Assembly (NCBI GenBank): GCA_001662655.1
Contig: KV460232.1
DNA: 64,000 bases
From: Pseudogymnoascus verrucosus
Taxonomy: Eukaryota
Reading direction: 5' to 3' (one strand)
In this document: positions 1 to 64,000 of the stretch, piece by piece
Numbering within the stretch: the stretch's first letter is position 1
Layout of the letters: each line of letters starts with the position of its first letter
Made by a program: the position numbers and the translations under genes
The notes under the pieces: generated by a model
What the model was told of the DNA's origin: nothing
The model's input: only the letters and a program-made list of their open reading frames with translations
Database searches by the model: none

Positions 1-2009
1 CTCCCCATGCGTCTTCCCACCGGATAGTTGCTGGTACAGCAACGGAAGCTTTGTCTGCCATACACCGTGCACTGTATATAGACGCCACTGCAAATATAGC
101 AGCAGGTAGGTGAATAGTGTGCGACCGACCAAGCGGCAACCTATCCACGAGATCTTGGATTGCCATTGAGTGCAAAAGAGCTCGGCGTCCCTCGTCACTT
201 TGAGCCCAGACGACAAGATCAGATTCGTGGCCGGTGTAATCTGCTCCGCTGTAAAGCTGCTGCGGGATATTGTAGGTGGCACAAATCCATCTACAGAGCT
301 GTGTTGTTGGAGTGGCTAGATTAAGGCAGATGCTGTGCCACCTGATAAGCAATTCCATGCTTTCAGCCGCTGCAGGATTAAGGAAGCGTAGGCTCAGGTT
401 GTAGAGAGATATGAGAGCCTGGGCGATACTAATCTTCGACGGTGTTCCAACAGCAGGGCCCTTTAGTTGCTGCACATCTGAAATCAGAGATTGGAATCCC
501 TCTAGTACCACTCGGACGGAGAAATTGGACATCGGTTGATTAAGGCACAGAAGATTGGGGGAGAACATGTCCACAAATATCATTTGGAATGATCGCTGCG
601 GGGTTGCCTGCTTCTGAACTTCCACAATCCATTCATCCGCAGTCGTTGCAGCGAAAGCCTGATCGGATGCGGGCGTCAGAAGAGGGTTTGTGACATGGCG
701 TACGCATGTTGCGTGCCCAGAGAACTGTGAAATCTGCCCGTCGAGAATGTAGTGGCCAAGAATTGCCCTTTTATGAACCTCAAGGGCAGCCCAGATCTTC
801 CATTGCTCGTTTTTTTCATCTTCTGGTGTATCGAAGGTTGGCAAATGGAAAGAACCTTCATTAATTTGATACATCCCACATTGTCTTGCCCAATAGAATC
901 CCAGTCCGTGAAAGACTTGACACGTCATTCGTAAACTTTCGTTCTTTGATAATAGCGCATATGTCTGTCCAAGCAGTGCTGTTAAGATAAGCTGTACCCC
1001 ATTACATTGGTCTCTCGGACCCCTGGTAGCCATAAGAGCTTGCCATGAAGTTGCAACGGACATGTGAGCCAGCCTCCACAAAGCCTCGCCCTTAGTTACA
1101 GCGTCCTCTGCTGCTACAAACAGCGACCCAAGCGAAATAATGTTCAACAGGAGAGGGTGACTCGTCTCTCGTGCTAGAAAAGTAGGCTTGTGCAGCACAG
1201 GAAATGACGGCATGAATTTGTCGAAGAAGACATAGATACATGTGTCCAAAAACGCAGATGTAATGCCCTTAGAAGCAATCTCAGCAGTTAAACTAGAAGA
1301 CAGATTTCCAATCAGTCTGCTCATCTGTTGCATAGCCTGCTGCCCAGGACTGTCGAAAGCGTCGATTTGTTCGTTTGCGGGAGGCAGGACTTCTGAACTG
1401 TCCATCCTTAGAGCAGCGGATGGCTGAAACTGCATTACAGGCAATGTGATAGGCCAGTTGCTGTTGAAGTCTGACATCAAAATTTCAAGCAACTCGCCAG
1501 ATTCGGCCCACGATTGCATCGTTTCTGGTCCTGCCGGTATGGAGCTATGACTTGTGTCTGTATGGAGCTCCGGAAGACATGAGGGTTTGCGGCTAGTTAC
1601 TTCAGCCATGGGCTCCTCAAGCCGCGTGTTCTCTTCAGCTACTGAGGCTGGCGGGGTTGCCGAGGATTCTGCCAAAACACGTGCCTTTCCATTCTCGTGT
1701 AGTTTAGCATGTCTTCGCAATACGTCCTGCCGGCCAAAGCTCTTATTGCACCGTAGGCAAGAGAATGGTTTCCGGTTAAGGTCTTTTAAAATCAGCTTAG
1801 TGTAACAAAATCAGAAGGATTGTACAAACGGCTCCTTTCATGTCTCTAAAAGTATGTCAGCAAAACAACTAGACAACCAAGGCTTAATAACTTACTGCAA
1901 GGTGCTCGGCTTTAGTAAAGTTTCTACAGCAGGTAGTGCACCGAAACCTTCCGCTGAGATCATTTTCTGTATGATTGTCGTCATTGCCTGGAGAAGTAAT
2001 ACTACTCAT
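1..2009 (-). CDS. C2H2 zinc-finger transcription factor with fungal-specific TF (middle homology) domain; 3' end lies outside the window
   Basis: ATG at 2009 reads MSSITSPG...FRCTTCCRNFTKAEHLA, then a GT-AG intron, RHERS(H), a second intron, and LNRKPFSCLRCNKSFGRQDVLRRHAKLH: two C2H2 fingers. Downstream YLFFDKFMPSFPVLHKPTF is typical of Fungal_trans domains. The main exon is missing from the ORF track, consistent with it running off the window edge. Confidence 0.85.
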
Positions 2010-2724
2010 GTTAGGGACTTTATCAGTGCTTCATTTAAGATGGCAGAAATGGGGAACAGGATCATAATAATGAGGTTCCAAGGATGCGAGGTTGGCCGAG
2101 CTGGGGGATCTGTTGGGTGGGGCCATGCAGTATGGAGGAGGCTGATGGGCCAAGCGTCGCACGATGAGCGCAAAAGGTGAGAAATTGTTGGTAAGGACGA
2201 CGGGGAGTGAAAGTCAGGGAAGGAGAGCTGCCCTTTTGTACAGCTTGAAACCGGCGGCAGGCCTCTGCGCGCGCGTTCCCCAATTAGGCGAGCGCCAAAC
2301 CCCACAGGTTGAACACCACGATCTATATTATAAAAAATAGTAACTATAAATTCGTTTTCTATTTTGTTATTTTATTAAATTAAGCTCTTATAATAATCTT
2401 TAATTTGGTAATCTCACTTAATAGTGATTAAGACGCTCATTGGACTATATGAAATATTAACGACCACTATTTAAATAGTCTTTTATAATAGTATGAGCAC
2501 AACGGTCTATTTTCTGCGTCCGTTTGGACAAGACGAATGGAACTCTTACATTCTTAGAGATGAATTTAATTTGTTTCGAACTCTCGTCTATCTTACTGGC
2601 TTCGTAGCATTTCTGCGTTTTGCTTATTTATACAACACCACAAACGCCACTCCAACCATTTTATCGTACAACATATGCAACACAATATCTTACAACAATC
2701 ACCCCATACATATCAATACACTCC

Positions 2725-5316
2725 TCAAAACTCGTCATCCTCCCCATACTTACCCCCCCCCCTCCGACTCTCCGTCCCATCATCAATCCTCTTCTCCCTC
2801 ACCACCCTCCCCCCCCTCGTCCTCCTCTCTCCCCTCGACGGCTTCCCCCCGGTAACCTCCTTAATCCCCTCGAACCCCTCATCGCCCATATCAACCTGAT
2901 AAACATCCTTCCCGGTCTTCTTCCTCTTCTGCGCCTCCACCACATCCCTCCCCTTCCACTTCCCCGCCTTCTTCGAAGCCTTCATAACCTCCTTCGCCTT
3001 ATCCATCGGCTTCCCCAACCTCGCCGTCCTCTGCACCCTCGTCTTCGCCCCCAGCGCCCACAAATCACCCCACTTCGCCTTCCTCGCATCGCGATACGCC
3101 TGCGCGCTGAACGACTTGGGGACTGTCCAGCGCTCGAGTGTGCCGGAAGGCGTGCAGAGGTCGATGGATACGTGGCCGCGGCGCTTGAGGGGCGTGAGGA
3201 CCATGCGCGGTAAGGATAGGGTTGAGAAAGAGTCCGCCGGCTTCTGGGTGTGGTAGCCTAGATCGGGGTCGGAGCCGGCTTCGTGGCCGGCGAATGCGGC
3301 GTCTGTGGCTGATTGACCTTGGACTAGGGGCGTGGAGGAGGTGGATGGGTCGCGGGCGTCGACGCCGCGGCGCACGGCGAGGTAGGAGAACTGTGCGTCT
3401 TCGTGGTTTTTTCTGTTGGCGCCGAGAACGCGCTGTTGGAAGCCGGGGCGGATGAAGCGTTGCCCGAAGTGGCAGAAGTCCTTTCTCCCGGAGCTGATGC
3501 CGGGGACGGGATACATCGGGCAGGGCAGGTGGTTGGTGCAGGGTGCGATAATCATGCCCTTGTCCTTTGCGATGTCTGGGTCGTCGTTATTGAGGTTCCC
3601 GTTAACAATATGTGTCGCGCCTGGCGAGGCTATGTGCTTGTCGAGGAGCTGCGAGCGAGCTTCAGCGACGGCCTCGAAACCTCTTGGAATGCCCTTCTCG
3701 ATTATAATCAGGACGCCACCATTTGGGTTCAGCAGAGACCACAGGTTCCTGACTTGATTCTTGCGCTTGAAGTCTTCTTTAAGCGGGAAGAGTGTGTGCG
3801 GTGCGATAATGACATCGTAGCTCTTGCGGGGCTGAGGCTTGCTGCTGTCCATGCGCCGCTCGTAGTTGGCGGAGTGTATGTACTCCGGCAGCCTAGGGAG
3901 GAAGGAAGTATTTTCAAGGATGACAGACATGCGATCGCGCAGTGTCTCGGGTCCTGTAAGAACAGTAGATTTCCCAGGAACCTTTGACCCCGCCTCAACA
4001 AGCCCCTCATCAGCCATAATATCCCACTCCGTCTGCATGATCTCCTTCCAAGCGATAGCGCCAGCACCACCAGCACCGGCATCAAGCACGCTCGGTCCTT
4101 GACCGTCTTCGCGGAGAAGCATGTCTCGGATCCATTTAGGACCCAAACGCTTGCGTGTCTCGACAAGCGTTCCCATGACCGAGGCGTAGACACCCGGCAT
4201 AACAGCTGCCATGTACGCATCGGCTTCAATCTCGCTCATCCTGTATTGCGATGCTTCGAGACCAATGTGCTTTTGCGGGAGTAGACTGGAAGCTTTAGGC
4301 GTCGATGCCGAGTACGGGAGTCCTGGGCCACCAAACGCCTTCTCCGCAGCTTCGGTCAAATGCTTGATATCCGATCGTTTAAGCAAGTCCGTCAGAGGCT
4401 GCACGAAGCTCTCCTCCGGGAGAAAGATCGTACTTGGGTTCGTGCCAAAACGTCCCGCCATCGTATACGGATGCGTGCGGATCTCATCGCTATTGCTCCC
4501 AAACTCATCATCATCCCTCTCCCAAAAGTTGTCCTCCTCCATATCCTCCTCCACGTCCTCGATACCCTCCTCATACACCTCGAGTTCCTCCTCCACGTCC
4601 TGTGTCTCCTCTAACGGTTGTTGCGCGAGCGCATTCTCCATATCCTGTCGTAGTCGCATGATAGCGTCGACCTCGCGCTGGTTTTTGCCCTGGACGAGCA
4701 TATTCGCCTCCACCGCCTCCTCAACAGCAACCTCCATCTCCTGCAACTGCGCCGAGATAGAATCCCTAGTATGCCCAATGATTTCGTAATCGACATCCTC
4801 CGCGGCGTTCGCTTGCTCTCCCAGCCCCTCCCCAGCATACTCCTCTCCCATCTCGACCTCCTCAAACTCCCCATCAGCGTTCTCCCTGAGAATCACATTA
4901 CTAACCGGCCCATCCCACTCCCCACCCTCCAGCTCCGCATCCTCCACAATCTGCAAATCCTCATACGTCGTCTCCCTCAAAGGAGCCCCATATAGCCGTT
5001 CATACAACTGGTATTCCTCCCCCGACAAAAAGTCCTTCGGCAACGTCTCCCCAAACGTCTGACGCGCATGTCTAACCGTCTCTTCAATCCCCCCCTCTGC
5101 TACATTCTCCTTGACCGGTTCCGCATCCCTAACCCGCAAAGTCGTCGAGAAAGCCCTCAAGGAGGTCGGAGTGGCGAAGCCGCCGCGACGGGCAATAATA
5201 GGACGCGCTCTGGTCGTGGTGGTGGCGGTGGTGCGCGTAAATCCGCCTTCAAATAACGATTGCAGATGGAATCGACAAGCTTGACATGCCTGCGGCACTC
5301 TTCGTGCAGCGAGCAT
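2725..5316 (-). CDS. RSM22: Mitochondrial small-subunit assembly factor / SAM-methyltransferase-fold protein Rsm22 (METTL17 family)
   Basis: 863-aa ORF with an Arg-rich presequence, VLDAGAGGAG SAM motif, IIAPCTNHLPCPM...FCHF, KRRGHVSIDLCTPSG and AYRDARKAKWGDLW. Confidence 0.93.
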   Translation of the reverse strand: MLAARRVPQACQACRFHLQSLFEGGFTRTTATTTTRARPIIARRGGFATPTSLRAFSTTLRVRDAEPVKENVAEGGIEETVRHARQTFGETLPKDFLSGEEYQLYERLYGAPLRETTYEDLQIVEDAELEGGEWDGPVSNVILRENADGEFEEVEMGEEYAGEGLGEQANAAEDVDYEIIGHTRDSISAQLQEMEVAVEEAVEANMLVQGKNQREVDAIMRLRQDMENALAQQPLEETQDVEEELEVYEEGIEDVEEDMEEDNFWERDDDEFGSNSDEIRTHPYTMAGRFGTNPSTIFLPEESFVQPLTDLLKRSDIKHLTEAAEKAFGGPGLPYSASTPKASSLLPQKHIGLEASQYRMSEIEADAYMAAVMPGVYASVMGTLVETRKRLGPKWIRDMLLREDGQGPSVLDAGAGGAGAIAWKEIMQTEWDIMADEGLVEAGSKVPGKSTVLTGPETLRDRMSVILENTSFLPRLPEYIHSANYERRMDSSKPQPRKSYDVIIAPHTLFPLKEDFKRKNQVRNLWSLLNPNGGVLIIIEKGIPRGFEAVAEARSQLLDKHIASPGATHIVNGNLNNDDPDIAKDKGMIIAPCTNHLPCPMYPVPGISSGRKDFCHFGQRFIRPGFQQRVLGANRKNHEDAQFSYLAVRRGVDARDPSTSSTPLVQGQSATDAAFAGHEAGSDPDLGYHTQKPADSFSTLSLPRMVLTPLKRRGHVSIDLCTPSGTLERWTVPKSFSAQAYRDARKAKWGDLWALGAKTRVQRTARLGKPMDKAKEVMKASKKAGKWKGRDVVEAQKRKKTGKDVYQVDMGDEGFEGIKEVTGGKPSRGERRTRGGRVVREKRIDDGTESRRGGGKYGEDDEF

Positions 5317-5710
5317 TGTTGGATAATCGAGGGCGCTTTTTTGCGGATGATGGGGGATGGGGGATGGGAGATCGTTTTTCTTGGAGAAGGCTGAGATATT
5401 TCATGGAAGGCTGCTTGGGGCCTGAGGCGATTATGTTTATTTCGGGGTGCGGTGATTGGTTGGGCGGATTGGGTAGGTAAGTCAGGACCCCTGTACCTTC
5501 GCGGGACCCACCGAGCCGCGTTTTGATAATAGTTACGGTTACCAATACTAACCATAATGGTAGATCCATAGCCTTCTTCAACAAGGCTGATTGCACCCGG
5601 AGGCCAATTCCCGCGCGCATCACCACTTCACCTCCATCATCAGCCTCACTCCCGACAATGCCGCTCCTTTAATACAACACACACCTCCTCCCACCTCACG
5701 CATCTCAACC

Positions 5711-6559
5711 ATGCCACCCCTCCACCTCCAACACCTCCACCTCCCCCTCCTAACCCCCTACGCCACCGCGCAATCCCTCCAATCCTCCCTCGTCCGCGCC
5801 TTCCTAACCCACAAACACACCCCCTCCACCCCCCTCCCCCCCCCAACCCTCCTCACCTTCACTCCCCCCCCCATCTACACCACCGGGCGCCGCGAGCTTC
5901 CCTCCTCCTACCCTCCCTCACTAAGAGCCACCCTCCGCGCCCCTCTCGATTCAAATACCAGCGGGGCGGATTTCACTCCAGCTTCAAGAGGGGGGTTGAT
6001 TACCTTCCATGGCCCGGGACAGTTGGTTATCTACCCGACGATATCACTCAACCACCCCCCCAGCTTCAGGAAACCGACAAGTCCGCGCTGCTACGTCTCT
6101 CTCCTCGAAACAGTCACCATCCGCACCCTAGCCCACTATGGCATCGAAGGCTTCCGCACAGCTGATCCAGGGGTATGGGTTAACCCCCGCCACAACCGTC
6201 TCGCCGACCCATCATCACCATCGATAGAAGGGGCCACAGAAAAAAAAATCGCAGCCCTAGGCGTCCACCTCCGGCGCAACATAACAAGCCACGGCGTCGG
6301 GCTAAACATCAGCACCGACCTGCGGTGGTTCGATCGCATAGTCGCCTGCGGGATCGAGGGGAAGGGCGTTACCAGCCTCGCTGAGGAAGGGGTGGTGGGT
6401 AAAACTGTGGAAGAAGTTGCGAGGGTCTGGGTAGATGCATTTGCTGCGGAGGTTGGCGCGGAGGTGGTGAGGAGTGTGGAGGTGGGGGAGGTGTTGGAGC
6501 AGGTGGGGGTGGGGAGGTTGGAGGATTTGGTGGAGGGGAGGGGGGGGATGGGGATGTGA
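5711..6559 (+). CDS. LIP2: Lipoyl(octanoyl) transferase LipB/Lip2
   Basis: Motifs PIYTTGRR, RGGLITFHGPGQLVIYP, KKIAALGVHLRRNITSHGVGLN and IVACGI. First ATG at 5711. Confidence 0.93.
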   Translation: MPPLHLQHLHLPLLTPYATAQSLQSSLVRAFLTHKHTPSTPLPPPTLLTFTPPPIYTTGRRELPSSYPPSLRATLRAPLDSNTSGADFTPASRGGLITFHGPGQLVIYPTISLNHPPSFRKPTSPRCYVSLLETVTIRTLAHYGIEGFRTADPGVWVNPRHNRLADPSSPSIEGATEKKIAALGVHLRRNITSHGVGLNISTDLRWFDRIVACGIEGKGVTSLAEEGVVGKTVEEVARVWVDAFAAEVGAEVVRSVEVGEVLEQVGVGRLEDLVEGRGGMGM

Positions 6560-7337
6560 TGTAGGGGGAGGAGGTGGTTATCACATACGACGGGGAACTT
6601 AGAATCCGACATACAACGAGGGCGCGCCGACACTATACTGCGGCAGCACATCCCTCATCTCACAGCGATTAAACATCTCGCAACACACACACACACACAC
6701 ATACATAGACACATCATACCCCAGAACTCGTAAAAATTCATAACCAGCTCAACAACATGTCAACGTATTAATCAACTACCGTTTGCTTGTCGAAACCCCC
6801 CCCCACCACTCGTTCGCTCGTCCCCCACACACCATGTTGCCACCACAATCATCAACCATCAACAACGCCCCACGCCCCAAACAGTATATCATAAAAATAA
6901 AAAGACGCGCAAGTTTCGCTGTCCTCAAGACAATCCCATCAAAAAATCATTCGTTGCCTACCTAGCATTTCGCTTCCCCCGATCGCTTCCCCCATAAACG
7001 CCGTGTGTTTCAAGAACCAACATTTATTACCTGTTGGAAGAATTTCCCCAAAGCTATGCGCCACATCTTTCTCATTAATTCAATCAAACGCTCCCACCAG
7101 CCAACACAGCTCTGTTGAAATTCGGCGTAATCCTAGAGATAGATACTATCTCGAATTAAGGCACACACGTGCGTGCCACAATCAGTTCCTGTCTCTCTCT
7201 CATATCCCATATCCCATGTCCCATGATAGTTTGTTTGTTTCCTTTTCCTCCCTATTCCCTGGTGCCGGGGGTATGCCAGTAAATTTTTATTCCGAAAACC
7301 CTCGCGTCTGCAAATCCCAGCCCTATCTCCACCCCAC

Positions 7338-9261
7338 CTACGCAGATTTATGCCTCGCCGAGTCCCTCCTCGGCGCCTGCGGTCTCTCCTCATCATCCGG
7401 ACACCACTCTTCCGGCTGAAAATTGGGGTTATTGTAGTGCGCAGTGTTATAATGGCTGTTCTTAAACGTGTTCGTCTGAAACGACGACTGCTGCGCGGAC
7501 GGATCGTTCCAGTCGCTCTCATACTCGTATTTCGAGTGCCTGAACTGACTGCCTAGGTTCGGCGGCGGCGGGGCTTCGGTCGGCGTGGGCGGGATGGCGC
7601 GGGAGAGTTGTGGTTGTGAGGGGCCGCTATGTATTGGTAGTGCTGCGGAGGGGAATATCGGGGTGCTGGAGGCCTGGGATGGTACTGCCGATATCGGCGA
7701 GACGGACGGCATGGTTGGTGTTGAGGCCGACGTATCGAGTGAGTATGAAGGTGACATTACGGGCTTGCAGTCACCAAGAGGGGCGTATGCTGGAGAAAAC
7801 CCCTGGTTACCGAGAGGCGCCATTGACAGGCCGGGAATGCCCGCAATACCCGACAGATCGAAGGCGTTAAAGTTTGTCATTGGAGACGGGTCCTGGACGC
7901 GGTTGAGGATACCAGCGCGGTGGACCTGGATATTTGCCGAGGCGGATGCGCCGTCGATGATCTGTTGCTGCCTCAATGAAAGAGCGGGGGATCTCTCCTT
8001 ATACAGGATATCATAATGACCAGGACGGTACAGCAGGTGGACCATTGGGGCGCCAGCGTGGATTGGGGTACCAGTCTCATCTTCAGCCTGGATGATATGA
8101 CTATTAACATCCGTTCCCTCACTCCTGTCCAGATAAACAATCTCGACGGCGATACCGACCGGCTTCATTAGGACGTCGATCAAAAGGGTCATGCCCAAGT
8201 GCTCAATCTCTGTTTTTGAAGGCTCGATCATGTTTTTGCTGTAGTTGTCGACACCAAGTCCATCTGGGATAAAATCTCTGTAGGTGACAGCGTTGGCCTT
8301 GAGCCACGCGCTGGAAAGCAGTCTGAAGTAGTAGATAATGGCATTAGAAACCTCCTCGTCGTTAAAGCGTAGGAGGGTTAGTGAATCCGAATCAGGCGTC
8401 GGCCGCACATGTACTGTGGCAGCAAGGTCTCTCAAAAGGCTGAGCACTTCCTCCCTCATGTCCTCAAAGAGCCATTCTTGGTAGCCGCACCATGTTTCGA
8501 TGAAACTCGTTAGTGACATCATACGTGCGATTTCTTCTTCAAGCTGGTCTTTGCTCCCTAGCTTGTTGAGCGTCTCGAAGTACGAGAAGCCAATCGCTAG
8601 AGAAGTCAGTATCGTGTTCCATCATAAATTGAACAGAGGCTGAATATATCTGCAGCTGAGTCTGGAAGGAAATGTGCAAATGAATAGATGAGTGAGAATA
8701 CATACCACGCCATCCACAGTTGCCATCGCCAAGTACAGGTCGGTAATGGCTGTAAGTCTGCGGCAATTTCTTTGCGGAAGCAAGTCAGTAATGATTACCA
8801 TATGCAGGTGAAGCCAACATACCGCAGTTTTGGCAACGAATATCGGATCAGCTTTTGCGTATTCTTCCGTGATGGCATGACTGCTCTTCTTAGGCCCAAC
8901 CAAGGGTCCCTATAACACTGTAAGTTCATTGGGCTCATGTCAAAGTGCAGTAACGAGGTCCTACTTTTAAGTCTGGTTGATATTTTCTTGCAAGCGCCTC
9001 TTGGGCCTCCAAGTCATCGGCAACGGGCGGGGTAGTCATGGTGTTGTTGTAGCGCTGAGGTAGGTTGAGGTGTTGGTTCAAATTGCCGCCGAATGAGCCA
9101 ACGGTGTTGAAGATCGGCTCGTCGAAGGTGATCGGCCCTCCGCTGTTTAACCCCAGATTGGACGTCGCGGCTTGGAAGTTATAGTCACCATGTGGGTTAT
9201 TGTTTGGTATTGAAGAGGTGTAAGCAAAGGACGCGAACGGGGTCGCTTGCGGTTGAAACAT
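7338..9261 (-). CDS. Otubain-type (peptidase C65) ubiquitin thioesterase, multi-exon
   Basis: Catalytic RPVLGDGNCGWR exon near 8710-8745 and HLLYRPGHYDILY. Exons about 9261-8965, 8909-8823, 8769-8706 and 8596-7338 with GT-AG introns. Confidence 0.88.
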
Positions 9262-11858
9262 CTCCCCGCTAAAAGACTGGAAAGTCGTCTGTTCCTTTTA
9301 TTCTAAAGTAGGTAGGCACGAACGAACGGGAGAACGGGAGAACGGAGAACGGACGATACTGTGCGTTTAACGCAAAGACAGGCCACTGGTAAGATAAGCG
9401 ACGGGAGAGAACCAGGTAATAACTAGGTCGCTCGGGCTTTCGATATGTCCGTACTCTTTAAATTAGTGATATTGAGTCCTGGCACTGTATAATTCGTGAA
9501 CTGTCCAAGAGGGTATATGATTGCGCGATATATGGTATGTTCTTTCAATGGTGGAAGCTCCAGATAGGCTCCTCTTTTATCAACGCTATTTGTCGATGCT
9601 CGCGCAACAGCGAAAGTGGGAGCAGGTAGTATGGATGGATGGGCAACGAGTGGCTTCGATGACTGGGAACGAGTGTCAATAACGCATTAATTGCAGCGTT
9701 TCGATGATGAGGGCGATATAGTCAACGAGGATCAATTGAGTATGTATTCCAATTCCGCATCGGTTGCACCCGGGTATACCTGGTGCCGGCTGACGGCGGC
9801 GAAAAGGATGTAGAGGTCGTAGAGATATTGCGGAAGAGTGAGTATTCGGACCAGGTCAAGTCAGAGGATGGTGGAAGCAGGAAGAGCGAAGGAGGAGAGT
9901 TGCAGAGCGAGAGAGCGAGAGAGCGCTCGTTTCGTCTTGGATGAGGGTCGATGGGGGGTATTTGGAGTAGCTCAGCGTCCCTGTAGTCTCCACTCCTCAT
10001 GCGTGCTGCCGTCGAGGAGACCCTTTTTTACCCGCGCAAAAGGCACGTCGCAAGATGGAGAAGGAGATGGAGGAGGAGAGAGCTCGAAGGTGTATTGGGG
10101 AGGGATATCGGAGCCGATGGATGTATGTATTTCTGTATCCTGGCAGCTGCGAGCTTTCGGTGTGTTTATGCGACCGCGGGCATGCTGAAACGGATAAATT
10201 CTGCACGTGAGTATAAATATATATTGATGGAGCGTCGTAGTAAGGTAGGTCGAAGGCTGGCCGATGATGGATGATTTGATGGGGGGCGGAGTCAGCGGAG
10301 AGTAGCAGTGTGAGTAAAGTGACGGCCAGTTTATGGGCTGATGGGAGTTATTTTGATAGGTACAGAGAGGAGGACAAGGACAGTTCAGGATGTATAGGAT
10401 GGACAGGATGGACAGGGCAGGATAGTAACTGTACGTACGGTATGTGTGTGTGAATGTATGTACAGTGCATATATATAGTGCATATAGCAATGGAGTAGCA
10501 ATGGAGGAGGTAGTACAATACTTTAGATACTTTACAATACAGGCATCCTACATACATTATAGATAGCCGTAGAGGTAGAGATAGATATATATATACTCCC
10601 CTACCGCCGACTAACTAAACTAAATGGACAGCGGGAGGAGGGGACGGGGGGGGCGGACGGGGGACGGGGGATGGGATGAGGAGTTACTGTATGGATATGG
10701 GTATGGATATGGGTATGAGTATGGGTATGGTAGTATGTATATGGATGGGTATGGGGGGGGAAGTGTAGGGGGGTAGGGGGTAGGGGGGTAGGGGGATATA
10801 GCTGAGAGAGGGGATAGATAGGTGAGGGGAAAGAAGGGCACACTGTCTCAGCTTAGAGATGTCTCCGTTACAGGGTATATCGTAGTAATCTATGTACCAT
10901 CCAGTACAATAATGTACTACACTATACTTATACCATACAAATTACAATACAAATGATTTGAGGGATGGGAAGGGATGGGGAGGGATCACAGTAGGAGGGG
11001 GGAGGGATCAGTGGAAGAGAGGTAGGAGCATAATGGCCCCTTGTACGATCTACCTTGGTCTCATCCACCATCCTCTTACCTCTCCACCATCCTCTCCACC
11101 TCTCCATCTCCACCATCTCCACCATCGTCAACTCCCATCATCCACTTTATAATCCAACAAAGCCACTTCCACCCACTTCCAACCAACAACTCTTCCCGCT
11201 GAGACAAACCCTCCAACCGGGCCAACCTGCCCCGAACCGCGCGGCTACCTCTCCACTTGGCCTCAAACTCCCATACACACTGCGGCTGGAATGGTCGGAA
11301 AATAGACCTCCCCCCCAAAAAAGAGGTAGGTACCGTACTTGATTTCCCCCCATCTGAGACCTCTGTCTGACATTCAAGGCCCTTTTTTACTCCGTCCCCA
11401 GGATCTATCTATCTATGGTAAGGTATGGTATGGTATGGTATGGTATGCTTGCCTGCCTCCCCCCATCCATGGCTAGGATTGATCGATTCTCCCTCTTGAC
11501 GACACGGACGACGCTGGTGCTGGTGCTGGTGCTGTTGCTGCTGTTTTACTACCCCACTTCATGCACCCACCGCCGCCGCTACACAAAAATGTACATCCCT
11601 AACACATACATACATACATACTTACACCGTTTCCTGACCAATCCACGGCCCAGCCCCGGTTACCTCGCGCGCGCGCGGCCGGGCCTGATATTGTGTGTAG
11701 GTAAGTAGGGTAGGTATGTGTGTTCGTGCTGTTTCCTGTCTTACTCGGCTTCGGATACTCGCATGTAATGAACCCGTCCGTCGAGATGCGCGAGGGGAGG
11801 GAAGGGAGGGGAAGCTGCTGCATGGACAAGCAAGCAAGACAAGCAAGCAGGCAAGACA

Positions 11859-11937
11859 AGAGTTACCCTTGAAGTGTGTGTGTGTCTGGACTATCTAGAC
11901 AGAGCTACCCTTGAAGTTTGTCTAGACTATCTAGACA
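11859..11937. repeat. Imperfect direct repeat, two copies of about 40 bp (agagytacccttgaagt...gtctrgactatctagac)
   Basis: Both copies are visible in tandem in the intergenic sequence. Confidence 0.8.
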
Positions 11938-12489
11938 TCCAGGCCGGAGACTACTTGCTCCGGCTTACATGGGTATACATAATCGAGTCGGTCTGTCGGT
12001 CGGTCTGTCGCATCGACCAAATCGCAGGCATCACCACCACCACCACCACCAACAGTATAGTATAGTAATAGTTGTAGTTTTGTGAAGCAGCACTCCTTCT
12101 CCTACCCTGCCTGCCACCCTGCCGCTCACACCCACAAAAAACACCTAGCCGACTTCACGGCACACACACCCCCCCTCGCAAGAGCTAGAGCTATACGTAT
12201 ACCGTATACAAGGGTAGATCATCACGTCCCACCTCTGCCAGGGCAAGACTAAACGGCCTCTCCTCTCTCGACGCCGCCGCCGGACCACCCACCCACAGGG
12301 CTGTCACATCTCATCTCACCCCCGCCCTCCTCCCGGTCGGCCAGAAAGCTCATCCACCGATCATCCTCTCCCCCTCCTCCTCTCCTCCAATCCCCATCCA
12401 ACGGGCATCACCTCTCCCCTCCTCCCCTGCCGTCTTCTACGACAGACAGACAGATAGGACAGCGCCCTAGACAAGGGCATCGCATGATC

Positions 12490-12549
12490 GAGTCCCCCGG
12501 CATGGGAGGATGTCGCCAATGACAACCTCCCTCCCATGCCGGGGAACTC
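12490..12549. repeat. Inverted repeat / hairpin with 20-bp arms (19/20 paired)
   Basis: gagtcccccggcatgggagg (12490-12509) pairs with cctcccatgccggggaactc (12530-12549). Inner tgtc/gaca can also pair. Confidence 0.85.
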
Positions 12550-14762
12550 CCTGCATTGTAAGGACGACCTGCCGAGTGTTTTGGCGCGACGAATCAGGGG
12601 TGGTGGGGGGGATGGGGGGGGGGAGGATCTTCAACGCCTTGGGGGAAGGGAGGGGATGGAACAGGTAGGTAGGTAGGTAGGTAGGGTGGGTGGTATTGAC
12701 TAGGAGTGCGCGGGCGCATGGATAGGGGGTGTTAGAGAGGGGGAGGGAGAGAGGGAGGGAGACAGGCCAAGTTCACAACAAGCAAGCTCCCGCCTTGTCC
12801 CGCCTAGCCCGCGCCGCGAGGGTGCCAGTACACCCAGCATCTCCCCATCCAGCCAGCCAGCTAGCATCAATCACGACGTCCCCCCCGCCCGTCCATCCCG
12901 CTCGATTTGTTGAGGCGGCGGGTGGGCTACTAAGCTCCCCTCCCCCCCTCGAACAGCGGGTGTGTGTGTCTGTGTGTGTGCATGGGAGAGGGAAGAAAAA
13001 TTGGGGAGAGGGCCCTTTCGCTGTTCGAGATCTACCATACCCATGGTAGGTAACCTGGGGTGTGGAGACGGACTGTGCGTGCGTGCGGGCGGGCGCTCGC
13101 TGCGGATCCTTGGGGGGTGGCTTGGCTCGTTGTGAACTGGTGTGAAGTGGGCGGTCCCTCGCTAAAGGGGGGGATATGTAAAACTGGCGGTTACTTGCAA
13201 GGAAGGGAGGGGGGGAGCAATTTGATTGTTGTACACTCATATACTTAGTAGTGGTGCGCCGTTGGCCGGGTAGGTAATATGTGTATATCGCATTCATATA
13301 TCATATCCCCCTCCCATCCATAATCCATGCAGTCATTGCAGCAGCTTGCCTGTGCACTGGCACGCTGCGTTTAAGTCCCTCAAACCTCAACCCTCACCCC
13401 TCAAGCCTCAACCCCAGAGACCAACCCATCACACGTACGATTTTTAGTTATTTCCCTCTCTTCTCTCCTACGCGCGCTGAGAACCAGCCCAGCCCACAAA
13501 GCTATCGAAGTAGGCGGATGTATCCGAGCACTACTGTACCCCCCCTACCTCCCCTGTTTGGAGCTATGGGCAGGCAGGAGCTAGACAGGACGCATCGGTC
13601 TAATGTACACAGTAAGCAGTAAAGCAGTGGGAAAGCTGCTAGTCTTATCAGCCCAGTCAGTCAGCTCCGCCGTCAGTCAGTCAGCTCCCACGTACTGCCG
13701 GTTCCAAGTCTCTCGTATCGTAATCGCACATCGGAGATCCAGCTCAGCCGGGCGGGCGATCGATGATGATGCCATCTGTTTCACCCCCCTCAATCGTATT
13801 ACTAATCTTCCAAGAAAACTCCATAGTCAATAGTTCCGTCCCATAGTCTGGAGAGGAGATTCGATAGACCGGGTATACCTCCACGGCATCTACGGCATCA
13901 CGGCATTCACGGCACGGGTCTTGGTACTGCACTGTACCTTACACTACCCTACCCCGAGGCCCCGCAAGGGAAGGGAGAGAGGGGAGAAGGGGAAGAAGCT
14001 CCATTATTGTTGTTGTTGTTGTTGTCATCGTCCCCGCCCGGCTTGACAGACCAGCTAGCTAGCTAGCTAGTTACCCAGGCTAGCTAGTTCGCGCGCGCGC
14101 CCGCTCTACCTCCTTTTCTCAGTCAAAGCTCCGTTTCGTACGGCTTCATCCGCCAGTTAACGCCACAAAAAAACCTAGGATGCACTGCACACACACAGAC
14201 ACACACTATCAAAACCCCACAATATTCGGTAAGCGGGGAAGAAGGCGCGAACTAGACCTGCCTGTCCTGCGTATAGGGGGACGGACGGGAGTTACAGTTT
14301 GGTTACATTGCATACAGTACAGTATAGTATAGTATAGTACCTCCTCACCATCTTTCTCTCGAACGCCCACAGCCGCTGCTCAGCAGCACCACCAGGAACA
14401 TATTCAACACATCACTAGTTAGCGCGGAGGCGGGGGAGAACAATCAGTCAAGGGTCTTGGCACACATACATACACGTCTTTCTGTCTAAGACATATATTT
14501 TTTGGGGGCTTGCAGAAATGCTAAAATGCAACGCAACCGAACTCCAGGCTAATGCGACTCGCTCGCTGGCAGTCGTTCAGAGGTCGTCAGCCCGCTTGAC
14601 CTTCAGGGCGGTCTAGGTCCAGAACCCCTCCTCCCCTCCTTCCCCCCTATCGCGACAATTCCCACTAGGAGCGCTATCGAGTGCAGATCTCCGGTTTCTA
14701 CCGGGGTCGTCCCCCCTCCAAGCAAGCCCCCCTCCTGACACCCCAATCCCCTCCCCCCAGAA

Positions 14763-16378
14763 TCATGCAAAAACGCCTCCTTTCCCCCGTCCCTGGAACG
14801 CCGGTCCCCTCTTCTGGCCCGTGTTCCTCACCGCGGCCCCCCTCCCCAGCACCGACGGCACCATCTCCACCTGATCGTCCGCTAATCCCATATCCGCGTT
14901 CTGTGGCGCCTTGAAGCCCTCTCCGTCCCTAAACACCGTCTGGTACAGGGACGTGACAGCTGTGCTCCATTTCTGCATCGCGAGCAGGCGCTCCTCGTCC
15001 GTGGCGTCGTCGATCTCCATCGTGCCCGCGTGCTGGTTGATGCGGCCGCGCACTTTCTTGTCGACGATTAGGAAGCCGAGGATGTCTTGGACTTCGGGGA
15101 TGGAGATGGAGAGTTGTTTGGAGATGAAGGAGAGGCGGAAGCGGGTGTAGGGCGCGATGAGCTTGAGGACTGCTTTGGTGCGCATGTTGCGCGTTACTTC
15201 GTCGATGTTTTCGGCGATGAAGGGGTCGGCGAGAAGGTCGGTGTTGGTTTGCAGGACGGATTCGTATTTTTGGATGTCGTCCCGCTGGTAGGCGTCTACC
15301 AAGTCTGTCATGGCGGCGATTCTCGCATCGCCTTTGTACGGCTTGGTCTCTTGCGATTCGAAGGGGTTGATGTCCGACTTCATCAGCATGGTCGTGAGGA
15401 CGAGATATTTCAGAACTTGGATCCTCTGCAGAGACCCGGCTTCATCGTAGTTTCGGAACGACTCGAAGAAGTCGCTCTGCGCGTCCTTCCAGTTCTCCTC
15501 GCTCATGTGCATCTTCCCCCCGCATTCTCGGATGATTCCCATGATCTTGGGATGCGGAACAGCTGATCGCACCTTGAGCGCTCTCTCGTACAGGCGCTTT
15601 AGCTGCTTATTATTCTTGGTATCTGCGTACATCTGGATCTCCATTGCGTAGACTTCTAGCGAGTATGTACCCTTATTCGGGTCGTCCGTCCCATCTTCCC
15701 TCTCACAAGCCCTGTGAAGCTCTCGCACCTTCTTCATGAGAGATGTGTAATCTTTCCGGTCGAGGAATAGCTTCGCGAGCTTGATATTTGTCTTGAGCCA
15801 TAGCCTTTCGTTGTTGGTGCTCTGGAATGATTCGAGCGTCTGGGAGTAGAAGTCCTCCATACATTTCCGAGCTTTCGGGTCGTCGGATCCCTTCTCGATA
15901 TAGTCGAGCATGTTATTTATTGATTTCTCGGAGTAATTCCTCGTAACGGCGGATTTGACGTATGTGAGGAGCTCCTTGTAGTGCTCGACGGCCTTCGTAA
16001 ACGTTAGCAGAGCTCCATACCACCACACGATTTAGTAAAATAGAAGAACACACCTCGTCATATTTCCCAGTCTTAAATTCCAGCTTGATAGCCTGCTTAA
16101 GTCCTTTAAACCCCCACTCGCCCTTCTCCTGCTCCAGCTTGGGCACCTCCAGAAATTCCTCTATCGCCTCCGCGGGATATTCGGATTTCATCTGCTTCGC
16201 ATTATAATATTTGTTTTCGATATCGACATCCCCGTCCTCTTCCTCTCCATCATCTTCATATTCGAAGTCATATCTAAGAATGTCAGTTGATTCCGGAGCT
16301 TGCGGAGGGGCACAGCAGCTTCATAACTTACTCCTCCGCATCTGAATCTTGCATGAAGTCGTCGCCATCGTCGGACAT
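14763..16378 (-). CDS. CSN2: COP9 signalosome subunit 2 (PCI domain)
   Basis: MSDDGDDFMQDSDAE start. Motifs EKGEWGFKGLKQAIK, TRNYSEKSINN, NERLWLKTNIKL, AVPHPKIMGIIRECGGKMH and DFFESFRNYDEAGS. Two introns near the 5' end. Confidence 0.95.
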
Positions 16379-16785
16379 TTTGAATGTGGGGGGGAAATGC
16401 GTCTCCCAGAAATATAGACCTCAAATGAGTACTGGCTACGGTGCAGATCTGAAGTTTGGGTTATGAGCGGTGTCGTGCTGCTTGTTTGAGTTGTTTGGTG
16501 AGAGATGTCGTAAGGCTACCCTCACAGGCCAGTCGCTATCGATTGGTTATCGCCTAAAACGTACTAGCGCATGACCCCAAAGTTTCCGCCTCGCGGTATT
16601 TGTGGATCGGTCTCAGCCTTCTGGTTTATCGATCGCAACTTCTTGTTGCCTCTGACGTTCAACAACACCAAGAAGTTGACCTGCTCTGCGACAGCGACTA
16701 CCCGCACTGCTTTAGAGGATCAGCTTCAAACGATTCTTATTTCTATATAATACCTACCTGGTGCTAATCTGACAACACCGCCAAG

Positions 16786-18189
16786 ATGGGTGGCGACCTC
16801 AATTTGAAGAAGTCATGGCACCCAGTGCTCATGAGCAATCAGAAGAAGGTGTGGGAAGAAGAAAAGAAAGCCTTAGACGAACGCAAGAAAACCGAACTTC
16901 GAATCAAGGAATTGAAGGAGGAACGAGCCAAGGAGGAGATTCAGCAAAAACTCGAAGCAGCAGGGAGCCGAAAGCGTGTCGACAGAGTCGACTGGATGTA
17001 CCAGGGGCCGTCGAATGGGCAGTCTGGTACGACGGAGGAGATGGAGGGATACCTTCTGGGGAAGAGGCGCATAGATACCTTGATTAAGGGAAACGATCAC
17101 AAGAAGCTGGAGAAGCAGGCTTCGGAGGACAGCTTTATGGCCCTACAGAAGGCAAATACTCTAAAGGACACGGCGGCAAAAGTGAGGGAGGATCCTATGT
17201 TGGCGATCAAGAGGCAGGAACAAGCTGCATACGAAGCGATGATGAACGACCCTATCAAGCGGAAACAACTACTCGCGGTCATTGGCGGGGAGCCGGAGGG
17301 GAAGGAGAAAACGAAGGAGAGGAAGCATAGGCATCATCACAGACGTCACCATGATGATGCGTCGGATGATAGGAGACATAAGCGCAGAAGGGTGGATGAT
17401 TCGGAGAGAGATGGGAGGAGTAGTAGGCATCGTCAAAGCAGGAGGCGATCGCGGTCGAGGACGCCGGATTCGAGGTCCCGGTCGCCTGAGCGCGGGAGTG
17501 CTAGAGGTGGAGAGAAGCGTGATTCAAGGGATGAGTCGCCTCGGAGGCGACGCCAAAGATCAGTGTCACCTCGAAGAGGGCGGTATTCGCGATCACCTTC
17601 CCCGCGAAGGAGACGGCATTCACGATCACCAACACCACCTGCAGGAGGAGAAGCGAGACGAGACCGACGTCCTTCGCCATCTCGCAGAGTATCCGTATCC
17701 CCGCGTCGGCGATCTTATTCTCGTGAACGATCCGGACCAAAGGGGTACCCTAGCCAACAACCTCGTCGGGATACCTACAGAGACAGAGATTCGCGGCCCG
17801 ATGGCAATGCAACGGGACGAAACGGAGATAGACCAAGAACGAGCTACAACGCCGGGCAACCCTCAAGGCCCCCATTTCGAGGTGATGATCGACCACGGAA
17901 TGCTGCTGCACCTAGCCAGAGCGTAGAGGAACGGGAGGCGGAGAGGCAGCGGAAACTCGCAGCCATGCAGGAGGACGCATCGGCGTTGGACCAGGACCGC
18001 GAGAAGCGGCTTGCTGCACTGGCGGAGAAGGAGAAGATCGATCGTGATGCGGATGAGGCGGCTAGGGTGAAGTCGTCGAAGTATAGCGATAAAGCGGATT
18101 TCGTGAATGGGATGCATCAGAAGGTGGGGAGTATGGGGCTTGCGGATCGGATTGGGAGGGGACGACAGGGACTTCAGCGGGATGATTGA
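16786..18189 (+). CDS. CWC25: Pre-mRNA splicing factor Cwc25
   Basis: [13 protein letters not shown] (Cir_N), [14 protein letters not shown] and REDPMLAIK motifs, followed by an RS-rich C-terminus. Confidence 0.95.
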
Positions 18190-18885
18190 AGAGGGGCATT
18201 GGGCAGTGTGGGATCGCTGGCTTTTATCCTATTGTATTTTTGGAAGGAGTCCATGAGCAGTCACTCTTGTGGTATATATATATATATATATACGCAAATA
18301 GCACATAACTACCACCGGCAGATCATTTGTCGTAGATAGCCAAATCCATATACAGACACTGGACAAAACATCCAGAATCAAATCATTCGAACAAGGAACA
18401 AACAATCACCATGCGTAGATCATCAGCCACGTGTGCCACCCATGCTGTGCGTCTGAGGCCCAGATGTACAGTACAACACGACGTGCTGTATTTGAGTTCC
18501 TGACGATGACGATGATTTGCAAACAGCACTGCAACATCCAATACATATCTACCCCGCTAGATTTGATCCCACTAGATCGTGAAGCTCCAATCAATTTAAT
18601 TGCCGTGCCGCGAGAGGAGGAGTTTGCTTGCTGCAAGGTACGGGGCATATGTGGAGAGCCAGATCGAGTAGCTGTGGATGTGGATGTGGATGTGGATTTA
18701 GCACCAGTAGTTCAGTAGTTCAGGACATATATATCACAAAAGTAGACAACTAGAGAGATTAACACTTTCCTTCTAGCAAACCCTTACATTCTCCTCATTC
18801 TCCTTACATCTCCCAATTTGCTGTTGTTGATGCCACGAAACTGATAAAAGACCCTAGAAATTTGCTGTCATGTACACCCTGGCTG

Positions 18886-18886
<1 letters not shown>

Positions 18887-18921
<35 letters not shown>
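18887..18921. repeat. (GTT)n microsatellite, about 11 copies
   Basis: Directly visible upstream of RHO3. Confidence 0.95.
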
Positions 18922-19370
18922 CGTCTGTGTTGTCCACGTTCTCCGCGTTGTCCGTGTTGTCGTTTCTGTGGATCTCCAACTCTCCCCTCCCCTCTAGTCA
19001 CTCTCGGCGGCTGTCATTGCCGGCTCAAATTGGCCCCGACTCCTCCTGTCACTCACTTCAATCTCCACGTTCTCGCGTAACGAAATATGTATCTGCCGTA
19101 CCAAAGTATGCTACAACCTTGCGACTAAAAGTATACTACGTAACCATATGCCTTCAATGGGACCGTAATCTCTAATGCCACCACCTCCTCCACTACGCTT
19201 GCATCTACCCCAATCTCAATCTCACTGACACTTCGTCTACTGTCAACAGCACAGTCAACACAATCAATACAGTCAACAACCTTATATCCTCAAAGGATAT
19301 ACCCCAACCCTCTCATCGTGCTCAGTCACGATCAGCCTCGGACCCTTTCGCTCCTCAATCGACCACCACC

Positions 19371-20224
19371 ATGCAGCTCTGCGGCGGAAGCAAGACCACC
19401 CAGCGCAAGCTGGTCCTACTGTACGTTGAGCACTCTTCAATCCATTCCCCGGCGGCTTCAATCCGCGCGACCATGCGATCACCTCCGACATACTGACCGA
19501 ATCCCAGGGGCGACGGCGCAAGCGGCAAGACCTCGCTGCTAAATGTCTTCACGCGAGGGTAAGAAATCTGCATGTGCAAATCACCACAATACGCAATAGG
19601 AGTTAACGCCCACACCACAGATACTTCCCCACCGTCTACGAGCCTACAGTCTTCGAGAACTACGTCCATGGTAAGAAAAAAATACACCACTCACCCCCCC
19701 CCCCCCCCCAAATTACTTCACCCCAGCTAACCCATCTCCCCCTCTCTCCAGATATCTTCGTAGACAACGTCCACATCGAGCTCTCCCTCTGGGACACCGC
19801 CGGCCAAGAAGAATTCGACCGTCTCCGCTCCCTCTCCTACGACGACACCCACGCAATCATGCTCTGTTTCTCGGTCGAATCCAAAGACTCCCTCGAGAAC
19901 ATCGAATCCAAATGGGTCGGCGAGATCGCCGAGAACTGCCCGGGCGTAAAACTCGTCCTGGTAGCGCTGAAGTGCGATCTCCGCGAGAACGACGACGCGG
20001 CTGAGGAGGAACCAACCGCCCCAGCCGCGGGGGGAGGGAAGAAGGAGTGTATCACGTACCAGCAGGGTCTTGAGGTCGCGAGGCGCATTGGCGCGTTGAG
20101 GTATTTGGAGTGCTCGGCTATGCGGAATCGCGGGGTTAATGAGGCGTTTACGGAGGCGGCGAGGGTAGCGCTTTCGGTGAAGGGGGTTGGTGGAAAGGAC
20201 GATTCGAAGTGTGTGATGATGTGA
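19371..20224 (+). CDS. RHO3: Rho3 small GTPase
   Basis: MQLCGGSKTTQRKLVL|LGDGASGKTSLLNVFTRG|YFPTVYEPTVFENYVH|DIFVDNVHIELSLWDTAGQEEFDRLRSLSY, ending in CAAX motif CVMM. Three introns. The N-terminal Cys is typical of Rho3. Confidence 0.95.
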
Positions 20225-20827
20225 GGGGGGCGCGCACGCGATGGTTGGTGGTGGTGTTCAGCGAGGCGTATTGGCGTTGGTGGATAGGTTGAGCGCCGTC
20301 CCTGCTTATGTGCGGGTTTTTTATATGTTACTATTACTTATTTTTTTCTTCTTTTCTTTCTTTCTACGACGCTGTTGTTTCGCTGATGCATTTGCAGGCG
20401 GGCAAGGTTGTTAGTTTCGACGCGAGTGCCTTGGGGGGGGTTTTACGGCGATACACACTATGGGCCACCACATATGCTAAATAATTATGGGATTTGCATA
20501 TATTGGAAGATATGGGATCATGGGGAGGCTGTCTGAGGATGGCAGATACTGGAGCCGGGTCGTCGTTAGTTTTACTGCACTGTAATTGTATATGGACTTG
20601 TATATGGCTGCACTGATTTGTTGTTATAAAACCTTTCTAGATTTACAAATGGGGGTGGCAAGCTTGCCATTTTGCATTCTAGTCTATCTATTCTTGGATA
20701 ATTTGAGCTTGTGAATACTTACGCAGGGCTTTTAAATAATAATGTTTGCTTCAACGTGTTATATATGCTTCATAGAAGGGTTCTAGAATTCTATAGGTGC
20801 CAGCAGCCCAGGCAGAGACAGATGGCA

Positions 20828-22258
20828 TCATTGCGTAGAAGGCTCTGAACCAAGCGGTATGGGATGAGCATCGTCTACTTTAGGCTCTGTCGATGCTGCC
20901 GTCTTCTCTTTAGTCTCTACCGGTATACTCGATGTGGTGTCGTTATTCTCTGTGTCTTTCGATAACGAAGATTCTTTTTCTCCCGTGTGAATGTCTGACT
21001 CTGCCACCGTGGAACTTATCACGGCTGTGTCGCCGGTTTTACCACCTTCCGAGACTTGGTCACTACTCGGTTCTTGTGCCTTCTGCTCTACGTCTGGCTT
21101 CTCGGTGTCTTGCTTTTGTGCCTTTTCATCATCTGCTGGTGATACGGTCTCGGTAGGTCCTGTAGCCACCTTCGTAGCCAGGTGCTTCTCTAACCAATCC
21201 TTATGTCCATCTGAGATCTTCAGTGCGTGATCAACGCTCTTGTGATCAACGCTCTTGTGATCAACGTTCTTATGACCATCCGATAGCTTCAGAGCTTGCT
21301 CAACTTCTGTGGTCAACTTCTCAATCTCCTCTTCCAATATCTCCTGTTTAGCAGCAGGCGTTGCAGGCTCCCTCGCTGCTTCAGGCCCACCGACCTCCTT
21401 ATAAAGGGCCTCCAGGTCGTCCCTCCAACCCAACTCATCTGCCAACCTCCGGACCTGACTATCGCAGTCTCCTAGCAACAGGACATCATCAGGTCTGCTC
21501 CCTAGGGTCCCTACCCTCTCCATATTTAGTAAGACCCTCGGGGTTCCTTCCAGGGCCATATCAGGCAGCGAAGCAAACGGATGAACAGTCAAGCTCGTCC
21601 CAATAATAATCATCAAATCCGCCTGCGACGGCACATGCGTATTCATATGAAACCTCTGCGGCAGCGACTCCCCAAAAAACGTGATATCCGGCTTAACAAG
21701 CCCCCCACACGCCTCATCCTCACAATACGGTATATCCCCCGACCTAACAAACTCCCTCATAAACTCATCCGGGTACTCCGTCTTACAATCAATACACCTC
21801 TGCGACGCGAAGCTCCCATGCGCCTCCACGACTTTCTCGGGCGGCACCCCCGCCGCGCGTTCCAGACAATCGATGTTCTGCGTAAACAGCATATGCAGCA
21901 GCCCCTTCTTCGCCAGTAGGGCAATAAACGCATGCGCCACCGTCGGTTTGTATTTCCCGGGATACAGCTCCTGAGCCAGCATGTAGAACGGCGCGGGGTT
22001 CTCGCGGAAGAAGGAGATGTCGAAGACGGCTTCGGGGTAGGGAAGGTTTAGACGCGCGAGGTTGGAGTATAGCCCCGTGTCTGGGGAGCGGAAGTCGGGG
22101 ATCCCAGCGCTGGTGGAGATGCCGGCGCCGGTGAGGACGACGACGCGCTGGGCTTTGGGCGAGTTGAGGTAGGTGGCTACGGAGCTGAGGGAGCGGTCTT
22201 GGAGGGTTTTGGAGGGGAGGGCCTCGTCGACCAGCTCGTGGGAGGTGTCTTGGCCCAT
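20828..22258 (-). CDS. HST2: NAD-dependent deacetylase, Sir2 family (Hst2/SIRT2 type) with acidic C-terminal tail
   Basis: Motifs GAGISTSAGIPDFRSP, FTQNIDCLE, HGSF, CxxC...CxxxxC zinc motif, KPDITFFGE and GTSLTVHPFA. Confidence 0.92.
   Translation of the reverse strand: MGQDTSHELVDEALPSKTLQDRSLSSVATYLNSPKAQRVVVLTGAGISTSAGIPDFRSPDTGLYSNLARLNLPYPEAVFDISFFRENPAPFYMLAQELYPGKYKPTVAHAFIALLAKKGLLHMLFTQNIDCLERAAGVPPEKVVEAHGSFASQRCIDCKTEYPDEFMREFVRSGDIPYCEDEACGGLVKPDITFFGESLPQRFHMNTHVPSQADLMIIIGTSLTVHPFASLPDMALEGTPRVLLNMERVGTLGSRPDDVLLLGDCDSQVRRLADELGWRDDLEALYKEVGGPEAAREPATPAAKQEILEEEIEKLTTEVEQALKLSDGHKNVDHKSVDHKSVDHALKISDGHKDWLEKHLATKVATGPTETVSPADDEKAQKQDTEKPDVEQKAQEPSSDQVSEGGKTGDTAVISSTVAESDIHTGEKESSLSKDTENNDTTSSIPVETKEKTAASTEPKVDDAHPIPLGSEPSTQ
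21227..21271. repeat. Three-copy 15-bp coding tandem repeat (K[NS]VDH) in the sirtuin tail
   Basis: gtgatcaacgctctt twice plus gtgatcaacgttctt, flanked by duplicated ALK[LI]SDGHK. Confidence 0.85.
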
Positions 22259-23399
22259 TTTTGCGGTGAGGGCGCGGGGTCGTTTTGGGGGGTGAGGGAG
22301 GCGAGGTTGTCTGCTTTCGAGGTATTGAGGTATTGGCGCAGAAGTTCAACTTGTATATAAGAAATAGGAGGTTAGGTAGCTGTAATAGCCTCAATCCTTG
22401 GGCGGAGTGTTAAGGCTTTAAACTCGAAATCATAAATATTATATCGCTGGAGCCTGATTCATTGGTCCACGGCGGGTTGAATTTTGGTGGGGTGAGCGGG
22501 AGGGAACATGGCACGGTACAGTCCATGGTAAATCCCCAAAACGCTCGGGCCGTTATAAGATCCGGACTTTCTGCACTTGTGCTTCTTTTGTATGGCTTTC
22601 CAGACCTTATTAATCTACGGTACACCATTCAGGCCACTGATGCACTTTTCCACTTGCCCGTAAGCGCCAACTACGACGAACTTTGGTGTCGTGGTTACTC
22701 CAACTAACAATGGTAAACCCCTAAACAAACTTTTAGGTTATATTTTGACGTAAATATGTAAATATATAAATGTGTATATATTCAAAATGCTGAGCTGAAG
22801 CTATATTCATATACCTAAAGCGCGAACAACCTGGGCACATAACATGAGAAATTGATCACACGTATGACTTTGTGCAGTACTTGTCGTGCAGGTACTTGTT
22901 CTACAGCTTGAGTCGCCTACCAACAGTCTTGGCGAACCTCCTCACAGTGTGAACAAGTGGAGCGACACTACTCCCGTACACCAGACAAATAAATATCCAT
23001 CGACAACAACCCCCCAGCGACAACTCTGGTGCTAGAAGACGCCGCTCAATCCTCGCACCGGCTTCATCGAATCGTGCACAGGACGCTATCGACTCTACCT
23101 CGAACTTCGCCACCCCCTCGTCGTTGTCGTCGCACGATACCCCCCCTGGCTGACCAAGGCGAAGCTCCCTCAAATAACCTCGTCTTCCGCCTTCCTATCG
23201 CTGCTAGAAGCCTATATCGAAGTCGTATATCACAGTATTCAAGACCAGATTTGTATATCACCGCACCTGAGCTCAAATCCGAGGTTTCTGGGTCCCCGAG
23301 AACGACGCGAATGAGAAGGACCGTGGTCACACGACAACGCGCCGGAGGAATCTTCTCCTAGGATATATCTGTCATTCCACTCTCTCGATAGGAGCACAG

Positions 23400-25699
23400 A
23401 TGACGGCAGTTGCGAACCCACCGAGTTTCCAGCAACCACTCAATCGGACGCAATGGAGTTCTAATGGTCAAGGAGCCCTTAATTCTATGAACCCCGACGA
23501 AGTCGCTCGGATGTTCATGCCGCGGAAGAGTGTACAGCGTGCCAATTCATCATCCTCCCTCTCCTCTAACTCGTCGACCTCGTCCTCGGGCACGTCTACG
23601 ATGTCGAACGCCTCCCAGCAATCGACCGGAACCTTGACTCCCGTGAGTGACGTCGGTACATGGTCGAGCACGACGGCGGCAGGGACGCGGAAAAAGCCTC
23701 AGAGAACTGGTCCGTGGCCTGTGAGCAAGTCGGAACCGGTATCGGGAGTCACGTCGGCGCGTCCTCAGTCGATCCTCGCTCCAAATGGAGTCTCTGCTGC
23801 GTCGTCCATATCGTCGATGCAGCAGCAACCACACTCGGTCAACCCTTCAAACCTTCAGAATCCTTCTCAACAACAGAATGGAGCCCGAGCGGGCGCACCG
23901 CCTAATGATGGAAACCCCGTGTTATACCTTCTATCGATGAATGGGACGTTCGAACGCAAAACAATCACTGTTCCGTATTACCCAGACAATTTACGTATTG
24001 GCCGACAGACAAATGCGAAATCGTCACCGACCGCCACCAATGGATTCTTTGACTCCAAGGTCCTATCAAGGCAGCACGCAGAGATTTGGGCAGATAGAAA
24101 CGGCAAGGTCTGGATTCGTGATATTAGGTCTTCGAACGGCACATTTGTCAATGGTGCACGGCTATCGCCCGAGAACCGAGACTCGGAACCCCATGAGCTT
24201 CAGACTCAAGATCATCTAGAGTTGGGAATTGATATCGTGAGCGAAGATCAGAAGACTGTGGTCCACCACAAAGTTGCGGCAAAAGTTGAGCACGCTGGCT
24301 TTCTGGGCGCTACAAATAATGTTCTCGATATGAACTTTGGTGATCTCGACCCCGCAAATGGAGTGCTCATGCTTCCCTCGCAGAATGGAATGATACGAGG
24401 CAGAACAAACAGTCAAGGATCTATTATGAACAATGGGCGTGCACCAGGCCCGGGAGTAATGCAAGTCGCACAACGCCCAATGAACTTCTGGTTAACGCCT
24501 GTAACGACCGAGCAGATAATGAAAAGACTAACGGTAGGTACGCTCCTACAGTTGTTAGATACAAGCTAATCAATATTTAGAATGAGGTGAGGCACGCGAA
24601 ACTACAGAATAACGATCTTTCTCGCACCGAATTGTTCTTGGACACCTTGGTTTCGCAGCAGCTATTCAAAGAAGAAGAAAAGCCGGAAGAGCCTATCAAG
24701 TCCCTCCAGCCCAATGGCGTTTCGTTCAAAATCGATGCGAAGCCGCGCTTCAGCGACCCACCTGCACCACCACCCCAGCAGCCACTACCGGAGAAGCCAG
24801 ATGCGCCTCGGGTACAGACATCCGAGACGTCATTGAAGCGCGCGAATACAGAACGGCCACGATCTGCAACGTCGGCGTCTCCAGTCAAAGAATCCTCCAG
24901 CCAAATTATTGCGCTCATAGAATCGCTAGAATCGGCGAAGAGAGAGATTGACGAACAAAATGAGCGTATGCGTACTCTAGAGAAGATGCTTCAAGAGGAG
25001 CGAGAGGCAAGGCAAGCTGCCGAAGAACTAGCGAAGAGGCTTGAAGAAGAATCAACTAGGATACATGTGAATGGGTTTGCCAAGGGCGGCTCTATAGTTG
25101 AAGAGGCGTTTGAACCACCGAAGGAAGTCGCGCCAGAGGTTGTAGGTCTGGAATCTACAGCCGCAGATGAGGACAAGTCGAGTACCTTGAACGCTGAAAA
25201 TGTGGAAGCATCTACGAATACCTTACAGGAGAAGCTGGAACTGATGATGGTTGAAATGAGGGAAATGAAGTTGCAAATGGAAACTTATCGACACCGTGCA
25301 GATACGGCAGAGACGGAAAGAGATGATGGGAGGAAGTCATTGGCAGAGATGGTTGAGAAGATCAGAGCAGATGATCAGGCAAAACGAGAGACGGCTGAGC
25401 GTGCTAAGGCAGCGCTGGCTGCCTCGAATGCAGCTGCCTCGTCGACTGCTGGGGCGGACAAAGAGGTAGAAGATCTACCACTGGCGACAAAAGATATTGG
25501 CCAAAACGGTACCATATCAACGCCACATGTCACCAAACCTCCCGAGAACCAGCCCGCCACTGCTCTACAACATCACCCTGGCAGCCAAGATCACAGGCTA
25601 CTCGAACACTCCGCTCCTTACGCATCTATGATCGGAGTCGTTCTTCTCGGCATGGGCTTGATGGCCTACATGAACGGGTGGCAGAAAGGCGAGCGATGA
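23400..25699 (+). CDS. FHA-domain, coiled-coil, tail-anchored protein of the Far10/Vps64/SLMAP (STRIPAK HAM-4/PRO45) family
   Basis: FHA motifs IGRQTN, NGFFDSKVLSRQHAE and SSNGTFVNG, then coiled coils and a C-terminal TM (YASMIGVVLLGMGLMAYMNGW). One intron at about 24534-24580. Confidence 0.9.
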
Positions 25700-26900
25700 T
25701 TTCCAACAAGTATTTTGAGCCAAACACAAACAATTCACGTAATCCAGCCGGCGTCAAAGCATTCATTAGTAGCACGGCGATCCTTTCCTTTGTCACGATA
25801 TGTTTTAAAGCATGCACGCGTGCATTGCAGGTCTCGGCGTTTTAGGGGACGGGCCGGAGCACGGTCCGGCGCGTGCCGGATGGGGGGGGGTGGTGTTTTT
25901 TTTAACTCTCTCTCTTATTATAAGTTTGTGAATATACTGGGAGTGCGATATAACATTAGGACCTTCCCTTGTCGGCGTGTTTGGGGTGGGGGGGGGGAGG
26001 AGGAGGGGGTTCGATACCCTGTTGTCGGGGCGGGGGCGCGACCAAGATAATTGTGGTTTTTTTTGGGGAGGCCTTGTATTGCTGAACTTTCGCTATACTG
26101 CGGCTGGGTCCTTTGGATGGGTGGCAAGGCGGCGTTCGTAGCATGTGTGGAATTTGATTGCGATCCAAGATCTTCAGTGACTTCTTCACTCGAACGAAAG
26201 AACCATGACTGATTGACCCTGACCCATTTGTTGTGAGCTAATGTTGTGCGTCCACACGTAAGACAAGACATATGGGAGCGGGCCGGAGCGTAATTTTGCG
26301 CGTCACCAGCTCTGGCGGGACAACAACTCCATCAGCGAACAGTAGTAGGGCGGGGATTATTTCCAGGCAACTTCTACAGATAGACTACGCGGTTTGATTG
26401 ATACAATTGACTAAGCGTAGGATAAACCACACGGTAATTCTTGAAACAATGCTTGTTCTGTCCCAGCCCCCCACTATGCATGAATGCGTGATATCCTATT
26501 TCAAAATCCGAGCCAATGAACACGATAGCGCTCTGCAGGCCCATACACCGGTGGAACATTTATCGATAAATCAGTGTGTGCACCAACAGGGGCGATTGGA
26601 CGGCCAAAGAAAGCCCTGTCAGACACCCCTCATGGTAACCCAGCCAGCGCCGCGATCCTTCACGCGGCCGACGCCCATGCATGCTTCTAATCGCGGGGTC
26701 CATGTTTCCACTCCAAGGCTGAGGGGAGGGCGGCTGAGCAACAGGTTCGCGGTGTTTTGGGGTTTGGCCGGGTAGGGATGTGTGCATATAAATAAATCGA
26801 ATAAGTAGAGGTGGGTGTGCTACGTACGAGCTTCTCTTATCATACATATATTTTTTATTCCCCGCTGTGCAGTGTGTGTGTGTGCCTGACGACAGACGAC

Positions 26901-29900
26901 ATGACAGACCATCGCGTTAAGGCGCTGACATATCGCGTGGAGAATATCCCGCCAGGAACGTCGAAGGAGGAGCTTCTCGAGCGGTACTTTTACAGAGAGG
27001 ATAGGGAGGATATCAAGGTCAAGTCGCTGTGTCCCTCGTGCGACAGCGTCGATCCGGATGAGGATGACTGGACAGCGACGATTTTCTTCCGACCCCGCGA
27101 TGCGGGGAGAGGGGAATTGCGCCTGGCGAATGATGATACGTTGACGCTCTCGAGGGATTTCTTCGGTTTCACGCCTCTTTATGTGCCGCCGAAAGAGAAG
27201 GGGCCTGTTGCGGCAGAGTGAGTTGTTTTTGTTGTTTTCCGCGCCAGCCGCGTGCCTGTTGCTGTGCTGACGGTCTTCACTAGTATCATCGCCGTTACCG
27301 GCCTAGGTGGCCATGCTTATGGGTCGTGGAGCCATTCCGACGAGCGCATGTGGCTGCGCGACTATCTTCCGAAAGACGCGCCGAATGCACGGATTTTGAC
27401 TTATGGGTACCAATCGGCTTTGCAGAGCGACTCTATTAGTGTGTTGGAGGATCATACAAATAAATTTGTGCATAAACTTGTTGATATGAGAGATGCGTCT
27501 GAGGTTAGTAAATCAAACTATGCGCTACACCTTGGAAGCCATACTAATATATAATTTGCAGTGTGAAAGCAGGTATGCGATAACGAGCGCACAGCGAAAC
27601 GGATGATAAAATGCTAATTCCGAAAGACCTATAATATTTGTTGGACATAGTTTAGGATGTCTAATTATCAAGAAGGTATGTATTCAGCTTATTGGTCCCC
27701 CCTTTATTATCATACTGACTGTAGATAGGCACTTACTGGCATTGGCCCAATGGGCATGTAAGTTTAATACCCGCTTTAGCATACAGTGCTGTGATAGATC
27801 ATGCATTGACAAGTTCTAGCCCAATGTCCCGCCTACCAGTTCGCGCCATCATCTTCTTAGCTGCACCCCACAGAGGACTCAATATCGATGCACTGCAAAC
27901 ACTAGTTATGGGCCAGGCGACTGAGGGCATGATAAATGAGCTCAGAGCCAACTCGCCGACACTAAGAGAACTCACCAATAGATTCCGTGACATTGTAGAA
28001 GATAACATTGACCTCTTGACATGTTACGAGCAAAGGCCTACAAAGACAGTGGTCAAGGTATGTACTAGAGAGCTGAGCAACATTTTCCCATACTAACCCA
28101 GTTGCAGGGTGCCGACGGCATATGGAGACGAGAAGGCACGCCAGTGATAATGGTTGGGCCAGATTCGGCACGGCTTGACTACAAAAAGGAGAAGTGCGTC
28201 TCTGTTGACTGCGACCACTCGCAAATTGCCAAGCTCAAGAAAGGAGAGGGTGGCATTTACCCTACTGTCAAATCAGCTATCAAGCATGGTCTCATAAGCA
28301 CCGCTAGGATAGTAGCGGGGAAAGATGTAAGTCTTGAATATCCCCGTGGTGGCAAGGTAAGCCATCTACTATGTCTTGTTCTATAATGCGGAAGAAAAGG
28401 ACTAATCCCGAGACAGGAGTTGACACACGGCGGCGCTGGATCTATGACTGGTTATATGCATTCTGTCCCTCCTCCATACGTTCAAGACAAAATCGCCGCC
28501 AGCAATGCGGCGTATATACCGCAGCAACCACAGCAAGCGCCTCCAACCCTTGCCCCTTATCAAGACCGCCATATTGTGGTAGAACGTGCGATCACGCCGA
28601 CCTATGAAAGCGCCGCTCATTACACTCAACCAGAGGCCCAATCATCACCTCCTTCCCATGACCGTGGAACGAGCCATGCAATCGAGAGCCGTTATCTCTC
28701 CGAGGCACATGGCAAGGCAGACGATGTTGTCAATGTAGAGCCTGATATTTCAGCCTTGACGATTTCTGAGCCACCTCAGGCCCCAGTCTTCTTGGACAAA
28801 TCCGAAGTCACTGTGGAGGAGGATATGGATGATGGGTACGAAGTTGACCCTGACAACATCTCAACCACAGCAATATGCAGCCGCTGCGATGAGGGTGTAC
28901 CGGACTCGACATTTCACTACTATTGCTACATGCCGATCACTAACCAATCCGGAGAAGATGACGATAAAGACAGGGTAGAAGAGCACAAGAACACTACTGT
29001 GTGTCAGTCCTGCGCTTACCTTGACCCCAATTGCGAGATACACAACGAACTACTCGTCAAGCGAGGCGTAAAGCCCCACGAAGCCCTCGAGCCATTTCTG
29101 CCATACATCGAGACCGACATACTGAGGTCAGACAACAGCCTCATTCGCGCGGTGAAGGAAAATGATTTGGACAAGATCGGACGTCTATCAAACAACTCCA
29201 AACTTCTCAGTGGAAAGACCTATGAGGGCTGCACTCCTCTCGTCTTGGCAGTCCAGCTAGGGCTGGTTGATGCTGTCAAGCTTATGCTCGCCAATGGAGC
29301 TTCCCCGACTGAGAGAGACTCCACTGGCTTCACGCCACTTTTCATGGCAGTCCAGTACAACCGGTACAAGGTGGCTAAAGTGCTTCTCGATGCCGGTGCA
29401 GACGTTGAGGACACTGGGGGACAATCATCCGCACTGCACCTGGCGGCGTCAAATGGAAGACCAAGGATGTTACAGCTCCTCCTAAACCGACAAGCCCCCG
29501 TCGACGTTTCATTCATCGGCTTCGGCACACCCCTCCACCAAGCCGCTCAATTAGGGAGCAACGAGTGCGTGAAGATTCTCCTTGCTGCAGGTGCTGATCC
29601 AAACGCAATGGCCAAGAGCGGCGCCACGGCCCTGAAATGGGCGGCTCTTAAAGGATACCGTGACGTCGTAAAGACGCTTCTTAGGAATAAGGCAATTGCC
29701 TCTCACATTGGAACAGATGGTGAAACGCCGATATACTGTGCTGTGGATGGCGGCCATGGGGAGATATGCGGAGACTTGATCGATGCTGGAGCAGACTTCA
29801 TATCAGAAGTCGCACGTCCGGTAATGACACCTCTTGGACACGCAGCACGTCTTGGCCGCAGGAATATCGTAAAAGTATTACTAGCGCGCGGGGCTCCAGT

Positions 29901-30609
29901 CGACGGTATAAGCGATGAGAACACCCCCCTGGGCTCTGCAGCAGTAGAAGGACATCTCGACGTCTGTCGGGATCTCATTGAAGCCGGCGCGAACCTCAAT
30001 GCCACATACGGACCTTTATCAACCAGCCCCGTCGGATTCGCGGCGAAATTCGGATATGAGGAGATTGCCGAGCTGCTCTTGAGCCGTGGCGCGAAGGTCG
30101 ATATTAATGACAGTGATGGACACCCCCCTATATACGTCGCGGTCGTCACGGAGCATGTGAGGGTCTGCCAGCTTCTTCTCGCGTTTGGTGCGGATGCGGG
30201 GTTCAAGACCGAAGATACAGAAAGGACTGTGCTGGCTATTACAACTATAGACGGAAACCTCTCCATGGTCAAACTTCTGATAGAATACCACGCTGATCTC
30301 GACGATGCTGATACTTACGGATGGACTCCTATAGGCCACGCCGCATTCAAAGGCTTCGTCGACATCTGCCGCGTCCTCATCGACGCCGGCGCCAACCTCG
30401 ATCTCCTCGTGTCCGGGAAGACGGCGCTGACAGAAGCTGCGCGCGCTGGCCACAGCGAGATTGTGCAGATGCTGTTAGCGGGAGGCGCGTGGGGTATGCC
30501 GCCCCCAGCGTATAAGGGGAAATGGAAGAATCTGGAATTCAAGAGCGAGGTGACGCCTTGGAAGAGGGAGGAGATTCTGAGGATTCTGAGGGCTGCGAAG
30601 CATATGTAG
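26901..30609 (+). CDS. Alpha/beta hydrolase (SesB/DUF676-like) + ZZ-like zinc finger + about 14 ankyrin repeats; 8 exons, about 1100 aa
   Basis: Exons 26901-27217, 27284-27503, 27562-27572, 27627-27675, 27729-27757, 27820-28057, 28102-28356 and 28417-30609 join in frame at GT-AG junctions. Motifs DIIAVTGLGGHAYGSW, MWLRDYLP, RILTYGY, RPIIFVGHSLG, IIFLAAPHRG, DCDHSQIAK and TPLxxAAxxG ankyrin repeats. Confidence 0.85.
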
Positions 30610-30958
30610 TGCTGTTCGGGGGTGATGGCCAATTTGGTGAATTTAAGGCTACGGCTGACGCTGGGGGATGTTTTTAACGTTTATGACCATTTATATATAC
30701 TGCTGTTATTTAAGTTTGAGCTTATTATCATTTACGAATGACAATTAGAGAGTTTTTTTTGTTATGGTTATGAGGGAAATTTGATTCGTTATTGGTAGCA
30801 TTAGTTCTCAGATTGCATGCAAAGAATGTGCCGTCTCCACAAGAGAAACGAAAGCATGCCAGCTCAGCTAATGCCACTAAACCGCATCGTGAGTAGAGTA
30901 AATACCTCGCCCACGTTCATTGTGGTGCAAATAACTCTAATCCCCAACCTTGATTCCT

Positions 30959-32451
30959 CTATTCATCTCGTGGATCCCCTTCGACGTCGGGCTCTACGGA
31001 CCCACAGCCACCACGCTTCTCAACTATAACCCCGTTCTCAACGGTGAAGCACCCGCCACGCTTTTCAACCGCAGCCAAAGGATCTCGTGGGTCACCTTCA
31101 GCCACGTCAGTCAAGGGGTCTCGTGGATCACCCTCGGCAAGGGGGAACGGCGGCCCAACACCGCGATTTGGGTCATCACAATTGGGCTGCGCGTATACGA
31201 TCCCGTTTTCCTTCACGAAGCAACCAACGCGCTTTTCAACCGCAGCTAGGGGATCGCGTGGATCTCCTTCAGCCACGGGAGTCAGGGGGTCTCGTGGATC
31301 ACCTTCGACGACAGGTTTTACGAACCCACAGCCACCGCGCTTCTCGATTATAACCCCATTCTCGATGGTAAAGCACCCACCACGCTTTTCAACCGCAGCT
31401 AGGGGGTCTCGTGGGTCACCTTCAGCGACAGCAACTAAGGGGTCTCGTGGATCCCCTTCAGCCACTGCAGTCAGGGGGTCTCGCGGATCCCCTTCGACGT
31501 CAGGCTCCACGGATCCGCAGCCACCGCGCTTCTCAACTATAACTCCGTTCTCGACAGTGAAGCACCCACCACGTTTCTTGACATCGACGTTAACATCCGC
31601 ATCGACACCCGCGTCAATGTCGCCGTTATTATCCACAGTGCCACAGGCACTGCTAACTATAGCTCCGTTTTCAACAGTGTAGCAAGCGCGCTTTCCGGGG
31701 TGAGTAATCGACCTCAGCCTCTCCATCATTGCGGCATCAGGGGTGACCGGTCCACCCGGGCCGTCATCGATGAGGCGAGCATACTCCTTCATAAACTCAT
31801 CCCGCTCATGTAAAACGTGCGATTCTGGCTTTAATTGCTCATTCTTTTCCAGGGCATCGGCTTCAATAGTAGAACGTCTTGCGAGGTAGCTGGTGAAAGG
31901 GGTGGATTCGGGGATATTGGTTGGTGCTTCGATATTTGGATTGGTGGGGTATTTGTCAATTACGCCGCCGTCTCTTTGAGGGGCTGGGTTGGCGCTGGCT
32001 TCACGGCCTTCATATTGGTGGCGTTTATGGGCACAAGGGTCTGGTTTGGTACCGAGTTGGACAGTGAGGCAACCAGTATCCATAACGCACGTCTATTTGA
32101 ATATTAGACCATGCTTGTGAGATCAAGAGGGAAGATAGCATTGAAGTATAAATGGTCGGGTTAACGTACAGGATCAGTACGTCCATTAAATCCTTGGCCT
32201 GGGCAGGAACAAATTGAACAGTGAGACCAGTCTGGGTCAAAAATATTGATGCCGAAGCATGAACCTGCTTTGAAGCATTGGCCAGAAAGACCACATTTGC
32301 CGAGAACGCAAGACGATTTAGAGGAAAGAGAGTTGGGTGCGTCTGGGATCAAAATTGGGCTGGCTAGGACGGATGCAAGGAAGGAGAATAGAGCGAGGGA
32401 ATTTGTGAGCAGGGCTTCGCTCGGGGTGCTGTCCATGGGTTTGAACTTCAT
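30959..32451 (-). CDS. Probably secreted Kex2-processed repeat protein (KEP / peptide precursor), about 471 aa, 2 exons
   Basis: Exon 1 (32451-32170) has a hydrophobic leader LALFSFLASVLA-SP and a Cys-rich region. Intron 32169-32093 (gtacgt...ctaat...aatag) is phase 0. Exon 2 (32092-30959) carries many KR sites delimiting repeated peptides. Confidence 0.85.
30962..31694 (-). repeat. Coding repeat array: KR-GGCFTVENGVIVE-KR-GGC...(AEGDPRDPL)n
   Basis: Eight copies of EGDPRD and five copies of C[FY]xxENG, with near-identical DNA units. Confidence 0.95.
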
Positions 32452-34033
32452 GGTGAATTGATTGGTTGGAATTCGATAGCTATTGAGGATGTTAGGTATG
32501 AAAATATCGGAGGTTTAAGTAGTGAAAGTCTTAGAGATTGGGTAAGTAGGGTATTGTAGGAAAGAGCTGGAGGTATAAAAGAATCAACAACATCCAGTGG
32601 GGTTGACCTGAAGTGTAGTCTTACTTTAAAGTGTGGTATTGGTTGACCCTTTGGTGCTGTGCCAAGGGAGTGTTGTTGTTTGTTCGAGGCAACAATCTCG
32701 GTGGTCGACGGTGAATTTATAGGTAAGCCTTCAGGTTTTGTTCTGTGCCTTCGCTGTCCCAGACCCCGTTGAAGCCGGAGTGATCGAATAACACTGTGCT
32801 ATGATGCTATAAAGAGAGTGATTGGAAAGGTTTCATGTCCGGTCGAAGTTGTCGTGGAATGCATACAGTATGTGCCATAAACGCAAGGCAAGGTCTATCG
32901 GGATACCAACGGGCTTAATTTTCCCTTTGCAAGGCACAATGCAAATAGAGCGGCCATCCGAAAGCAAGGGGCTTTATAGGTAACGGCTACAGAATTGGAA
33001 GTAGCAAACGCTTGATTTGGAGAAGATGTTGAATGCAACGAGATCACATTTCCTTTCAATATAAAGGGTTAATATTTTGAAATGATATGCCGAATCTCAG
33101 TGGAATGAAAATATGAAGCCGTGTCGGAATATATATTTTTAGAATTATTAAGGTTAGGGCAGACTGTATTTAAGAAATCCGGGCACACTTTACCACGTAA
33201 TATTCATAGACAAACAATAACCCGGCTCTAATTCGTTGCGAACAAGGCATCAATGCCTTGTGCCACCATTTGATTCTTGCCGCCACTCACCACAGTCGGA
33301 CCCGCTTGAAAGTCTTGTTCCCCTACGAAGAATCTTGGAAGGCGGCAAGGAGCGGGCTCTCGGTGGCCTCATGGGTCTCTCCGTCTCACCTTCTAGGAGA
33401 TAACAATGAACTCTGTCTCACCCCCCAAGGTATAACAATGCACAGCATATTTGTCATTGGCTGGTGTTGGCAAAGCTTGTTCTATTCAAGACTCTCTCGC
33501 AGCTCCCTTACTTCCTGTACAACCAGCCCCGGTAACGGCACTTCTGTGAGACCCTAGATCTATTAGCGCCATTGATAGCAAATGAATGTCGAATGCCGTC
33601 TTAAATCCAAATACAGTCTCATCCGGAGACCTAATGTAACTGTAGTTAATCTCTGATCTCAGCTTAAAAAATTGGGGTATCTATTTTGATGTCGTGGCCA
33701 TCACAGTGCTTAAACGCTGGGTACAGCCCCCTCAGCATCAGCGACGGATCAAGGAGTGTAGATCGTTGTAAATATTATAGATCTACTGAGAGATCAACAT
33801 ACCTCCTGCCTCCTGGACCTTGTTCCCGTTATTTTTGACAGGTTCGAATCGATCGAGAAACCGATCTCTAGTGGAGCCGCGAGGCCGCAGGACAACTAAC
33901 CGCAATAGGCAATATCAAACGTCAAGTGCGACTTGACATTTATGGACGAATGCAGCCACACCCAAAATAAACGGGGCCTTCTATCAAAGAAAACATATCA
34001 CAAACCTGGAACCCTGCAAACAAACTCCAAAGT

Positions 34034-34917
34034 ATGAAACACAAGAATACCAACCCCAAGAAGAGCACCGCCAAAAGCGCGCCATCCGAACCCCCACCAA
34101 ACTGGCCTGCATTCAAACCCCTCCTCCCCGCCTCCGACCTCTACCTAGAACCCATTGTTGACTCGCAAATCATTGTCACCCGCAACTTCTGGACCTCGAC
34201 GCTGTGTAAAGATTACGTCTCCTTCCTCAGATCCCTGCCCCTGGTCACAACACCAGGGAAGCCGAAAAAGGGCGACGCTGTGCGCGTCAACGATCGCTTC
34301 CAGATCACAGACCCGGCGTTCGCTAACAGATTATGGCTGGAGACCGGTCTACGAGAGCTGGTGAATGGGAGGACAGACGAGGAGGAGGGTGAGTCGATGA
34401 GTAAAGAAGAGAGGACAAGACTGTGGTATGTTCCACACGTGACGTGACACTGGACAGAGACATGCAAATGCGCTCCTACTAACGAACACAGGGGCGGAGA
34501 AGTCGTAGGCCTGAATCCCTCAATCCGGATATACCGTTACACGCCAGGTCAATTTTTCGACCAGCATTGTACGCCCTCCCTCTCCTCCCCTGTTATCCCT
34601 TCCTAACCCTCCCCCTAGACGACGAATCGAACATCATCAACCTCCCCACCACCCCTACCACCCCCGCAAAAACAACCTGGACTCTCCTCCTCTACCTTAC
34701 TTCCCCCGCCACAGGCTGTGAAGGCGGACAAACGGTCTTTTACCCGGACGACCTGCCGTTCAAGAACTCGCCGATCCAGAAGGAGGTTGTGGTAGAGCTG
34801 GAGACGGGCATGTTGCTGCTGCATAAGCACGGGAATGAGTGCATGCTGCATGAGGGGCGGGAGGTGACGGCGGGTGAGAAATGGGTCATTCGGACGGATC
34901 TGTGCGTTAGAAGGTAG
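34034..34917 (+). CDS. 2OG-Fe(II) oxygenase (prolyl-4-hydroxylase-like fold), 3 exons
   Basis: VRVNDRFQ, GLNPSIRIYRYTPGQFFDQH(Y)D, WTLLLYL, GGQTVFY and HEGREVTAGEKWVIRTDL give the HxD...H...K/R signature. Confidence 0.85.
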
Positions 34918-35230
34918 GGTCGGTGAGTGTGACGACAGGGTGGTTGGATGGGCTCGGGTCGGCTGGTCATGGGCGGTTATTTATGGTTATGGTAAGACGA
35001 ATTTAGAGATTATTTACGGGGGTGAAGAATAAAGACGGCCCTGTATGCAATTGAGCTTTAATCGCTTTGCGGTAGCGTAGGTTCGAGTAAGGCCTTCTTC
35101 ACGTGAGTTTCTAAGTAATATCAAACTCCTGGGATCCCACCAAAATTCCCAACCATCTCCAACCCACCTCCCCCCCAACATCAAGCTAAGTCCACCCTTA
35201 TAACCCAACTTTAGTATCTATAAATCAAGC

Positions 35231-35312
35231 GGCAGAGTGGCGCAGTGGAGGTACCACTGTCTGGACAATCTGGCTAGCTGGAGGATAAAGAGGTTATGGA
35301 TTCGACAACCGG
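35231..35312 (+). pseudogene. Possible degenerate tRNA-like (initiator-Met-like) relic
   Basis: ggcagagtggcgcagtgga resembles the 5' end and A box of tRNA-iMet, and agaggttatggattcgacaacc resembles the T-arm/B box. The anticodon arm and 3' acceptor strand are not recoverable. Confidence 0.35.
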
Positions 35313-35655
35313 GATGGATAAAAGGAAAAAAATAAAGAAAGAGCTTGGAAACGATCAATAACGACAAAAAGTAAAATCACAAAGTTGATTTTCTCCCTCA
35401 TCAGATCTTGAAAACGAAGAGATCTGATGAGTCTTTTGCCATTTTTTTGCTTGCTATCCCTAATAGCAGGTGGTGTCGCGAGTAGATAGCACGTTCCTAT
35501 GTTATTATAGAAGCAATTCAGAAGAAAGAAGTCCATTGCTCTAGATACGCACAGTCAATGTACCCAGCATGACTCTATGAACGCCATCCCAAACCGAGCA
35601 CCAAACGGACCCAGTCCCCCCTAAAACTCCACCCAGAACACATACCCAAGCCCGC

Positions 35656-38164
35656 TCAGCTCATCTGCTCAAACCTTTCCTTGGCCTTATCCTTCGCCCG
35701 ACTCACAAAATCCGCATACGACCCCCCCGTTGCCCGATTCGCCTCCTCAACCGCATCTCCCACCTTCCCGCCCTGCGCTCCCAACCCCACACCCTGCGCA
35801 TAAAGGTGTGTCTCAATCGCCTCCGTCCTTCCCGTCCCCTGCGCCCCTAGCCCCTCCCCAGCTGTCCACCCCATCTTGCCCAACAGAGCTGCGCCCTTCG
35901 ACTGCACTGGTTTCAACGGCTCCTCTGCTACGGGTGCAGTAGTGTCTTTTCCTTTCTTATGCTGTGATGAGGGCTGCTTGGGTTGGTTGAAGGCCTTCCG
36001 GCGTTCCTGAGCGCGGTCGCGGTAGGCGGCGTCATTGAGCTTGCCCAGTTTCGTCAGGGCTTTCTCGACCAAATCTTCTTTGAGCATGTTATCGCGATGC
36101 AGCTGGCTGAGGCGCTCGTGCTTGTTAACTTCGGCGTCCGTCTTGAATTGGCGCGAGCAGAGGAGGCAGCACTTCCGGATTGGGTCGGCGAAGGTTTGGG
36201 TGGGTGGTGCATCGGCATCGTTCTGCTGGGCTTCCTTGGCATTGCTATCCCCAGGGCCCTCGGCACTGTTTGCAGGTAGCCCATGTAATTCTGCGTGCTG
36301 GTTTGACCAAAATTTCAGATGGGGCGCGATGATTTTTTTGGTAGCCGCAGTGTCTTCTTTTTCTGCCTTCCGCTTTTTTGATGCTCCGGCCTTTGCCGCA
36401 TCAACCAGGCCTTCGCCAGCTGCTGCTGCCGCCAGCTTCGCGTTGGGGTTCTCTTTCGCCCTGGCATCCGCCGAAGCTTCACGCGCCACAGCCATCTCGC
36501 TAGCAAACGCGCCCTCATCCCAGTACATGAGTTTCATCGCTGGGTTGGACAACGGACTGAAGGTGAACTTTTCAAACTCTTCACTTGGGGCCTGTAGCAC
36601 TGGCACAAAAACACCAGCATGGATATATGAAGCGAGTACAGGCTTCGAGGAGATTGTGAACTTATCTGACGAATTATACTTCGCCATTGCGGCCTGCGCG
36701 TCGTCCACAGAGCCAAATTCAGCAAACCCGTATCGCCAGCTCTCGTTTGTCTTTCTGTCTCGCACAAGAAATACCCTCATTAAAGAGCCTTCCTTCGCCC
36801 CAAGGTTTGCATCAGTGGACGTGGACATCATCTTGGGTTTCTTGTTTGCTTGCGTTTCTGGCGGGGTAGTCGAACCCTTGACGCGGTACAGCTTCGCCAC
36901 ACCTTTGGCGAGCAACTCCTCAGAGACGCCTGGCTCAAGATTTCTGAAGAGTAGGAACTGGGAGGCTTTATTATCTGGGGACACATCGCTGTCTCCCGTG
37001 GTGGTGACACCTGAAAATGCAGATACGCTGGCCTGGGTGGCTACTCCAACTATACCAGTTGCGCTCGGTCCTGATACGGTCAGCTAGATCCAATATATAG
37101 ATCATAGGTACTCACTCATACGAGGAGCATGGCATCTAAAACAAAGCGTTCTTTGCTGGTAATTCGCCAAGCCGCACTGGAAGGAGTCAGCATTTTGTTC
37201 CCGGTGAGGTGCCGGTTGGGCCTACAACTTCGCACATCCAGTCCCCCTCGCCCTTTCCAGGCCGATCTCTATCTTCCTTCTCTCGACTATAGGCCAATCC
37301 AGCTCCTGCATACCCTTCGCCCGTCTGAGGCATACCGTACGACCCTCGAAACTGTATCGAGGGGTAGTACATCTCGAGGAAAACCTTGGAATCTCTCAGC
37401 GTGGCGAATTTCGCAAACGCAAACTGCCTCGATTGACCTGTGCCACATTATCAGACAAACTTCCCCTCCCCAGAAATGCTGTTATACACGCACCAGTTCG
37501 TTTATCCCTAATCAGGCGCACCTGTTCCAGGCCATCCGCAGTAAAGCTCGTCTTCAATTCATGGGCAATCTGTAAAAATCCGCAAAAGGCCAAGAAGGCC
37601 ATTCCCTATGCTTAGCCAGCGTCCCAGTCCAATCGCTCACGAACACTTAGGGTGATGATAATTGCCGGGCATGCATCATGCTGCCACACACGGCGTGAAA
37701 CACGGAAGAATTGGGCCGGGGGGGGTGAGGGGTGCCAACGTCTTCCTGTGTCATCTCCACCGGCAGCCCATCCATGATGAGCGTCCGGCTCGGCGGCCCG
37801 CCATACGGCTCGCGGCTCCTGCTCCTGCTGTATTCGCGTCGCGGCGACCGGTAGCCCTCGCGATCGCGGTCGGTGTAGCGCACCCGGCCTTCTCGGCGGG
37901 GGGATCGCGGCGCATCTGAACGGCGCTCGTATGGGGCGTCGCCTGTTGGGCTGTGGCGCCTCGTTGTCGTCGGCCTTGCGTAATCTTTCAAAACTCCATT
38001 ATCAGCAGTGCTTCGTGGTAGTAGTCCCGCAATAAACCATCGTTACCGTGCGGCGCTTCCGGGCTGTGGCTGTAGCTGTAGCCCTGTTGGCGGCCTGAGT
38101 CGGGGTGATCGTCGTACATGTCTGGCCTGTCGTAGGGGGCCCTGTGGCCGTGAGGGCGACTCAT
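35656..38164 (-). CDS. RBM5/RBM10-like RNA-binding protein (RRMs, RanBP2-type Zn finger, C2H2, G-patch), multi-exon
   Basis: RRM segments PSRTLIMDGLP, VRLIRDKRT and FAFAKF; GDWMCEV; LLFRNLEP...RYGFAEF; CLLCSRQF...H; YRDRAQERR; G-patch GAALLGKMGWTAGEGLGAQGTG. Confidence 0.88.
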
Positions 38165-38440
38165 GTTGGTATATGGATAGCAAGCAATATATAAGATTGT
38201 CGTTGCAATAGAGATGTGAGTTAGTGGTGAGCGCGTTTGACTGGTTCCAGTCCGAAGTTTGTCCAGAGGTGACCGTCTGTGTTTGACAACCACGCAAACA
38301 CCAACCAACGGCAATGCCCGTCGACCTGCCGGGAAGCAACAAAGCCGCCTTTACTTTCGTGATATCGCCGTTGACAAGCCACTTTCTATACTACCGGACC
38401 TGTCCTTCTCCCATCTTATCTTCTACATAATATCGCAAAC

Positions 38441-38967
38441 ATGCCGGTCCCCGCAGGAGCAAACATGGGCGGGCCGTCGACCTTTGACAAGCGTAGGTCT
38501 TAACAGCTCCCCCAGACCACCCAGATGCTAACGTTCAAACAGTGAAGATGGGCGCAATGATGGGCGGCAGTGCGTGTGCAACTCTCCATACCCCGTACGA
38601 TGAACTAACAAGTGCCTAGCTGTGGGCGTCATCATCGGCTTCATCTTTGGTTTGCCTCTCCCCCCCGCGGGCATACAATTGCAAAATCTGACCAGCAACA
38701 GGAAGCGTCAACATTATGCGCTACGGCGCTGGACCCAACGGCGTGATGAGGTCTCTAGGGCAATACATGGCTGGATCCGGGGCAACATTTGGGTTCGTCT
38801 AGACATCATGCGCAAGTTGCGATTGTTTACTGATTCCCTCAATTAGGTTCTTCATGGGTATCGGTAGCACCATTCGCCAAGACACCTCTCCCATCATGGC
38901 CGAGGCATACCTCAATGCACGAAGGCGCGCAATGATCATGCCACGCGCGCGCCCAAACTCGAATTAA
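38441..38967 (+). CDS. MGR2: Mgr2/Romo1 family mitochondrial TIM23 subunit, about 5 small exons
   Basis: PSTFDK|KMGAMMGG|VGVIIGFIF|GSVNIMRYGAGPNGVMRSLGQYMAGSGATFG|FFMGIGSTIR. Confidence 0.9.
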
Positions 38968-39327
38968 ATGGAGAGGGGAACTATATACGGGGGAAGAGGA
39001 GGGAGGGGAGGCTGTAACGATTAGTGTACAAAGACTGTGATATTAGCCGGTGACTTCTCTCAAGACTCTGGGGATATCAAAAATATATCAAAAATCTGGG
39101 CCAACCATGGAAGAGAGGAGAAGGAGGGCATACAGCTCCAGAGCATGCTGCGATGGGTTGTTATAAAAAATCATAAATAAACTTCAAATACAGCACATGT
39201 TCATCTTCTTCATTGAGCTCCAGACAAAATTTGCTTGGCACATGAAAGCCAGCCAGCCTCCGCATAGAAGCTTGGGTATAAAGCTAACAACCTTCATGTC
39301 CAATACATACGCCGAACCACCACAGGC

Positions 39328-40134
39328 CTATTTCTGATGTACAACCGGTCCATGCCCTTTCTCGAGCGGCGGCCCAGGTCGCCTGGTATCTTCCTCTTCC
39401 GGAAGGGGGTCAGATTTTACGATTATCTGCTCCGGCGCAGCATCCTCTTCCACAGCATCCCCCGCCACCTTCTCCCCCCCAACTTCCTCCTCCACACCTT
39501 CATCCACCTTCTCCCCCCCAACCTTCCCCTCCACCCCCCCATCATCCACCCTCTCCCCCACCCCCCCATCCCTATTAGCCCTCCACACCCCCCCGCTTTC
39601 AAACCTCTCCATCTTCCACACCTCCACCTCCCCCTTACACCTCTCCAACGCCTCCTCCCCCCCCCTCCACGCCTCCCCCCTATGCTTCGTCGCCAACGCA
39701 ACCAGAATACTCTCCTCCCCCACCCCCACCTCCCCCAACCTATGAACGATCGCCACCCCCGACGCCCCGTACTTCTCCTGTATGTCCGTGCAGATTCGCA
39801 GCATGGAGCGCAGCGCGAGAGGCGCGTAGGCGGAGTAGGATAAGCCCGTTACGGTTTCGGTGCCGAAGGTCGAGCGTGTTGTGCCGGAGAAGAGGACGTT
39901 GGCGCCGGAGTGGGGGGAGCGCACTAGGGAGAGGATGTGTGTGGCGGAGAGGGGGAGGGTGGTGAGGGTCGCGTGGCAGGTGGGGGTTGAGAGGGTGGTG
40001 GTGGAGGGGTTGGGGTGGGTGAGTGTTGGTTGGGGGGAGGTGGTGGTGGTGGTGGAGGGGTTGCTTGAGGTGGTCGTGGGTCGGTTTGAGGGCGAGGTGG
40101 TGGAGGGGCTGTCGATTGGGGCGTTAGAGGCCAT
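39328..40134 (-). CDS. cnxH: Molybdopterin synthase catalytic subunit (MoaE/MOCS2B/CnxH)
   Basis: Motifs GANVLFSGTTR, LSYSAYAPLA, HRLGEVGVGEESI, HRGEAW and VEVWKME. Confidence 0.92.
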   Translation of the reverse strand: MASNAPIDSPSTTSPSNRPTTTSSNPSTTTTTSPQPTLTHPNPSTTTLSTPTCHATLTTLPLSATHILSLVRSPHSGANVLFSGTTRSTFGTETVTGLSYSAYAPLALRSMLRICTDIQEKYGASGVAIVHRLGEVGVGEESILVALATKHRGEAWRGGEEALERCKGEVEVWKMERFESGGVWRANRDGGVGERVDDGGVEGKVGGEKVDEGVEEEVGGEKVAGDAVEEDAAPEQIIVKSDPLPEEEDTRRPGPPLEKGHGPVVHQK

Positions 40135-40676
40135 AATGAGCGTTTTTTACGGTGATGAGGCGCAAGATTTGGTGGTGGATGAGGGGTTGTTGATGCGTCG
40201 AGGTGAGGTGGGGTTGTATGAACGGAGGCCGCCGACGTGTCTGGCGGCGACAATCTATTGATAAGGCGGCAAAGTTTTGGAGACCCCAATTGATATTATC
40301 GAGCCACAACAACGAACAGTCCGCCGTAAAGCCAACGAAAGGGGAAAAAAGATGAGGAGTAAGGTTATAAATATTGAAGTACGTACAATTGTCCCCGGAA
40401 TTGGAAATCCGCTACCACCATCGTCATCCCGCGCGGGTTAAGTTTACGCCGCAGCCGATCTTCCTGACGCCGATAAATCGGGATGGCTCTACCAGAGAAC
40501 CACGGCAGGAAATCTGACAAGTCTCACATACAATAAACAGATAATACCGGTGGTGGTGTATGCAATACATAGATCCAGCCTCCTCCCAGCCAGCCAAAAA
40601 AATACACTATATACAAGCCCCAAGCTCAGCTCAAGACTCCCCTAGTACCCTAGTAACCCCCCTTTATCCCACCCCT

Positions 40677-43551
40677 TTACTCCGTTAACCTCCTACTCCT
40701 CCCCCTCAACCCCCCCATCCCAATTTCCCTTACCTCCAACCCCAACCCCACCCCCCTTCTCCTAACATCCCTCTTCCCACCTCCCCCCACAACCCCCTCC
40801 CCAGCATCAACCTTCCACCCCAAAAAGTCCACACTAACACCACTCCCCACCGTCACATTCCCCGCGCTGGTATACACATTCCCCACCAAAAAACTCGTAA
40901 TCTTCGTCTGCGCCACCGCCGCAGCATCGAGAGAGAGGGTTTGCAAGATATACAACACAGCGGTGCGCGAGAAATCGAGTGTAGATTCCGATACCGTGAA
41001 GTTCGCCGCCGCCGCTGCTTCTGCTGCGGATGCCGCTGAGGAAGAAGAAGAATCCGATGACGAGGAAGTGGGAGTAGAAGTAGGCGCAGAAGTAGAGGAC
41101 TGTGATTCCGCAGGCATACTCGACGTTTCCGACGGCATAACCTCCTCCGTCCTCGGCGCCAACCGCGCATCAACTTCTTCCGCGCGCCGCCTCCTCGCAC
41201 CCGATCCCTGGACAATACTCGTTGGCCCCGTCGTCGCCGCCGCGGAAGTCCTGGACGTCCCCGCACTCGGCGCAACGGCGGCGCTCTGGCTCACGGCGCC
41301 GGGGTTAAATGACACAATCGCGTTCTGGGCGTCACAGCTTAGATCCGCGTCGCTGAAGCGGGAGACGACTTTGGCGAAGTCGAGGGGGATGTTGTAATCC
41401 ACTGCTGCGTTGGAGATGAGGGCGGGAATGGAGACGCCGATAGTGACGTCTGTGTATGTTTTTGCTTTTGTGGAGGTGGTGGCGGTGGATGTGAAGTTGA
41501 CGGTGGTGCAACCGACGGCTGATTCGTCGTCGCAGTTTGTGCCGGTGAAATTGTTGACGCAGATACAACTACACACCCCCCCATTAATGATGCTCTGCCC
41601 GCCATTATTACACGTGCTATCCTTCTCGCAGATTTGCAGCGCCGAGAGGTTTTGATTCGCATCAGGTTTTTTATTCAACACCAGTAGTTCTAGCGGAACC
41701 ACGATAGCGGCGGCGATCACAAGTAACAAAACGATGAGGAGGATTAGGAACCAACAGATCGGCATTCCGCAGCAGCGCCGTCCGTTGCGCGGACGTGCGT
41801 CGTTTTCGTCGTTGGGGGTGCGGAGGTCGGCGAGGGAGGACTCGTAGGCGGGCCAGCGGGTTCCGGACTTCGGTGTGTCTACCGGCGTAGCTAGACCCGG
41901 CGGAGGGAAGGCGGCGAGCATACCGGAGATTCCAGAAGGAGTATTGCGATGGCGACCTGTTGAGTTAGTTAGTGGCTGGACGGAAGTTGTGTAATAGGAG
42001 TAAAGGTAGTGGCATACCATTCCCAGCCTTCCCCTTCTCTCCCCCAGGGGGAGGGAAATCATTAAGATCGTTCAGCCGGCTCGCAGGTCGTTTGCCCTCA
42101 TTCATCATGGATGCTAACCTCGTAGCTCGTCTAATCAAATCCGGTAAACTCGTCAGACTCCCCCTCGCCTCCGCGTCGCGCACCGCATCCATGTTCAGCC
42201 GCGGGGGCCGACGGATCGCGGAGTTGCGGCTATATTGGATCTCCTTCTCCCCGCCGCCCAAATCGAATGGACTTCCCGACGGACTTCGCGAATTCATCTT
42301 CGCTGCCGCGGGGACTGCTGCGATCGGCGCCAATTTCTCCATCTCGATCCCGGTAGGCGAGGATGTGAGCGTCGAGTCGGAATCAGATGATGATAACAAA
42401 TCACCTAACTCCTTATTCCCCTCCGTCGGCGAATCAGGGCCAAAAGTAGGCCACGTCGTATCCCTCTGCATCGCCATTGGCACCAACATCCCCCCCTGCG
42501 CACCATTCGCCCGCTGTTGCGGCACCCCCTTCCTCCCCGTCCCCTCAATAACCCCCGCATTCTGCAGATTCCTCGTCTTCTCCAACACCCCTCCTCTCGA
42601 CTGCGGAGGCGTCTTCTCCTGCTGGTTCTTCGTCACGATAATACTCGGCTTCGCCCTCTTCCCCACGCTCGCGCTGCGGACGATGCCCACGCTCGGTTCA
42701 GCGTCCTCAGTGTCCTCGCCCATCATCATCTCCTTATCGAAGAGCGCTTGCTGGTCCGTCTCGTAGCCGTACCTCATCTCGCCCCAGTTGGATGGGATGG
42801 CGGTGCTAGAGGCGTAGGAGCCGTGCGAGGTGGTGGCTTTGGGGCTTTCTTCCGGGATGGGGGAGACGAAGGATTGCATTGAGTAGTAGGAGGACGGCCC
42901 GCGGCGGGATGAAGGGGGTGGTCCGAGTCCGGTCGAGTTGCTGTGGTTTGCGCCGGTTACTGGGATGGGGAAGTCGGGGATTGTCCCAATTGTCCCAACG
43001 GATGAGTTCGTCGAGGCTCTTGATTGCATGGTCATGGGGGTGACAGGCGACAACATATCCGGTGATCGCATGTCATCTAAATGCTGTTGCGCCTCCCTCG
43101 ACTGTGATCCGGATTGTGACGGTCCTGATTTCGGTTGATACGGAAACGACGGCGTATGATCCTGCACCTTCGAGGCATCAAGAATCGACGGTACAAAACT
43201 AGGACGAGGCGGCCTCTGAGGAGCCTTACCCCGCCCCGACGGAGGTTGGTATTGCTGTGCGTTATCATTTATCTCCGGCCTCCCCGTTTGCGACGAAAGA
43301 GGCCATTGCGGGGCAGGCGTAGGGCGCGATATCGCTGCTCCTATCCCCTGTCCTGTTCGTGACGCCGTAATAGCTTGTGGTAAAGGTTGCCTCGGGCGGT
43401 TCTCGCCGCGCGCCTGTTGTTGGCCTTGGCGCATCCGTGGTGGTGATTCTGAGGTCGCCTGTAGACGTTCCCTTTCCGCCTGTTCCCTCGCGCGCTTCAC
43501 GGAGCCGCCATTGCGGCTTAATTCGGTGGGTTTTTGTATGGGCAAATCCAT
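40677..43551 (-). CDS. Hypothetical single-pass (type II) membrane protein with a long low-complexity N-terminus and an EGF-like Cys motif after the TM
   Basis: Exons 43551-42018 and 41956-40677. Motif RGSLTSLPDLIRRATRLA, RRCCGMP followed by a TM helix, and CEKDSTCNNGG...CSCICVNNFTGTNC. Confidence 0.8.
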
Positions 43552-45617
43552 TGCAACCAATTCGGGTGTAATGGTTTATAGTAGAATATATGTAGAGCGC
43601 CTTTGCATCTTCGAAGTCGGAAATGGTGTGCGCGCAATTGTTAGAATCGGATAGGCGTATGTCCTCTGCCAGAAAGTATATAGAATGTGAAGAATGCCAG
43701 CATCCGCAAGGCCGCACTGCACTACTCTGCGACTCCGGGCGACTGGCGCAAAATCGGAAGAAGGAAGACCTGGTATATTTTCCGAAGTTCGAGTCGAAGA
43801 AGTGAATTTGTTGTGAAACGAGATTGGTGTTGGTTCAAATGAGGCAAACAAAGAAAAGTCGCCTTGGTGGGTATATCGTAGAATCGAATAATCGGAATGC
43901 AACACACACACAAAAAGAGTGAAAGGGCCAGCCAAGCAGCCGATGGAGGTGTCGAATTTAGTAGCGTATGCGTATGAGAAAAACTAGAGAGAATCCGATA
44001 TTAGAACATCATCATCCCATACATTGGAAGCAAAGTTGGCAACAGTCGAACGAACGGATGGGAAACAGGTCAGGGTGGGATGGTGAAGCGTCGTATCGCA
44101 GCAGACATTCGACCGAAACAGGCAGAGTCCGAGGGCGATTGCGACGTCGTCGTCGACTTGGAACGCACAACCTCTCCCAATGCGGTATCACGGGGGGGTG
44201 TGAATGAAAAGAGCGGTCACATACAATTGGCGTTTCAGGACCTGCAACAACGGTTCATGCGCGATATGTCCGCGTGAGAGTAAAGGCAACCACAATCCGA
44301 AGCTCCGAGCGAGTTAATTGACGACAGGTTACTTTTTTTTGGTAGTTTCCAGTGTTTTTGTCGAGTGTATCCTGTTCACTCTTGTTTTGGTTTGGCGTCG
44401 AGCCTGTGGGTAGTCCTGTGACTGCTGGCGGTGATGATGAGAGGGGAAAACGAACGGCAAGGCAGCCAAATGGCCAAGGTGAGCAAAGAACAGAATCGCA
44501 AGATGCGAAGAGCAGCTCGATCAAAGCCAAGAGTCGATCAAGAGCCGGTGAAAGGGAAGGAAGGGAAGGAAAAGAGGAGGGAAAGTAGAAAGGCAGCGGA
44601 GTGAGTGAGTGAGGGTTTGCTGACAGGCTTGCTGTCTAACTGCAGTGCACGCACAGCTTTGTTGGAGTCGAGCGAGCCGCAATGAGGGACGGAGGCATAC
44701 ACTATGCGCGAAGGAAGGAAGGGAGAGGGGAGAGAAGTGAGCAAGGGAGATTCAGGTGCCTAGTCTCCACTGACAGAACACTGATATGAGCTGATACGAA
44801 AGTATCTCCTCCTCCAGCCAGAGTACAGCAGTATCCATCACCGTCCCGACCACCTTATGCTCCGTGCATCCTCCTTTCCCCCATAAACCCAGACTTACCC
44901 GACATTGGCAGGTGTGCTGTCGTGGTTAGGCATTGGAGGATTCCCAGCGAAATTGAGCCCACAGCACAGTCCTATCCAGCAGTAGCAGCTCTTCTCCTGC
45001 GGCCCACGACCAGACGAACAGCCCGACCCACGCTTGAACCCTGAGATACTGTACTGTACAGCGCGCTGTGATCCGTCGCGTCGTCGCTGATCCCTGACTC
45101 TCCTGCACCACCAGCACGCTACGCACGCTACGCCCCCACTGATCCCTGACCCACGTCACATCCGAGCCACGCTACACCCGTGTGGAGGCGTTCGAGTGGC
45201 CTGGGAGAGGACCCATTTGGCAGCGGCGGACGATTCAGAAGTTGCTGGCGGCGGTCCAGTGGGGGAGCTGGGAGTAAGCCTTGGAGGCTTGGAGGTGCCA
45301 CTAGAAGAAGTTATCCTAGGATTCAGCGTTGTGCAGTGCGGGAGGCACGCGTGAGTGGACGTACGGAGTATAGTGCCTGCGGGTGGGATGTGAAGAAAGG
45401 CCGTGCAGGGGATTGGGAGTGGTGGTTAATCTGCGTTGGTAGTGGTACAGAGTGTGCACAAATAACAGGTAATCACAGCCAACAAACAATAATAATACGT
45501 ACAAATATCACAGTAATACGCAACCAATGACAAATCCCCAAAAATACGAAAATCACTCTATTCTCGACAACAACAACTCCCAATAGTACAACAATTTTCT
45601 TCTATTTTTCCATTTTC

Positions 45618-45653
45618 CCCAATTATCCCAATTATCCCAATTATCCCAATTAT
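45618..45653. repeat. (CCCAATTAT)4 minisatellite
   Basis: Directly visible. Confidence 0.9.
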
Positions 45654-46349
45654 CCCCCCTCTCTAACCCACCTCGCCTAAACACCACACAACCACTCACC
45701 CCTGGACGTATGGCCCGTGCCCCGTTGACCCCCAGCTGGCTTTGTTTCAGATTCCTGCACAGCACGACACCCGGCTTATGGGTCCGGTCCATCAGCTTCA
45801 TTTATCCCTGCGAATTTTGCTCAACACCAGACACCGACATATTATACATATTATACCCTCAATTACGCTCATTACAGTGGTTATGCGAATAAAAGGATAC
45901 GAGGATGCAGTTATACTACAGCTCAGTAATGATCTAAAGATACACACATATCAAAGCATTCCATTCCGATATCACCATCCTCCAACCCACTCAACGCAAC
46001 CACATAACCACCAACACGGGATCACCATTTCATCTCCACCACACCTCCACCACCCTTCTAGCCCCATGCACAGAACCCCTACCCTCCCTCCACCACACGC
46101 GTTTGACGCTTACAACCTCAAGCCCAGACCCCTTCATCATCGCATCTCTTCCCCAAACCAGCAAAGCCCTCCTTGCCATCCCTCACTAACCCCCCGACGT
46201 CATCCCTATCGCTACTGCTGTAGATATGTAGCGGGAGGAGAGATTGCGACGGCGGCGACGATCACATTATTTTTGGACGCGGCAAGGGAGGGAGGGAGAT
46301 GAGCGCGCGGTGGGGATTGCGATTCATGGATGTAGTCGAGATGAGGTGT

Positions 46350-46645
46350 GGTGATCGACGGGGAGCTGTTGGGATGGGTGAAGGTGCGTGGTTTATTGTG
46401 GTCGAGACCAGAGGATGCACGCTGGTGAGTGCTGATCAACGGGAGCTGTTGGGGAAGGTGCATGTCTTCATCGCGGCCGAAGCTGCAGATGAGCTGCGCT
46501 TCTAGCGTCGTGCATGCTGCTGATCAATAGGAGCTGCTCGTGGGACGGGCGAAGGTGCATAGCATTTGGATGTTTGTTTATTGTATTGTGGCCTAAGCTG
46601 AGGGGAGCTGCAGGTGAGCTGCGCTTCTAGCTTCTTGCATGCTGT
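46350..46645. repeat. Degenerate tandem repeat, about 3 copies of an 80-125 bp unit
   Basis: tgatcracrggagctg..ggg..gaaggtgcrt occurs at about 46352, 46433 and 46521. gctgcagrtgagctgcgcttctagc...tgcatgctg occurs at about 46482 and 46607. Confidence 0.75.
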
Positions 46646-46863
46646 TCTGGGGGTGGTGATCCCTCGTCCACTCGTCGTATGGACAACTGCCTGTGAGGTC
46701 TATCCCTTCCCTTCGGCATCCAGCCTGCCACTCGGGACGACAACAGCTCCCTCCCCTCGCCTTGAAGCACCATGGCACCGAACCGTCACCACGGCTTACC
46801 CCGTCCGTCCCGATTCCCATCTACATAGTCCTCACCGGCTCCTATCCTTCCCTCTTCACCCCT

Positions 46864-48222
46864 TCACCCCTCCACCTTCCCCGAAGCCACCTTCCGATAC
46901 TTACTCCACGTCGACTTCTGCACCTCATTCTGCTCATTCACAATCGCCCACAACTCCTCATTCTCCTTCCTAAGCGCTTCATCCGTCTTCCCCCCCTTCA
47001 CCGCTGCCGCCGCCGCAGGAGCCGCCGAGAACTCCAAAATCGCCCTCTCCAACTCCCCCTCATCAAACCCAACCTCCTTAACCTGCACCCCCTTCCTCCC
47101 CTCCCCCTTCCCTAACAACCCGCCCAAAAACTGCCCAACGAACACCCCATTTCCCTCTCCCAGCCGCGGCTTCGATACACCCACCGCCGCTACCCTCTCA
47201 GCACCCTTTAGAGGGTCAAGCATGACTAGATTCGTAACGGGGGCGTTCACATCCCCTAACTCCGCGACGAACTTCTTCGCCCCGCTCTCCCACTGCGTGA
47301 TCTTGCCCGATGCGTGCCCGGATACGAGAGTTGTGCCGTCGTAGCTCACGCCTAGGCAATGCACCTCCCCCAGCTCTGTAGGTGCGCCGGTAAGGGGCGT
47401 AGGAGGGACTTGGATAGGCGTAGCCTGTTGCTCCGCGTCATGAAGTGCGTTCACCGCCGCCTTCGGCACGAACAAATCAACCGCCTGCACATCCCCATTC
47501 TCGAACCCTATGTAAACCGCACGATCGCACGGGTCGAGGGCGAGGCATGTTGGGGTTGCTGGGAGGAGGAATGTGCGTAGTAGTTCACCAGTCTGGTAGT
47601 TCCATACGATCGCCGTATTATCCTTACTCGCCGAGACACAGATATTCGTCCCGCTCCCCCCATGGCCGAGGACTACATCCGTGACTCCCGCGCGATGATT
47701 CGACAGCGCGCGCAGCGGCTCGTGGGGGCCACTCGTAGCTTGAGAAAGCAGCGCGGGTACAGACCACACATACAATTTCGAGTCCGCGGACCCAGAAACC
47801 AAGTGCGTCGCATCACCACTCAAACACGTAACAGGCTGTAAATGCGACGTCGGCGTCGACACCTGTCGTCCCGTCAACACCTCCCACAGAATAACTCTCC
47901 CCTCCGCCGTCCCCAGCGCGAGCAATCCATCATGCAGCAACGCGAGACTGTGTATCCGCTCCGGAAACGAGACGAGAGCTTCCTGGTTCGCGCGCTGGCG
48001 CGAGTAGATGTGCACGACGGCCTTGTCGGCTTGCGCGGCGAAGATGTGCGTGCTGCTCACGGCGAGGCAGTGGGGGGTGGTGGAGGATTTCTTGAAGGCG
48101 CTGTCGATGGTGTAGGTCGGGTGGAGGGTGTGCGTGTAGATCCCGATGTCTTTGGAGATGGCGGTGTTGGCGGATTTGGGGGCGGCGCGGATGGAGGTTA
48201 TGAAGTTTTCGGAGAGGGACAT
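46864..48222 (-). CDS. IPI3: Pre-rRNA processing WD40 protein Ipi3 (Rix1 complex)
   Basis: HIFAAQADKAVVHIY, GRVILWEVLTGR, HLQPVTCL, SASKDNTAIVWNY and LLRTFLLP, with a C-terminal coiled coil. Confidence 0.9.
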   Translation of the reverse strand: MSLSENFITSIRAAPKSANTAISKDIGIYTHTLHPTYTIDSAFKKSSTTPHCLAVSSTHIFAAQADKAVVHIYSRQRANQEALVSFPERIHSLALLHDGLLALGTAEGRVILWEVLTGRQVSTPTSHLQPVTCLSGDATHLVSGSADSKLYVWSVPALLSQATSGPHEPLRALSNHRAGVTDVVLGHGGSGTNICVSASKDNTAIVWNYQTGELLRTFLLPATPTCLALDPCDRAVYIGFENGDVQAVDLFVPKAAVNALHDAEQQATPIQVPPTPLTGAPTELGEVHCLGVSYDGTTLVSGHASGKITQWESGAKKFVAELGDVNAPVTNLVMLDPLKGAERVAAVGVSKPRLGEGNGVFVGQFLGGLLGKGEGRKGVQVKEVGFDEGELERAILEFSAAPAAAAAVKGGKTDEALRKENEELWAIVNEQNEVQKSTWSKYRKVASGKVEG

Positions 48223-49293
48223 GGTGATGGTTGGGGGGGGGTGAGTGAGGGTGGGCGTGGGCGCTTTGAGAGAGAGAAAATGGAAGAGACTGCGGAGTTC
48301 TCCCTGGGTAGGATATGCGCAAGTGTCGCAATGGGGGTAATTGAGTGCGCTGGCTTGGAAATATGGCGTGTATTTCTGTCGAGTACAATCCTTCTCGAAT
48401 CAAAGAAGGTGGTGTGAAGTGAATGCCCCAATCAATTGGAGTTTCCGTACTGAGAAGTTTCTCGGTGCAAGGCTGATAACGATGGGATTTCCAAAATTTA
48501 GATAATATGTTTGCTTTGATGGCAAACTTCGGCGGTCGAAGGCGGTCAGCCACATTTAGCTCGCGCCACAAATAAATTCAGCCACACCCAACCACCACGA
48601 ACCACCGACCAACCACCAACCACCAACCTCAGCCGAATCCGGTGATTTGTACTGCAACAAATGTCTCACCCTCCTCTCACAATGCATGGTACTGAAGAAT
48701 GCACCATGTCCGGAAACAACAAGTTATGTAAACACCATCCCCCTTCCAACGCTTTCAACCTTTGTGCCACCGCTTTGAGAACCCCCCTCTCCCCCTACGC
48801 AGCCATAGCATTCTTTGTCCCAACATTCTAGCTTCAAGCAAGGGGTACATTAACCAGTCGATCCATCCTGTTCCGGGTTCACATCCCCAATAATACCGAA
48901 TACAGTACTCTCGGTGGCGCCTCCTTGCTAAATTCTACATTACTCGGTGCAAGGAGAGAGAGAGAGGCGTTAGGAGATGGCTTCAACCATCTTCGCAGCG
49001 CCCTCCAAGGCCCATCCCGGATCCTTCGCATGACTGCACGCGGTTCTACAATCCAGTTCCTCCACAAGTATAAGTCCATTCAATATTAGGGATGCTACTG
49101 TCTCTCATGTCTCTCATGTCTCTCATATTGATTTTCCTTTTATTATTTCCCTTCCCTTGCGTCTCCAGAATATCAACTATCATATTCCCCTACCCCATGT
49201 TACAGCGTGAATTTCTTTTTTTAGAGGAGCAGCGAGCAACAGGATTCCACCAAATACCAACAACCTACCACACCTTTTTTTTTAACCTGAACG

Positions 49294-51392
49294 ATGGGTT
49301 GCGAATCATCCACCCATCCTCGTCTTCGCGCCGTTTTACCAGCTTTGCAACGCAGGCCACATGTAACCCGCCGCTCGACGCAAGGTCAAGGTCAAGGTCA
49401 AGGTCAAGGTCGTTCCAGGGCAGCTGCAAGCTGGAGCTCGATGCCGGAATCTCGAGCTCAAGTTCAAGCTGTCAGCGACGAGTTTGTGAGTGGGATGCCG
49501 CGACCGAAGTGCTATTATGGCGATGAGATGCCTGGTCCTCTGCCTGTAGCAAGTGCGACTTTTGAAATCGTTTCGGCGATGCCGGAATGCATGAAGGAAA
49601 CGAGTTTGGATCTCCCCGCCTGGGTGGAGAATACGAATCGCCATACACTGAAATCGGGAGGGGGGGTTGTGGATGAAGAGCTGGTGCCGTGGATGCAGAT
49701 GCCCCAGCCAGAGCTGTTCAGCGGTATTAGCAAAGAGCAGTATAGGGAAACTCCTCTTTATTCTGAGGCTGGATCGCCAAATTTAGCGCGGGCATATGTC
49801 ACAGACGAGGTGGCATGTCCGCAACCGAGACCGCCGATAGTTTCGTGGGCGTCATGGGAGACGTTTGGGTTGGGTGATAACTTTGCCGATTTTGAGGCTC
49901 TAATTTCGCCTAAGAGAGGTGCTTCGTCAAATTCTGGGGCTGGAGATGGTAGAAGCTACTATGGCGATGCGTCTAGAGAGGATGGAGTCTCGGTATCATC
50001 GCGGCGGAGTTCGGGTCTCTCCATCAAATGCCAAGGCCATAATATCCCAGAACTCGCACCATTGACATTTGGTCAATCAGTAACCCAGCAAGTTGAGGAC
50101 AGCATGGTGCCAACCTCGATGGGTTCGGAGTTTATGGATTGGGCTGGGAATAGAGGAAGTGGTAGAAGTTCGCCGTGTTACTCCGAGGGTGTTTATGAGG
50201 TTAGTAAATTGCTCTCTTCTAATAAACTTATAATAACACATGCCAGGAATTCGCGACACCGCTAGCACCAGCGAGAGCACGTATTGTTCACATATCGAGA
50301 GACAGCTCCCAGTTTCGTACCAGGTCTACATCTCTATTCCAACGAGACTCCTCCGAACCTTCGCCGGCCAGAGTTTCTATGGATGAAGTGGCAACCCCAG
50401 CTCGCCATCCAGCCTCGCCAGATACGCCCGATTCCACGCCCAAATCCCGCTCAAGGCCATTCACTCCCTACCCCCACGCCATCATCTCCCTCGACACCCC
50501 GCCTCTAACACCAACCTACCCCCTCCCCCCCCCAACGCGCCTCCCCCCCCCCCCCCCCTTCGCTCCCACGCCCCCCCTCAACATCCACCCCCTTCCCGCC
50601 CTCCTCCGGCAACGAAAACACATCTCAGGGTCCACCACCACCGAACTCTCCTCCGAAATTCTAAACGATATCTACTCCGCCACGCGCCTCTCCTCTATCA
50701 AAAAACTTTCCCTCTCACACCCCTGCGTCACCACTATCCGCAACGCGCGGCGCCGCTGGCGCACTTACGATGGGCGGTACACCAATCCCTCCGCCGCCTC
50801 GCCAGGATATCTGGATTCCTTGTCCACTTCGCTGTCTTTATCAAGCGGCAATCAGAGTCCTGCTCCCCCTTCCTCCAGGCCAGCTTCGTTCCCACCTTCG
50901 GAGGTGGGGTCGAAGGATACGGAGAGTGAGGCTGTTTGGTCGCAGGGACTGGTTACGCGGACGGCGACGCCGGTTACGGATTTAGAGTCTGAGGCGGGGG
51001 ATGCGGAGGGTGCAGAGGGGAGATTATTGCCCGAGGCGGATTTGGGGGCGTTGAGACGGATATTTCCTGAGAGTAATGCGAAGTGGTATGGGATATTGTA
51101 TGCGCATATTGTGTGTTACAATCATGTGATGGATTTGGAGCAGGGGACTTCGTTTCAGCATTTGGAGGTGGACGAGGGGGATAGGAGGGGGAAAGAGGAG
51201 GAGGAGAGTGTGAGGTGTGGGTTGATTATGAGAAATTTGGAGTACTGTGTTAGTCGCATTATTTGCCGGATGAGGGGGAAGAATGGGAGGAAGGCGGATA
51301 AGGAGGCGGGTGGGGAGCTGAGGGAGTCGCACTTGGTGCTTACAGGCTCGTTGTCGACGTTGATAAGGTCGTGTGAGGGGTCGATAATGTAG
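49294..51392 (+). CDS. Hypothetical Ser/Pro-rich protein, 2 exons
   Basis: The 323-aa and 337-aa ORFs join in frame through an intron at about 50200-50247. The C-terminal block LRRIFP...LYAHIVCYNHV looks folded. Start codon is uncertain. Confidence 0.6.
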
Positions 51393-52077
51393 AATTATCG
51401 GGGCTGTGTGGTGTGGTTTTTATAAATCTTTAGAATTATTTTAATTAGACTAGAATAGACTTTTATTCAATTGGAGTTGATTTTTAATTCTAAGATAATG
51501 GAGGAAAATATTATTCTGTCAAATAAATGTTTAGGCAATTATCGGATTGGGATCAACTGAGTAATAGCTCAATTTACAATGAAAAGCTTGGTATAAGAAT
51601 ATCCTTTAGAGCCGGGATATAGATTTTCATGTCTAGGAACCCTTGTGCAAAGTTTCTGTAATCGCCAGACTGGCGGGGTCGAGATCATAAATTGGTACAA
51701 CTAATTATTTTTAGAACAGCAGATCTCTTTTTCGATGATTTACTTTAAAACCAACTTCATTACAAAACCACGACATATGATAACTGAAGGCCACAGCATT
51801 ACGCGAAATGTTGACGATCGATAGCTTGTGAAAGTGGGCTCGGCGAGTTTCCGCACCAAAATGCGGGGTTACCCCAAAACCCGCAGCTCCATCTCCTACC
51901 TTTACCGTGTACTGCCGGCCTGCTTACGCCCATAATTAATAATCATATATAGAAGTGAGTCAATCGGCAAGTCTGCTATATAACTACACATAAATCATAC
52001 AAGTTGTTCAAACAAATTACCTCTCCTTAAGCCTCCAGAACAGAACCCAAAGGAAACATCCAATCTTACCCCTCACC

Positions 52078-52764
52078 ATGTCGACCACCGCCGTCACCGA
52101 CACCTTCCAGGCCTACGTCTACTACCGCTCCTCCTGCTCTGGCCGCCTCCGCATCGCCCTAAACCTCAAATCCATAACCCCAACCTACAAATATGTCAAC
52201 CTCATCGCCAAAGAGCAGCGCAGCGAGGAATACACCCTCATCAACCCCTCCCACACCGTCCCCACCCTGATCATCACCCCCTCCTCTGGCGGCCCCCCCA
52301 CAAAAATAACCCAATCCATCCCCGCCCTCGAGTACCTGGAGGAAGCCTACCCCTCCCTCCGCCCCCTCCTCCCCAAAGACCTCGCCGGCCGCGCAACAGT
52401 CCGCACCCTAACCGCCATCATCGCCGCGGACCTGCAGCCCATCACCAATCTCTCGATTCTGAACCGCGTCGGGGATATCGGCGGGGACAAGGCGCTATGG
52501 GCGAAGGAGATTATGGCGCAGGGCTTGCTGGCGTATGAGGCGGTTGTGAAGAACACCGCGGGGACGTTCTCGGTGGGCGATGAGATCTCGATGGCGGATG
52601 TGTGTTTGGTGCCTGCGATGTGGGGGGCGGAGAGGTTTGGGGTCGATTTTGAGGAGATGCCGACGGTGATGAGGATTTATGAACGGTTGGCGGCGATGGA
52701 GGAGGTGAAGAGGGCGCATTGGTCGAGGCAGGAGGATACGCCTAAGGAGCTTAGGAGTGAGTGA
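52078..52764 (+). CDS. maiA: Maleylacetoacetate isomerase (GST zeta class)
   Basis: YYRSSCSGRLRIALNLK (zeta-class SSC motif), NPSHTVPTL, TQSIPALEYLEE, DLQPITNL, SMADVCLVP and QEDTP. Confidence 0.95.
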   Translation: MSTTAVTDTFQAYVYYRSSCSGRLRIALNLKSITPTYKYVNLIAKEQRSEEYTLINPSHTVPTLIITPSSGGPPTKITQSIPALEYLEEAYPSLRPLLPKDLAGRATVRTLTAIIAADLQPITNLSILNRVGDIGGDKALWAKEIMAQGLLAYEAVVKNTAGTFSVGDEISMADVCLVPAMWGAERFGVDFEEMPTVMRIYERLAAMEEVKRAHWSRQEDTPKELRSE

Positions 52765-54083
52765 TTTTTGGGGATGTTAGTTGAGGAGAAGAGGGGGGGG
52801 AACAGGTCTGGTGAGTTTGGACGAGTGAGTTTGCGCGATATTGGATGAGAGGGGAGGCAAGCATCGTGAACCTCAAGGAAGGGTTTGGGTAGCATCGATG
52901 GGAGGCACAGCAGCAGGAAGAAGGAAGAATGAAGCCGGAAGCAGGAACAATGAGGCCGGAGAACGCTCCAGACTTAGCCAGCCTGCCAAAAAATTGATAG
53001 GTTCGACAATTTGGAGGCGGAGGCCGGAGATAATACTTTAATTATCAAGCAAGTGATCACAGCTGTCATGCACCGGAAAGAGAGTCTCACGCGCCAGCAT
53101 GAAGCTCTCACGGACTCAATTTTTGCGTGAGCCGGAGAGATGATCGAGATGATCGGCGAATGACTCGCTCGATATGTCTCGCCTTAGAGCGTCATCTCCG
53201 CAGCCAAATACGACATTGTGTTCGCCTTAGAACAAGTTTATACGCCAGATGCGGAAGTGACTGCCGTGCTCCGGTCCCAAAATATAAGCCTGCCACGCCC
53301 ATCTGCCGCCTGGGCCCAGGCTTCCCCCACGAGGTTTTACTATTCCGTCATCCGTAGAATAAAATACACATTTTAAACTTCTCATTCCAGAATGGGGAAA
53401 CCTTTATACCATACCGGCGCCGAGACCAGCTATTGATGGAAAATACTGGCCGTCGGGGGATGTTGAAACAACCTTCATATAAATTCCTTGGCGGCCAAAA
53501 TGGCACCCCCCGACCAGCTTCCCCACCGACCCTTATTCGTGGAATGTTAGCGCTCCGCCGGTTCAGTCGCCGTCCCTCGAGGGGGTAGAGACCTTCGAGA
53601 ATACCTTGATTGAAACGGCTGTTGTGGATGGCTGCGTCCTGAAGAATATTGTTTCCTTGGCCGGCCGCGTATCCTTCTCGGGCTACTTGGAGGGCTCTGA
53701 CACCGGCACAGATCGCCACTAGGATCTACCCCGCAACACCTTAATCTATCTGGCGAGCCCAGAGAGGAGCTGCCGGCGTTAACTCCCAATGTGTGCCTTC
53801 CTTGGCAGCTGGGCGTTTATGCTTCGACGACGCCATGCTCAGGAGACCCTGGGATGGGATGGACTTCCGTGGACCACATGGCGATCACTTCTCTTTCCTT
53901 AATTTCTTAATATCAGTGGGGAATTGTAGTTCCGGACTATGGAGGTTTCTATAATCATCCTCCGTGGCATCACAGGAGTATAAGTATGTGATGATCCCGC
54001 CTGGATTCTTGCTCTTCACTCCACTCAGCATCTCTCTATCTTCACACACATTCAACAGTTACCTATTCCAACTCATCATCAAT

Positions 54084-55215
54084 ATGAAGCTCTCCATTCT
54101 CTCTGTCGGCCTCCTGGCTGGAGCCGTTGCTGCTGTGCCAACCGCCACAACTGACAGCCCTATTGTCAAGCGCGCCACCCTCAATGATGTGAGCTTCCAC
54201 ATTTTGCTAGATGCCATGGCCATCACTAATCACTTCCCAGGTTGGAACCGGTTACGCCAGCCAGAACGGCGGAACCTCCGGAGGAGCCGGCGGAACCACC
54301 ACCACTGTCTCCTCCTTCGCTCAGTTCACCGCCGCTGTTGCCGGCACCGCGAAGAAGGTCGTCGTTGTCTCTGGCCCCATCACCCAGACCGCCGACCAGA
54401 TCAAGATTGGCAGCAACACCAGCATCATTGGCAAGAGCTCCAAGGCCGTCCTCACTGGCTTCGGACTGTAAGCTTGAACCCCCCTTCTTATCTCCATAAA
54501 CCCCATACTAACGCATATCCTAGCCTCGTCAAGGAACAGTCCAACGTCATCATCCGCAACATTGCCATCTCCAAGGTTCTTGCTGGGAACGGAGATGCCA
54601 TTGGTGTTCGTAAGTTCTCCCAACTCGCCATGCCCACCGAAATCCCCCCTCTAACAATCCACAGAAAAGGCCACCAACGTCTGGATCGACCACGTCGACC
54701 TCTCCTCTGACCGTGACCACGACAAGGACTACTACGATGGACTGATCGACTTCACCCACGCCGCTGACTTCGTCACCGTCTCCAACAGCTACATCCACGA
54801 CCACTGGAAGGCGTCCCTCATCGGGCACTCCGACTCCAACAGCGCCGAGGACACCGGCCACCTCCGCGTGACCCAGAACAACAACCACTGGTCCAACATC
54901 AACTCCCGCACACCCAGCATCCGCTTCGGCACCGGCCACATCTTCAACTCCTACTTCTCCGCGTGCAGCGACGGAATCAACACCCGCGATGGTGCCCAGG
55001 TCCTCGTCGAGAGCAACGTCTTCTCCGGCAGCTCCAAGCCCCTTTACTCCACCGACGCTGGATACGCCGTCGCAAGCGACAACGACTTCGGAGGCGGCTC
55101 CAACACCGCCCTTGCCGGTACCCTCAAGTCCGTGCCTTACTCGTACACCAAGTTGGGCAGCTCCAACGTCAAGGCCGCTGTTGAGGGCAAGGTTGGCAAC
55201 AACCTCAGCTTCTAA
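54084..55215 (+). CDS. Secreted pectate lyase (polysaccharide lyase family 1), 4 exons
   Basis: Signal peptide MKLSILSVGLLAGAVAA. Motifs GYASQNGGTSGG, SNTSIIG, NVIIRNI, GDAI, VWIDH, DGLID, HWKASLIG and RTPSIRFG. Confidence 0.95.
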
Positions 55216-55472
55216 ATGCGCTGTGAAACATAGGGGGGGAGAGGAGAATAGGGGGAGAAAGGGGGCAACTGAGTTGCTTGACCTAGTTAAGGGCATATTT
55301 CATGCTAGTTCCGTGTAGATACTTTTTCAAATTCATTGTGTATGCCTCACTTCTCGCTCCCCATGCTTTATTTACACTTTGTGTGGACCGCCAGCCAAAA
55401 AAAAAATATCATGTCCAAGAAATTCCTCCCCTCAGCCGCTTCGCTAAAAATCGCTCAGAAAGGCACCACCAC

Positions 55473-56775
<1,303 letters not shown>

Positions 56776-57724
56776 TTTTTCAGGTCCTGTGAGGGGTGAT
56801 GTGATGATGGTATCAAGAGAGGGTGAAGCTTCTTGATCTCCTTCAGGAGTATATATGAATATGAGAGATTGATATCAAAAGATACGGTATCGAATGAGAA
56901 TGGTCTGAAATGAGACGTTTCACGGGTATCTATATCTAATATATAGAAAAACAAGCGTGAAATCATGAACAAGAGAGACATATATGTACCTACCGTATGA
57001 TTTCTCCAGGTATAGCCCATGGCCGCCATGCCCTTAGCAACTCCCCTTTCCAACTCGCCGACCAAATGCGATGACGCTGAGGTAGGGGCGGAACGGTAGC
57101 AGGCGAAGAGGGTGGTCAGCCATAATGCCGCGAGGAACCGCCCTGAAGCGACGGATTTGGATGACTAAGCGACTGCGGAACAGCACCGCAGCACCATACG
57201 CCGGGGATGGGGGGAAGCGGCAAAGTACGGCGGCGGCTGGCGCTAGACGTTATTGAGTTAGTGCAGTACAAGCTTAAGTCTCGATGGCTTCATTTTGAGA
57301 GAGGGAAGGCGCGCCCCGACGGAAGCCGAAGTCACTCTTCAGCGGATTTCGCGGGGGAGGTACAATGGGTGAATATCCGATTGAATTGTATGGATGAATA
57401 AATAAACGGTAAGCGCAGGAAAGTAGCTAGCCAGACATCTTCTACGTCACGTTATTTTTATATTTTATTTGATAACTTAACTTCATCTCTATCCTCTGTC
57501 TCCTTATCATCCGTACTTCTCAAAGCTGTCGCGGATATTCACACAAGGATACACACGGATATTGGAGCTACAGCCTACTGTTAGATATATATACAGCAAT
57601 TAGAGTTACACGCCACTATAAGAACGCACACGGCTATCAATCAGACAGGGAGCTATCAGAGATACACCAAGCTATCAGAAAAACACTCAGCTATCCTATC
57701 ATCTCTTCAACACCATCCGTCCCA

Positions 57725-58435
57725 ATGTCCATCCTCACCCCCCGCGACTCCGCCATCCTCTCCTCCCTCTTCACGGCCGAACCCCCCGCTCCCGCCTCGC
57801 TCCCCCCTCCCCCTCCACCCCCCGGACTCCCCAACTTCCCCTCCTCCCTCCTCCAAAGCATCCAAACCCTCGAATCCTCCGCCCTAAAACCTCTCAACAC
57901 CGCCTCACCCCCTGCATCCACAATCACCACCGCCATCGAGGAGCTGACATCGCTTATCGAAGCACACCCTACATATCCCTCCGCCTATAACAATCGCGCC
58001 CAGGCGCTACGGTTATTACATGGCTCGGACCTTACAGTCGCTTCAGCGGGGGAGAGTGGTATAATGGCTGATCTCGCCCAAGCAATCCGACTATGCACGC
58101 CCACCACAACAGGGCTCCAAGCCGACATCCTCGCAAAAGCGTACACCCAGCGCGGCGCCGTTCTCCTCTTAACCTCCACCACAATGCGAACTCTCGAGTC
58201 CGGCAGAAGTAAAGATGGTGGAGCAGTGCAGGTGCAGGTGCTGGGAGGGAGGAACGCGGATGAGGTGGAGGAGATGGCAAGAGCGGATTTTAGGGAGGGG
58301 AAGAGGGCGGGGGGGGAGGTGGCGGGCGAGATGGATGTTAAGATGAATCCGGTGAGGAAGCTGTGTGGGGAGATTGTGAGGGAGGCGATGGTGAGGGATT
58401 TGAGGGAGAGTGGGGTGTTGCCGGCTGAGGATTGA
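57725..58435 (+). CDS. TPR protein, TTC36-like; probable HmgX-type HppD accessory factor
   Basis: SAYNNRAQALRL, AYTQRG and ARADF...G...A...MNPVRKLC match my recollection of the TTC36 signature. Divergent from hppD. Confidence 0.75.
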   Translation: MSILTPRDSAILSSLFTAEPPAPASLPPPPPPPGLPNFPSSLLQSIQTLESSALKPLNTASPPASTITTAIEELTSLIEAHPTYPSAYNNRAQALRLLHGSDLTVASAGESGIMADLAQAIRLCTPTTTGLQADILAKAYTQRGAVLLLTSTTMRTLESGRSKDGGAVQVQVLGGRNADEVEEMARADFREGKRAGGEVAGEMDVKMNPVRKLCGEIVREAMVRDLRESGVLPAED

Positions 58436-58870
58436 GGGGGATAAGTTGGGAGTACTGGCGTTTGGATGGGAATTTTGCAAGCGCTTTATTGATGGGCGAA
58501 TGATGGGATGAGAGATGGCGGGTGTAAGATGCAGTAGAGAATGATAATGAGAAATGTTAGACAATACTAAGCTATGATTATGATTTTTATGTCGTTAAGT
58601 CGTAGAGTTCGTTGAGTCGTATAAGCTTTCTTAGCTCAGTCCCACAGGTTTGTCTGTGCTTGCATAACAGCCATAAATGAGAACCAAAGCCACTCCCGTT
58701 CCGTCCCAAGTATCCCATGCCCCCCAACCTTTCCCCTAACTCAGCATCCAGCAAGAAGCAAGCAATCGAACAATCCCCATATACCTCTCCATTACCCACC
58801 ATCATATCATGAACCACTGCCATTCTCTGCAGCCACACCATGCCTTCGGCTTTACGCAACGAGTCTGCAG

Positions 58871-60502
58871 TTAGTCACTATCGTCTTCATCATCCCCGGC
58901 GATAAATTCCCGCCCATATGTTGCCTCAGCCTTCCCTTCGTCCCCTTTATCATCCATCTCCCTCCTCAGCGACGTGATCTGCTGGCACAGCACGCGGAAG
59001 AAGACATTCCCCTTTAGCTCCTCTGGGATCTCATCTTCCGAAATCGGCTTGACAACCACCTTCTCCTTCTCCTTCTTCTCCACCGCCGGCGTCTCAATTT
59101 TCGCCTTATCAGCCCCGCCCTCCATAACCGCATCAGCCTTCTCAACAACAACCGTACTATCCGACGATGCACTCCCCCCCTCCTCCTCCACCTCCGCCTC
59201 CCCAGCCGCCTGCTCCACCTCCGTCTTCGTAGCCACCGCCACCAACGACGCCAAAAACAGCTCCTTCAAATACGCAAAGCTAAACCCCTCCGTAAACCCC
59301 GCCAACACTCCCGCCATCTGCGCCGTAACCTGTACCATCTCCTTCCCCTCCAACTTCTTCCCCCAGTACGCGCAGTACGCTTCTCGCTCTGCCAGCTCGG
59401 GGAGTCCGAAGTGGTACTTCCTATCGAAACGGCTGGGGCGCTTGGCGATGGCGGGGTCGAGCTTGTTGAGGTGGTTCGTGGAGCCGATCATGCAGATTCC
59501 GTCGTTGGATTCGAGGCCGTCTACCTCGTTGAGGAAGTAGGCGCGGATTTTATCCGTGACGAGCGAATCGAGGTCCTCGAAGATGAGGAGGCACGGTGCC
59601 AATGTGCGCGCGCGATTGAAGATCTCGCGGATACTGTGTTTCGGGCCATACGAGCAGTTATCGAGGTTCTTAACGTACAAGCTAGGGATCTTTCTCTCCC
59701 CAGTCTGCAGGGTATTGATGAGCGCCTTGATGCTCAGCGTCTTCCCATTTCCAGGGGTGCCGTGAAGGATGATCCCGCGCTTCCAGGGGATGTTGAGAGA
59801 GGTGTACATTTCCTCCGAGTCGAAGAAGGTGGTGATGTCGTTGATGATTCCGTCTTTGAGGGCAGGGGAGAGTATCACATCAGACCACTTTGTGCCCATC
59901 ACGCTGAGGTAGAGGTTTCGGTCTTTGCGCCAGGTGGTGTTGTCGAAGACGTAGATCTCGCTGTGCACGTCTGCGCTCCATTTTCCCACCGCCATGAGCA
60001 GTTTGTCGATCCGTTCCTTTGCGGCTTCGGAGGCGGCGGTGATGGCCTCGGGGGTGGTTTCCGGGGTGGCACCTACTGGCCATTTGCGGCTGAGGAGGAA
60101 GACGACGATCTCTTTCGAGCCATATGAATTGGCGTCGTACTCTACGTGGTAATAGAGATACTCGTTCCCTTCCCATACATACTCCCAAAGCCCAACTCGG
60201 ACTTTGTCCTTTAACTTGCCGTCGGCGTTTTTCTTTTTATTGCGCTGCGTTGGCGGCTTGTACTCCCGACTGATGTCATGGTTGTTGCCATGTATGGGCG
60301 TAGCTGTCGCCAGCCCGTAGTCGACAAAGCTTAGGAGGTGGCAGAAGGTGACTTTGGTGGCAACGACTTCGTACTCCGGGTAGTCCCTGCGGAGGGCTTT
60401 GTAGATGGTAAGCTCGGTCGATGGGCGTCTCTCGCTGAAATGGGAGTGGATGGCAAAGAAGGCGTGCTCATGAGCAGTTGGGGGAGCAGGGTAGTCAGTC
60501 AT
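58871..60502 (-). CDS. AAA+ ATPase (single AAA module, fungal BCS1-like/uncharacterised family)
   Basis: PWKRGIILHGTPGNGKT (Walker A), LLIFEDLD (Walker B), FLNEVDG, STNH...LDPAI..RPSRFDRK and GFSFAYLKE. Confidence 0.9.
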   Translation of the reverse strand: MTDYPAPPTAHEHAFFAIHSHFSERRPSTELTIYKALRRDYPEYEVVATKVTFCHLLSFVDYGLATATPIHGNNHDISREYKPPTQRNKKKNADGKLKDKVRVGLWEYVWEGNEYLYYHVEYDANSYGSKEIVVFLLSRKWPVGATPETTPEAITAASEAAKERIDKLLMAVGKWSADVHSEIYVFDNTTWRKDRNLYLSVMGTKWSDVILSPALKDGIINDITTFFDSEEMYTSLNIPWKRGIILHGTPGNGKTLSIKALINTLQTGERKIPSLYVKNLDNCSYGPKHSIREIFNRARTLAPCLLIFEDLDSLVTDKIRAYFLNEVDGLESNDGICMIGSTNHLNKLDPAIAKRPSRFDRKYHFGLPELAEREAYCAYWGKKLEGKEMVQVTAQMAGVLAGFTEGFSFAYLKELFLASLVAVATKTEVEQAAGEAEVEEEGGSASSDSTVVVEKADAVMEGGADKAKIETPAVEKKEKEKVVVKPISEDEIPEELKGNVFFRVLCQQITSLRREMDDKGDEGKAEATYGREFIAGDDEDDSD

Positions 60503-61586
60503 GGCGGTGGAATTGAGGGAAGATTGGATGATATGAACGATGAGGAGGGGGATGGAATTGTAGGAGAGAGGAGGGGTAATGAGAACTATGAGAGAAGGTC
60601 CCAGCCTTACTTATAGAGACCTGATGATGCTCATGGCCTGCGTAACCCTTCCAGGGAGATGTGAAATCCTTCACATGTATGCAGTGATATCAAAGCAGGC
60701 AACAGGCAGCAAGGCTGAAGATCGGAGAGTCTTCTTGGTTAGCTGGCTGGGTAGCTGCATATAGTGGTGCTACCCAAAAAGCCCGCTGATGGATTCAGAC
60801 TCGTGGTGGACCGTGCACCGCCAGCTGAGAATAGATTCTCTGCCTAAAGTAAAGCAGTATGACAGCTTTCATAAGCTTGATTTTGAAGTTTCTAAATGAA
60901 TAAAACAGCTTCAATATGACAATTATAACTCCAAGTGATAAGGAACCTTTACTTATTCTCAACATTGCAAACATATGAAGCTTTCGTAGCAGCTGCACGT
61001 TATTCCGAAGCTCAAGCTGGCTCTCATGCACGGTCCGCCCCAGAGTTGTCCAGCATTAGGATTCGGGAGCGTACTGCATACCCAGGCATCAACGGCCCTA
61101 TCAGACCAGCGAAGCTCGTACATTCGTCGTGGCTGTCTGCACATCAGCCCCTTGCATTAGCCAATGGCGGTGAGCTCCTGTGCAGCACCTACAATAACCT
61201 GATCGTCGATGTCTGCCTGGCGTTTGAACCTCTAATATTCACCATACAGCCTCCTTTCGGAGCAGCCAAGTGAGATGACAGCGTTCTAGACCCGTGTAGG
61301 GGGTATGGTGGTAATCCTGTGAAACCTCATGTAAGGAGAGTTTTGAACCGGGATTTGGATCCTGATCTGCGAGAATCCCTTGGGTAAAGTTCCCGTGACC
61401 AGGTCCAAACGGACGGTACAGGGTTCTGTATCTAAGAATCCATTGAGAAAAGTCTCCATGACGTGACCGAAAACCCAAACGGACGTGTGACCGAGATCAT
61501 AGTCCTTACAGCTTCAGAGGTGCCCGCATGTACAGGGCCCTATATCGCGGTTTTACCGTACACACAAGATCTACATCAAATCATCA

Positions 61587-62556
61587 TCAGACTCTTCTCA
61601 CAGAAAACTTCAGCCGTCTAGAATCCTTCAGCCACGCCTCATCCGAGTCCTCATTTCCAGCAAGTACTCTCGGCGGATCTTCCATCCACGCCTCAACCAC
61701 GAACTTCACCCCCGTCTGTTCGCTCACCTCTCGCCACAATCCCGCCCACGACTCCTCGTCATGCCTATAAAGAATCTTCTTTCCATCCTCGCTCCGCAAC
61801 GCCCCAGTATCCGAGCTGCTACCCACCTGCCACCCAACCAGTAGCGAGCCCTCCACCGGCCTCATCAGCTTGACAGTCCTCTTCGCGACCTCAATCTGCT
61901 GCTCATAGCTAAACAGATGGAAAAACAAGCCCGCATGCAGAACATCCACCTTCCCATCCAACTTCCCCAGTTCAGACGCAGGGTCAAACACATCCCCCGT
62001 CAAAAACTGGGCTTTGAAGCTGGCCTTGTCGCGAAACAGCGCGTAGCCCAGGTCCCAGAACTCGGAGCGCAGGTCCGTGCCGTAGAGGTTCTCGCTCGGG
62101 GCGCCGTCGGCGACGAGCTTTCTGATCTCGGTCCCGAGACAGCAGCCGAGGTCGAGGAAGGTCTGCTTGTCGTCTTTGAGGCGCGAGAGGATGGTAGGAT
62201 AGAGGGGGGAGGTGCGTAGGTTCAGGCCGACGAAGGAGAAGATGCCTATGCATGGGTAGGGGAACTGGGAGGGTGGTTAGTGAGGTGTTCGTAGAGGGGA
62301 GAGAAGGAGGTGGTACGATTGCCCATGCTCGGTCTCGCTGGAGAGGTGTTAGTTTTTAGACGTCGGCTGTGGCTAGGAGGAGACGCACGATTTCTTCTAC
62401 GTGAGGAACTACGCGGTCTGGCTCGATGCCGCTGTAATTCTCGAGTAGATCTCGAGCTTCCTTTGACAGGTTGTCTAAGGTCGGCTTATAGAATGGCGAG
62501 TCCTTTGACTGTGTGCTGAAGGCGACAGTTCGACAGAAGCTGTCTTTGCCTGTCAT
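61587..62556 (-). CDS. SAM-dependent methyltransferase (fungal AusD/Trt5-like family), 3 exons
   Basis: LLENYSGI...HV|RDRAWAI|FPYPCIG, FLDLGCCLG..IRKLVADG, NLYGTDL, LGYALFRD and FFHLF. Confidence 0.85.
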
Positions 62557-63541
62557 CTTCGAGGTTGCAGGCGGTATAAGTGTGTGAAAATCGAGGTATA
62601 TCACAGGTCTCCGGCAAGTTACTCGACATGTGGTGCTCTCATAGCAATGTGCATGGCACTAATATACCCATATGATTGTCGACAATTGAGGGAATCGCAA
62701 TAGTCCAGCTTACCGTAGTGCAACCCAAGTGAGGGGACAAGTCAATCGGGCGCCTGAGAGGCAGCCACGACATGCCCTCATTCTTTCAATAGGTTTGTGA
62801 CGACCTCATTCACATGATATGACGCATGTAGAATGTAGAACCAAATTCTGTTTACTTTGGTATAAGACAGCCACCGCGCCCTCCCTTACCTCCGCTCCGC
62901 TCTCCCCCAACACCAAGCTTTCCCATGGTCCCACTCCGCTCTGCCAGCCAAGCCACCCGCCATAATCCGGGGAATCCCAAGCACCGAACGCCGACCTCTT
63001 CCTCCCCCGCCATCTTCCCCCTCCTCCCCACCGTAAAACAAAGACTAACCCCGTGATTCCGCTCGCCAAGTTCTCCAACTTACCCCATTCACAATGCCGA
63101 CACAACCCGCGGTCTAAAACTGCCGCCTCGTAAATCGGACAAACCACTACAATCCACCCAATCACGGGAGTCCGGCGATGACGACGAGGAGGACTTGACG
63201 AGGGCTTGACGATAGCTTGACGAAGGCTCTACCATTGAACGGAACCTATGCGTTGGAGTGGGTGTCTCGGGGAGAGGGGTTGGGGGAGCGGGTTGTCGAA
63301 TCACAGCTCTGAAGATGGTGATTAGTGAGCTCCCCAGATGCGGCATCTCTACCTTGGTATACCGCGGTGTACTTTGGGGTGAGATATGGATACACGGGTA
63401 GACATGGAGCGCGGCGGGGTCTAGGGTTGCAGACGGATATTCACAGTCTGTGTATATTGCATTATATATATATCCAAAGACACCTTTTCACCGTCTTTTA
63501 CACCTTTATCAACTTCCACAGTGAAAAAGACAGCCATCAAG

Positions 63542-64000
63542 ATGTTGGCTCAGCTACAGGATGTCGCGCCCACGAGGCTGGCCATGCTGGTCCTCGGTGG
63601 ACTGGTGGCATCGCTTTTTATCTACGTAGGTCGCCCGGCTTCAGATCTCGAGATCACCGCGTTTCTCACGCTCTTCCCCGTTCTTGAGCTAACCAGATCT
63701 CACAAAGGCCCTCCTCGTCTCATTCTACCGCCTCACTCTCCACCCTCTGGCCTCCTACCCAGGCCCCTTCCTCGCAAAGATCACAGACTGGCACCAAGTA
63801 TACCACGCCTACCATGGAAACCGCCATCTCTCTCTCTACCTCATGCACGAGAAATATGGTATTTCCTCTCTCCCCAGCCTGTCTAAACCCCTCCTCTAAT
63901 AATCCCAGGTCCCCTCGTCCGCTACGGCCCCAACAGCCTCTCCACCAACACCGCAACTGCCCTCCACAGCATCTACGGCTTCCACTCCCCCGTCCAGAAG
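63542..64000 (+). CDS. Cytochrome P450, N-terminal part; continues outside the window
   Basis: TM anchor, then YRLTLHPLASYPGPFLAKITDW, HEKY|GPLVRYGPNSLS and ALHSIYG. Two introns. Confidence 0.9.

What the first reader, a model, noticed from the sequence alone, without database searches (positions are those of the whole stretch)
30959..32451. Kex2-processed repeat precursor (KEP/RiPP-like) encoding a library of unfamiliar peptides
Seen: a hydrophobic leader and nine KR sites plus one RR. Cleavage would release GGCFTVENGVIVE (twice), GGCFTIENGVIIE, GGCGSVEPDVEGDPRDPLTAVAEGDPRDPLVAVAEGDPRDPLAAVE, GGCGFVKPVVEGDPRDPLTPVAEGDPRDPLAAVE, VGCFVKENGIVYAQPNCDDP... and ACYTVENGAIVSSACG.... Known: signal peptide plus KR-delimited repeats is the precursor architecture of alpha-pheromones, candidalysin (Ece1) and dikaritins such as ustiloxin and phomopsin. 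The cores resemble none of those as I know them, and no DUF3328/UstYa or tyrosinase gene is recognisable in the window. Inference: an uncharacterised secreted peptide system (signal, toxin or surface peptide). This is the best novelty candidate in the window.
Basis: partly seen in the sequence, partly recalled or inferred. Interest (0 to 1): 0.8.

Follow-up and report, generated by a model that had tools for sequence, protein, structure and literature searches.

The report
Catalogued fungal Kex2 repeat-peptide precursor
This is a real, spliced and transcribed gene of the soil fungus Pseudogymnoascus verrucosus for a secreted protein built to be cut into small cysteine-containing peptides. The exact protein is already listed in a published catalogue of such precursors, and what its peptides do is untested.

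Summary
A two-exon gene on the minus strand (32451..30959, one 77-nt intron) encodes a 471-aa protein with a hydrophobic leader, nine KR sites and one RR. Shuffled sequences give 1.26 KR on average. It is identical to hypothetical protein VE01_06038 (OBT95865.1) of Pseudogymnoascus verrucosus.

That accession is already listed by Umemura 2020 (PMC7329392, Table S2) as a Kex2-processed repeat protein (KEP) of type 133. The type has 8 members, all Pseudogymnoascus, and this entry has no DUF3328 gene within 15 genes. The KEP reading is therefore supported but not new. The peptides themselves remain uncharacterised.

New here:
- One contig in a public run skips exactly the predicted intron.
- An exhaustive profile search of 1.84 billion proteins found 11 hits. 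Every named relative in the searches that carry names is Pseudogymnoascus.
- The 13-residue core is kept by purifying selection. Two copies share 33 identical residues but differ at 12 synonymous codons.
- Cysteines come in pairs 12-14 residues apart around an Asn-Gly turn, often with a KR between them.
- A 10-cysteine N-terminal domain is invariant.

No tailoring enzyme is linked. The adjacent 2OG oxygenase is widespread in fungi whose names do not appear among the hits to this family. Cleavage, secretion and function are inferred, not shown. Interest is modest.

The parts
30959..32451 (-). Whole gene: 471 codons plus stop, two exons (VE01_06038 / OBT95865.1)
   Evidence: Searches give the gene model. 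In one search the spliced translation equals P0002. Searches give 100% identity to the NCBI protein.
32170..32451 (-). Exon 1, codons 1-94
32093..32169 (-). Intron, 77 nt, GT..AG on the minus strand
   Evidence: In one search, one 237-nt contig of run X1 joins 32092 to 32170 and skips these 77 nt (ends CT..AC on the plus strand).
30959..32092 (-). Exon 2, codons 95-471 plus stop codon
32359..32451 (-). Predicted signal peptide, residues 1 to about 30/31
   Evidence: hydrophobic maximum at residues 18-36, and the -3/-1 rule is met after residues 30 and 31; the protein passed a pipeline that required SignalP 4.1.
32033..32310 (-). N-terminal cysteine-rich domain, residues 48-114 (interrupted by the intron), with ten cysteines invariant in 12 homologues
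   Evidence: One search lists C48, C53, C59, C65, C78, C81, C83, C96, C102 and C114 as invariant. No Pfam or PDB match.
31688..32032 (-). Pro-region, residues 115-229. It has a variable linker, then a conserved block of about 40 residues ending in the first conserved KR (228-229).
   Evidence: invariant R191, E197 ... P226..
31571..31687 (-). First unit, residues 230-268. It is a hairpin with two cysteines 12 residues apart and no inner KR, followed by an acidic tail and KKR.
   Evidence: DSSP strands 233-235 and 238-240, at low confidence.
31526..31570 (-). Core copy 1, residues 269-283 (13-mer plus KR)
31382..31525 (-). Acidic spacer 1, residues 284-331. It starts with the partner cysteine and contains three copies of a 12-residue proline/aspartate repeat.
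   Evidence: tandem repeat 31395-31495, period 36, 2.8 copies.
31337..31381 (-). Core copy 2, residues 332-346 (13-mer variant plus KR)
31229..31336 (-). Acidic spacer 2, residues 347-382
31058..31228 (-). Conserved two-cysteine unit without an inner KR (residues 383-439, cysteines 13 residues apart) plus an acidic spacer
   Evidence: strands 385-389 and 392-396, at low confidence.
31013..31057 (-). Core copy 3, residues 440-454. The peptide is identical to copy 1.
   Evidence: a 33-residue run identical to copy 1, with 12 synonymous codon differences.
30962..31012 (-). C-terminal acidic tail, residues 455-471, starting with the partner cysteine

Best explanation
The gene encodes a secreted polyprotein precursor of the Kex2-processed repeat protein (KEP) class, confined to the genus Pseudogymnoascus as far as names are available.

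Inferred mechanism:
1. The leader is removed on entry to the ER.
2. The ten-cysteine N-terminal domain and the cysteine pairs of the repeat region are oxidised there.
3. In the Golgi, Kex2 cuts after the conserved KR sites (residues 229, 268, 283, 331, 346, 382, 439, 454).
4. A Kex1-type carboxypeptidase trims the basic residues.

The predicted products are:
- an N-terminal cysteine-rich protein of about 200 residues;
- three copies of a conserved, mildly acidic 13-residue peptide with one cysteine and a strand / Asn-Gly turn / strand shape;
- two longer two-cysteine peptides;
- fast-evolving acidic spacer peptides, each beginning with a cysteine.

Each core cysteine has a partner 12-14 residues downstream, usually on the far side of a KR. 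The released species may therefore be disulfide-linked pairs of a core and a spacer rather than free linear peptides.

The peptides most likely act outside the cell, as a signal or in interactions with other organisms, and not as the mating pheromone. They probably carry no dikaritin-type modification.

Shown: gene structure, transcription and splicing, the repeat and KR architecture, conservation and selection. Inferred: secretion, cleavage, disulfides and function.
For: Gene and identity:
- The spliced ORF equals OBT95865.1.
- A contig in run X1 skips exactly the predicted intron.

KR architecture:
- Nine KR are observed against 1.26 expected, and 0 of 20000 shuffles reach that number.
- Across 62 hairpin units in 15 full-length homologues, 56 are preceded by a dibasic pair and 48 are followed by one. 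These proteins include two near-duplicates and one doubtful gene model.
- The residue four before the inner cut is V or I in 51 of 54 units. It is L or V in 31 of 54 for the upstream site. This fits the aliphatic P4 preference of Kex2, which I recall rather than tested.

Conservation and selection:
- The most common residue has a frequency of 0.54-1.0 from the upstream KR to one residue past the partner cysteine. Frequencies are 0.2-0.6 in the spacer.
- Within this gene, unit copies differ at 7, 8 and 4 synonymous codons against 2, 0 and 2 nonsynonymous codons out of 21. Two copies share 33 identical residues with 12 synonymous differences.

Cysteines:
- 60 of 62 units have a second cysteine 12-14 residues on.
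- 13 of 15 proteins have an even cysteine count after the pro-region.

Other support:
- The published survey lists the protein as KEP type 133 after a SignalP-4.1 filter.
- No confident fold was predicted for any part: mean pLDDT 29.7, all 471 residues below 50.
Against: - Nothing here shows secretion, cleavage or any peptide.
- Expression rests on one low-depth contig (depth 4) in one run whose RNA nature is only a guess by the index.
- The inner KR is absent from 14 of 62 units, and all 14 keep the partner cysteine. The cysteine pair is thus better kept than the cut site, which would also fit a structural, uncut repeat.
- The structure model is uninformative.
- Units and proteins counted are related, so the counts are not independent events.
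- In Coprinopsis, knocking out KEP genes gave no detectable phenotype (abstract of PMC9769878). A clear function may be hard to find.
Confidence: 0.65

Rival explanations
1. It is a secreted or wall-associated repeat protein that stays largely uncut. Its functional units would be the disulfide-closed hairpins strung on acidic linkers, and the KR pairs would be tolerated or only partly used.
For: - The cysteine pair is kept in 60 of 62 units. The inner KR is missing in 14 of 62, including two unit types conserved across species.
- The cysteine count after the pro-region is even in 13 of 15 proteins.
- DSSP of the low-confidence model draws a two-strand hairpin at all five units.
Against: - Dibasic pairs flank the units far more often than chance, with aliphatic residues four before the cut.
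- The linkers change completely between species while the KR and the cores stay. This is the usual pattern of a precursor.
- There is no hydrophobic C-terminal anchor signal: the top hydrophobic windows are all in the leader.
- No repeat fold is predicted with any confidence.
Confidence: 0.17
2. It is a precursor of a modified peptide natural product (a RiPP of the dikaritin or another class). The tailoring enzymes would be encoded elsewhere or be the neighbouring 2OG-Fe(II) oxygenase.
For: - The architecture is that of ustiloxin-type precursors (abstract of PMC7329392).
- One of the 8 type-133 entries (KFY00367.1) is flagged with a DUF3328 gene within 15 genes.
- A P4H-like 2OG oxygenase gene lies 1.6 kb away, divergently transcribed.
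Against: - 7 of 8 type-133 entries, including this one, have no DUF3328 gene within 15 genes.
- No DUF3328 or tyrosinase hit appeared among the 57 ORFs of the window that I scanned. These were 28 of the 126 ORFs of 120 aa or more across the whole window and 29 of the 101 ORFs of 75 aa or more in 22-42 kb.
- The aromatic position is Tyr in 35 and Phe in 18 of 54 units, and Phe in all three 13-mers of this gene. A tyrosine ether cross-link is therefore not conserved.
- The oxygenase has 655 homologues. The named ones are at 57-70% identity in genera that do not appear among the named hits to this KEP family, such as Sclerotinia, Diplodia and Hymenoscyphus.
Confidence: 0.1
3. It is the alpha-type mating pheromone precursor of the fungus.
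For: Signal peptide plus KR-delimited repeats is the alpha-factor architecture. Cysteine-containing alpha pheromones occur in Leotiomycetes (passages of PMC6339444).
Against: - P. verrucosus has a separate KEP of type 2 (OBT98717.1). Type 2 is the type in which 121 of 138 members are annotated as fungal pheromones.
- The type-133 rows carry no pheromone flag.
- The units begin with two small residues, not the X-Ala/X-Pro dipeptides trimmed by Ste13.
- The large cysteine-rich N-terminal domain has no counterpart in pheromone precursors. That last point is recalled, not tested.
Confidence: 0.03

Closest known systems
KEP type 133 of Umemura 2020 (PMC7329392, Additional file 3, Table S2)
   Same: It is this family. 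OBT95865.1 is one of its 8 listed members, all from Pseudogymnoascus.
   Different: The catalogue gives only accession, type number and flags. I found no description of the peptides, the cysteine pairs, the N-terminal domain, expression or function in the passages and tables I read. At least two relatives found here (KFZ07029.1, OBT42756.1) are not in that table.
Yeast alpha-factor precursor and filamentous-ascomycete alpha-pheromone precursors (KEP types G-4 and G-2 of Umemura 2020)
   Same: A signal peptide, a pro-region and tandem peptide copies each ending in KR.
   Different: There is no Ste13 dipeptide signature and no sequence similarity: Pfam MF_alpha was not hit. The fungus has its own type-2 gene. 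Here each core alternates with a long acidic spacer that carries a partner cysteine.
Ustiloxin-type (dikaritin) precursors such as UstA (KEP type G-10)
   Same: Signal peptide and KR-flanked repeated cores (abstract of PMC7329392).
   Different: No DUF3328/UstYa gene lies within 15 genes or among the window ORFs I scanned. The aromatic residue is not a conserved Tyr. The cores are 13 residues long and contain cysteine.
Two-chain products of dibasic processing inside a disulfide loop: yeast K1/K28 killer toxins and proinsulin (recalled, not searched here)
   Same: If the paired cysteines are bonded before Kex2 acts, cutting the KR between them would leave two chains held by a disulfide.
   Different: There is no sequence relationship. 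Pairing and cleavage are both untested here. In this protein the arrangement would be repeated several times in one precursor.
Ustilago maydis Rep1 and Hum3, and Candida albicans Ece1 (recalled, not searched here)
   Same: Kex2-cut polyproteins that release several related peptides. Hum3 couples a folded cysteine-rich domain to KR-delimited repeats.
   Different: The N-terminal domain here has ten cysteines with no adjacent Cys-Cys pairs, so it lacks the hydrophobin pattern. The peptides are acidic and short.

Membership tests
Kex2-processed repeat proteins (KEPs; criteria of Umemura 2020, section 'Detection of KEPs') | N-terminal ER signal peptide | tested here: met
   The hydrophobic maximum of the whole protein lies at residues 18-36, and the -3/-1 rule is met after residues 30 and 31. 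SignalP was not run here. The protein is listed by a pipeline that kept only SignalP-4.1 positives.
Kex2-processed repeat proteins (KEPs; criteria of Umemura 2020, section 'Detection of KEPs') | At least 3 tandem repeats of 8 aa or more between dibasic sites, with no separated piece longer than 100 aa | tested here: met
   The fragments after the pro-region are 39, 15, 48, 15, 36, 57, 15 and 17 residues, with three near-identical 15-residue pieces. The 111-residue KR-to-KR piece is split by the RR at 166.
Kex2-processed repeat proteins (KEPs; criteria of Umemura 2020, section 'Detection of KEPs') | Actual cleavage by Kex2 and release of peptides | not testable with these tools
   This needs peptidomics or a kex2 mutant.
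Dikaritin / ustiloxin-type RiPP precursors | DUF3328 (UstYa) gene in the neighbourhood | tested here: not met
   The 'DUF3328 in vicinity' cell (within 15 genes) is blank for OBT95865.1. There was no PF11807 hit among the 57 ORFs scanned. The scan was partial, and small exons could be missed.
Dikaritin / ustiloxin-type RiPP precursors | Conserved Tyr in the core for the ether cross-link (feature recalled) | tested here: not met
   The aromatic position is Tyr in 35, Phe in 18 and Ile in 1 of 54 units. It is Phe in all three 13-mers of this gene.
Alpha-type mating pheromone precursors | Ste13 dipeptide (X-Ala / X-Pro) spacers after the KR (passages of PMC6339444) | tested here: not met
   In 40 of 62 units the KR is followed directly by two glycines and the cysteine. 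No unit shows an X-Ala-X-Ala or X-Pro series.
Alpha-type mating pheromone precursors | Homology to the pheromone KEP type (type 2) | tested here: not met
   The protein is classed as type 133, not type 2. A separate type-2 protein exists in the same genome.
Hydrophobins (for the N-terminal domain) | Eight cysteines with two adjacent Cys-Cys pairs (pattern recalled) | tested here: not met
   There are ten invariant cysteines at 48, 53, 59, 65, 78, 81, 83, 96, 102 and 114, none adjacent. There is no Pfam hit.

The most novel reading that the evidence does not exclude
Each repeat may be a disulfide-clasped beta-hairpin with a Kex2 site inside the loop. One precursor would then yield several two-chain, disulfide-linked peptides, each a conserved 13-mer tied to a fast-evolving acidic chain, plus a separate ten-cysteine protein. 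That product type has not been described for KEPs in the papers I read. The family is genus-specific. It was not found under a P. destructans name in the catalogue or in my protein searches, so it might mark a difference between the soil species and the bat pathogen.
Probability: 0.2. Interest if true: 0.6.

Novelty: already known. Interest (0 to 1): 0.3.

Why it matters
KEPs are a large and mostly unexplored reservoir of fungal secreted peptides. The catalogue holds 7878 of them, and the abstract of Vogt et al. [quoted passage not shown]

This member is ordinary as a class member, but it is a well-defined test case:
- a strongly conserved 13-residue core under demonstrable purifying selection;
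- paired cysteines that predict a specific mass-spectrometric signature, two chains that separate on reduction;
- a host genus for which transformation and CRISPR tools are reported (titles in the listing).

If the family really is absent from P. destructans, that would add one item to the list of secreted functions that differ between it and its saprotrophic relatives. This was checked only at the level of annotated proteins.

Tried and rejected
- **RNA evidence:** no RNA holder is listed for the stretch. Of the four runs laid, only X1 shows the spliced joint. X2 covers 160 nt inside exon 1. X19 and X20 carry the unspliced, DNA-like form.
- **Family libraries:** Pfam gave nothing above cut-off for either exon or for the whole protein. 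The best hit was CtsR at 18.7 bits against a cut-off of 23.1, which I take as chance on the repeat. A profile search of PDB sequences gave 0 hits at E up to 1.
- **ESM Atlas:** no usable hit for residues 32-230 or 229-471.
- **Structure:** AlphaFold2 with the 12-sequence alignment gave mean pLDDT 29.7 and pTM 0.14. I therefore ran no fold search and used no second structure job. The hairpins in its DSSP line are only a weak hint.
- **Distant relatives:** the exhaustive profile search gave 11 hits. Two (P0029, P0030; E about 4e-5) are unrelated low-complexity repeats, rejected on reading them. P0028 is a 94-residue piece like exon 1 from an unnamed source. The 'shorter' search gave only P0027.
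- **Context in relatives:** the window's genome is not held. The metagenome scan returned one 1035-nt locus with no flanks. Synteny and DUF3328 linkage in other species could therefore not be examined.
- **Neighbouring 2OG oxygenase as a tailoring enzyme:** considered and judged unlikely because it is conserved far beyond the genus. It is not excluded.
- **Earlier notes of this scan:** none for this place or sequence. The word search gave only analogies in other genomes.
- **Literature:** the accession, the locus tag and two core strings occur in no main text of the library. A five-term search on Kex2, repeats and disulfides gave one unrelated paper.
- **Not computed:** masses and isoelectric points of the predicted peptides.
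Full report
**What is there.** The stretch 30959-32451 holds one gene on the minus strand. Reading the sequence and translating both parts gives:
- exon 1 at 32451..32170 (94 codons);
- a 77-nt intron at 32169..32093 with GT..AG ends;
- exon 2 at 32092..30959, including the stop.

A script that joined the two exons from the window file gave a 471-residue translation identical to database protein P0002. P0002 is the 100% hit of the homology search. It carries the accessions OBT95865.1 / XP_018129598.1, 'hypothetical protein VE01_06038 [Pseudogymnoascus verrucosus]'. The window is therefore from a leotiomycete soil fungus.

The intron is supported by data. Four public runs were laid on the locus. 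In one of them (X1, indexed as 'RNA?', a guess) a 237-nt contig of depth 4 joins 32092 directly to 32170 and skips exactly the 77 nt. Its flanks are 91 and 146 nt, with one mismatch. X19 and X20 hold the unspliced, DNA-like form, and X2 covers only 160 nt of exon 1. No run on record as RNA holds the stretch. Expression therefore rests on this one spliced contig.

**The observation.**
- One search finds nine KR and one RR. Shuffling the protein's own residues gives 1.26 +/- 1.07 KR, and 0 of 20000 shuffles reach nine.
- Cutting after every KR yields pieces of 118, 111, 39, 15, 48, 15, 36, 57, 15 and 17 residues.
- The most hydrophobic 11-residue windows of the whole protein all start at residues 18-26, and small residues at -3/-1 allow cleavage after residue 30 or 31.
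- I could not run SignalP. The published survey that lists this protein kept only SignalP-4.1 positives.
- The KR at 117-118 and the RR at 166-167 are not conserved in relatives. I do not count them as processing sites.

**Already catalogued.** Umemura 2020 (PMC7329392) surveyed 1461 fungal assemblies for Kex2-processed repeat proteins. I read the abstract, passages, the section 'Detection of KEPs', and rows of Tables S1 and S2 through searches of the supplements.
- Table S1 gives P. verrucosus five KEPs.
- Table S2 lists OBT95865.1 as KEP type 133, with the columns for DUF3328 in the vicinity, yeast alpha-factor and fungal pheromone left blank.
- Type 133 has 8 rows, all Pseudogymnoascus. One of them (KFY00367.1) is flagged for a DUF3328 gene within 15 genes.
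- The seven P. destructans rows are types 0, 0, 2, 0, 140, 2 and 140, so none is type 133.
- The genus name does not occur in the main text of Le Marquer et al. 2019 (PMC6339444; passages only).
- The accession, the locus tag and two core strings occur in no main text of the paper library.

The gene is thus a published computational KEP prediction. I found no description of its peptides and no experiment on them.

**Distribution.**
- The word-indexed search gave 21 proteins. Thirteen are named Pseudogymnoascus and eight are unnamed environmental or run-assembly proteins.
- An exhaustive HMMER search with a 12-sequence profile against 1.84 billion cluster representatives gave 11 hits at E up to 0.001, nine of them at 1e-10 or better. 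That library carries no names.
- On reading the hits, two are unrelated low-complexity repeats. One (P0028, 94 residues) is a more divergent copy of the exon-1 domain from an unnamed source.
- The search for shorter proteins added nothing named.
- Pfam, PDB sequences and the ESM Atlas gave nothing.

On these searches the family has named members only in Pseudogymnoascus and no detectable relatives beyond it.

**Anatomy across the family.** Alignment A1 and the sequences show four parts.
1. *The leader.*
2. *A domain of about 67 residues with ten invariant cysteines* (48, 53, 59, 65, 78, 81, 83, 96, 102, 114). None are adjacent, so it does not have the hydrophobin pattern.
3. *A variable linker followed by a strongly conserved block of about 40 residues.* The block ends at the first conserved KR (228-229).
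4. *The repeat region.* Its unit is:
   - a dibasic pair;
   - two small residues, then a cysteine;
   - four residues, an Asn-Gly pair, and four more residues;
   - Glu-Lys-Arg;
   - two glycines, then a second cysteine;
   - an acidic spacer of variable length and sequence that ends in the next dibasic pair.

I counted 62 such units in 15 full-length proteins. That set includes two near-duplicates, P0023 and P0026, and one doubtful gene model, P0005.
- 56 units are preceded by a dibasic pair and 48 are followed by one.
- 60 have the next cysteine 12-14 residues downstream.
- The 14 units without the inner dibasic pair all keep that cysteine.
- The cysteine count after the pro-region is even in 13 of 15 proteins.

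In 54 units from 14 proteins (P0005 left out), the frequency of the commonest residue is 0.54-1.0 from the upstream KR to one residue past the second cysteine. It falls to 0.2-0.6 in the spacer. The residue four before the inner cut is V or I in 51 of 54 units.

Unit number ranges from 2 to 7 per protein. The spacer differs in kind between species. In P. verrucosus and its closest relatives it is a 12-residue proline/aspartate repeat with a 36-nt tandem period. In the others it is made of alternating aspartate and aliphatic residues.

**Selection.** Within this gene, the three canonical units (starting at residues 267, 330 and 438) differ from one another at 7, 8 and 4 synonymous codons. They differ at 2, 0 and 2 nonsynonymous codons, out of 21. 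The first and last units share a run of 33 identical residues encoded with 12 synonymous differences. The copies are old, and the peptide sequence is maintained by purifying selection rather than by recent duplication.

**Structure.** AlphaFold2 with alignment A1 gave no usable model: mean pLDDT 29.7, pTM 0.14, and every residue below 50. Its secondary-structure line draws a two-strand hairpin across the Asn-Gly pair at all five units (233-240, 272-281, 335-344, 385-396, 443-452). This agrees with the known tendency of Asn-Gly to form tight turns (recalled), but at this confidence it is only a hint. I ran no fold search on it.

**Surroundings.** Pfam scans covered 28 of the 126 ORFs of 120 aa or more across the window. 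They also covered 29 of the 101 ORFs of 75 aa or more between 22 and 42 kb. They show housekeeping-type neighbours: a fungal transcription factor, Rsm22, a lipoyl ligase, an otubain, a PCI protein, CWC25, Sir2, an FHA protein, an ankyrin protein, a G-patch protein, MoaE, a WD40 protein, a GST, glyoxalase-fold proteins, an AAA ATPase and a methyltransferase. There was no DUF3328 or tyrosinase hit.

The nearest upstream neighbour is divergently transcribed, about 1.6 kb away. It is a three-exon gene at about 34035-34917 (+) for a P4H-like 2OG-Fe(II) oxygenase. Its last exon scores 24.8 bits (E 4.4e-5) against PF13640, below the cut-off of 27. Full-length relatives carry PF13640 in the precomputed column. 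That family has 655 hits. The named ones are at 57-70% identity in Sclerotinia, Hymenoscyphus, Diplodia and other genera that do not appear among the named hits to the KEP family. I therefore read the adjacency as coincidental, without being able to exclude a role.

Synteny in other species could not be examined. The window's genome is not held, and the metagenome scan returned one 1035-nt locus.

**Most likely mechanism.** This is a secretory polyprotein. The steps below are inferred from the established roles of signal peptidase, ER oxidation, Kex2 and Kex1 (recalled).
1. The signal peptide is removed.
2. The cysteines are oxidised in the ER.
3. Kex2 cuts after the conserved KR pairs in the Golgi.
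4. A carboxypeptidase trims the basic residues.

The predicted products are an N-terminal cysteine-rich protein, three 13-residue core peptides (two of them identical), two longer two-cysteine peptides, and acidic spacer peptides.

Each core cysteine has a conserved partner just beyond the inner KR. Units that lack that KR still keep both cysteines. A disulfide across the cut site is therefore plausible. The released molecules would then be two chains held together, as in yeast killer toxins or insulin. That analogy is recalled, and there is no homology.

I put the KEP reading with cleavage at 0.65 and the specific two-chain version at about 0.2.

**Rivals.**
- *A largely uncut structural repeat protein (0.17).* It is favoured by the better conservation of the cysteine pair than of the inner KR.
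- *A modified RiPP with unlinked enzymes (0.10).* It is disfavoured by the missing DUF3328 linkage and the Tyr/Phe variability (35 Tyr against 18 Phe).
- *The alpha pheromone (0.03).* It is disfavoured because the genome has its own type-2 KEP. Type 2 is the type annotated as fungal pheromone in 121 of 138 cases. The Ste13 signature is also absent.

**Verdict.** The KEP interpretation is supported, but it is already in print as a catalogue entry. The peptides are indeed unlike characterised ones, yet lineage-specific KEP types are the norm: 838 types, most in one genus. The features added here give concrete predictions for mass spectrometry. They are the spliced transcript, restriction to one genus, purifying selection on the core, the paired cysteines around an Asn-Gly turn, and the invariant ten-cysteine domain. 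They do not make the finding categorically new. Interest: 0.3.

Noticed in passing
window 34035-34917 (+): A three-exon gene for a P4H-like 2OG-Fe(II) oxygenase (PF13640) is transcribed divergently from the KEP gene. An HxD-type iron motif spans the second intron. The family has 655 homologues across Leotiomycetes and Dothideomycetes, all named 'hypothetical' or 'prolyl 4-hydroxylase alpha subunit'-like.
   Followed up: partly
window 28444-30609 (+): A 721-aa ankyrin-repeat protein gene (Ank_2, E 3e-80) is convergent with the KEP gene. Their 3' ends lie about 350 nt apart.
   Followed up: no
window 30954-31682 (+): A 242-codon open frame lies antisense to the repeat region. It is probably a by-product of the repetitive, GC-rich codons and not a gene.
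   Followed up: no
P0005 (VE04_06543, Pseudogymnoascus sp. 24MN13), against P0002: This 428-aa protein is nearly identical to the window's protein but lacks pieces inside two spacers, loses one partner cysteine and has an odd cysteine count. That looks like repeat collapse in the assembly or a wrong gene model rather than biology.
   Followed up: no
P0021 (V492_03402, Pseudogymnoascus sp. VKM F-4246): In this homologue the pro-region itself is expanded into about three copies of a roughly 45-residue segment. It also lacks the terminal two-cysteine unit, so a second part of the precursor can evolve by tandem duplication.
   Followed up: no
P0028 (94 aa, unnamed run assembly) and locus L001:589-1016: These are divergent copies (about 50% identity) of the exon-1 cysteine-rich domain alone, ending at the same intron position. 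They suggest relatives outside the sampled named species. Whether those relatives carry the repeats is unknown.
   Followed up: partly
Umemura 2020 Table S2, rows for P. destructans: Neither of the two P. destructans assemblies has a type-133 entry, and no protein named P. destructans appeared. This points to possible loss or non-annotation in the bat pathogen. It was not checked at the DNA level.
   Followed up: partly
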